Shown here: positions 1-45,034 of the stretch, in pieces
Layout of the letters: each line of letters starts with the position of its first letter
How positions within the stretch are numbered: the first letter of the stretch is position 1
Source: an uncultured Flavobacteriaceae bacterium
GTDB lineage: Bacteria; Bacteroidota; Bacteroidia; Flavobacteriales; Flavobacteriaceae
Direction of reading: 5' to 3'
Length of the DNA stretch: 45,034 nt
NCBI GenBank assembly: GCA_964474345.1
Contig: CAYYSK010000001.1
Coordinates: 6,955-51,988 of the forward strand
Notes under the pieces: generated by a model
What the model saw: the letters and a program-made list of their open reading frames with translations, nothing else
What the model was told of the DNA's origin: nothing
Databases searched by the model: none
Translations under genes and position numbers: made by a program

Positions 1-484
1 ATTAAAAAATCTGTCTAAAATTATTCATGCACGTGTTGTTGAAATTATTGAGCAAGTGTATTTAGAAATTAAGAATTATGGTCATGAAGAGCAAAAGAAA
101 AAACTTATTGCAGGGATTGTTTTAACAGGAGGAGGCTCTCAATTAAAACACCTTAAACAATTAGTAGAGTACATTACTGGGATGGATACACGTATAGGAT
201 ATCCTAATGAACATTTAGCAGGAGATAGTGATTCAGAAACGACAAGTCCATTATTTGCAACAGCAGTAGGACTTGTGATGAATAGTCTTGAACAAGGATT
301 ATATAATAGTACTATAGAAGAAGTAATTGAAGAGGTAAATGAAGGAATAAATAATGAAGAAAATGCAGGGGAACATCAATCAAGCGCATCTGTAGAAAAA
401 TCATCTTCTCAAACCATGTCTAAGAAAAGCATTTTTGATCGCTGGGCAGAGAAGTTTAAAGATTTTTTAGATAATGCAGAGTAG
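1..484 (+). CDS. ftsA: Cell division protein FtsA, C-terminal part (5' end outside window)
   Basis: Frame is open from base 2 (LKNLSKIIHARVVEIIEQV...). Actin-like motifs GIVLTGGGSQL, TRIGYP and SPLFATAVGL. Lies directly upstream of ftsZ. Confidence 0.96.
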   Translation, partial: LKNLSKIIHARVVEIIEQVYLEIKNYGHEEQKKKLIAGIVLTGGGSQLKHLKQLVEYITGMDTRIGYPNEHLAGDSDSETTSPLFATAVGLVMNSLEQGLYNSTIEEVIEEVNEGINNEENAGEHQSSASVEKSSSQTMSKKSIFDRWAEKFKDFLDNAE

Positions 485-621
485 TTAATAAATAGTAAGG
501 TTAATTAAAAGAAATATACGCTTTCAAGAAATATCGTGATGCAGGACAGGAGTTTATACTGAGCATAGTCGAAGTACGAAAGCGGAAACAGAAAAATAAT
601 AAGGGGCTAAAATCAAAAAGT

Positions 622-2571
622 ATGAATACGACAGAATTTGATGGAATTACATTTGATCTACCAAAAAACCAAAGTAATGTGATTAAGGTTATTGGTGTAG
701 GTGGAGGTGGAAGCAATGCGATTAATCACATGTTCCAGCAAGGAATAAATGGGGTAGACTTTGTGATTTGTAATACAGACGCACAAGCATTAGAGAATAG
801 TACGGTACCTATTAAAATACAATTAGGTGTCGGACTTACAGAAGGACTTGGAGCGGGAGCAAATCCAGATATAGGAGAAAAAGCAGCTATAGAAAGTGAG
901 CTTGATATTAAAGAGATGTTAGGAACCAATACAAAGATGATTTTTATCACCGCTGGTATGGGGGGAGGAACAGGAACTGGAGCTGCTCCTATAATTGCAA
1001 AAATGGCAAGAGAAATGGACATCCTCGTCGTAGGGATCGTAACCATTCCTTTCCAATTTGAAGGTAAAATGCGTAATGAGCAAGCTCAAATAGGGATAGA
1101 TAAATTAAGATCTCAGGTAGACTCTCTTATTGTTATAAATAATAATAAACTGCGTGAAGTCTATGGAAATTTAGGATTTAAAGCTGGTTTTAGTAAAGCA
1201 GACGAGGTACTTGCAACAGCTTCTCGTGGTATAGCAGAAGTAATAACACATCACTATACTCAGAATATTGACCTTCGTGATGCAAAAACGGTATTAAGTA
1301 AAAGTGGTACTGCTATTATGGGAAGCGCAAATGCTAGCGGATCAAACCGAGCATTTGAAGCCATTACAAAGGCACTTGATTCGCCATTACTAAATGATAA
1401 TAAAATTACTGGAGCAAAGAATGTATTGCTTCTTATTGTATCGGGGAACGATGAGATTACTATAGATGAAATAGGAGAAATCAATGATCATATTCAAGCA
1501 GAAGCAGGGCATAGTGCAAATATTATTATGGGAGTTGGAGAAGATGAAGCTCTAGGTGATGCTATTTCTGTAACTATTATAGCTACTGGTTTTAATGTAG
1601 AGCAACAAGATGATATTGTAAATGTAGAATCAAAAAAGATAATACATACATTAGAAGAAGAACAAAAGGCGCAACAAGACTTAATGCCAGATGCAACACC
1701 AGTTGTAAATGAAGAGCCTCCTGTTGTCAAAGTAGTAGAAAAAGTCATTCCAGAAAAGATAGTACATACACTAGATCTAGAAGAATTAGAAGAAAAAACA
1801 CCAACACCTATTCAGGAAAAAATAGATTTGCACATTATTCCTACAACAGATTTAATACGAGATATTGATGTTGTTTATGAAGAGGTACTTGCAATATCTG
1901 AAGATGATTTTGAGATTATAGATACAACAGTTCGACAAGAAGAAACTCCTGTAGTTGAAGAGCATACGGAAATGTTATCTTTTGATTTACCTACTCAAGT
2001 AGAAGAAGAAGTTCTTGTTGAAAAAGAAGAGATTGTAGAAGAACCTGTTCTTTTTGAATTAAATGAAGAACTTGCTGATATTGAGGTGAAAGACCCCATC
2101 GAAATTATTCCTGTGACAGAAGTATCTACAGAGGGAGAAACGCGTTATAGTTTAGAAGATTATATGGAAGTAGAAGAAACGCTATCTACTGCAAAAGCTT
2201 CGGATACTGATGCTATAAAAGTAGAAGAAGAAACAATTGTTTTTGAAACCAAAACTGTTGATGCAGAGCTTGCTGAAGAGTCAAAAGAAGAAGAGGTGGA
2301 CCCTATGAATAGTCCTATATCAAAACTTTTAATTGATCGCGCAGCTGAGCGTAAACGCAAGATGAAAGAATTTAATTATAAATTCCACCACAATCAATCT
2401 CGTATAGAAGAGATTGAAAAGGAACCAGCCTATAAAAGAATGGGAATTGATCTAGATGAAAAGACACCTGAAAAAGAAGGGAGCTTATCACGTACAACAT
2501 TATCTACAGATGATAATGAAGATATACAACTACGTAGTAATAACTCTTTTTTACACGATAATGTAGATTAG
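622..2571 (+). CDS. ftsZ: Cell division GTPase FtsZ with long acidic linker
   Basis: [19 protein letters not shown], tubulin signature [18 protein letters not shown]. Bacteroidota-type C-terminus EPAYKR...[10 protein letters not shown]. Confidence 0.99.
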
Positions 2572-2595
2572 AAGAAAAGCCAATTTAAAATATCT

Positions 2596-2636
2596 GAAAC
2601 CTGATAGTTATACCATAGCTTTCAGGTTTCTTTTTT
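2596..2636 (+). terminator. Probable intrinsic terminator after ftsZ
   Basis: Stem GAAACCTGA (2596-2604) / TCAGGTTTC (2622-2630) with further inner pairing, followed by TTTTTT. Confidence 0.75.
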
Positions 2637-2671
2637 ATATTCGCACTCCTAATGAGAAGGTGTATGAGTAC

Positions 2672-2685
2672 GCTTTCGCGAAAGC
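2672..2685. repeat. 14-bp palindrome GCTTTCGCGAAAGC, copy 1 (intergenic, just upstream of the YqeY start)
   Basis: Exact palindrome read from the sequence; recurs at 11279, 28945, 34255 and 38403. Confidence 0.9.
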
Positions 2686-2694
2686 TAAAATATA

Positions 2695-3144
2695 ATGAGT
2701 TTACAGACAGCAATAATGACAGCTATGAAAGAGGCAATGAAGGCAAAAGATCAAAATGCTTTGACCTCTCTACGGGCTGTGAAATCGGCAATATTATTGG
2801 CGCAAACTGAAAGTGGTGCCAAAGCGGAACTAACAGAAGAACAAGAACTTAAATTGCTTCAAAAATTAGTGAAGCAACGTAAAGATAGTGCTGCCATTTT
2901 TACAGAGCAAGGGCGTATGGATTTAGCCGATCCTGAACTTGCACAAGCTGAAGTGATTGCACGATTTCTTCCAGAGCAAATGAGTGAAGATGCTATAGCA
3001 ATAATTGTAGATGAAGTTATTGCTACTACTGGAGCAGCAGGAATGAGAGATATGGGGAAAGTGATGGGACAAGTAAATAGCAAAGTAGCAGGAAAAGCAG
3101 ATGGTAGTACAGTGGCTAAAATTGTAAAAAGTAAATTGGCGTAG
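2695..3144 (+). CDS. GatB/YqeY domain protein
   Basis: 149 aa. MKEAMKAKD...LRAVKSAIL, KQRKDSA, FLPEQMS, DMGKVMG and GKADG are typical YqeY motifs. Confidence 0.95.
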   Translation: MSLQTAIMTAMKEAMKAKDQNALTSLRAVKSAILLAQTESGAKAELTEEQELKLLQKLVKQRKDSAAIFTEQGRMDLADPELAQAEVIARFLPEQMSEDAIAIIVDEVIATTGAAGMRDMGKVMGQVNSKVAGKADGSTVAKIVKSKLA

Positions 3145-3186
3145 TACTATAATATGCTCTTTGTTTGGATAAAGAGTTTATGTCAC

Positions 3187-3260
3187 GGCCTCGTAGTTCA
3201 ACTGGATAGAATATCAGATTTCGGCTCTGAGGGTTGGGGGTTCGAATCCCTTCGAGGTCA
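3187..3260 (+). tRNA. tRNA-Arg (anticodon TCG)
   Basis: Acceptor stem GGCCTCG/CGAGGTC, D-arm TAGTTCAACTGGATAGAAT, anticodon arm TCAGA-TT-TCG-GC-TCTGA, T-loop GGTTCGAATCC. 74 nt, CCA not encoded. Confidence 0.97.
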
Positions 3261-3265
3261 CAAAT

Positions 3266-3434
3266 AAACACAAAATGCGCACGTCAAATCAAGCTTGCTT
3301 GAATTTGTAAGTGCGCATTTTGTGTTTTCAAAGCTGAGCTTTAAAGGATCATCGAGAGTAGCGAGGTAACCTTAAAGGAATTTGGACCTTCTAAAATTGC
3401 TTGATTTGATGTGTGCATTTTATATTTTCAAAGC
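3266..3434. repeat. Structured repeat directly downstream of tRNA-Arg (inverted plus direct repeat)
   Basis: Perfect 17-bp inverted repeat AAACACAAAATGCGCAC (3266-3282) / GTGCGCATTTTGTGTTT (3311-3327). Segment 3295-3334 is repeated degenerately at 3397-3434. Confidence 0.75.
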
Positions 3435-3536
3435 GATACTTTGGAAGAATCATAATGAATACCACCTTTGAGGTCACTATAATGCTGTGAACCCTTTTTA
3501 GCATTAATGTTTAAAAAGATTTTGTGATGTAACAAG

Positions 3537-3558
3537 TTTTCTAATGCATAATTCGGGT
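3537..3558 (-). mobile_element. Orphan terminal inverted repeat related to the MITE at 34934-35123
   Basis: Reverse complement ACCCGAATTATGCATTAGAAAA is identical over 22 bp to the MITE left end. I found no partner end nearby. Confidence 0.7.
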
Positions 3559-4260
3559 TTAATAAACATAACAGAAATATGGATAACTTTAGGTCTTTAC
3601 TGAACCTATTTGATGCTATAATAGAAAACAGGGAAAGGTTTAACTCTCTAAATTTCTTTGTTATAGCCTTCAAAAAAAGAAAAACTAAGTAACTTTTTAT
3701 TATAAATTCATGAATTTATAATTATTTCGAAATATTTAACATTTGTTTGAATAAAGGTAAAATCGACATTTTCATCTCATAAATATCCGTAATATGTAGA
3801 ACAAGTGATTCTTTGAAAAGTAAAATTGATAGTACATCCTTATAAAAGTTTACTTCAAAGTGCAAGACGCGATTAAAATCATTTGTGTAAGTGTATTTTT
3901 TTTTGCTACTTTGTATTGTAAGTCAGTGTAATAGCTATGAAAATGTATTGACTTCTAAATTGTATTGTGTAAATCCTTCTCCCCACGATTGTAGTATTTA
4001 TTTCATAAATACAAGCACAACATATTTAATATTATTTATCGATTATATACGTAGTAAAACTAAGTGCTAAAGTATTTGTGTTTTTACAAAATAACAATAT
4101 CGCAATTCATGATATTGATGTTGTTATGATGTATAAGCATGAGGTTAGTCCTACTTATGTAATGAAAATAGGCTCACTTACTTTTCACCTATGAGGTAAA
4201 CTAAGTTATAGTTGATAAAACAAAGGATTGTATTTATTAATAATTGAAATTTAAAATTTT

Positions 4261-5103
4261 ATGAAAACTTTAAAACAGGTTTTAAACGAAAACCACAAGA
4301 ACAAAACAAAAAAAGAATTGGTAGACTTAATCACTGGGATTAAGGGAGTAGTAGGTCCAGATTATGACAAAATCACGGGCTTACAACCTAGTGAATTATC
4401 TAAAACCAGAAATGAAGATTTAGTTGCTATAATTGGCGATTTTTCTGAAAACTACAATTCTGAGTGGGAAGTAGCTTTTGCAAATGCGCCTACTAAAGTA
4501 ATTGGGATGATCTTAGAGCAAGAGCAAAGAGATCAGGAGTTTTTTGCTGCAAATACACCAGCAAATGCAAATTTTGCCTCAGAATTAGGTAATATCCCTT
4601 TCGAAAACATTATTGGGGGAGTTTTAGATGCTGCCGTTACTGCACAGACCAATGCGTCTATTGCTACAGTAGATTTTATTAAGGAGGTTGGATTCACAAC
4701 AACAGGTACTGGTGTTACTGCAGAAACTAAAGTAAGAACAGTTGATTTTTCTTATGTAGAAGAAGACCCCGCTGATCCTAATGGTACAGTTACAAGAACA
4801 GTTGAAGTTCCTTTTATCTCCTTATTAAATGTTCCTACATTACGTATTGAAACTGTAGATATTGATTTTAATGTACAATTAAATTCTGTATATACTAGAG
4901 ATGTAAGTTCTCAATTTGGTATTGATGCTTCTTTAGATGTGAAATTCCCTAGAGTGAAATTTAATGTTTCAGCTTCTTATAAAAGAAGTACCAGAACAGG
5001 AACTAAAGTAGAAAGAACTTATAATGTAGGTGTAAAAGTGAGAGCTACAAATGATGAGATTCCTGCGGGACTTGAAAAAGTATTAAACTTACTTTCTGCT
5101 TAA
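4261..5103 (+). CDS. DUF2589-family protein with ~100-aa N-terminal extension
   Basis: ELGNIPFENIIGGVLDAAVTAQTNASIATVDFIKEVGF, VEVPFISLLNVPTLRIETVDIDFNV and C-terminal PAGLEKVLNLL match my recollection of the DUF2589 pattern. No signal peptide. Confidence 0.8.
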   Translation: MKTLKQVLNENHKNKTKKELVDLITGIKGVVGPDYDKITGLQPSELSKTRNEDLVAIIGDFSENYNSEWEVAFANAPTKVIGMILEQEQRDQEFFAANTPANANFASELGNIPFENIIGGVLDAAVTAQTNASIATVDFIKEVGFTTTGTGVTAETKVRTVDFSYVEEDPADPNGTVTRTVEVPFISLLNVPTLRIETVDIDFNVQLNSVYTRDVSSQFGIDASLDVKFPRVKFNVSASYKRSTRTGTKVERTYNVGVKVRATNDEIPAGLEKVLNLLSA

Positions 5104-5108
5104 GCCTT

Positions 5109-5819
5109 ATGATTAATTTATCAGACTACCTTAACTACCTCAATGATGAGGTAGTTAAGGCTCGTAAAAAAGCTGATCTACAAGCGGTAGCTATGGCTAA
5201 AGAATATGCCAAAGATGAATATTTGCGTTTTTTTACAGTCCCAAGATTTGCCATGCCTAAGGTGAAATTAGACATCCCTATTAAAGTAAACTCACTGGAT
5301 AGTGATATTAAATACAATTTTAAACTCAATGAAGAGATGTTGGTCAATGATATAAATGATGGTATTACAAAGGTAAACCTAGAGAAATCATTGAATATTC
5401 CATTATTTAATATACAAAGCCTGCAAGGTTCTGTGTTTATAGAAGAGATAAAAGGCCTTGAGAATAATAACGGAATCTTTGTGAAGAGTATAGATGAATC
5501 CTTAGCAAGTCTTGATCTGGAGAATAAAACAGATATAATGTTGGAAATATCTGAGTTTTCTGTTGATATTCATGATACTACTGAAACTAATCTGGCGAAG
5601 CAAGAAACTATTAGAATTGTAAAAGAAGCAATAAAAAAGCAACATATTCCTGTTTCTACAAAAATCAATCAGATTTTTATTGATCCAAATACAACTAAAT
5701 CTGACGATAAGGATAAAATATTTATCAATATGAGTGTCGATTTGGAAGAGGAAGGCATTCGTATTAATAGTATGATTGATGAGAACGGGAATGCTATTGA
5801 AGAAATCAGTTTTGAGTAA
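5109..5819 (+). CDS. Hypothetical protein, probable DUF2589 partner or divergent paralog
   Basis: 236-aa ORF 5 bp after the previous stop. N-terminal helix followed by FTVPRFAMPKVKLDIPI resembles the VPTLRIETVDIDFNV segment of the upstream protein. Confidence 0.7.
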   Translation: MINLSDYLNYLNDEVVKARKKADLQAVAMAKEYAKDEYLRFFTVPRFAMPKVKLDIPIKVNSLDSDIKYNFKLNEEMLVNDINDGITKVNLEKSLNIPLFNIQSLQGSVFIEEIKGLENNNGIFVKSIDESLASLDLENKTDIMLEISEFSVDIHDTTETNLAKQETIRIVKEAIKKQHIPVSTKINQIFIDPNTTKSDDKDKIFINMSVDLEEEGIRINSMIDENGNAIEEISFE

Positions 5820-6400
5820 TGAAAGTACTAGTTCATTATAAAATACAGCAGTATAAAGATTTTACTACAAAAATCGTTGCCTTAAACGAAAGGTATATTA
5901 CTAATGATTTTAATCTTCAAAAGGATGTAGAAACGACCCTTAATGAGCTTCAAGAATTTCTAAAGGAAATAGGAGAAAGCACTCATGAATCAACGGTGAG
6001 CCAGTTACGTATGTATTTAAAGACAGCTGTTTCTGGGATCAATCCTATGAGTTTAGAAAAAGTGAAAATAGGTAGACGAAATTTGATTACCTCTGCTATC
6101 TATCATTGTCTATCACAAGTATTGGAATTATTAGATCATACTATTACTACTACACAACATACGATAGATGGTGTTACTGAAACCTTAAAACAAGTGATTT
6201 TATCGGTATTGCAATCTAATGCGATCACACTTGAAGAGTTGAAAAGTACAGATACGATTGAAAAAATAGAACAATTATGGGGACAATTAATTTTAAATGA
6301 GCAGATCAACCTGATTCATCAAAAAGTAAGCTTGGAAGTAGTCAAGCAAGACATTTATATCATTTTAGATAAACAAATACACAAATTACAAAGTAATTAA
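5819..6400 (+). CDS. Hypothetical alpha-helical protein
   Basis: 193-aa ORF with TAATG stop/start overlap. Amphipathic helical pattern; no recognised motif. Confidence 0.75.
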   Translation: MKVLVHYKIQQYKDFTTKIVALNERYITNDFNLQKDVETTLNELQEFLKEIGESTHESTVSQLRMYLKTAVSGINPMSLEKVKIGRRNLITSAIYHCLSQVLELLDHTITTTQHTIDGVTETLKQVILSVLQSNAITLEELKSTDTIEKIEQLWGQLILNEQINLIHQKVSLEVVKQDIYIILDKQIHKLQSN

Positions 6401-6412
6401 TTCAATGACACT

Positions 6413-7672
6413 ATGAACGAACAAAAAAAATATATTATTCTGTTGGATGAGAATAACACCTCGGCAGTAAAAAAAGCAGAAAAAGATTTAGGCATCACCC
6501 TTACTTCTTCCGCTGAGTTAAGCTCTACAGTAAGAGCGCAACAAGTTTTTGATAGCGGAAATAGTCTGTATTTAAAAAATTTAGGGATTGCTGTACTTGA
6601 CAAAGTTGAGGCAGAAAAAATTGCTAAGACCGTTAATAAGTCTTCCAGTTCTGTTATTTATTGGGAAGAAGAACAAGAATTTACTACACAACTAGAAACC
6701 GATCTCATTGGAGATATGCGTAACCATATTACTCAACTTTCTGAAAGACTGGACAATTTGGAAGGTTTTTTAAAAGAAAAAGAAAAGGAGAAACCACTTG
6801 TTGAGAATATGACTTGGGGACTTACCGCTATTGGTCAGGAAATGAGCAAGTTTACTGGAAAAGGGATTGATATTGCCATTTTGGATACCGGTTTTTATTT
6901 ACAACATCCGGATTTTGTTGGGAGAAAAATTACCGGAAAATCATTTATCAATGATCAGGCCTGGGATTTTGATGGAAATGGACATGGAACGCATTGCGCA
7001 GGTATTGCAGCAGGTTATAAGTCCCTTGTAGATGGATTACGCTACGGAATTGCACACAATGCCAATTTAGACATTAGCAAAGTATTAGGTGATAAAGGAA
7101 ATGGATCGACCAGTAGTATTTTGGATGCGATAGATCGTTGTATTGAGAAGAAACATAAAGTAATTTCTCTATCCCTTGGAACACCAGTACGTATTGGCCA
7201 GAATCCTTCCAAAATTTTTGAACACATTGGAAATAAAGCTTTAAAAAACAACTGTTTAATCATTGCAGCGGCAGGAAATAATAGTAACCGGCCTAATATT
7301 CCGCGTCCAGTAAGTAGTCCAGGGAATGCAGAATCTTTTATGGCAGTAGCTGCTTTAACAGATAAGCGAGAAGTTGCTAAATTTTCTAATGCCGGCATCA
7401 ATGTGAGTAATGGAGGGAGAATAGATGTTGCGGCACCAGGGGTTTCTATTTTTAGTTCGTTTTCTAAAAATGCACCAGGGAAGTTATTGTATAAAAAAAT
7501 GAATGGAACAAGTATGGCCGTACCACATGTAACTGGAGTTGCAGCACTCTATTTTGAAGCTTTTCCAAATGCATCTGCCTCAGAAATTTGGTTAAAATTG
7601 GAAAAAAGATCGAAACAACTTTCAAATCAATTAGTGAGAAATGTAGGGCAAGGATTAATTCAATCGATATAA
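6413..7672 (+). CDS. Subtilisin-like S8 serine protease, no signal peptide (probably cytoplasmic)
   Basis: Triad motifs IAILDTG, HGTHCAG and NGTSMAVPHV; oxyanion motif AAAGN; N-terminal propeptide-like region (KKYIILLDE...LGIAVL). Confidence 0.95.
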   Translation: MNEQKKYIILLDENNTSAVKKAEKDLGITLTSSAELSSTVRAQQVFDSGNSLYLKNLGIAVLDKVEAEKIAKTVNKSSSSVIYWEEEQEFTTQLETDLIGDMRNHITQLSERLDNLEGFLKEKEKEKPLVENMTWGLTAIGQEMSKFTGKGIDIAILDTGFYLQHPDFVGRKITGKSFINDQAWDFDGNGHGTHCAGIAAGYKSLVDGLRYGIAHNANLDISKVLGDKGNGSTSSILDAIDRCIEKKHKVISLSLGTPVRIGQNPSKIFEHIGNKALKNNCLIIAAAGNNSNRPNIPRPVSSPGNAESFMAVAALTDKREVAKFSNAGINVSNGGRIDVAAPGVSIFSSFSKNAPGKLLYKKMNGTSMAVPHVTGVAALYFEAFPNASASEIWLKLEKRSKQLSNQLVRNVGQGLIQSI

Positions 7673-7679
7673 AAATAAT

Positions 7680-7904
7680 ATGTATACATATTTAGCTATT
7701 TTAAAGGAAAACGTAAATAAAGAGGATAACTCTATTGTAGACTTTTGTTCTACACATAATATCAAGATTATTCAATTCTATAAAATATTAGGAATTCTAA
7801 AAATTTCTTCTGAGCATAAATTAAAAATTGATATAGAAAATGATTTCTTTGATGCTCTAGAATTAGAAAGAAATGATTTTAGTATTTCTAATGAAGAAGA
7901 ATGA
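7680..7904 (+). CDS. Small protein resembling a free-standing I9 propeptide or protease inhibitor
   Basis: 74 aa, 7 bp after the protease. YLAILKE...IIQFYKILGILKI...DALELE resembles the I9 beta-alpha-beta-beta-alpha-beta pattern and the protease's own N-terminus. Confidence 0.6.
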   Translation: MYTYLAILKENVNKEDNSIVDFCSTHNIKIIQFYKILGILKISSEHKLKIDIENDFFDALELERNDFSISNEEE

Positions 7905-8092
7905 TTCCATTAAAATTATAGTGTCAAATCTGATATGTTTATCATTGTCAGAAATGATCGAGTATACTTTGAATGCTCATTAAATAATTGTAGGACTACT
8001 ACTATTAGTAATCATTAAAACTACTTCCTTAAAATCTATTCGTCTGTATAGATTTCCTGTATTCTCTTTTTTAATAAAATTTATAATATAAA

Positions 8093-11000
8093 ATGACAAA
8101 AAACACTTCATACCCAATGATAAAGGGAGTACTCCCTTTAGAAAAGATTTCTTCCAATGTAGAAGAAATCAAAAAGGTATTGGAGAAAGCATTACATGAA
8201 ATACAGGGAGAAGATTTTATGGATAATTATGGTGCACCTGAATTATATACGTTACATCTTTTGACGACAAATCGATTAGAAGTCCATTTTCTATTTACAA
8301 ATCGATTACATATACATACAGGTTTTAAAATCCCATATCCTACTGAAGGATTGCTACAAGTATCAAACAATGTTGAAGTTGCCTTTTTCTTTGATAACGC
8401 TTCTGTCTGGTATTTAACTATAAGAAAGCAAAACCGCCCTAATGGAGGAAGAATCTTTAATCTTTTAACTGCACAATCTTATATAGAAGTATCAGCAAAA
8501 AACAAAACTCTTGATGCACATGGTGAATTTAATTTTAATAAGAAATTTGGTGCCGCTCATGTAAAAGCCCGACTCTATACTAAAATAGGAGGAGCAGTAA
8601 GTGTTGATCGTTCTCAAATAGGCGGATATCTTGAAGTTGGTGGGTTTTTAGATATTAATTTATGGGGGATTTCAGCAAGGAAGGGCTACCGAGGTATTCT
8701 TGGAGTAGAAGCCCCTAGCCCTTCTCTGACAAAAGGTAAAGTATGCCTTGCTGCCCGTTTAAAAATAAGAAATAGCTATGTAGCACATCAAATAGTTATT
8801 CCCATTCAATGGAAACAGGATACTACGATAGATAGAAGCCCTATAATACCCTTTCCGAAAAAGAATTCAAAGAAGGCAGTCAAACAAATACAAGGGGTTC
8901 ACATGCTTACTGGAGAAACGTTTGATTTAATAGACTTGACAGAACAATATGATACCAGAGGAGACGATGCCGTATTTAATAATGCTATAATTCCTTTAGA
9001 TACGTATATAGATATTAAATTTTTAAAAGGTCTTTCTGTTGCTCGTTCTAATGATCCAAATAATCAGCTTCACACGCATCTAAATACTTGGGGAATTACG
9101 CAGGAAGTACAGGAACTTATAGGAGGCATAAGCAATCCTCCTGAAGAGAATCAGCAATTAATGCCTCCTCAAAAAACAGTAAAAGGAGGGCATACACTCC
9201 GTCAGGTACAACATAAGTATCATATTAACGGAATGAATATAGAAGCCTGGAATGGTACTCATTGGATATCTTATAATCCGTACAAAGCCGTTACTGCTAA
9301 AAATAGCTTGATTCCTGTGCAAGATGTCAGTGACTTTACGTTAGGACATTGGCAAAAAACGAGCAAAGCTTACGATCAAATCCGATTGTTGAGTAGTAAT
9401 CCGTTCACGTACATGGAACAAAGAAAAGAAGACTGGTACGCACCGGAAGAATTAGGAATTACGACTTCTACCCTTTTCTGTGAAAGTCAACCCAAACCCT
9501 TAGTATCTGTTAATTGGAAAAACAGACCTCGAGGAGAACGTTATTATATGCCATCTAGCAACCCAAATCATTTTTTTAATATAGGTCCTTTATTTTTTCA
9601 GGTGACAAGTAATAAAACCATGCAAGCTGCGTATGGAAAAGTAGCTACTCAATACAGTAATTTTGATTTTCCGCAATCGCTTAAAATTCATAACAGAAAC
9701 ATAATTACTTTAAAATTTCCAAATGCTGTACAAGAAGTACGATTAAAACTCTCCAGTACTGCGAGAGGAGTACACATTAGATGTTACAAAACGATTATTG
9801 ATGAGGAAGGGAATAGTAATTACACTTTGATTCCTGGAGGAGACATTTATAAATTTTCATCAAAACTCTACAGAGAATTTGTATTTAGTAATACTGAGCA
9901 GGGTATTGATCGTGTGGAGATAGATCCAGAAACAGAAAATGTAGAAAAAATTAGTATTATACTAGAAGAAATTGCACAATTATTAGAAGATACTTCTACC
10001 ATTTTTTCAGAAAACCCCAGAGCGTTTTTACGTCCGAAAGATCAAGAACGTTATGATTTACTTCTTTCTGAGTTAGAAGAAGTGAAAAGTATAGGTTGTG
10101 ATATAGATATCCGACCACCAAAAGGAATTGGTGCGATGCAAATAGGAACAAATGCAGACGATGCTACCTTTATTGTAGAAATAGATGCTTTTGGAAATGA
10201 AGGTATTGATGAACCTTTACCTAGTACAAACAATAGACTAAAATGCTATACACTGTTACATGAAGTACAATGGTTGTCACTCACCGATTGGGAATATAAT
10301 CAAGAAATCCCTACACAAGAAGCCATACGTAATGATGTGATCGCTACTATAAATGCTGCCACACAGGTAGCACAGCCTATCTGGCGACCTGATACTAGTT
10401 ATCGAGTGACCTTTACCGTATCAGATTTGGTGGATAAACAACAATTACATTCTTTCCCGTATCGTTTTGGATTTAAAACTGCAGGTCCTTTAGGGCATTT
10501 TCATAATGCACCTTATGTCACTTATGGTAATGAGCGTGATAGTGACGGTTTATTACTCTATCCAGATACGTATCCGTTAACAAATCTTGCTAGTTATATT
10601 GATTATGAACGTTCGTATCCGAATGCCAATAGCAATTTATATAATGCAAAACCTATGTTTTATGGCACCGAAGGAGGAACGAATGAAATCAAATTGTTTT
10701 TTACAAAACCCTATCTAAATCATATGATGGGAAATTGGGAAGCTTTTGATAGTTTTAATTCACTTTTTGGAGAAATGAAAATAGTTATTAAAAGTGCTAT
10801 CAAAGACATTACACTTGACATGCCTATTGTACCTGGAGAAGATACTTCTGAAATGGCTTTAGGAATCGAATCATGGAATCTAGATGATCATCCAAGACTG
10901 CCACTTCATATACAAACCTTCCAGAACTTGTTGGATAGAACCAATAGCGATATGAATTCAGGAAGTTGTCCTATTGGAATAGAAGATAAGATGATTCCTA

Positions 11001-11728
11001 AAAGTTACTACCTAACAGTCACCATTAATCATTTAAAACCTGAAAAAATATATACCGCTATTGTTAATAGTCATTATAAAGACAAAGTCGTACCGGTTCA
11101 TGTGTTTGATTTTCAAACCTCTCGTTATAAGAGTTTTAAAGAGCAGGTGGAGAGTTGTCTCTTCAAAGATGAATTTAATACAATTATTAGCCATGCCATT
11201 TATGACATTCCTGTTTCAGTAACCTCCACTCAAATACAACAAGTCTATACGTTAATTGCAGAAGGGTTTAATAACAATGCTTTCGCGAAAGCAATAGACC
11301 CTTTTGATAGCGCAGTGGAAGAATTATTGAAGATTAAACCATTAGACCCTGCCGTTACCACGGAATTTAACTTGATAAAAAATACAGAGAATATAGTGGT
11401 AGGACTCCTGATTAGAAATCCAGAACCTTTTAACAATCCTGATATTTCTAGAATAATTACTACGGGAAATACAAATGCTCATTTAAAAACTATTACCATC
11501 ATAGATGCAGACGGTATTGAAGATACTAGTTTTAAAATGATACATGCTAAAGATTATACGCAGTGCTTAATTATGAAACAAGAAACTATTGGAGAGAATT
11601 CGATGTATCAAATTTCTGATACTAGCTTGAACTTTCAATTTAGATATTTAAAATGGGATGGGAATGTATACGCTAATAGACCAGAAAATCAAATTGTAAT
11701 AACTAATCTGCAAATTAATAAGGAGTAA
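8093..11728 (+). CDS. Large hypothetical protein (1211 aa) with Gly/aromatic beta-rich N-terminal region, possibly DUF6603-like
   Basis: Long uninterrupted ORF. Beta-strand runs AQSYIEVSA...IGGYLEVGGFLDINLWGI. No signal peptide or T9SS C-terminal domain seen. Confidence 0.8.
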   Translation: MTKNTSYPMIKGVLPLEKISSNVEEIKKVLEKALHEIQGEDFMDNYGAPELYTLHLLTTNRLEVHFLFTNRLHIHTGFKIPYPTEGLLQVSNNVEVAFFFDNASVWYLTIRKQNRPNGGRIFNLLTAQSYIEVSAKNKTLDAHGEFNFNKKFGAAHVKARLYTKIGGAVSVDRSQIGGYLEVGGFLDINLWGISARKGYRGILGVEAPSPSLTKGKVCLAARLKIRNSYVAHQIVIPIQWKQDTTIDRSPIIPFPKKNSKKAVKQIQGVHMLTGETFDLIDLTEQYDTRGDDAVFNNAIIPLDTYIDIKFLKGLSVARSNDPNNQLHTHLNTWGITQEVQELIGGISNPPEENQQLMPPQKTVKGGHTLRQVQHKYHINGMNIEAWNGTHWISYNPYKAVTAKNSLIPVQDVSDFTLGHWQKTSKAYDQIRLLSSNPFTYMEQRKEDWYAPEELGITTSTLFCESQPKPLVSVNWKNRPRGERYYMPSSNPNHFFNIGPLFFQVTSNKTMQAAYGKVATQYSNFDFPQSLKIHNRNIITLKFPNAVQEVRLKLSSTARGVHIRCYKTIIDEEGNSNYTLIPGGDIYKFSSKLYREFVFSNTEQGIDRVEIDPETENVEKISIILEEIAQLLEDTSTIFSENPRAFLRPKDQERYDLLLSELEEVKSIGCDIDIRPPKGIGAMQIGTNADDATFIVEIDAFGNEGIDEPLPSTNNRLKCYTLLHEVQWLSLTDWEYNQEIPTQEAIRNDVIATINAATQVAQPIWRPDTSYRVTFTVSDLVDKQQLHSFPYRFGFKTAGPLGHFHNAPYVTYGNERDSDGLLLYPDTYPLTNLASYIDYERSYPNANSNLYNAKPMFYGTEGGTNEIKLFFTKPYLNHMMGNWEAFDSFNSLFGEMKIVIKSAIKDITLDMPIVPGEDTSEMALGIESWNLDDHPRLPLHIQTFQNLLDRTNSDMNSGSCPIGIEDKMIPKSYYLTVTINHLKPEKIYTAIVNSHYKDKVVPVHVFDFQTSRYKSFKEQVESCLFKDEFNTIISHAIYDIPVSVTSTQIQQVYTLIAEGFNNNAFAKAIDPFDSAVEELLKIKPLDPAVTTEFNLIKNTENIVVGLLIRNPEPFNNPDISRIITTGNTNAHLKTITIIDADGIEDTSFKMIHAKDYTQCLIMKQETIGENSMYQISDTSLNFQFRYLKWDGNVYANRPENQIVITNLQINKE
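11279..11292. repeat. GCTTTCGCGAAAGC palindrome, copy 2 (in CDS, encodes AFAKA)
   Basis: Exact match; extends to 16 bp (TGC...GCA). Confidence 0.9.
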
Positions 11729-11734
11729 AGAGTT

Positions 11735-14700
11735 ATGGAGAATCGGTTTTTTGAAAAGAACATTCATATAGAAAATTCTAATACTCGTTTTGTAAACAAA
11801 ATGGAGCAAAACTTGTATTGGGTATCTACTATTAAATATTTAATCGATCCATATACAAGGTTTACTCTTCTAGTCTCTGATGAAAACCTTAAAGTTCATA
11901 CTACTTATTCATTTAAATTACCTAATGCAAATAAAGAAATTTTAAGTGTCCGGTATATTTTAGAATGTTCTAATGGGGGTATAGTAATTATAGGAACTGT
12001 GGGAGTATATCCTCATCAGAAAAATTCTTTATTTATGTTGAGACTCAATAGTAATGGGGACAAAATTTGGTCAAAAGAAGTTGATGTCGTTATTGCTAAT
12101 TTTAAAATTGATTCGCAAACAATTTCTGCAATTGAATTTTCTCCTTCATTACTATTAATAAGTACTGGTAGATTATTATTCACCATTAATAATAAAGGAG
12201 AATTAATCAATAAAGTGTCAATTGCTTCGCATTCTAAAACACATCTCAAAGTAGAAATTGTAAAGATCGCTAGCACTAAAGTTTTTATTTCAATTAGTCT
12301 ATTTACACAGCCAAATATTTTTTTAATTCTAAGTGATCAATTAAAAATACTTCAATATATAAGTTATAAAGGGGATGATTTTTTTAAAGAAGTTAAATTC
12401 ACGAAAGTTGATGATGAGCTCTATTTTCTTTCTAAGAGTAATAAGCACGACTCAAAAAAACACCTTTTTTCTTTTAATCCGTCTTTAGGAATTCCGAAAA
12501 CCATTCAAACAAAAGTATTTGTTGAATATCAGGATATTAGTAATTATGAAGCTATCTATACCGTAGGAAATCATATTACTAGGATCTCCCGTATTACATC
12601 AGGAAAAACAGTTATTAGGAATTTTACAAAATCGTTAGAATCTATTGATTCAAAAGCAACAACAGAAAAGATATATTTTGCAACCACTACTTCTGACAAC
12701 GCAGCAATCTATACAAGAGGGGAGTTTTTAGGAATCAAAATTCCGGAATCATTGACGAATACCTCTTATATGAGTTTTGATACGATTCCTAATGTACCAT
12801 TAGGAACGGAAACTTTTACAGATGGTTTTTTTAATATCCCTTTTCAACCCACACCTGAAGTTCAAATAAGAGTTTTTGATATAGAGCCTACAACGCCTTA
12901 TCATTTTGAAGTCATCAAGATATGTCCTGTGACATTAAGCTCAGCAAATTCTACAATCACAGCAACACCCATTAAAACAGATGTTAACGGAAAACACCAA
13001 TCCAAAGTTACTGTAAAATTAATGGATGAAGATGGTGACCCTATTCAACTAGAAAATTATAGAATTACTATGCGTAGTACCTCTGGAGAAATCACTTTCC
13101 CTACCCAACTTAGTAAAAGTGTATTCGAGTCTACCATTATTTTAGATAAAAAAAGAATTTCACCCATAGTTTCATTTACGGTAAATGGGAAAATATTTCC
13201 AAATACAGTTTTTATTGATTTTCCGTTTGAGATTCCTATGACTCCTGTAGTTCATATCCAATCTCCTCATCTCTATCTACAAGCAGCTGGGTCTGCCGAA
13301 GGAGATGGAGATCAAAGTACTCCGGGTATTCACTTGCGTTGGTCATTTAAAAATAAATTAGGTAATGAACATGTACCTAAAGGAAATTTAGCCATAGGAA
13401 CCGCCAATTACAACAAACCAGACGATTATGTACGTGTGTATCGAGCCCCTTATCGTAACATATCAGTAACCATTTCTTTAGAAGATGCTCCGCAGTACAT
13501 GAATCATGAGCATGCACATTGGGTATACACCATAGATAACTCAAATTATTATGTCATTTTTAGAGATAGACAAAAATACAATAGTGCGTTACAGGTTATA
13601 AATCTTGAGGAAGGAAACCGTTTAGCGTTTTTAGAATTATATGACGATGGTATTTTTGAAGTAGAGACCCGAAGTCTAGCTTTTGGTGTCAAATGGATCA
13701 CCAATCATCAACTTACAAACAGTTCATTGCAAACCGAACTACGATCAGTAGAAACGAATGCATTGAGTGCTGATAAAAATGTAATTGCCAGAAAAACCTT
13801 TACTGGGAATGCCTTGAATGATACACAGCAATTTGGAGATACGATCCGATCGGTACGATTTAGAGCAATTAATTGTTATGTTACAACGATTCATTTAGAA
13901 TTGTACCAAACCTTCTTACAAACCACTAATACATCGAAAGATTGGTCGTTATTAGGGGATTTTGCGTTGACTACTTCTGATGAAGAAGCCTTACAGCGTT
14001 TAGAAAATATTCCTGGTAGCGTACATGAAAAATGGCCTAGATACACAAATAATAACTTGGTTAATAGTTATAATTATTGGGATAAGTGGAATGGCAAAAG
14101 GAAAAAAGGTGATCGAAATTTAAAACAAGTTGTTGAAAAATATATCGAGCTCAGTAATCAGGAAGGAAATCCATTGGCAGAAGAAATTATTGACTTTTCA
14201 AATGCATTAACCTCTAATGGTGTATCCGATTTACAAGAAGTTTCTAACTTGAATATCCTGCAATTGGCAGCGACAGACTATCATATAGCACGCATGATGG
14301 GATTAGGGCATATCGATACAGCTATCGATAGTGGTGTTCAAAAGTATGTATATATGATGGAGTACCATACGCAAGCATATTTAGAAAATTCACCTACTAT
14401 AGAGAGGAATGATCTATTAAATACTCAGGAAGTACAACATTTTTATATGACCATTCCGACGAGTAAACAAGATACACGTTTACCGTATCCCGTAGATTTA
14501 TTAAGTGTAGAACCTGGAGTTAAAAGCATTGGTTTAGATCAAAACAGTGCTCTCACGGATCTTGGTGGATATACAGCGATCGGAAGACAACAATATCTAA
14601 GTATTTATGCTAAAGAATTAATAGCATATGAAAATGAAAGTTTTTATGAAACTTCCACTCAATTTAATTATTCTGAAGCTACGTATCCTGTATATGCAGG

Positions 14701-17602
14701 AATTTCGTATCGTGAGAAAACGAATGAAAATAACTGGGTAGATTCTGAAATTTCTAGCAATGCTCATTATTTTTCAGCAGGATCGAAGACTACCAGTGAG
14801 GTAATACCTTTGCCTATTCCATTATCAAGAGAGCCTTTATTTATCCATAGAATTCTAAGAGGAGGTATACATGCGTATTTGGGATATGGAATTAATTGGT
14901 TTGGACGTTCCAACATCAGTAAAAATGAACCCTTGGAAATCATAACGGAGTTTCCAGTACAACAATCATTAAAGCCACCTGTTATTATTAGTGCTTTACA
15001 TATCATAGAGGAAGATCAAACCATACTAACATCAGTTAATGAACAAGAGCGCTTCAAAACAAATACCTTTAATGATCCTACTATTGTAAGGCTCCTGTTT
15101 AATTATAATCAAGATCAAGAATTGATTAGCTATCCCGTACATAGTGATGATAGAAGACAATTTACAGAACTACAGTTATTACATCCTACTATCTATAAAC
15201 CTAATCAAAATGAAGTTTTTGCTAATGAAATAGAAGTGTTTTTCAGAAATCGACTCCCACAAAGTATTCGAGGACGCATAAGCACGATTACGAATGATAT
15301 TACAGATTCATCACTTTTCATACTAACTACAGATCAACATATACTTTACAGTAAAAAAAATAAAAACGAGGTAACTGGCGAGTATGAATATGCTGCGATC
15401 ACTCCTGAAATACCAGAAGGTATATCAGTAATCCATTTTACCGGAGGTGTTTTAATGATAGGGATGCAAAAATTTATCATTCATAGTATGAGTGTTGATA
15501 CGAATGGATTTCCTGTTATTAAAATTTATAAGAATTCTATTCAAGAAGTACAACCTATGACTATGACAGGAACTCCTGATATTTCCCGAAATGAGCAGTT
15601 TATAGCCATAGAAAATATGACCGCTATTGAAAGTTGGGGAAGTGAAAATCCTAGCACTTTTAAGATACAAATTCCTAAAGAAATCTGTAAAATACACAGA
15701 GCTCTTATAGAAACGAGTGTAGGTTCAGATACTAACGAATTGGTTTTAGAAAAATTCAGAGGACTTTATGATACCAATGTGACGATCACTCCTGTATTGG
15801 AGACCAATGAAATTAACGATAGTCATAAAGAGATCGCCTCAATGCATAAAGGACTTTATAAAATTCATATGAGTAAAACTTTATCACAACATCCTCAGTT
15901 TAATGAAAAAGGGAATTCTGTAGAATGGCAAGGCGGTACTGTACGAATTCCATCTGAAGCAAACCCTAGAGGATTTAAACGTGTTCTAAGGGTGCTAAAG
16001 ATTGAAAATATAGGAAGTGCTGACGGATTGATTCTTTATGCTTTTGATGCTAGTTTTACAAAGGAAATTTTAGATTCAGATACAGGCAACATTATAGGAT
16101 ATCGATCTGAAAACCCTATACAAAAAGAAGGGCCAATCGCCATTAATTTCTATCCAGGGTATAACGTATATCTATATGCAGACGAACCTTTTGGGTTAAC
16201 TGTTGATACTTTAGCAACTATAAGATCAGAAAACCTACCATATGCTATTTTTGGAGGTCGTTCCAAAGTAGATCAGTATCGATATACCCGAGGAATCCCT
16301 CCTAAATATGTAACAACCCATTATTCAACTATAGGAACTCCGATTTCGATGTTGAGTCGTAGTGTGATCCCTGCATTACGTCCCCAGTTACCTGTAGGAC
16401 CTAGTTATACTACAAGACCTGACTCATATGGAAAGGCAACATATACGTTTACTACTAATTTTAATCATAAACCCTTTGCTGTACAATATAGTAGAGCACA
16501 TGAGCAAGATATATTAAACGCTTTATATACGCCTTCAACCATTGATGAGATAAAAACACAATTAGCTTCTTTTTCAAAAGACGAATATGCAAATTCCAGA
16601 TGGAAAAATGTATTGAGTTTCGATTATAATAATCGTGAAGGCGTCTTTGAGAGATTTCCAGATACGGAAGATGGTTATAGATTCCCGAATCCAGATAACA
16701 TACTTTTATTTGAACGAATTAATAATGCTATTGCAAAATACAATCAAGAAGAAAATCTTACGACTCCTGTTACTACAATAAATGCAGGAAGTCTAATTCC
16801 TGGAGCTGTGGTGATTCCAGGAACAAATGGCAGTGAAGATGTGACTTTAGCAGATTATATAAAAAAAGCAGTATTGGATGTTTTTGTTCCGTTAACAGAA
16901 GTCCCGCTCGTCTTTGATCAGATTGAGAATCGTAACTCATACCAACCTGTTAATAAGAAACAGGTAATTCGAGATAGAAATGGAAATTTATTAAGGCCTA
17001 CTGATGTAGCATATGCTATTGCTCCGATGGCAAAACGAATAGGAAATAATAATGAATTACAATTTACTGATTTTACTTTAGATGGAACGACTAGTCACCT
17101 ATACTTCTATAAGGTACAGGAATGTTCTAATACTATGAAAATAGGGGAAGCGAGTCCTATCTTAGGCCCCGTGTATGTCATGAACACAAATCCATTAGAA
17201 GCTCCTCAATTACGACAGGTATTATCTCTTAGTGAACCTAAACTATCAGTGACATTTGAGTTTGCTCCATATCCTATAGAACAACAAATAGTAAGTATAC
17301 ATCTTTATCGAACATCAGATCGTATAAAAGCAACTTCTATACGAAGTATGGATTTAGTAAAAACAATCGATCTCAGACTGACAGAACCACTGGAAAACTC
17401 AGTGCTGAAAATCACTGATACATCTGAAGATTTACAGCAAATACTATATAAAATTCCCGTTTATTATAGAGTTACGATACGTAACGAGGTTTCATATACT
17501 ATAATAGAAGAAGGTATTGATACACTGATAACAAAGCCGGTGCCTTCTAAAGCTTCGGATTTAATAACAATAGAAATATCAAGTACAGAAAGTAATTCAT
17601 AA
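11735..17602 (+). CDS. Giant hypothetical protein (1955 aa): propeller-like N-terminus, Big_1/invasin-like Ig domain, GIHLRW core, FnIII-like C-terminal domains
   Basis: LFMLRLNSNGDKIWSK (propeller blade-like); SANSTITATP...SKVTVKLMDEDGDPI (Big_1-like, ~aa 399-496); QAAGS...GIHLRW (aa 531-536); FTDFTL...YFYKVQE and IHLYRT...YYRVTI (FnIII-like). Confidence 0.8.
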   Translation: MENRFFEKNIHIENSNTRFVNKMEQNLYWVSTIKYLIDPYTRFTLLVSDENLKVHTTYSFKLPNANKEILSVRYILECSNGGIVIIGTVGVYPHQKNSLFMLRLNSNGDKIWSKEVDVVIANFKIDSQTISAIEFSPSLLLISTGRLLFTINNKGELINKVSIASHSKTHLKVEIVKIASTKVFISISLFTQPNIFLILSDQLKILQYISYKGDDFFKEVKFTKVDDELYFLSKSNKHDSKKHLFSFNPSLGIPKTIQTKVFVEYQDISNYEAIYTVGNHITRISRITSGKTVIRNFTKSLESIDSKATTEKIYFATTTSDNAAIYTRGEFLGIKIPESLTNTSYMSFDTIPNVPLGTETFTDGFFNIPFQPTPEVQIRVFDIEPTTPYHFEVIKICPVTLSSANSTITATPIKTDVNGKHQSKVTVKLMDEDGDPIQLENYRITMRSTSGEITFPTQLSKSVFESTIILDKKRISPIVSFTVNGKIFPNTVFIDFPFEIPMTPVVHIQSPHLYLQAAGSAEGDGDQSTPGIHLRWSFKNKLGNEHVPKGNLAIGTANYNKPDDYVRVYRAPYRNISVTISLEDAPQYMNHEHAHWVYTIDNSNYYVIFRDRQKYNSALQVINLEEGNRLAFLELYDDGIFEVETRSLAFGVKWITNHQLTNSSLQTELRSVETNALSADKNVIARKTFTGNALNDTQQFGDTIRSVRFRAINCYVTTIHLELYQTFLQTTNTSKDWSLLGDFALTTSDEEALQRLENIPGSVHEKWPRYTNNNLVNSYNYWDKWNGKRKKGDRNLKQVVEKYIELSNQEGNPLAEEIIDFSNALTSNGVSDLQEVSNLNILQLAATDYHIARMMGLGHIDTAIDSGVQKYVYMMEYHTQAYLENSPTIERNDLLNTQEVQHFYMTIPTSKQDTRLPYPVDLLSVEPGVKSIGLDQNSALTDLGGYTAIGRQQYLSIYAKELIAYENESFYETSTQFNYSEATYPVYAGISYREKTNENNWVDSEISSNAHYFSAGSKTTSEVIPLPIPLSREPLFIHRILRGGIHAYLGYGINWFGRSNISKNEPLEIITEFPVQQSLKPPVIISALHIIEEDQTILTSVNEQERFKTNTFNDPTIVRLLFNYNQDQELISYPVHSDDRRQFTELQLLHPTIYKPNQNEVFANEIEVFFRNRLPQSIRGRISTITNDITDSSLFILTTDQHILYSKKNKNEVTGEYEYAAITPEIPEGISVIHFTGGVLMIGMQKFIIHSMSVDTNGFPVIKIYKNSIQEVQPMTMTGTPDISRNEQFIAIENMTAIESWGSENPSTFKIQIPKEICKIHRALIETSVGSDTNELVLEKFRGLYDTNVTITPVLETNEINDSHKEIASMHKGLYKIHMSKTLSQHPQFNEKGNSVEWQGGTVRIPSEANPRGFKRVLRVLKIENIGSADGLILYAFDASFTKEILDSDTGNIIGYRSENPIQKEGPIAINFYPGYNVYLYADEPFGLTVDTLATIRSENLPYAIFGGRSKVDQYRYTRGIPPKYVTTHYSTIGTPISMLSRSVIPALRPQLPVGPSYTTRPDSYGKATYTFTTNFNHKPFAVQYSRAHEQDILNALYTPSTIDEIKTQLASFSKDEYANSRWKNVLSFDYNNREGVFERFPDTEDGYRFPNPDNILLFERINNAIAKYNQEENLTTPVTTINAGSLIPGAVVIPGTNGSEDVTLADYIKKAVLDVFVPLTEVPLVFDQIENRNSYQPVNKKQVIRDRNGNLLRPTDVAYAIAPMAKRIGNNNELQFTDFTLDGTTSHLYFYKVQECSNTMKIGEASPILGPVYVMNTNPLEAPQLRQVLSLSEPKLSVTFEFAPYPIEQQIVSIHLYRTSDRIKATSIRSMDLVKTIDLRLTEPLENSVLKITDTSEDLQQILYKIPVYYRVTIRNEVSYTIIEEGIDTLITKPVPSKASDLITIEISSTESNS

Positions 17603-17615
17603 AAAAATAAAAAGC

Positions 17616-20402
17616 ATGGAAGAATCAGAACAAGAATTAACAGGACCAGGAGGAGAAGGATCAGTAGAGTCAACTCCTGAAGATCTACATGATCCAATAG
17701 ACGTAGGACCTGGTTTTCCTCAAGATGAAGATTTGATTGACAATACAATTTTGGCACCAGAAGAAGTATCGTTAAAATCAAAAGATACATTAAAAAGTTA
17801 TTTTGAACGAGGCGATATCCCTACAGAACTGCAATTTTCAGATTTAATTAATGCTTTTAGGCATATCAGTGATGGTCATACGATTGCAGATGTTACTACA
17901 GAAATCAATGGAAGTATACATATTACCTTATCTGACGGTACAACAATTACTATTTCACCTCCGATATCAGATGATTTTGTGCCTAAAACAGGAGGGGATT
18001 TTGAAGGAAAAGTAACTGCTCCTCAAATGGATATTACAGATACTTTGGAAGTAAAAGGAGATATCATTGGTCGAAATATTGATGGCGGACCCCCTTCTAA
18101 GCTTCTTAAATTTGAAGGTCTATACTTAGGTCATATATCTACACCTTCTAGTTTTGGGACAGATATAAATCACTCTATCAGATCAAGATATGGAAATGAG
18201 TGGAAGAATAAAGACAGTATCACTATAAACTCAGCAAATCATATACGACTTAATATAGACTCTAACAATAATCAACAATCCAGGTTTGAAATTGGCGGAG
18301 GCACTTCAGGAATAGATAATGTTATTTTTTCGGTAGATGAGTTTGGGAATACCAATTCAAAAGGATATATAAGTATAGGAGAGAGACGAGTTGCTACAGA
18401 ACAATGGGTAAATACTCAAGGATTCTTTAAAGGCGCTCCTGATAATTTTATATCTAAAAATGGGGGAGTGTTTTCAGGCTCTGTTGGAATTGGAGGCCCT
18501 GCAACAGATAAAGCACTCCATACTTATGGAAGTCAGATACGTATAGAAACGCCTCATGGATATGGAAGCCTTGGCGCTGAGACTCCTGATGCTTTCCATT
18601 TTGAAACAAATTTACCTCTAATATGGCTAGGGAGTAATGTGCGATCTTATGGTAATATTGGAGTTTTAGGGAAAAATACGTTCATGCGTTTTAGTGATGG
18701 CGCTATTTTAGAGAATAACCAACGCGTTGCCACACAAAATTGGATAAATGAGCAAGATTTTATAAAAGATGACGTTGTTACTCCTTTTGTTAGAAAAGGA
18801 GTAAATGAAAACAATGCTTTTAACGGTGATTATTTAATTTTTAATTATAATACAGTCTCCGATGTAGATGCCATCAGTTTTAACCCCAATACTAATGGAT
18901 TTTATTTTAACGCAGCCAGAGGTAAGAATAAAACACATGCAAATGCAAGTATTTATGTTAATAAAGTAATTGCTTTTAACGACCTTTCTACTGCAAAAAG
19001 CGTTCATGCTGCAGGTAACATGTATGCAGGAGCTGGTAGTGGTAAAGGCTCATATTATGGAGGAGATAAAGAGATTATTAAGTTTAGTGATGGATGGTTA
19101 CGGTTAAATCCTTCTACAACTTCGGCTTCTAGATTTAATAGTGGTATCTACTGTAGTACAAGTAAATTAAGAACCGATGGTCAATTTGAAATAGGTTCTG
19201 AAGGGAGTAAGTTTAAAGTAACTTCGGGTGGTACTGTAACCGCTTCTGGAAACTTTAGTACTTCTGGTAATGATAAAGGATATCGTTTTTATAATTCTGA
19301 TAAATTTAAGATCTATATGACAACTACCGCAAATGGAGGTAGAGTTAATGGAGAAACTACTTCTGATTTTAATATGTATTTTAAAATATTAAATAATGGA
19401 GGAGTTAATAGGGGATTTATTTTTAAAACAGAGTCAGGTAATGTAGCGGGAATAGATGGCGCAGGAAATGGTAGATTTAAAGGAAGAATCATTGCTTTTG
19501 ATAATATTTCTACAGCAACTAATTTAAATGCCGGAGGAGATATCAACGCAAATCAAAATATCAGAGGAAGAATCGCTTCTGGTGTTGCTTCTAAATTAGT
19601 AAAATTTGAAGGCTTGTATTTTGGGTGGGTTCCTGGAACTACTGATTTTGGGTCTAAAAAAGAACATTGTATACGATCATCTTATGGAGATGAAACAACT
19701 GATAGAGATAGTATTACTATAAACTCTTACAACCATATACGACTCAATATAGATTCTAATAATAATAATGTCAGTAAATTTGAAATAGGTGGAGGGACTA
19801 CTGGAATTGGAAATGTTCTTTTTTCGGTAAATGAAAATGGAGAGACACGCTCAAGTGGAAATATCTATGCTAATGGATCTGCATATTTTGGAGATGGGAA
19901 GGAAATTATTAGATTTACTGATAGTTGGTTACGGTTAAATCCAAGGACCGATTTACTCGGTTTTACTAGTGGTATTTATTGCGGGCATAGTATATTAAGA
20001 ACGGATGGTCAACTGGAAGTAGGAAGTGGAGGAAGTAAGTTTAAAGTAACTTCTAGTGGTACTGTAACTGCTGCAGGTAATATTACTGGAATGTCTGACA
20101 GAAAACTCAAAGAAGCCATACAGCCTGTAAAAGAGAGTGTTCTAGATAAAATAGACCAACTCAAACCCATTTATTATCATTGGAAAGACAAAGCCAAAGA
20201 TCAAGCCAGGCAATTAGGGTTTATTGCACAAGATGTAAAAGAAGTATTTCCGGAATGGGTGCATGAAAATGAGGAATATTACAGTATGTCTTATGACAAG
20301 ATGGGAGCTGTTTTAGCAGTAAAAGGGATACAAGAGCTTCATGAAGAGATTAAATCATTAAGAAAAGAATTAAAAATACTAAAAGATAGTATTATCAAGT
20401 AG
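17616..20402 (+). CDS. Tail-fibre protein with C-terminal peptidase S74 intramolecular chaperone
   Basis: C-terminal SDRKLKEAI...GFIAQDV...PEWV...SYDKM...KGIQEL plus coiled coil; Gly-rich beta-fibre repeats (FVPKTGGDFEG); N-terminal LKSYFERGDIPTELQFSDLI motif. Confidence 0.9.
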   Translation: MEESEQELTGPGGEGSVESTPEDLHDPIDVGPGFPQDEDLIDNTILAPEEVSLKSKDTLKSYFERGDIPTELQFSDLINAFRHISDGHTIADVTTEINGSIHITLSDGTTITISPPISDDFVPKTGGDFEGKVTAPQMDITDTLEVKGDIIGRNIDGGPPSKLLKFEGLYLGHISTPSSFGTDINHSIRSRYGNEWKNKDSITINSANHIRLNIDSNNNQQSRFEIGGGTSGIDNVIFSVDEFGNTNSKGYISIGERRVATEQWVNTQGFFKGAPDNFISKNGGVFSGSVGIGGPATDKALHTYGSQIRIETPHGYGSLGAETPDAFHFETNLPLIWLGSNVRSYGNIGVLGKNTFMRFSDGAILENNQRVATQNWINEQDFIKDDVVTPFVRKGVNENNAFNGDYLIFNYNTVSDVDAISFNPNTNGFYFNAARGKNKTHANASIYVNKVIAFNDLSTAKSVHAAGNMYAGAGSGKGSYYGGDKEIIKFSDGWLRLNPSTTSASRFNSGIYCSTSKLRTDGQFEIGSEGSKFKVTSGGTVTASGNFSTSGNDKGYRFYNSDKFKIYMTTTANGGRVNGETTSDFNMYFKILNNGGVNRGFIFKTESGNVAGIDGAGNGRFKGRIIAFDNISTATNLNAGGDINANQNIRGRIASGVASKLVKFEGLYFGWVPGTTDFGSKKEHCIRSSYGDETTDRDSITINSYNHIRLNIDSNNNNVSKFEIGGGTTGIGNVLFSVNENGETRSSGNIYANGSAYFGDGKEIIRFTDSWLRLNPRTDLLGFTSGIYCGHSILRTDGQLEVGSGGSKFKVTSSGTVTAAGNITGMSDRKLKEAIQPVKESVLDKIDQLKPIYYHWKDKAKDQARQLGFIAQDVKEVFPEWVHENEEYYSMSYDKMGAVLAVKGIQELHEEIKSLRKELKILKDSIIK
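18096..20081 (+). repeat. Internal module duplications in the tail fibre gene
   Basis: Module A at 18096-18347 and 19590-19841 (84 codons each; DSITINSxNHIRLNIDSNNN shared). Module B at 19068-19253 and 19899-20081 (KEIIxFxDxWLRLNP...GSKFKVTS). Confidence 0.9.
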
Positions 20403-20788
20403 TAGTATAAGTGACATTAATCGTTAAAATTACAATAAATATGCTTGAGCTTTGAATCATTGAGGTTGTCACAATACTGTAAATCTTTTTGAAATCTAGT
20501 ATTTGAAAGAGTTTTGTGATTTGCCTCAAAATTAAATCCTTAGCTTAAATTACTTCTTGTTAATTAATCGAAGGTTTGAACTTTTCCCTAATCAAAATGA
20601 ATAAAATACTATTAAAGGATTAAGTACAATTATTGTCAACTTATATTTGATATAAATACATCATAAAATATTCAATATTAGAGTGTTATTTTGTTTTTTT
20701 GAAAATACGTAGAGAGTTAACTGAAGTCAAATCCTTAATTTTTTGTTAAAATCAATATTCGCATTTTATTATTTCTGATCTTGCGTTT

Positions 20789-21094
20789 ATGCATCAAAGG
20801 GTAATTACACATATTATTACTTTGCTATTTACAGTAGCATTCCTCGTTCCGAGGGTTGCAAACTTGCATGCAATGAATCATTTATCAGGAGATGATGATT
20901 CAATCTCTTGTGAGATCTGTGATGCTATATCTGTTTCTAACCAATTTGACCTGATTACTGGTGATATATTTCACTTTGAAAATAACTTGCAAAATATTCC
21001 AAGTTCATTTATAGTATACACCCAATATAGTACTCCAATAGAGAAAATTGCTTCGCCAATTTCTATTTACAACAAACCTCCACCTATTATCTAG
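20789..21094 (+). CDS. DUF2946-like small membrane protein or leader peptide (TM, His, CxxC, C-terminal KPPP)
   Basis: Hydrophobic N-terminus, HAMNH, CEIC at aa 41-44, ends NKPPPII. Confidence 0.7.
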   Translation: MHQRVITHIITLLFTVAFLVPRVANLHAMNHLSGDDDSISCEICDAISVSNQFDLITGDIFHFENNLQNIPSSFIVYTQYSTPIEKIASPISIYNKPPPII

Positions 21095-21141
21095 ACTACC
21101 GTCTCTATTTAATGAATTTGTCAAAATAAAGTGATTTGTGT

Positions 21142-21178
21142 TACTAATAATGTTCTCTATGTTAAAACATTATTAGTA
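21142..21178 (+). promoter_or_regulatory. 13-bp perfect hairpin between leader ORF 1 and the MerC-like gene
   Basis: TACTAATAATGTT (21142-21154) / AACATTATTAGTA (21166-21178), 11-nt loop. Function not determined. Confidence 0.5.
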
Positions 21179-21381
21179 CTTAAATCTATATTTTCTAGTA
21201 AAAAAAATAAAATTTTAGTGATTCCTGAAATTTTACTTACGTGTTTAAAATATTTATTTTATTAACGATCCAGATCAAATTTACTTAATAGAAACCTACT
21301 GGCTGATTACTATTTTCTGCCTTCTTTAATTAGATTTAAGTTACTACTATAATAGCTTTTTTAAATATTTAAACCATTTTA

Positions 21382-21822
21382 ATGAATAAAGTATTCAACC
21401 TTAAACCAAGGGCTAATATTTTAGGAGTTGCAGCTAGCTCTCTTTGTTTAGTGCACTGCTTAGCTACGCCACTTTTATTCACCATACATACAGGGCAATT
21501 ACATCATTCTCATTCTCATCCGTTCTGGTGGGGACTGATAGATATATTCTTTATTTTTATTTCTCTATTTGCAGTGCACTGGTCTACAAAGAATACTTCA
21601 AAAAATGGGATGAAATATGCATTATGGATTAGTTGGGTATTTCTAGCTACCATCATTATAAATGAAAAACTTGAGATATTGGAAATAAAAGAAGAGCTGA
21701 TTTATCTCCCCTCTATTTCTTTAGTATTACTACACCTTTATAATCGTACATATTGCCAATGTGTTGATGACAATTGTTGTACAAATACATCAAATACTAG
21801 TATAAAAACTAGTAAGAATTAA
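21382..21822 (+). CDS. MerC-domain membrane protein (His/Cys-rich, probable metal transporter)
   Basis: ILGVAASSLCLVHCLATPLL signature, four TM segments, HHSHSH loop, C-terminal CQC...CC. Confidence 0.85.
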   Translation: MNKVFNLKPRANILGVAASSLCLVHCLATPLLFTIHTGQLHHSHSHPFWWGLIDIFFIFISLFAVHWSTKNTSKNGMKYALWISWVFLATIIINEKLEILEIKEELIYLPSISLVLLHLYNRTYCQCVDDNCCTNTSNTSIKTSKN

Positions 21823-21824
21823 TC

Positions 21825-22145
21825 ATGAAAAATTGGGATAACATATTGGTAAGTATTTTAGGATTATACATCTTTATATTACCTCAATTGTTAGCTACTC
21901 ATACTAACTTTCATTTTTCTGACAATACATACGAAAAAGAACAGCAGGACGATAGTAATGATATCGCTGTAGATTCATACTGCTACATTTGCGATTTTTA
22001 TTTGGATCAGCAATTCTATTATGAAGGCCCATTTATACTAAGTTTACTTGAGAATACTATATGCAAAAGTAGTGATGACTTAAAGTTCTCTTTACAAAGA
22101 ACTGTATTTATACAGTTATATCTTCGCGGCCCTCCATTTTCATGA
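21825..22145 (+). CDS. DUF2946-like leader peptide (TM, His, CxxC, C-terminal RGPP)
   Basis: Hydrophobic N-terminus, HTNFH, CYIC at aa 53-56, ends LRGPPFS. Confidence 0.75.
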   Translation: MKNWDNILVSILGLYIFILPQLLATHTNFHFSDNTYEKEQQDDSNDIAVDSYCYICDFYLDQQFYYEGPFILSLLENTICKSSDDLKFSLQRTVFIQLYLRGPPFS

Positions 22146-22162
22146 CTTTCTTCATAGTAGTA

Positions 22163-22194
22163 GGCATTTAGAAATTTCGAATATTCTAGATGCC
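22163..22194 (+). promoter_or_regulatory. Hairpin just after leader ORF 2, upstream of the ABC ATPase
   Basis: GGCATTTAGAA / TTCTAGATGCC (11-bp stem with one G-U pair), starting 18 nt after the stop. Confidence 0.45.
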
Positions 22195-22250
22195 AACACT
22201 GGATTTTACTTAAAGACTTTTATAGTCAATAACTTTTTATACTTCAAAAC

Positions 22251-22946
22251 ATGCTTGAAGCGAGAAATCTTACCAAAATGTATGGTAAACGCCAAGCACT
22301 TAATCAGTTGAATTTATCAGTTGATAAGGGCGAAATTTTTTGTTTACTTGGTCAAAACGGCGCAGGTAAAACAACAACAATTAATTTATTTTTAGGTTTA
22401 ATTGCATCTACTAGTGGAGAAGCAATGATAAATGGTATTACTGTTAAACCAAACAATAATAAAACCACTAAAATGATTGCTTATATCCCAGAGGTAGTTC
22501 AGCTATATGGAAATCTTTCGGGTATTGAAAATCTTAACTTCTTTAGCAGGTTAGCAAGGTTTAAGTACACTACCTCTGAGTTGTCTAATTTTTTATTAAA
22601 AGCAGGACTTCAAGAGACTGCTCATCAAAATAAATTATCTTCTTATTCTAAGGGAATGCGACAAAAAGTAGGTATTGCTATCGCACTCTCTAAAAATGCA
22701 GAGTACATTTTTATGGATGAACCTATCTCAGGTTTAGACCCTAAAGCAACCTTAGAATTCACTGAAATTTGTAAAGAATTAAGTAATGAAGGAAAAGCCA
22801 TTTTTATGGCTACTCACGACATTTTTAATGCAGTAAACGTGGGAACTAAAATTGGTATTATGAAAGAAGGGCAATTAGTTCATACCTCAAGCACTGAGAT
22901 CATTAATGCTACCGAATTACAAAATCTATATTTAAAAACTATCTAA
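22251..22946 (+). CDS. ABC transporter ATP-binding protein
   Basis: Walker A GQNGAGKTT, signature YSKGMRQK, Walker B FMDEP, H-loop MATHD. Confidence 0.95.
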   Translation: MLEARNLTKMYGKRQALNQLNLSVDKGEIFCLLGQNGAGKTTTINLFLGLIASTSGEAMINGITVKPNNNKTTKMIAYIPEVVQLYGNLSGIENLNFFSRLARFKYTTSELSNFLLKAGLQETAHQNKLSSYSKGMRQKVGIAIALSKNAEYIFMDEPISGLDPKATLEFTEICKELSNEGKAIFMATHDIFNAVNVGTKIGIMKEGQLVHTSSTEIINATELQNLYLKTI

Positions 22947-22969
22947 ACGTAAATAAACCATTCAAAACA

Positions 22970-25459
22970 ATGAATATTTTTAAATCATTATCCACTCTAT
23001 TGTTGGTATTAATTAGCTGTGCTTCTTTTGCACAAGTTCAAGTAACAGGTACCATCGTCGACAATCAAGATACTCCAATAATTGGAGCTACAATTTCACT
23101 AAAGAACGCCACAAATACTTTTGGTAAACTAACCGATGATTCTGGGAAATTTGAAATAAATGCACCTTACGGAAATTACAACCTTGAAGTACGGTATTTA
23201 GGATTTCAAATCTATAAACAGAGTATCGAAATTAGTAACGATACAACCCTTGATATTGGTACCATTCAATTAGAAGAAAATACAGAACAATTACAAACTG
23301 TAGAAGTCATTGGTCGAGCAAGGACTGACTACACTAGTGATTACTCTTTTTCTTCCACTAAATCAGCAATTAAGAATAAAGAATTACCACAAGCTATTTC
23401 TACAATTACAAAAGAGTTATTTCAGGATAAGCAAGCTTTTCAAATCGCAGATGCCATAAGTACAGCAAGTAGTGTTAATCATACTGGTTTTTATAATCAC
23501 TTTAGTATAAGAGGTTTAATAAAAGTAGAAGATGGTCAAGTTCTTAATGGTTTAAGAACGCGTCAGTTTTATTTCTTACAACCTATTACTTCTCACATTG
23601 AGCGAGCAGAAATAATTAAGGGCCCATCTTCAATAACATTTTCTAGTTCAGATCCAGGAGGAACGGTTAATTTAGTGACTAAAAAACCCCTGAATGAAAA
23701 AAGGAGAGAAGTTACTGCAACTGTAGGGAGTTTTGGAACCTTACGAGCTACAGGAGATTTTACAGGACCCTTAAATGAGTCTGGAACTTTACTATACCGT
23801 TTTAATGCAGCTGTGCAAGAGGCTAGATCTTTCCGTGATCTTGTGGAAAATAATCAGTTATTATTAACACCATCTATCACATTTAAACCCAATAATTCTA
23901 CAGCACTAAATGTAGAAATTATTTATAGTAGTGGTAGAGGAAATCTAGATCGTGGTCAACCAATTTTTGCAGATGATAATGGTAATTTTGATGTAAATAG
24001 TACATCTATTTCTACAAACGTAGCAGCAGTCAATGATTTTTATAATTCTGATGAGTTTATAGTAACTGGTAATTTTAATAAACAAATTACAGATAACACA
24101 GGATTTAATGCTTCTTATATGAAGCAAACTTGGCGAGAAGGTCTTGCAGAACATCGTTTTGCTGGATTTGCTGTAGATATAGAAGGAAATAGAATATCTC
24201 CATCTCTAGCAGAATTGCGTTATACAGAAAGACAACAATTCTGGATTACAGATAACTACAATGCTTATTTTAATTTTGACTTTATTGGTGATGATATAAC
24301 TAACAAATTACTTGTAGGGTATGATGGTAGCCGATGGGAGCGTACCATAGGAGGGGCTTCTAATAGTGCTCGCCGTTATAGACGATTAAATGGAACGGCA
24401 ACTTCATTCAATCCTGATGAAGCAGATCAATTTGAAACTATAGAAATAGATGGAGTACTCGCTCCTAGACCTAATGTAGACCACTTAGACCTTGCAAATC
24501 CTAATAATACAGCAAGAGTTACTACTAATTACATTACCTCAGAATTTGCTATTCCAGCTAACCTTACCACATCAAATAGTTTTTATGTTCAAAATCAATT
24601 TAAAACAGGTAAATTTTCAGCCTTAGTAAATCTTCGCCTTGACTTTTTTGAAGATATTTTTAATTATCAATCTGATAATGAAACTATTACTGATAACACA
24701 GCTCTTTTACCTAGAATAGGGCTTACGTATGAAGCTACAGATAATGTTAGTGTTTATGCTTCTTATATAGAAGGTTTCCAGCCTCAAGCTAATTTATTTA
24801 GTTTGTCACCAGTTAATGGGAATTTTTTCTTTGGAGCTCCATTACCATCTAATTTTGACCCCTTACGAAGTAATAATGTAGAGATTGGTACTAAAGCAAA
24901 TTTTTTAAATGGAAAAATTACTATGAATGCAGCGATTTATTCCATTACTCAAAAAAACTTGTTACTACAGGATCCAAATGAAGATTTTGTTTTCACACAA
25001 AGAGGTGAGCAACGAAGTAATGGTTTTGAATGGGATGTTACAGGACATTTATTGCCAAACTTTCAAATTAGCGCATCGTATGCATTTACAGATGCAGAAA
25101 TTAAAGAAGATGAAGACCCAACATTAATTGGTCAACGTATAGGTGGAACTTCAGAGCATAGTGCTAATTTTTGGGGTAAATATGATTTTAAAGAAGGTAC
25201 TTTAAGAAATTTTGGAGTAGGTTTAGGTGCAGAATACCGTAGTGATAGTTTCTCTTGGTTTGCAAACCGTGTATTATTGCCATCGTATACAGTTTTTGAT
25301 GCAGCTGCTTACTATCGTCCATCTGGAGGAGATATACAAATCTCATTAAAACTTAATAATGTTTTAAATGACAGATTTTTTGATGGTGCGCTTAGCGCGG
25401 GTAGACTTTTCCCTGGAGCACCTAGAAATGTACTATTAACTACTTCTTATAAATTTTAA
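22970..25459 (+). CDS. TonB-dependent receptor (siderophore/metal type) with N-terminal CarboxypepD_reg-like domain
   Basis: Signal peptide, VTGTIVD...PIIGATI, plug IERAEIIKGPSS...PGGTVNLVTKKP, C-terminal PGAPRN...SYKF. Confidence 0.95.
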   Translation: MNIFKSLSTLLLVLISCASFAQVQVTGTIVDNQDTPIIGATISLKNATNTFGKLTDDSGKFEINAPYGNYNLEVRYLGFQIYKQSIEISNDTTLDIGTIQLEENTEQLQTVEVIGRARTDYTSDYSFSSTKSAIKNKELPQAISTITKELFQDKQAFQIADAISTASSVNHTGFYNHFSIRGLIKVEDGQVLNGLRTRQFYFLQPITSHIERAEIIKGPSSITFSSSDPGGTVNLVTKKPLNEKRREVTATVGSFGTLRATGDFTGPLNESGTLLYRFNAAVQEARSFRDLVENNQLLLTPSITFKPNNSTALNVEIIYSSGRGNLDRGQPIFADDNGNFDVNSTSISTNVAAVNDFYNSDEFIVTGNFNKQITDNTGFNASYMKQTWREGLAEHRFAGFAVDIEGNRISPSLAELRYTERQQFWITDNYNAYFNFDFIGDDITNKLLVGYDGSRWERTIGGASNSARRYRRLNGTATSFNPDEADQFETIEIDGVLAPRPNVDHLDLANPNNTARVTTNYITSEFAIPANLTTSNSFYVQNQFKTGKFSALVNLRLDFFEDIFNYQSDNETITDNTALLPRIGLTYEATDNVSVYASYIEGFQPQANLFSLSPVNGNFFFGAPLPSNFDPLRSNNVEIGTKANFLNGKITMNAAIYSITQKNLLLQDPNEDFVFTQRGEQRSNGFEWDVTGHLLPNFQISASYAFTDAEIKEDEDPTLIGQRIGGTSEHSANFWGKYDFKEGTLRNFGVGLGAEYRSDSFSWFANRVLLPSYTVFDAAAYYRPSGGDIQISLKLNNVLNDRFFDGALSAGRLFPGAPRNVLLTTSYKF

Positions 25460-25462
25460 GAG

Positions 25463-26914
25463 ATGAGTTGGGCAAATATCCAATTATTCGCAATGAATTT
25501 TTGGCGTAATGCAACTACGCCTAAAACTTTTTATCTGCTATACTTGATTTTTATACTACTAACAGCTTATGCGGCTGTTAGTGGTATAAAAAACTATACC
25601 ACTCAAAATAATATTCGACAAGAACATCAAGTCAAAGCTAGGCAAAGTTGGGAAGCAAATCCTGATAAGCATCCGCATAGAATGGCGCATTTTGGGACTT
25701 TTGCTTTTCGCGAAAGCTCACCTTTAGTATTATTTGATTATGGATTAGAAAATTTTACTGGAAATACAGTGTTTTTAGAAGCACATCAACAAAATAGCGT
25801 GAATTTCTCTGAAGCTACATTTTCTACAGGTACTTTGAGATTTGGAGAATTAAGTCTAGCGCTATTACTTCAACTAGTACTACCATTGATACTATTTTTT
25901 GTAGGATTCTCAAGTGTCGCAGCAGATAAGCAAAATGGTACGCTAAAGATGTTATTGTCTCAAGGCGCTACTTGGAAAGATATTTTATTTGGAAAATCTT
26001 TTGGACTCTTTGGAATAGCTATGCTCTTTTATATTCCTATCATTTTAGTGGTCATAGTTGCACTTTTAACACTAGGAGGTCAAGTAACAAATGACTTTAA
26101 TTGGTTTCGATTATTATTATTAGGTTTTGGTTATTTAGCCTTCTTATATATTATTTCTGCTTTAACAATCGTGGTGTCAGCCAGTAGTCGTACTTCAAAA
26201 AATGCACTACTACGATTATTAGGTATATGGTTGTTAATGGTTGTATTGTTGCCAAAATCTGCTCAAGCAATGGGTAATTATTGGTTTCCTACTCCTACCA
26301 AGTTAGCTTTTCAATCTGCTATTGAGAAAGAAATCATTCAAAAAGGAGATAGTCATAATCCAGATGATCCTCACTATAACAACATGCGTGACTCCGTATT
26401 GACGACTCATAATGTGAGTAAAGTAACTGATTTACCTTTTAATTATGCTGGTTTTGTAATGAAAGAAGGTGAGAAAATCTCATCTACTTTATATAAAAAA
26501 CATCATGAGGACTTGGTAAATATCTATAAAGCTCAAAATAATGTTACTCGGTTCTCATCCTATATGAATCCGTTTACAGCTATTAAGCAGTTATCTATGA
26601 CAATGGCGGGAACGGGATTTTCTTCTTATGTGGATTTTCAAAAGCAAGCAGATGACTATCGTTATCAAATGTCTCAAACAATGAATGAATTACAAATGGA
26701 ATATATCAGCCCAAAAAAGGAAAGCGGTTCTGAAGGAAAAACCCATATCGTAGATCATGAGCATTGGGAAGAATTTTCAGATTTTAGCCATAAATCAATT
26801 GCCTTTAGCATTTCAATTAAAGAAGTATTTCCAGCATTGACTTCTATGCTATTATGGACATTTTTTGTTGTCTGGTTACTCTTATTCACTTCAAAAAAAG
26901 CAAAAGCGATATGA
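25463..26914 (+). CDS. ABC-2 type permease with DUF3526-like domain
   Basis: Multiple TM segments, DKQNGTLKMLLSQG, His motifs DKHPHRMAHFG and DSHNPDDPH. Confidence 0.85.
   Translation: MSWANIQLFAMNFWRNATTPKTFYLLYLIFILLTAYAAVSGIKNYTTQNNIRQEHQVKARQSWEANPDKHPHRMAHFGTFAFRESSPLVLFDYGLENFTGNTVFLEAHQQNSVNFSEATFSTGTLRFGELSLALLLQLVLPLILFFVGFSSVAADKQNGTLKMLLSQGATWKDILFGKSFGLFGIAMLFYIPIILVVIVALLTLGGQVTNDFNWFRLLLLGFGYLAFLYIISALTIVVSASSRTSKNALLRLLGIWLLMVVLLPKSAQAMGNYWFPTPTKLAFQSAIEKEIIQKGDSHNPDDPHYNNMRDSVLTTHNVSKVTDLPFNYAGFVMKEGEKISSTLYKKHHEDLVNIYKAQNNVTRFSSYMNPFTAIKQLSMTMAGTGFSSYVDFQKQADDYRYQMSQTMNELQMEYISPKKESGSEGKTHIVDHEHWEEFSDFSHKSIAFSISIKEVFPALTSMLLWTFFVVWLLLFTSKKAKAI
25703..25717. repeat. Near-copy of the palindrome (GCTTTTCGCGAAAGC, one extra T; in CDS, encodes AFRES)
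   Basis: Read from the sequence; core TTTCGCGAAAGC intact. Confidence 0.6.
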
Positions 26915-28257
26915 CAACTTATAAACTATTTTTGCAACAATGCATTCGATCTAAAGAGGTGTGGATTAGTTTACTACTAGTTATTCTATTAGGTGTCATT
27001 AGTATTATTATTGGGAGCAAACACCTATCAAGACAACAAGAAGCAATTGCAGAAGTTAAAGTTCATCAAGAACAACATTTTAACAGGCAAGTATCACTTC
27101 ATAATGAGGACTTAGGTTTGTTACTCTATTACGCAAAGTTTGCCTATATAAAAAAGATAAATCCATTATCAGGAATATCGATTGGTCAAGCAGATGTAAA
27201 CTCTACTGTAAAACGTATTACAATCAAGACTTTTGAAGGTCAAAAATTTGATGCTGATTTGGTCAATCCAATGAATTTACAATCAGGTAATCTTGATCTT
27301 TCTTTTATTATTATCTATTTATTTCCGCTGCTTGTTATTGTTTTAACATTTAATGTTATTTCTGAAGAGACAGAAACAGGTACATGGTCCTTGGTAGCTA
27401 TTCAAGCTATATCTAAATTACGATTTATTATTTCTAAACTTTCAATTAGATTAATACTTTTATTATTTGTATTGATCTTTCTTTTTTGCTTTGCAAAATT
27501 TATGCTTGATATACCTATAAACGGTAATTTTTTATCAATGTTAGGACTATCTATCCTATATGTCATATTTTGGTTTACGCTTGCCTTTTTTGTAATTGTC
27601 TTTAAGAAAACTTCTGGTTTCAATGCGTTACTTCTTTTATCAATTTGGCTACTCTTAATTATTCTATTACCAGCTGGCATTAATGCTTATGTATCTTCAA
27701 AATATCCAGTCCCAGAAGCCTTAAGTACAGCAATAGCTCAAAGAGATGGATATCATACAAAATGGGACACGGATAAGTTTGCTACTATTGAGAAATTTTA
27801 TCAACACTATCCACAATTCAAAAAATATGGATATCCAACTGATGGATTTAATTGGTTATGGTACTATGCAATGCAACAAATGGGAGATGACGATTCAAAA
27901 AATCAACAAGATTCATTAAGTAAAAAGATTAAGTTACGTGAAAATATTAGTAAACAAATTTCATCAATAATTCCTAATATGCACATTCAACTTGCTTTTA
28001 ATGCATCTGCGGGCACTAGTATGAGTCAGCATATAGATTACTTGCATGAAACTGAAGCATTTCATGAAAAATTGAGATTGTTTTTCTATCCAAAAATCTT
28101 TGAAGAACAGCATGCTGATGCTATCAATTGGAATCAATTTGTGCCTGAATATTCTAAAAAAGAAAATGATATAGAATCAGTGAAAAATATGATGCCTTTA
28201 CTAGTTGCGTCAGTACTTATGATTTTGATTTCCATACCAATGATTAGAAAATTATGA
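26911..28257 (+). CDS. ABC-2 type permease with DUF3526-like domain (second copy)
   Basis: Start moved to ATG 26911 (ATGA overlap with the upstream stop). GNLDLSFIIIYLFPLL...SEETETGTW; multiple TM segments. Confidence 0.85.
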   Translation: MTTYKLFLQQCIRSKEVWISLLLVILLGVISIIIGSKHLSRQQEAIAEVKVHQEQHFNRQVSLHNEDLGLLLYYAKFAYIKKINPLSGISIGQADVNSTVKRITIKTFEGQKFDADLVNPMNLQSGNLDLSFIIIYLFPLLVIVLTFNVISEETETGTWSLVAIQAISKLRFIISKLSIRLILLLFVLIFLFCFAKFMLDIPINGNFLSMLGLSILYVIFWFTLAFFVIVFKKTSGFNALLLLSIWLLLIILLPAGINAYVSSKYPVPEALSTAIAQRDGYHTKWDTDKFATIEKFYQHYPQFKKYGYPTDGFNWLWYYAMQQMGDDDSKNQQDSLSKKIKLRENISKQISSIIPNMHIQLAFNASAGTSMSQHIDYLHETEAFHEKLRLFFYPKIFEEQHADAINWNQFVPEYSKKENDIESVKNMMPLLVASVLMILISIPMIRKL

Positions 28258-28489
28258 TATTGGTTAATCAGCAGTATTTTAAATAAACATATTGCAATTA
28301 TAACTTGAATTTTGAATATTTTTAAATTATTAAAAGAAAATTAGTGCCGATATAACTTACAAAAAATAAAAGTTTGTACCTCTTAAATTTTTTATTATGA
28401 ATCAATCCAGTCCTAAACAAATTTAGAGCACTATAAATCTAACCGTTTTATTGGTTGTAAGAGCCATAAACTATGTTTTTCAAAAAATA

Positions 28490-28839
28490 GTAAATCAAGA
28501 TAATGGAAAGTTAATTGGGAATCCATTGACAGGCAACAATTACGAAGATGATGGTTATAGGTTTCATGACATTTTTATTATGGATATCTAGCTAATCTAG
28601 GGTGGTCGCCAGTAATTCGAAAACTTTTAGATAGAAAAAGAAAGAGTAATTCAGAAATTGATGAAAATGAAGATGGAGCTCGTACACAAATTATCGAGGA
28701 ACTTATTTCTCTTCTTATTTATAGTGAATTAAAGGGCAGTAAATTATTAAAATATAGTAAAAATGTTGATACGACTTTACTTAAATTGGTTCAAAGACTT
28801 GTGAAAGATTTAGGGATTAATCAATGTTCTGGTAAACAG
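28490..28839 (+). pseudogene. Remnant of a MazG-like pyrophosphohydrolase C-terminal (MazG_C) domain
   Basis: Manual translation: GKLIGNPLTGNNYEDDGYRFHDIF, then 1-nt frameshift at 28576/28577, then YGYLANLGWSPVIRKLLDRKRKSNSEIDENEDGARTQIIEE...CSGKQ. No start and no MazG N-terminal domain. Confidence 0.8.
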
Positions 28840-28939
28840 CTCCATAATTACATATCTCTAAGCGGAGTCCACTAGTATTAAAAGAGTAATGATTTTAAGA
28901 GTTGGTATACAATGATGATCAGGTACAAAAATAAGGTTG

Positions 28940-28963
28940 TATATGCTTTCGCGAAAGCATATA
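28940..28963. repeat. GCTTTCGCGAAAGC palindrome, copy 3 (28945-28958), extended to a 24-bp perfect palindrome
   Basis: TATATGCTTTCGCGAAAGCATATA, 11 bp beyond the stop of the minus-strand GH113 gene; may double as a 3' hairpin. Confidence 0.9.
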
Positions 28964-28974
28964 AAGAGGCATTT

Positions 28975-31317
28975 TTAGTCAATAGCAAACCACTTTTTAA
29001 CAGTTGCTTCTGTCGCCTTGTTATTAGGTGTAAATGCAGTGTTTTCTGAGCCGCGATATTCTAAATAACTAGGAAATTTCCACCATAATATTCCTGCACA
29101 CCACGATTCGTTCTGAATGCCTTCAAAAATAACTTCATAACAACGTCGTTGATGCTCGTCATTAAAAGGCGTATTCCCATCTGCATGTGGATTTTTCCAT
29201 GGGGCATCAATACTTCTAAAACCAATTTCTGTAAAAACAATGGGTTTCTTATATTTTTGATATACGTTTTTGATTTTTGTTTTTACGACCTCAAAATTAG
29301 CTTTTAATTCAACATCTGTAGGGTTGTCATTTTTGCTTAATGGATAGTATGAGTTTAATCCTATAAAATCGAGTTCATTCCAAAAATCAACATTTTCAAA
29401 CTCGTCTCCCCAATTGGCTGCATATGTCATATTTCCTTGATAGAGCCCTCTGGCTTTTTTAAACATATCTTTCCATTGTTCTCCATGACTTAACGTTGCT
29501 TTTGCAAATTCTACACCCATGCATAAAGCGTCTATCTGATGTATCTCTGCAAGGAAGGCGTAATGACGAATCCATCTGTAATAATAATTAAAGAAGGCAT
29601 TCCAATCTTCTTCAGTATTGTACTCAAGGGCACCTGGCCAACTATTACCGAAAAAAACTTGAGGTTTTAATACTGATTGCATACCTAGTTGTTTTGCTTC
29701 GTAGGCAGAGTGAACGACTCCTTGGTCATTTTCTGACCCAGCTCTACTGCCTATAGAGAGATACGTAGGAGCGCTTTGTCCTCGTATATAACTATAAGGA
29801 ACAATAGCGATAGCATTGCCTCCCATATCGTGTTGCTTTTCTATAGCCTCTGTAGCTTTTCTGGAAAGATAACCATTGTAAATACTATACCCTTCGTGAG
29901 CAAAATTGAATCCTTTGAGATAACCTATATCTGATTTTTTTCTTTTCTTTTGAGGGTATTTATGAGCTTCTTTAGCTAGATATTGTTGCCATTTCTTTTC
30001 TAATACTCGTATCTCTTTTTGAGAAGGAATCCAATCTTTATATTTTTTTAAAAGTGTGTCTTTTCCTATGTCTTCTAATAAGAATGCTATGAGTGAAGCA
30101 GACATACATTCTGTAAGTAGTGGAGACTCTTTCTCTATCAATTCATTGTCAAAAAGTTCTTTTATGCTTAGTGTATTTCCTGATTCTTGTAAACGCGCTG
30201 TCCAGTATGGATATCCTTCTCTTTGCCATTGATCTGTAAAATAAACAGAAAGTCCTTTTGATAACGTTTTGGAAGAAGCTTCTCCTATACTATGCTGTAA
30301 GAATAATTCATTTTCTTTTTCTATGTAATTATTGCGGTATTTATTATTGATAATAGTATGTACTTCATTGTTTTCTATATCAATATGTGATTGTTTTGTA
30401 TTGCCTACCATTAGACCTTTATCTTCAGCAGTTGTATAAATATGGTACTTGATCTTAGGAATGGCTTTGGTGTTTCCTGTAAAATCAATCATTTTTTGAT
30501 AGGTACTTTCTAAATCAGTTACGAGCGTTGTTGTTGCTTCTTGTGACAAGTTGTGTTGATGCGCAATGATATCAAAATGAGCTGATTGTGCAATAGTTTC
30601 ATTTCCTTCGGAGTAATCAAAATACGTGTTTGGATCTAATTTCCATTGTGCATTAAAATTACCCATCGTAATTCTATTAGTAGAACGATAGATTTCATAA
30701 TCCATATTTTGCCAGAAAAAAGAAGCACCAGATAAGGCTATTCTATCGGCAAAGAAATCAAAAAGAGTAACAGGATCATTGCCAGTTAGAAAAGAGAATG
30801 GAAGTGTGTTGTTTTCTGGATTTGGAAAAAAAGCCACTGATAAAATATCAGAAGCAGATGTATATGATTTGGAATTAAAAACAATCTCTTTATTAGGAAA
30901 AGAAACTGGAATGTTTTTAGTCAGCCGTTTGAGTAAAAAGTTGTCTTGAGATGTTCCTATGATAAAAAGAATGTGCTCTTGTATATCTGTTTGCGTTACT
31001 TCAGAGATATGTTTATAACGAATGGTAGCATTTCTTCTTCTGCCTGTTTGTGGTAACTCAGAGACTTTTTGAAGTAATGTTTTATATTTTTGATCAAGTG
31101 CTTGATCTTGAGTTCCGAAAACAACAAGAATTTCTCGCTTGTTAAAAAAGCTACGACGAAGTTCTCGACGTGTTGGCACAGAAGTCGTATCTTCTTCTAA
31201 TACTGCTAAGTCTTGGTGGAATGCGGTATCCTGAGATGATGTATTGTTTATAAGAAATACTCCAGAAATAAATAAGGCTACTACTATTAGCACAATGCCC
31301 ATCACTGTACGTTTCAT
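28975..31317 (-). CDS. Glycoside hydrolase family 113-like protein with long N-terminal region
   Basis: C-terminal TIM-barrel motifs VLKPQV, CMGVEF, TYAANW, FWNELDFIGLNSYYPL, VFTEIGFRS and GILWWK; N-terminal signal/anchor. Confidence 0.85.
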   Translation of the reverse strand: MKRTVMGIVLIVVALFISGVFLINNTSSQDTAFHQDLAVLEEDTTSVPTRRELRRSFFNKREILVVFGTQDQALDQKYKTLLQKVSELPQTGRRRNATIRYKHISEVTQTDIQEHILFIIGTSQDNFLLKRLTKNIPVSFPNKEIVFNSKSYTSASDILSVAFFPNPENNTLPFSFLTGNDPVTLFDFFADRIALSGASFFWQNMDYEIYRSTNRITMGNFNAQWKLDPNTYFDYSEGNETIAQSAHFDIIAHQHNLSQEATTTLVTDLESTYQKMIDFTGNTKAIPKIKYHIYTTAEDKGLMVGNTKQSHIDIENNEVHTIINNKYRNNYIEKENELFLQHSIGEASSKTLSKGLSVYFTDQWQREGYPYWTARLQESGNTLSIKELFDNELIEKESPLLTECMSASLIAFLLEDIGKDTLLKKYKDWIPSQKEIRVLEKKWQQYLAKEAHKYPQKKRKKSDIGYLKGFNFAHEGYSIYNGYLSRKATEAIEKQHDMGGNAIAIVPYSYIRGQSAPTYLSIGSRAGSENDQGVVHSAYEAKQLGMQSVLKPQVFFGNSWPGALEYNTEEDWNAFFNYYYRWIRHYAFLAEIHQIDALCMGVEFAKATLSHGEQWKDMFKKARGLYQGNMTYAANWGDEFENVDFWNELDFIGLNSYYPLSKNDNPTDVELKANFEVVKTKIKNVYQKYKKPIVFTEIGFRSIDAPWKNPHADGNTPFNDEHQRRCYEVIFEGIQNESWCAGILWWKFPSYLEYRGSENTAFTPNNKATEATVKKWFAID

Positions 31318-31538
31318 AAATATGGTCTCGTTATTACGTCTTAAATGTAACTTAAATACAAATAGATACTACCTAAATATTTATTAAAATTGATACTTTC
31401 TAACTATTTAAATAGTTACGAAGTGTCAAAGGAGTGATCTCAATATATATTTAGCGTAAGGACTTTAGAATTTAGACTACTATTACAGTGATTTTAATAG
31501 TACCTTGTGTACGTATAAAAAAGCTAACCATTTCCTAC

Positions 31539-32495
31539 TTGATTCTCCATAGATACATATTTATTATCGTTTTTATAATAGTAATTCATAAGGTTCAAGG
31601 TCAGCGGCTCAGAGCAGATGGAGGACTCTTGTTGAAAGCAGAAATCACTTTGGGTAATCAAAATCAATGGCTTAAAATAGGTGCGTTTGGTTTTGGGACA
31701 TTAAATTATGGTGATGCTTCTATAGAAAGTGGCGTCTCTTTTGCATCTTATCAATTTTTGAAAAGACATACCAAGAAAACATCAGGAAGAGGGTACTCAT
31801 ATGAGTTTTTTGCACTTGGTGGAATAGGAAAAAACACAAATTTATTAGGATCTTCTGTATCAGAATTAAATACAGCTATTATTTTTAATCCAAATGGCGA
31901 AGGAGGATTTAATGGTTTTGGTTTTGGTTTTAGAAAAGATCACTTGCCAAAAGATTTAAAAAGCTATGGCATAAAAAGAGGACAATTTATTATGCGCTTT
32001 GGAAATGCAGATCATAGTGTGCATGCTGTTTTTTCAAACGATTTTAAATTTGGAAATATCTTTAATGGAGAACGTACAGATTATGCTACTACAGGATCAC
32101 TTACGTTAGGATTTGCAAATATACGAGATGTGCATCGTGTGTATCAAGCAGGTATTGGTATTGAGCTGTTTACACCACAGCCTGATTACTCAAGATCTCC
32201 TAGAAATACTATAAATTCTGATGATGGACGTAAGAATGTTTGGTTTACATTACCTCCTTTTAAAGATTTATTTTATGCAAATCTATATGCATTTGGAACG
32301 TATCAAGATGAAAACTATGAATTACATTCAAAGATAGGAGTCAATAGTAAGTGGATAGGGGCCTATGTACAGAATACACTACATGATGGATTTGGTTTGA
32401 ATCCCCGTTTTCCATGGAATGTAGAAGAAAATGATAAGCTATTTTTTGAAATAACAGGAAGTGCCATTTATACCTTAGAAACAGATCGTGAGTAG
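31539..32495 (+). CDS. Exported protein with Ntox23 (polymorphic toxin type 23)-like C-terminal half
   Basis: Start uncertain (TTG 31539 gives a signal peptide; the track uses GTG 31488). Motifs SND...TDYATT, ELFT and VQNTLH resemble the Ntox23 pattern as I recall it. Confidence 0.5.
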   Translation: MILHRYIFIIVFIIVIHKVQGQRLRADGGLLLKAEITLGNQNQWLKIGAFGFGTLNYGDASIESGVSFASYQFLKRHTKKTSGRGYSYEFFALGGIGKNTNLLGSSVSELNTAIIFNPNGEGGFNGFGFGFRKDHLPKDLKSYGIKRGQFIMRFGNADHSVHAVFSNDFKFGNIFNGERTDYATTGSLTLGFANIRDVHRVYQAGIGIELFTPQPDYSRSPRNTINSDDGRKNVWFTLPPFKDLFYANLYAFGTYQDENYELHSKIGVNSKWIGAYVQNTLHDGFGLNPRFPWNVEENDKLFFEITGSAIYTLETDRE

Positions 32496-33420
32496 AATAC
32501 TATTTATATCATGTATAACACTATTGTTGCTATCAAGTTGCAGTACATATACAACGTTTTATGGAGAGACTGTAAAAACTACTGCTATTGATACTCATAC
32601 AAGACGATTAGATGTAAGTTATCAAAATCGTGCAGATCTCCCATTAGCGTATGAACAATTACATGAACTCAGAATGCTTAATCTCTCTGGAAATGTAGAT
32701 TTAGATATTTCTCAAATATTAGCTTCTATTCCTTTTCCAGAAAAGCTAGAAGTACTTCTATTAGATAGCCTTAATCTAAGAGAACTTCCTTTAGAGCTAA
32801 AAAGATATTCAAATCTGAAACAACTATCTTTAGGTTATAACCCTCTACTTAATATAGAAAAAACGATTACTCATTTGGAAGGTATCTCGTTAGATTTTCT
32901 AAACTTAAAAGGAAATAAAATTAGATACTTGCCACAAAATATTACAAACTTAAAAACACTTAAGGATCTTAACCTTTCTCATAATCATATTCAAGATGAA
33001 ATGAGTTATCATTACTTAGGAAAATTACCCAAGCTGTATTCTCTTTGGCTTGACCATAATGAATTAAAAGTATTACCTAAAACGATAGGAAAAGTGTCAC
33101 AAATACGATATTTCTATATAGACCATAATCAACTTACGTCTTTGCCTAAAGAAATTTCAGAAATGGAAAAAGTTTGGGTCATCCATGCAGGTCATAATCT
33201 TTTTAATGAATTACCAGAACAATTAATAGGAATACCAGAGTTGTTTTTGACTCATATGAATAATAATAATATCTCTTTAATCCCTAGAAAATATAGTGAA
33301 GAAGAATATTCTATGATGGCATTGATATTAGATCACAACCCACTTTCTGAAGAGGAACGTCTTTGGGCAAAAAAGACATTTAAGAAATTCTTTTTATTGT
33401 CTTTTAAACAAACATTTTAA
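32488..33420 (+). CDS. Leucine-rich repeat lipoprotein
   Basis: Lipobox LLLSSC; repeated LxxLxLxxNxLxxLPxxI; overlaps the upstream stop. Confidence 0.92.
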   Translation: MSRILFISCITLLLLSSCSTYTTFYGETVKTTAIDTHTRRLDVSYQNRADLPLAYEQLHELRMLNLSGNVDLDISQILASIPFPEKLEVLLLDSLNLRELPLELKRYSNLKQLSLGYNPLLNIEKTITHLEGISLDFLNLKGNKIRYLPQNITNLKTLKDLNLSHNHIQDEMSYHYLGKLPKLYSLWLDHNELKVLPKTIGKVSQIRYFYIDHNQLTSLPKEISEMEKVWVIHAGHNLFNELPEQLIGIPELFLTHMNNNNISLIPRKYSEEEYSMMALILDHNPLSEEERLWAKKTFKKFFLLSFKQTF

Positions 33421-33479
33421 AGTATTGTTTTGTGTTGTTTTTGATAAGAATAATGTACATTAGATGTTTGTAAAAAACC

Positions 33480-34013
33480 ATGCAACTAGATCAACTTATA
33501 ACAAGATTTCAACAAAAGAACGAGAGTGCTTTTGCGGAACTCTATGAGTTATACAGAGAGAGTATTTTAGGAGTTATTTACAGTGTATTACATGATCGAG
33601 AACTCTCGGAAGAAGTATTGCAAGATGTATTTGTGAAGGCATGGAATAATGCGAGTTCTTATAACTCAAAAAAAGGACGTTTTTTTACATGGTTATTAAA
33701 TATAGCTCGTAATGCAGCTATAGATAAAACACGTTCTAAAGCATTTAAGAATAGTAAGCAAAACCAGAGTGCCGCATATTACGTAGATGTCCTCGAAGAA
33801 AAAAGTAGTTTTTCTTCAAAGGTAGATACAATAGGAATTAAAAAGTATATTGAGGTATTAGAACCTTTATGTAAAAAGGTAATACAACTACTTTTCTTTA
33901 AGGGATATACACAAAAAGAAACCGCTGAAGAGTTAGAAATTCCGTTAGGGACCGTAAAAACCCGTAATAGGATTTGTATTAAAAAATTAAGAGAAGTATT
34001 AGGAGAAGCGTGA
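33480..34013 (+). CDS. ECF RNA polymerase sigma-70 factor (SigK-like)
   Basis: EEVLQDVFVKAW, FFTWLLNIARNAAID, region 4 IPLGTVKTR. Confidence 0.95.
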   Translation: MQLDQLITRFQQKNESAFAELYELYRESILGVIYSVLHDRELSEEVLQDVFVKAWNNASSYNSKKGRFFTWLLNIARNAAIDKTRSKAFKNSKQNQSAAYYVDVLEEKSSFSSKVDTIGIKKYIEVLEPLCKKVIQLLFFKGYTQKETAEELEIPLGTVKTRNRICIKKLREVLGEA

Positions 34014-34828
34014 TAGATATTAAAGAATATATCGATTCGGGAGTTTTAGAACTCTATGTCTACGGGACACTTACAGAAGTAGAAAGTTTTGAAGTTTCTC
34101 GCCTTGTTGCCTTGTATCCTGAATTGAAAGCTGAGGTAGAGCGCATCGAGACAGTATTATTACAACTTTCATCAGCTGTGGCTCCGGATACATCATCTCA
34201 TTTTGAAGCTATTCAAAAAAGAATATATAAGGAAGGTACGGATGGAGTAATTCCGCTTTCGCGAAAGCCAATACAACAAATAAGTAAGCGTACGATTCTT
34301 ATTTCTTCTTTAGGTTGGGTAGCAGCAATATTGTTATTAGTAGTTATAGGATATCAATATGCAGCAAAGCAACAATTAGAAGACAAAATTGTAGATATCC
34401 AACGTGAACAAATTCTTCAAGAAGGCAAAATACAAATGGCCGAAGAAGGTTTGGAAAACACAACCAAGTTACTTGATATTTTACGTAATAGAGATATAAT
34501 TACAGTTCCATTAGATGCTCAAGATATAGCTCCTAAAGCGTATGCTTCAGTGTATTGGGATAAAGATGCTGGTAAAGTCTATGTTGATGTACAAGGATTA
34601 CCAACCCCTCCAGAAGGGAAAGTATATCAGTTATGGTCACTTACATTAGATCCACTTATACCTACAAATATGGGAGTGCTAGACCAATATGATGCAAAAG
34701 GGATGCAACTCTTTGCTATAGATAATCCAAATGATTCAGAAGCTTTTGGAATCACGTTAGAACCTACAGGAGGTAGTGATACTCCTACTTTAGAACAGCT
34801 CTATACTTTAGGAGTTGTTGAGTCTTAA
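34010..34828 (+). CDS. Anti-sigma factor, RskA family
   Basis: YIDSGVLELYVYG, one TM segment, C-terminal YQLWSL...AFGITLEPTGGSDTPT. GTGA overlap with the sigma factor. Confidence 0.93.
   Translation: MIDIKEYIDSGVLELYVYGTLTEVESFEVSRLVALYPELKAEVERIETVLLQLSSAVAPDTSSHFEAIQKRIYKEGTDGVIPLSRKPIQQISKRTILISSLGWVAAILLLVVIGYQYAAKQQLEDKIVDIQREQILQEGKIQMAEEGLENTTKLLDILRNRDIITVPLDAQDIAPKAYASVYWDKDAGKVYVDVQGLPTPPEGKVYQLWSLTLDPLIPTNMGVLDQYDAKGMQLFAIDNPNDSEAFGITLEPTGGSDTPTLEQLYTLGVVES
34255..34268. repeat. GCTTTCGCGAAAGC palindrome, copy 4 (in CDS, encodes PLSRKP)
   Basis: Exact match. Confidence 0.9.
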
Positions 34829-34933
34829 TACTTTCAATATATTTAAAATACCCTTTTCTAAAAAAAAGGTAAACACTTTTTCAAAAACAGGTATAATATA
34901 ACTCTTTTCTTTTTTCAAGCTATCTGCTTTTGA

Positions 34934-35123
34934 ACCCGAATTATGCATTAGAAAATCTATTACAGCTTGAATGTACTGCAAAATATACCGTTGCACTACA
35001 TTTTGAGTTTAACTCCCCACCTTCGTGAAGACAGGCTTTACGGTGCTATGCTAAAACTCATAAAATGCTATATTTTATGGCGCATCCAACCTTCATCACG
35101 AAGTTCTAATGCATAATTCGAGT
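34934..35123. mobile_element. 190-bp MITE with 20-bp terminal inverted repeats, IS982-like ends
   Basis: ACCCGAATTATGCATTAGAA ... TTCTAATGCATAATTCGAGT (19/20 match); no transposase; TGA on both flanks; second copy starts at 44956. Confidence 0.8.
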
Positions 35124-35294
35124 TGAAATAAATTGTTTTACGGTGAGACATACGCAAATACAAAAATCGTGATTTTGTCATAAGTGTTAAAATTTTCCTA
35201 ATACTTAAATTGAGTAGATCATTCTTAGATAGATTTTAAGTTTCTTTTTTGATAGAAAAGACCTACTTTAGTTCACCATCAAAAACAAGACATT

Positions 35295-37679
35295 GTGGGA
35301 AAAAATGAGCCAAAATTAGACCTTCTCATTCCAAAGGCATTAATAATATTGTATCTGATTATAGGCCTTGTGCCTAGGTTTAAATCTGTGGATCCTATTG
35401 GTTCTCAATGGGTTTATTTTTCAGTAGTTAATTTATTAGGGCTTTTTTATGTCTATGCCAATCAAGCAGAAATTGCTTTTTTTAATAAACAACGGCATAT
35501 ATCCATATTCTTTGGTAGTTACATTTTTTTCTTTATTCTGGGTATTTTGTCTCTATTTGGGGCATTGAATCTTTCCGAAGGCATAAAAGATTTAGCTAGA
35601 ATTGCTATTTGCTTGGTAGCCGTTATGAATTTATTTTTGATTTTTAAAATAGCCCCAAAACAACTGTTTGAGTTTGTTGTGAAGGTGAGTCATATAACAG
35701 TTATACTTATTGCTATTCAAGTAATATGGGTGTTATTGGAGGCTAATGTTTCAAGAAATGCGACATTGTTAAGGAAAACAGCGCTGTCAACATATGGTAC
35801 TCAAAATGCTACAGCAGCTACATTATCTATTCAAATTCCTTTTATACTATGGGGACTTATAAAACATACTCGTAAATGGAAGGTAATAAGTATAGTTAGT
35901 TTATTACTTGGAAGCTCTGCATTATTACTTATTTCTGCTAGAACAGCTATACTAAGTTCTATTTTTTATGTAGTTCTATTTTTAGGATATTTTATTATAG
36001 ATGGCCTTCGTAAGAAAACATTGATGAGTTCTTTTAAAACAGTCTTACTTCCTTTTATTGGAATTGTAGTATTGTCATATCTATTTGCAACAAACATTAA
36101 CCGAATTGAAGCAACAAGAGCAAATACTTTTAAAGAATTATTATTTGCACCAGCATTAAAATCTAATGACAAGGCAGTAAAAAGTAATAAAGGAGAAAGA
36201 GGGTTTGTGACGTATGATAGTGGGCGTATTATATACTATGAGATGGCCTTTGATGATTTTAAAGAAAATCCATTGTTAGGGGTAGGATTAGGAAATTGGA
36301 AATTAGCAAATAAGGATAAGTATTTTGCAACAACAAAAAGAGATAAATTTATTTATCCATTACGTGTACATAACGACTTTTTACAAATGTTAGCAGAGGT
36401 AGGAGTTATAGGTTTTATAGCTTACCTATGCATGTTTGTGGTATTGATTTTTTGTATATTAAAATTGTTTTTTACAAACCAAAATACTGATGATAGATGG
36501 ATGTATGCTATTATTATATTTGTTCTTTTAGGATATGGCTTTGATGCTTTAATTAATTTCCCTTTAGAGAGGACACCTATTCAAGGTCACTTTGTAATAT
36601 TAGCATCTCTTATACTGGCATTATTTCATAATATTTACGAAAAAAAGGAAGAAAAGAAGATTGTCATAAGTATGCCAATATTAGGATTTCTTGCAATTCT
36701 AACATTAGGTACTTCTGTGATATCATATATGAAGTATACATCTTATGTAACGCAAAATTATGTACTTGCCGATACAACAGACAAAAATTTAATGACAGAT
36801 TCATATGTGCTCTCATATGATAAGATAGTTAAGGATCTTTCAGGTTTTTTTAATATAGCAGGAGTTGGTAGACCTAATGAACATGTAAAAGGAATGTATG
36901 CTATGAGCGAGGGACGTTTAGATAAAGCACTAGTACATTTGGATAAAGCAATAGCGCAAGCACCTAATCATTATGAGTCAAGGATGCTTAAAGGAATTAT
37001 TTACGGACAACGTAAGATGAATAATGACAGCGCTATTTTTTATGCAAAACAAGGTTTTGAAAAATACCCAGCTATAAAAAATAACTATGTTATTTTACTT
37101 AATGCTTATAGAGCAAAAGGAGATACTATCAATTATTTTAAAACAATAGACAAACGGTTAAAATACGACCCTGAAGATATTAGTCAATGGCAACTCAAAA
37201 GTCAACGTGTTTTAGAGTTTTATAAGGATACAGATAGAGCAATAGCTGTTATAGATGAAGCTCTAGAAAAAAATCCAGGGAATGTTGATTTAATTAAACG
37301 CAGAGAAAAGTACACAGTTAAAAATAGTGCTACAGATATTAAAGATTGGTATTCAAAAGCATTTGAGTATATTAAAGAAAAAAAGTATAAAGAAGCTAAA
37401 GTCGAATTTCTTAAAATTCTTAAAGTGACACCCTCTAATAATCCTACGTTATTAAATCTAGGGATTATTGAAATAAAGATGAAACAATATAAAGAGACAG
37501 TGCAGCATCTTACTAAGGTTATAGATTCAAAACAATATAAAGATGGTCGGGCAGAGTATAATAGGGGACTTGCTTATGAAAGGTTAGGTCAAAAAGATAA
37601 AGCGGCTCAAGATTATAAGAAAAGTAAAAAATTAGGATATAAATTAGCTTTAAAGCTAGACGAAAGCAAATTAAAATAA
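35295..37679 (+). CDS. O-antigen ligase (Wzy_C) family protein with C-terminal TPR repeats
   Basis: About 12 TM segments, ISARTA, PLLGVGLGNW, VHNDFLQMLAEVGVIG; TPRs such as AEYNRGLAYERLGQKDKAAQDY. Confidence 0.92.
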   Translation: MGKNEPKLDLLIPKALIILYLIIGLVPRFKSVDPIGSQWVYFSVVNLLGLFYVYANQAEIAFFNKQRHISIFFGSYIFFFILGILSLFGALNLSEGIKDLARIAICLVAVMNLFLIFKIAPKQLFEFVVKVSHITVILIAIQVIWVLLEANVSRNATLLRKTALSTYGTQNATAATLSIQIPFILWGLIKHTRKWKVISIVSLLLGSSALLLISARTAILSSIFYVVLFLGYFIIDGLRKKTLMSSFKTVLLPFIGIVVLSYLFATNINRIEATRANTFKELLFAPALKSNDKAVKSNKGERGFVTYDSGRIIYYEMAFDDFKENPLLGVGLGNWKLANKDKYFATTKRDKFIYPLRVHNDFLQMLAEVGVIGFIAYLCMFVVLIFCILKLFFTNQNTDDRWMYAIIIFVLLGYGFDALINFPLERTPIQGHFVILASLILALFHNIYEKKEEKKIVISMPILGFLAILTLGTSVISYMKYTSYVTQNYVLADTTDKNLMTDSYVLSYDKIVKDLSGFFNIAGVGRPNEHVKGMYAMSEGRLDKALVHLDKAIAQAPNHYESRMLKGIIYGQRKMNNDSAIFYAKQGFEKYPAIKNNYVILLNAYRAKGDTINYFKTIDKRLKYDPEDISQWQLKSQRVLEFYKDTDRAIAVIDEALEKNPGNVDLIKRREKYTVKNSATDIKDWYSKAFEYIKEKKYKEAKVEFLKILKVTPSNNPTLLNLGIIEIKMKQYKETVQHLTKVIDSKQYKDGRAEYNRGLAYERLGQKDKAAQDYKKSKKLGYKLALKLDESKLK

Positions 37680-38212
37680 TGCAAAAAATTTTAGGAATAG
37701 GATCTCGTATAGACCACCATACTTATGGAGTAGGAGTCGTCACAAATGTAACCGCAGAATTGTATTGGGTTACTTTTATAAAAAATGGACTAGAAACCAT
37801 TACAGTAGATGATACATTTGAAGTTATTGAAGCAGTAGAAGGTGAGGTAGATACTGTTAGTTTTTATGAAGTAGAAAAAAGCCTTAGAGATATCCTTAAA
37901 CAGTATAGCGATATTTCAGAAATAGTTCCTATAGCAGATAAATGGAAGGGAGGAACGATAACATTAAATCCTAAAGATAAAAATCTTAGCTCTAAAGATA
38001 TTCCAATTGACACTTTTTTTCATAAAATCGTTATGATACGTGATCGTATACGAGTGATGGAACAAAAAATAAATTCAAGTAAAACACTAGATGATCAGGA
38101 TAAAATAGATTTGCAGCAATACCTCACCAGAATATATGGAAGTTTAACCACGTTTAATGTTTTATTTAAAAATTCAGGTCAAAACTTTAAAGGAGAGAGC
38201 TCTAAGAAATAG
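37679..38212 (+). CDS. Conserved hypothetical protein
   Basis: 177-aa ORF with TAATG overlap; FFHKIVMIRDRIRVMEQKIN and YLTRIYGSLTTFNVLF look like a conserved Bacteroidota family. Confidence 0.8.
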   Translation: MQKILGIGSRIDHHTYGVGVVTNVTAELYWVTFIKNGLETITVDDTFEVIEAVEGEVDTVSFYEVEKSLRDILKQYSDISEIVPIADKWKGGTITLNPKDKNLSSKDIPIDTFFHKIVMIRDRIRVMEQKINSSKTLDDQDKIDLQQYLTRIYGSLTTFNVLFKNSGQNFKGESSKK

Positions 38213-38238
38213 ATGTCATTTTTATACGTTGTTATGCT

Positions 38239-39075
38239 ATGCTTATAGTTCAAGAATATGTTGAAGAATATGATTGGTTAATACCATATATAATGGTAGC
38301 CCTAGGAATTTGGGTGTTCTATATATTCTTTAGAATGTATGAGAATTGGTATGCAAATAAGTATGACCGTTTGATATTTAGAGATATATGGGTGTATAAA
38401 AAGCTTTCGCGAAAGCAAAAAGAGATACTTTCTACAGAATTACATTTTTACCAGTTGTTAACTTCTAAAGAAAAACGTCGTTTTGAGCATAGAGTAGCTA
38501 GTTTTATAGAGGATAAACAATTTGTAGGTAGAGACGATTTGATTGTTACGGATCGTATGAGAGTCCTTATTGCTTCTGTAGGGTGTATGTTGACTTTTGG
38601 AAGAAAACATTATATTTATAAACTTGTAGATTTTATACTAGTTTACCCTGAAGCATTCTATAGTAAATCAAATGGAGATTACCATAAAGGTGAATTTAAC
38701 CCTAGAGAAAAAGTATTAGTGCTTTCTTGGAAAGATTTTGAAATAGGGTACCGTATTACAGATGATAACCTTAATCTTGGAATTCATGAGTTTATGCATG
38801 CACTGCAATTAGAAGCAAAACAGAGTGATGATATAGATGCGTTACGTTTTGAACGGCAGTTTCAAAAAATACTTCGTAGACTTACAGATCAAGATTTAAA
38901 AGACAAACTAGACGAGGTGCGTTATTTTAGAGCATATGCATTTACAAATCAATTTGAATTTATGGCAGTTCTTGCAGAGTATTTTATGGAATCCCCTGAA
39001 GAATTTAAAACTAATTTTCCTCAATTATACGCATATCAAAAATGCTTACTTAATTTTAGTTTTGCAAACTATTAA
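38239..39075 (+). CDS. Zinc-dependent peptidase, M90/MtfA family
   Basis: N-terminal TM segment, NLNLGIHEFMHAL (HExxH), YAFTNQFEFMAVLAEYFMESP. Confidence 0.9.
   Translation: MLIVQEYVEEYDWLIPYIMVALGIWVFYIFFRMYENWYANKYDRLIFRDIWVYKKLSRKQKEILSTELHFYQLLTSKEKRRFEHRVASFIEDKQFVGRDDLIVTDRMRVLIASVGCMLTFGRKHYIYKLVDFILVYPEAFYSKSNGDYHKGEFNPREKVLVLSWKDFEIGYRITDDNLNLGIHEFMHALQLEAKQSDDIDALRFERQFQKILRRLTDQDLKDKLDEVRYFRAYAFTNQFEFMAVLAEYFMESPEEFKTNFPQLYAYQKCLLNFSFANY
38403..38416. repeat. GCTTTCGCGAAAGC palindrome, copy 5 (in CDS, encodes KLSRKQ)
   Basis: Exact match. Confidence 0.9.
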
Positions 39076-39117
39076 TAGATTGCAATTTATCTTAAATAAT
39101 TATTAGATAATAAAAAT

Positions 39118-39822
39118 ATGGAATACTCAGAATACCCTCAAATAATGACTGTTAGCAATCTAACAGATGAACGTCGTGCTACTTTTTATAGAAAGACATA
39201 TACTCATGTTGCACTGGCGGTATTACTTTTTATAATTACAGAAATTTTGTTTTTTCAATCACCAGTAATTGTAAATTTTGCAGCTTCTTTAATAGGAGGA
39301 TGGAGTTGGTTGATACTTTTAGGTGTATTTATGTTTGTGACAAATTATGCAGAAAATTTGGCTTTAAAGTCAGAGGATAAGAATACACATTATCTGGCAT
39401 TAGGAATATATGTAGTTGCAGAAGCTTTTATTTTTATCCCTATGTTATTATTTGCATTACAAGCTATTGATGGTGTTCAAATGTTACAACAAGCAGCGAT
39501 TATGACAATTGCATTATTTGCAGGATTATCTACTGTTGTATTTGTGACAAAAAAAGATTTTTCCTTTTTGAAATCAATATTAGCTATAAGTTTTTTTATA
39601 GCATTAGGACTTATTATAGCAGGTACAATATTTGGTTTTGATTTGGGACTTTGGTTTAGTGTAGGAATGATTGTCCTTGCTGCAGGATCTATACTTTATA
39701 CAACATCAAATATGGTACATAAGTATCATGAAGAACAATATGTAGCCGCTGCATTAGGATTATTTGCTTCATTGATGTTATTGTTCTGGTATATATTAAG
39801 AATATTTATGTCTAGAGATTAA
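39118..39822 (+). CDS. Bax inhibitor-1/YccA family membrane protein
   Basis: RATFYRKTYTHV, TKKDFSFL, seven TM segments, YVAAALGLFASLMLLFWYILRI. Confidence 0.92.
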   Translation: MEYSEYPQIMTVSNLTDERRATFYRKTYTHVALAVLLFIITEILFFQSPVIVNFAASLIGGWSWLILLGVFMFVTNYAENLALKSEDKNTHYLALGIYVVAEAFIFIPMLLFALQAIDGVQMLQQAAIMTIALFAGLSTVVFVTKKDFSFLKSILAISFFIALGLIIAGTIFGFDLGLWFSVGMIVLAAGSILYTTSNMVHKYHEEQYVAAALGLFASLMLLFWYILRIFMSRD

Positions 39823-39868
39823 AAAGAGATACTATTTTATATATCTCGTATAAAACAGAAAGAATCAA

Positions 39869-40528
39869 TTAATTTACAAGCGCTTTAAGGTTTTTTATTG
39901 TAATAATTGGGTCATCGGCCTTAAAAACATAACTTCCCGCTACGAGAACATCAGCGCCAGCTTCTACTAGTTGTTTTGCATTTTTATTGGTTACCCCACC
40001 ATCTATCTCAATAAGTGTAGATGCATTTTTACGAGTAATAATTTCTTTTAAAATACGAACCTTTGTATAAGTATTTTCTATAAAACTCTGTCCACCAAAG
40101 CCGGGATTTACACTCATAATACAAACCATATCTAGGTCTTGAATGACATTCTCTAATAATTGAACATTTGTATGTGGATTTAAAGCGATACCAGCTTTCA
40201 TTCCAGCAGCTTTAATAGCTTGTATAGTACGATGTACATGAGTACATGCTTCATAATGTACTGTAAGAATATTACTACCTAAGTCTGCAAATGTTTGTAT
40301 ATATCTGTCAGGATCTACAATCATAAGATGTACATCTATTGTCTTTGTAGCATGTTTTACAATATCTCGTAATACTGGCATTCCAAATGAAATATTAGGT
40401 ACAAAAACACCATCCATAATATCTATATGAAACCAATCAGCTTGACTCATATTGATCATTTCTACATCGCGTTGTAAGTTAGCAAAGTCTGCTGCAAGTA
40501 CAGATGGGGCAATTAATTTTTCTGACAT
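39869..40528 (-). CDS. rpe: Ribulose-phosphate 3-epimerase
   Basis: IAPSVLAADF, HIDIMDGVFVPNISFG, MSVNPGFGGQ, IEIDGGV. Confidence 0.99.
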   Translation of the reverse strand: MSEKLIAPSVLAADFANLQRDVEMINMSQADWFHIDIMDGVFVPNISFGMPVLRDIVKHATKTIDVHLMIVDPDRYIQTFADLGSNILTVHYEACTHVHRTIQAIKAAGMKAGIALNPHTNVQLLENVIQDLDMVCIMSVNPGFGGQSFIENTYTKVRILKEIITRKNASTLIEIDGGVTNKNAKQLVEAGADVLVAGSYVFKADDPIITIKNLKALVN

Positions 40529-40550
40529 TAAAATAAGTTTATATGTTTTG

Positions 40551-40558
40551 CAAAACTA
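40551..40558 (-). promoter_or_regulatory. Possible Bacteroidota -7 promoter element for rpe
   Basis: Minus-strand TAGTTTTG fits TAnnTTTG, about 22 nt upstream of the start; no clear -33 element. Confidence 0.45.
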
Positions 40559-40575
40559 CATCTTTTTTCAGAATT

Positions 40576-40986
40576 CTACTTTGAGCTTAAAAAGGAATTA
40601 ACTGTAGTAGAAAGCATTTTCATTTCAGAAGAATCTAAGTATTTAAGCAGATTAAGATAAGCTTTTAAATTCCTAATCTGATTCCTTTCTATTATAGACG
40701 TAAAACCTGCGTTATATCCAGTGAAGTACTGATTATTGATTTCTTTTTCAAAAATAGTAATGATATTTTTATGTCTAGTATCTTTTTTAATTTTAGTATA
40801 GTAAAGGTTTTTGATTTCTTCTTTAGTTCCTTCAAAATACTGTAAAAAATTTCCTGAATTGTGTAGTAGAACACCGCTTATACCTTGTTTTATATTTTTA
40901 GAAGTACAAAAATCAAATAATTGTTTGAGTTCATTTGTATTCATGGATTCATTAGAGGTACTTACATAGCATATACCATAGAACAT
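40576..40986 (-). CDS. BLUF-domain (blue-light, FAD) protein
   Basis: Start moved to ATG 40986 because the longer ORF runs through the rpoD terminator. ICYVS, KN...ISGVLL, FLQYFEG, DTRH. Confidence 0.9.
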   Translation of the reverse strand: MFYGICYVSTSNESMNTNELKQLFDFCTSKNIKQGISGVLLHNSGNFLQYFEGTKEEIKNLYYTKIKKDTRHKNIITIFEKEINNQYFTGYNAGFTSIIERNQIRNLKAYLNLLKYLDSSEMKMLSTTVNSFLSSK

Positions 40987-41023
40987 AGATAATGGGGGAT
41001 TATTTAATTTATATACAAGGTAC

Positions 41024-41054
41024 AAAAAAAATCCTCGGTAATCAGCCGAGGATT
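41024..41054 (-). terminator. Intrinsic terminator of rpoD
   Basis: Minus strand AATCCTCGG-CTGATTA-CCGAGGATT followed by a T-run. Confidence 0.85.
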
Positions 41055-41113
41055 CATTCATCAATCAAAAAACGAACAGTTATGATAAACTGTTGTTACC
41101 GTTATTTAGGATG

Positions 41114-41977
41114 TTATCCTAAATAAGTTTTTAATATTTTACTACGAGACGTATGTTTAAGTCTGCGTATAGCTTTTTCTTTAATTTGACGTACACGCTC
41201 ACGAGTAAGGTCAAAAGTTTCTCCTATTTCTTCAAGAGTCATAGGATGTTGATCTCCTAATCCAAAATATAATCGAATCACATCTGCCTCACGAGGCGTT
41301 AATGTTTCTAATGCACGCTCAATTTCAGTACGTAATGATTCATGTAATAATTCGCGATCAGGATTTGGCGACTCACCAGAACGCAATACATCGTATAAGT
41401 TAGAATCTTCTCCTTCTACAAGTGGAGCATCCATACTTACGTGACGCCCTGAGTTCTTCATAGACTCTTTTACGTCGTTGATTGTCATATCAAGTTCTTT
41501 TGCAATTTCTTCTGCACTTGGCGGACGCTCATGTGCTTGCTCAAGAAATGCATAGGTCTTGTTAATTTTATTAATAGAACCAATCTTATTAAGTGGTAAA
41601 CGTACTATACGAGATTGCTCTGCTAGTGCTTGAAGGATAGATTGACGAATCCACCATACAGCATATGATATAAATTTAAATCCACGAGTTTCATCAAAAC
41701 GCTGGGCAGCTTTAATTAATCCAAGATTTCCTTCATTAATTAAATCAGGCAATGTTAATCCTTGATTCTGATATTGTTTTGCCACAGATACCACAAAACG
41801 CAAGTTTGCTTTTGTTAACTTCTCTAAAGCACGTTGATCACCAGCTTTAATACGCTGTGCTAATTCTACTTCTTCATCAGCAGTAATCAAATCTACTTTT
41901 CCAATTTCTTGTAGGTATTTATCCAGGGAAGCAGTCTCACGATTAGTTACCTGCTTGGTAATTTTGAGTTGTCTCAT
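41114..41977 (-). CDS. rpoD: Primary sigma-70 factor, Bacteroidota type lacking region 1.1
   Basis: 287 aa, [65 protein letters not shown]. Confidence 0.96.
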
Positions 41978-42061
41978 GTAAAATTCAACTTTGTGTTTGA
42001 GTGTGTTGTACCTGTTATACGTATTAAAGTCGCAAAATGTTACAAAAACTTTATTTTTATT

Positions 42062-44779
42062 TTAATTTTTTTTTAATTCTATCAAAAGCAAGTTAACATT
42101 TAATAACGCTTTAGTGTATAAAGATTGGAATTGTTTCCAATGATTCTTGGCTATTTCTAATTTTTCAGGTTTATCAATATTGCTTTCGATTTGTTGTAAG
42201 TGATATCCATGATTTGTCATCCCAAGATTCATAAAACTTGATTTCATTTTATGTGCTAATTTACCAGCTCTTAAAAAAAACCCACGCTTCATACTCGATT
42301 GTAAACTATTGTAATCATCTGGCGTTTCTTTAATAAATATTTCCAGAAGTGAAATGATAAAACTTTCGTCTCCATCAAAATCTTCTTTTAATTGCTTAAG
42401 ATTTACATTATCGCTTAACGATGAATCTTGAGTTGATTTGTGATTTTCCTTAATAGATTCAGAATTGTCAGAAATAAGCCAAAATAAAACTTCTTTCAAT
42501 GCATCTTCACTCAATGGTTTTGTGAGATAAAAATCGATTCCTGCTCTTATAGCATTTTTCCTCGTTTCGGGAAATACATCAGCAGAACACATTACGATTG
42601 GTACTTTGTGAAGGGAATCTTTATAAGAATTTCTAATTTCTATTATTGCATCAGAACCATTCATGATAGGCATATGCATATCCATTAATATAAGATCATA
42701 ATATCTTTTTTCACTTATATTATACATATCAACTGCTTCTTTTCCATTTTCGGCAATGTCTACTTTAATACCTAATCGATTTAAAAGTTGTTGGATATAA
42801 AATTGATTCATTTTGTTGTCTTCTGCAATTAGAACTCTCAAACCTTCTAATTGACTATCATCGTTCTCTACAATAGTAGTTTTTTTGTCAGAGTACTGTA
42901 ATGAACTTTTTTCAAATGGTAAACAGAAGTAAAAAGTTGAACCTTTTCCTGGTGTACTTTTTGCTTGCAAAACCCCATTCTGTAACTCTATAAGTTGCTT
43001 TGTAATAGCAAGACCAAGACCAGTACCATTAATTTTTGATTTTTCAGAACCTTCTACTTGATAAAAGCTATCAAATATTTTTGATAATTTCTCTTCAGAA
43101 ATACCTATACCAGTATCTTTTACTTCAATATAAAGATGATTTTTTCCTGTTTCAATACTCTTTAACTCAACGATAACCTCTATGGAACCGCTTTCTGTAA
43201 ATTTGAGAGCATTTCCTATAAGATTCGTCATTATTTGATTAAGTCGATATTGATCCCCAACAATAATATCAGGGATATTGTTATTTATTTTTGTAGTGAG
43301 TTCAACACCTTTTTCTCTTGCTTTAATTGCAAACCCTTCTATGAGAGTATTAAGTATTTTTTTAATATTGAAATCATATGCCTGAACAGTAAGTTTTCCA
43401 GCTTCTATCTTAGAGAAATCAAGAATGTCATTTACAATAGAAAGTAAGTTTTTAGCTGAAAAATCAATACCTTCAATATTTTTTCTAAAAAGTTCTTTAT
43501 TGTCATTATCTCCTTTCTTAATAATGTCTGTGAGCCCTAAAATTACATTTAAAGGAGTACGTATTTCATGACTCATATTAGATAAAAAAGTTGATTTTAC
43601 TTGAGCTGTTCTTTCTGCATTTTCCTTTTCAGTATTTATTGTTGTTAAGACTTTTTTACTTTGAGTTACATTTTTCAGAAATAAACTATAGGTTGAAGGG
43701 GTATTGGTGTAATTATTTGTGATTGTAATTTCAAAATGTCTAATTCCCCCTCTTTTATCTTTTAATTCAAGTTCTTGCCTATGTCCAATAATAGTTTTTC
43801 TTTCAGTATGATCAATATCTTTTATTTCTTTTTTAAGCTTTGTGACAAAATTTAAAGGTAATATATCAAAAAGGCTGTGTTGAGATATAATATTGATATC
43901 AAGTTCAAAATACTTTAGAGCATTGCTATTGGCTTTTAATATTGTGCCATTTTCTGCAAATAAAATGAATTTGTCAAGTATGTTTTCAAGTATTGTAGAA
44001 TGCGTAATACTATCCTTTTGAGTATTTGATATCTGTTCTTCCTTAACTATTGTCTTAGAAGAATTAATAGTATTTATTTCTAAATCCTTATTAATAATAT
44101 TTTGTCTGGAGGTGCTTTTTAACTTATCACAAGGAAGGTAATAATCTAACTCTTTTGTGCATTTTAAATTTTCGAAATATGCTTTGAAAATTTTATACTC
44201 TTTTTGAATATCTATTTGTACTTCAGCTTCAATATTCTTTTCTGAAAGATATGTTATATATTTTATTATTTTGCCTCGAGAGGAAATGAAGCTTAAGGAT
44301 GTTTTTTTTAAAATGTCTAGTTTTTCAAGAAATGAATACTCGGGCGATTCTACATATAAATTAGGATTTTGAGATTTTATTATTTCATATAATTTACAAC
44401 TTAATAAACTGGCTAGTTTTAGCTCTTGAATGTTTTCTTTTTCAAATAGAATAGTAAAAGGCTGGCTGGCGGCTATAACGGGATATAAATCTTGGAGTTC
44501 TTTCCTTATATTTTCTTTTGATTGTATAAAACTACCATCTACAATAATAAGATAATACTCTATATCTAAATAAAGTTTAAGTAATTGGTATTGAGATGTA
44601 ATTTCCTTATTATCAAAAGAGAAAGAATCACAACAAAGGACTAATTCTTTAAGTTTATTAGAATCTCTTCCTTTGTTATAAAAATATTTTAGAAATGACA
44701 AATATTGAGTTTTTATATCTGTAATTTCTTCATCTTGTATCTCATTTTTTGAAAATAAGCGTTTGATTAGGGGCTTCAT
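42062..44779 (-). CDS. Soluble hybrid sensor histidine kinase (PAS-like, HisKA, HATPase, REC, Hpt)
   Basis: FLSNMSHEIRTPLN, NLIGNALKFT, DTGIGI, GTGLGL, LIAEDN...ILMDMHMP...LTKP, Hpt AHKMKSS. No obvious TM segment. Confidence 0.93.
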   Translation of the reverse strand: MKPLIKRLFSKNEIQDEEITDIKTQYLSFLKYFYNKGRDSNKLKELVLCCDSFSFDNKEITSQYQLLKLYLDIEYYLIIVDGSFIQSKENIRKELQDLYPVIAASQPFTILFEKENIQELKLASLLSCKLYEIIKSQNPNLYVESPEYSFLEKLDILKKTSLSFISSRGKIIKYITYLSEKNIEAEVQIDIQKEYKIFKAYFENLKCTKELDYYLPCDKLKSTSRQNIINKDLEINTINSSKTIVKEEQISNTQKDSITHSTILENILDKFILFAENGTILKANSNALKYFELDINIISQHSLFDILPLNFVTKLKKEIKDIDHTERKTIIGHRQELELKDKRGGIRHFEITITNNYTNTPSTYSLFLKNVTQSKKVLTTINTEKENAERTAQVKSTFLSNMSHEIRTPLNVILGLTDIIKKGDNDNKELFRKNIEGIDFSAKNLLSIVNDILDFSKIEAGKLTVQAYDFNIKKILNTLIEGFAIKAREKGVELTTKINNNIPDIIVGDQYRLNQIMTNLIGNALKFTESGSIEVIVELKSIETGKNHLYIEVKDTGIGISEEKLSKIFDSFYQVEGSEKSKINGTGLGLAITKQLIELQNGVLQAKSTPGKGSTFYFCLPFEKSSLQYSDKKTTIVENDDSQLEGLRVLIAEDNKMNQFYIQQLLNRLGIKVDIAENGKEAVDMYNISEKRYYDLILMDMHMPIMNGSDAIIEIRNSYKDSLHKVPIVMCSADVFPETRKNAIRAGIDFYLTKPLSEDALKEVLFWLISDNSESIKENHKSTQDSSLSDNVNLKQLKEDFDGDESFIISLLEIFIKETPDDYNSLQSSMKRGFFLRAGKLAHKMKSSFMNLGMTNHGYHLQQIESNIDKPEKLEIAKNHWKQFQSLYTKALLNVNLLLIELKKN

Positions 44780-44955
44780 AGCTTTTTTCGGATTATATTA
44801 TGGGATGTAAAATAATAATTTTAAATAGGCAGCTTTTTTTAAATTAAAAAAAATATAATCTAATCGATGAAATAACAATTAAAACGACAAAATACACAAT
44901 TTTTATGAATTAAAATAAATCGAGTGTTAAAATTTTAAATTAAAATTAAAATTTA

Positions 44956-45034
44956 ACCCAAATTATGCATTAGAACTTCGTGATGAAGGTTGGATGTGCC
45001 ATAAAATATAGCATTTTATGAGTTTTAGCATAGC
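44956..45034. mobile_element. Second MITE copy in inverted orientation, truncated by the window end
   Basis: 79 nt matching the reverse complement of 35045-35123 with 3 mismatches. Confidence 0.85.

What the first reader, a model, noticed from the sequence alone, without database searches (positions are those of the whole stretch)
4261..7904. Candidate protease-gated pore-forming system: DUF2589, partner, helical protein, cytoplasmic subtilase, inhibitor-like protein
Seen: five co-oriented genes with gaps of 5, -1, 12 and 7 bp; none has a signal peptide; the S8 catalytic triad is intact. Established: bacterial gasdermins are switched on by adjacent proteases, and small protease-co-occurring domains (Trypco, Pepco) are described in conflict systems. 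Inference: the DUF2589 protein, perhaps with its partner, is a latent beta-pore or filament effector activated by the subtilase and held off by the 74-aa protein, giving cell death, anti-phage defence or antagonism. I know of no functional description of this arrangement.
Basis: partly seen in the sequence, partly recalled or inferred. Interest (0 to 1): 0.85.

Follow-up and report, generated by a model that had tools for sequence, protein, structure and literature searches.

The report
Protease-gated DUF2589 membrane-breaching cassette
Five genes conserved in the same order across many Bacteroidota encode an unstudied protein with a membrane-type hairpin, two partners, a protease without an export signal and its likely inhibitor; related cassettes swap in unrelated proteases, so the protease likely switches on a predicted pore, a cell-breaching device not yet described.

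Summary
Observation confirmed: genes A-E, gaps, intact S8 triad and missing signal peptides are as reported. The cassette is a fixed unit. Every long-form DUF2589 gene with enough flanking DNA is followed by the subtilase (76 of 76 genome loci, 45 of 45 metagenome loci), and 120 of these 121 also carry the small gene. Related A-B-C cassettes swap in papain plus chagasin, another subtilase plus a small gene, or a zinc protease. That supports the small protein being an inhibitor and points to selection for a protease next door. A carries a near-perfect amphipathic beta-hairpin. An N-terminal extension on A occurs mainly where a protease is adjacent; protease-less relatives start at the core helix. 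Best reading (0.42): the protease removes that extension and licenses a membrane barrel, working like gasdermin or Pepco but belonging to neither. Anti-phage defence is not supported: no sensor domain, no defence-island context in 22 loci, a stable site in Chryseobacterium. Main rival (0.28): a release device with the protease as cargo. Nothing is shown experimentally. This scan noted DUF2589 cassettes on other DNA before, beside cell-wall hydrolases, but my look-ups found no note on the protease-inhibitor form.

The parts
4261..5103 (+). Gene A, 280 aa: N-terminal helical extension plus DUF2589 core; candidate latent barrel subunit
4261..4560 (+). A residues 1-100: small helical domain with two similar basic helix motifs, then a low-confidence linker (91-103); candidate removable piece. 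Absent from the protease-less short forms, which start at about residue 102
   Evidence: a weak match to the Rho N-terminal helices (Z 4.4, rmsd 2.0, 45 aligned) is a lead only
4597..5094 (+). DUF2589 (PF11655) domain, A residues 113-278
4915..4980 (+). Amphipathic beta-hairpin F219-Y240: two 11-residue strands with alternating hydrophobic and polar faces and aromatic ends; candidate membrane-spanning barrel element
   Evidence: 21 of 22 positions fit; 7 of 688 own ORFs of similar size and 2 of 500 shuffles reach 21; pLDDT under 50 as a monomer
5109..5819 (+). Gene B, 236 aa: long N-terminal helix, long strand, variable helical insert, C-terminal strands; possibly a remote DUF2589 relative, without a conserved amphipathic hairpin
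   Evidence: hhalign to DUF2589 P 36%, E 4e-4, N-terminal 58 residues only; hairpin scores scattered 16-21
5819..6400 (+). Gene C, 193 aa, by sequence pattern all helical (not folded); constant third member of A-B-C cassettes; no known family
6413..7672 (+). Gene D, 419 aa subtilase (S8) without signal peptide: N-terminal prodomain-like region (about 5-90), heptad-like linker, catalytic domain 149-400 with D158, H191, S367; no sensor domain
7680..7904 (+). Gene E, 74 aa; likely stand-alone I9-type (subtilisin propeptide-like) inhibitor of D
3187..3261 (+). tRNA-Arg(TCG); the cassette is the first gene block after it, at a site with variable content in congeners

Best explanation
The conserved A-B-C core likely builds a membrane-breaching beta-barrel from the amphipathic hairpin of A, which would stay latent until the cytoplasmic subtilase D cuts off A's N-terminal extension, while E likely holds stray D activity in check. 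Shown: the fixed gene set, the intact protease, the hairpin pattern, the exchange of protease classes and the extension-protease pattern. Inferred: that E inhibits D (strong), that A oligomerises into a barrel in a membrane (moderate), that D cuts A in or near the flexible linker 91-103 and so gives a product like the natural short forms (moderate), and that B and C are assembly partners (weak). D has no sensor domain, so the switch would be the D:E balance (loss, titration or degradation of E). The likeliest outcome is controlled permeabilisation or self-lysis under stress or in a sub-population; classical anti-phage defence is less likely.
For: Linkage: 76 of 76 genome loci and 45 of 45 metagenome loci with room have S8 after A-B-C; E in 75 and 45. 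Swap: C1 papain + chagasin I42 directly after C in L121 and L149; a more distant S8 + 68-aa small gene in L148; M15, C1, S8 and caspase in L215 and the matching L252; a leaderless HExxH zinc protease upstream in L251. These lie in one supported clade (97/98) of A with low-complexity extensions; 4 of its 5 lineages have an adjacent protease. All 14 tree rows of A-B-C loci without such a protease have A starting 12-16 residues before the core helix; three such genomes have no D-like subtilase at E 1e-20. Hairpin 21 of 22 in the window, 19-21 in all 120 close relatives, and 20-21 at the same place in distant DUF2589 proteins. Linker 91-103 is low-confidence in the model and flanked by invariant F95 and F105. 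Precedent: Pepco barrels and EACC1 pores activated by adjacent proteases (10.1101/2025.11.14.688446; sections 4, 8, 10 read); 43 of 50 bacterial gasdermins next to proteases (10.1101/2021.06.07.447441; passages read).
Against: The extension-protease pattern rests on about two clades each way, so it is one or two independent contrasts, and L147 has an extension but no adjacent protease. A-B-C and other DUF2589 clusters exist without any protease, so a pore would need another control there. The polar face of the hairpin pattern also fits soluble amphipathic sheets; strands 194-213 and 246-264 alternate too. The low-complexity extensions are basic and Ala/Ser/Thr/Pro-rich, which would also suit nucleic-acid binding. 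The L251 protease carries ricin-type lectin repeats, which suggests an outside target and so cargo. For a defence purpose: no PADLOC hit for A, B, C, E, no defence system among 125 flanking proteins of 22 loci, and 50 loci share the same two flanking gene clusters.
Confidence: 0.42

Rival explanations
1. A-B-C is an envelope-crossing release device, functionally like a holin or type 10 secretion cassette, and the leaderless protease is its cargo; E guards the cytoplasm until release. The barrel may be real, but the protease does not gate it.
For: Neighbours of A-B-C are many kinds of leaderless hydrolases: S8, C1, zinc protease with ricin lectins, M15 peptidoglycan peptidase, patatin, CHAP, endonuclease. 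One short form sits before a TcdB/SpvB-type gene, one near an eCIS-core gene, and a Vibrio DUF2589 pair beside reb genes. A cytoplasmic inhibitor beside a prodomain-bearing protease fits a safety catch. Earlier scan notes reached an envelope-breaching reading on other DUF2589 cassettes (unchecked, a lead only). T10SS papers seen as search listings only.
Against: No alpha-helical transmembrane segment in A-E (highest 19-residue hydropathy 1.12), so no holin. A folded 40-kDa protease would need a very wide barrel. It does not explain why A gains an extension where proteases are adjacent. At least 4 short-form lineages (L132, L253, L254, L255) have no hydrolase next door among the neighbours I read or scanned.
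Confidence: 0.28
2. A, B and C form a soluble polymer or scaffold (the hairpin pairs with neighbouring subunits instead of lipid), perhaps binding nucleic acid through the basic extension; D and E control its maturation or turnover and no membrane is breached.
For: DUF2589 genes come as clusters of 2-4 paralogues across phyla; A is about 50% identical across Bacteroidota orders; the site is stable in Chryseobacterium; Archaeoglobus homologues respond to carbon source (PMC3949148, one passage read); basic extensions.
Against: Strand length, aromatic ends and an aromatic tip in the hairpin match membrane-inserting hairpins (established for beta-pore toxins; recalled). Patchy distribution, DUF2589 in 19 of 401 phylum genomes, argues against a housekeeping scaffold.
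Confidence: 0.2
3. The protease itself is the effector, cutting host or phage proteins; E is its antitoxin and A-B-C is a sensing or activating platform that strips E or the prodomain.
For: Broad-specificity proteases of four classes are exchangeable, as expected of an effector module; effector-less caspases can defend (10.1101/2025.11.14.688446, discussion read).
Against: A-B-C without any adjacent protease is common and would then have no output; no defence context.
Confidence: 0.1

Closest known systems
Pepco and EACC1 protease-effector modules (Evans et al., bioRxiv 10.1101/2025.11.14.688446)
   Same: A helix-plus-beta-strand protein encoded next to a protease; interchangeable serine and cysteine proteases; amphipathic strands suited to a barrel; activation by removing a terminal piece (inferred here).
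   Different: No significant sequence or profile match. Three constant partner genes instead of one. The removable piece would be N-terminal, and A has no C-terminal tail. The protease has no fused sensor and is paired with a dedicated inhibitor gene. No defence context.
Bacterial gasdermin operons (Johnson et al., bioRxiv 10.1101/2021.06.07.447441)
   Same: Candidate beta-pore protein next to one or more proteases; subtilases are among the protease domains named there.
   Different: No gasdermin family hit; A has no cysteine for the lipid anchor and no C-terminal inhibitory peptide; multi-gene core; inhibitor gene present.
Pfam DUF2589 (PF11655) paralogue clusters
   Same: A is a member; tandem paralogues are the rule.
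   Different: No function in print; only two passing expression mentions were found. The form with B, C, protease and inhibitor is a distinct sub-type.
Stand-alone subtilisin propeptide-like inhibitors (MEROPS I9, e.g. POIA1; family features recalled, one I9 preprint seen as a search listing)
   Same: E has the size, strand-helix pattern, invariant late Glu and short hydrophobic-ended tail (36 of 42); nearest named atlas clusters are I9 and subtilisin prodomains (0.87, 0.86); one relative is named 'Inhibitor I9 domain-containing' by UniRef.
   Different: No Pfam I9 hit in 42 members; fold not predicted; the window's own E has five extra C-terminal residues.
Type 10 secretion and phage-type lysis cassettes (holin + peptidoglycan hydrolase)
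   Same: Leaderless hydrolases and large leaderless proteins beside the cassette in several lineages.
   Different: No holin-like transmembrane helix; no peptidoglycan hydrolase in this window's cassette.

Membership tests
DUF2589 (PF11655) | Profile match over the curated cut-off | tested here: met
   A: 99.9 bits against cut-off 23. B has no hit (0 of 47 members).
Subtilase S8 | Asp-His-Ser triad and oxyanion Asn | tested here: met
   D158, H191, S367, N289 in 36 of 36
Inhibitor I9 | Propeptide-like alpha/beta fold | tested here: inconclusive
   No Pfam or PDB sequence hit; atlas 0.87 and 0.86, a lead under 0.9; one UniRef name; not folded
Inhibitor I9 | Inhibits a subtilase through its C-terminal tail | not testable with these tools
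   Tail of 7-9 residues after the invariant Glu in 34 of 42, hydrophobic end in 36 of 42; binding not tested
Bacterial gasdermin system | Gasdermin fold | tested here: inconclusive
   No Pfam hit; fold searches on a model of pTM 0.35 gave no clear match of any kind
Bacterial gasdermin system | Adjacent protease gene | tested here: met
Bacterial gasdermin system | C-terminal inhibitory peptide and N-terminal lipidated cysteine | tested here: not met
   A ends two residues after the domain and holds no cysteine
Pepco / Trypco modules | Profile homology to Pepco or Trypco | tested here: inconclusive
   1 of 25 DUF2589 proteins touches Trypco2 at E 0.2; hhalign with a 7-row Trypco2 alignment P 13%; no Pepco alignment was built
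Pepco / Trypco modules | Protease fused to a sensor domain | tested here: not met
   D is prodomain-like region + linker + S8 only
Pepco / Trypco modules | Cleavage-activated membrane barrel | not testable with these tools
   hairpin pattern only
Anti-phage defence system | Match to catalogued defence proteins | tested here: not met
   A, B, C, E none; D only generic subtilase models (2023 library)
Anti-phage defence system | Location among other defence genes | tested here: not met
   125 flanking proteins of 22 loci: 9 hit a model; by my reading ABC, Clp, sigma-54, TPR or GlgB look-alikes and one trypsin-TPR; no system
Anti-phage defence system | Protects against phage | not testable with these tools
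   needs plaque assays
Type 10 secretion / lysis cassette | Holin with transmembrane helices | tested here: not met
   highest 19-residue hydropathy 0.67-1.12 in A-E
Type 10 secretion / lysis cassette | Peptidoglycan hydrolase in the cassette | tested here: not met
   none in this window's cassette; M15 or CHAP genes lie beside several related cassettes

The most novel reading that the evidence does not exclude
DUF2589 is a widespread family of hetero-oligomeric beta-barrel pores of bacteria, archaea and phages with a fold unlike any solved one, and this cassette is its protease-gated form: a sensor-less death or lysis switch in which any broad-specificity protease will do and the trigger is loss of a small cognate inhibitor, giving Bacteroidota a programmed lysis and release pathway.
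Probability: 0.3. Interest if true: 0.9.

Novelty: new variant of a known kind. Interest (0 to 1): 0.7.

Why it matters
DUF2589 occurs in several bacterial phyla, an archaeon and phage records, and my searches found no functional study. This cassette gives the first direct handle on it: natural short forms show where a cut would fall, natural swaps name the inhibitor, and one Ser-to-Ala change turns the protease off. If right, it adds a structurally distinct, multi-subunit member to protease-activated pore systems, with inhibitor loss in place of a sensor, and may explain how Bacteroidota lyse or release proteins that lack export signals.

Tried and rejected
Complex prediction of two A cores with two B chains: no verdict, score 0.00, controls not run; no evidence either way. 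Fold searches of the A and B models found nothing clear in PDB (best Z 4.7 and 5.9); the one viral match, E 2e-8, is an unnamed 178-aa protein. PDB sequence searches with A, C and E profiles: nothing significant; a weak HU/IHF-like stretch in C (E 0.025) was not followed. hhalign A-B with shallow profiles, B against hairpin-less paralogues, E against D's prodomain and E against the L148 small protein: not significant. No relative of B in viral contigs. Promoter and terminator scan at chance level. No RNA holder listed. The giant downstream ORFs are not part of the system: no match to 8093-11728 or 11735-17602 in any related locus, one S74-only match to 17616-20402. Chance hitch-hiking of D-E next to A-B-C rejected. 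PF27375, shown on short-form B relatives, could not be named and is not in the papers searched. In the tree one row (L019) was trimmed too early and three rows have long branches. One of three signal-peptide controls was read on the wrong strand and is ignored.
Full report
OBSERVATION. The five ORFs, the gaps (5, -1, 12, 7 bp) and the catalytic residues are as described. A carries DUF2589 at residues 113-278 and D a subtilase domain; B, C and E have no family hit. None of the five families has an N-terminal hydrophobic stretch or a transmembrane helix (window proteins); both are hydropathy checks. Contigs of the likely source run cover the cassette, and a second strain from another study differs at 15 coding positions, 13 of them silent. 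The closest named relatives are Flavobacteriaceae. The cassette is the first block after tRNA-Arg(TCG); the four congeners whose site I read have other genes there, and 1 of 33 congeners had a DUF2589 match, a distant one.

A FIXED UNIT. A scan of GTDB genomes returned the best 80 of 145 loci; 52 of the 80 are Chryseobacterium by title, so these are not independent. Four are cut by contig ends; in the other 76 the order is A-B-C-D, with E in 75 (the exception, L063, is frameshifted throughout). Of 80 metagenome loci fetched with B (best 80 of 97), 58 have the long A, 45 have room, and all 45 have D and E. Carriers include Flavobacteriaceae, Weeksellaceae, Dysgonomonadaceae, Paludibacteraceae, Saprospiraceae, Chitinophagaceae and Sphingobacteriaceae; one protein hit is named Campylobacterales. 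Flanks differ between lineages, but 50 loci share the same two flanking gene clusters, so in Chryseobacterium the site is old and stable. DUF2589 of any type was found in 19 of 401 phylum genomes.

THE PROTEASE IS EXCHANGEABLE. In L121 and L149, A-B-C is followed by a papain-family C1 protease and a chagasin (I42) inhibitor. In L148 it is followed by a more distant S8 and a different 68-aa gene. In L215 it is followed by an M15 peptidase, C1, S8 and a caspase, as in the matching locus L252. In L251 a leaderless HExxH zinc protease with ricin-type lectin repeats lies directly upstream. A protease with its own known inhibitor class in the D-E position is the best evidence that E is an inhibitor. 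It agrees with E's nearest named atlas clusters (I9 0.87, subtilisin prodomain 0.86; under 0.9, so a lead), one UniRef name and E's short hydrophobic-ended tail (36 of 42). E has no Pfam I9 hit and was not folded.

EXTENSION AND PROTEASE GO TOGETHER. A tree of 48 A cores shows the long form with S8 + E; a supported clade (97/98) with 45-87-residue basic, low-complexity extensions, where 4 of 5 lineages have an adjacent protease; and short forms whose start lies 12-16 residues before the core helix. None of the 14 short-form A-B-C rows has an S8 beside C by my profile, nor a C1 or caspase among the neighbours I read or scanned; some have M15, CHAP or M14 peptidases or patatin nearby. Three short-form genomes have no D-like subtilase; a fourth and the genome of L147 have only distant ones. 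The short forms start where the window's A leaves its low-confidence linker 91-103, so a cut there would give a product like them. Limits: this is about two clades each way, and L147 has an extension without a neighbouring protease. Long and short forms did not co-occur in the eight Weeksellaceae genomes checked.

ANATOMY OF A, B, C. The A model (pLDDT 67, pTM 0.35) has a small helical N-terminal domain, a 31-residue helix, and two long strands (194-213, 246-264) whose connecting part is unresolved. That part, F219-Y240, alternates hydrophobic and polar residues almost perfectly, has aromatic residues at both ends and at the tip, and scores 21 of 22; 7 of 688 own ORFs of like size and 2 of 500 shuffles do so, all 120 close relatives score 19-21, and distant DUF2589 proteins keep the pattern. 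This is what membrane-inserting hairpins of beta-pore proteins look like (established knowledge, recalled); it does not prove insertion. B folds with confidence (pLDDT 86) into a long helix, long strands and a variable helical insert and may be a remote DUF2589 relative (P 36%). C has 564 relatives at 50% clustering and no known family. No solved fold matched A or B clearly.

MECHANISM. Most likely (0.42): D matures, is held by E, and on loss of E cuts A's extension so that A, with B and C, forms a membrane barrel. Only the gene-level facts are shown; binding, cleavage and pore formation are inferred. The purpose is more likely controlled permeabilisation or lysis than classical anti-phage defence: D has no sensor, A, B, C and E match no PADLOC model, and 125 flanking proteins from 22 of 25 chosen loci hold no defence system. 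L205 and L215, with several proteases around them, are the only island-like cases. Main rival (0.28): A-B-C releases leaderless proteins and D is cargo; the lectin-bearing protease, the wall hydrolases and neighbours such as a TcdB-type gene, an eCIS-core gene and reb genes point that way, and earlier scan notes gave me this reading. Others: soluble scaffold (0.2), protease as effector (0.1).

COMPARISON AND NOVELTY. It would work like Pepco, EACC1 (10.1101/2025.11.14.688446: abstract and sections 4, 8, 10 read) and bacterial gasdermins (10.1101/2021.06.07.447441: passages read), but fails their membership features that could be tested: no sensor-fused protease, no C-terminal inhibitory tail, no cysteine, no significant homology. 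Full-text searches for DUF2589 and PF11655 / DUF 2589 / PF27375 found two passing expression mentions (PMC3949148, PMC11402942; one passage each read), and a search for protease-activated pore systems since 2022 listed no paper whose title or abstract start names this arrangement. Subscription papers and supplementary tables were not searched, and those of bioRxiv are closed; a defence-candidate table could list this cassette. The scan has 18 earlier findings with DUF2589, of which 8 were shown; none was returned for this sequence, this place, or all of the words DUF2589, subtilase, protease, inhibitor.

VERDICT. New variant of a known kind; interest 0.7.

Noticed in passing
window 8093-20402: Three co-oriented giant ORFs (1211, 1955, 928 aa) without signal peptides follow the cassette; the last ends in an S74 tail-fibre chaperone domain, the middle one has a weak invasin Ig match. 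Not found beside related cassettes. A similar N-terminal motif opens large ORFs after short-form cassettes in L218, L219 and L221.
   Followed up: partly
window 3187-3480: tRNA-Arg(TCG) followed by degenerate direct repeats, including a partial copy of the tRNA 3' end near 3470; the region up to the ECF sigma pair at 33480 is far longer than in congeners, so it looks like an insertion hot spot.
   Followed up: partly
L215:5252-12096 and L252:5900-13681: A-B-C followed by M15 peptidase, papain, subtilase, a small membrane protein, caspase and (L252) a non-specific endonuclease, all co-oriented: a multi-protease cluster worth its own study.
   Followed up: partly
L251:3751-5652: Leaderless 633-aa protein: prodomain-like N-terminus, HExxH zinc-protease motif, ricin-type lectin repeats, directly upstream of A.
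   Followed up: partly
L125, L218-L227: Short-form cassette in Chryseobacterium-like loci, preceded by an M15 peptidoglycan peptidase and a patatin phospholipase, both leaderless; appears to exclude the long form.
   Followed up: partly
L120:7480-10981: Vibrio DUF2589 pair next to a cluster of reb (R-body) genes and near an eCIS-core gene.
   Followed up: no
L133:186-6818: Short-form A-B-C directly upstream of a TcdB/SpvB-type toxin-complex gene.
   Followed up: no
L122, L123, L127, L128, L130: Clusters of two or three DUF2589 paralogues with a small zinc-ribbon gene; in L122 and L123 a long B relative sits between two DUF2589 genes and C is missing.
   Followed up: partly
L232:1210-1785 and L233:1483-2103: Proteins with an apparent signal peptide and two tandem Trypco2 domains, with no adjacent protease seen in the short loci.
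   Followed up: no
L132:7985-8884, L133:186-1103, L253:8249-9163: Short-form A proteins with a 90-110-residue Gly/Thr-rich beta insert between the first two strands.
   Followed up: no
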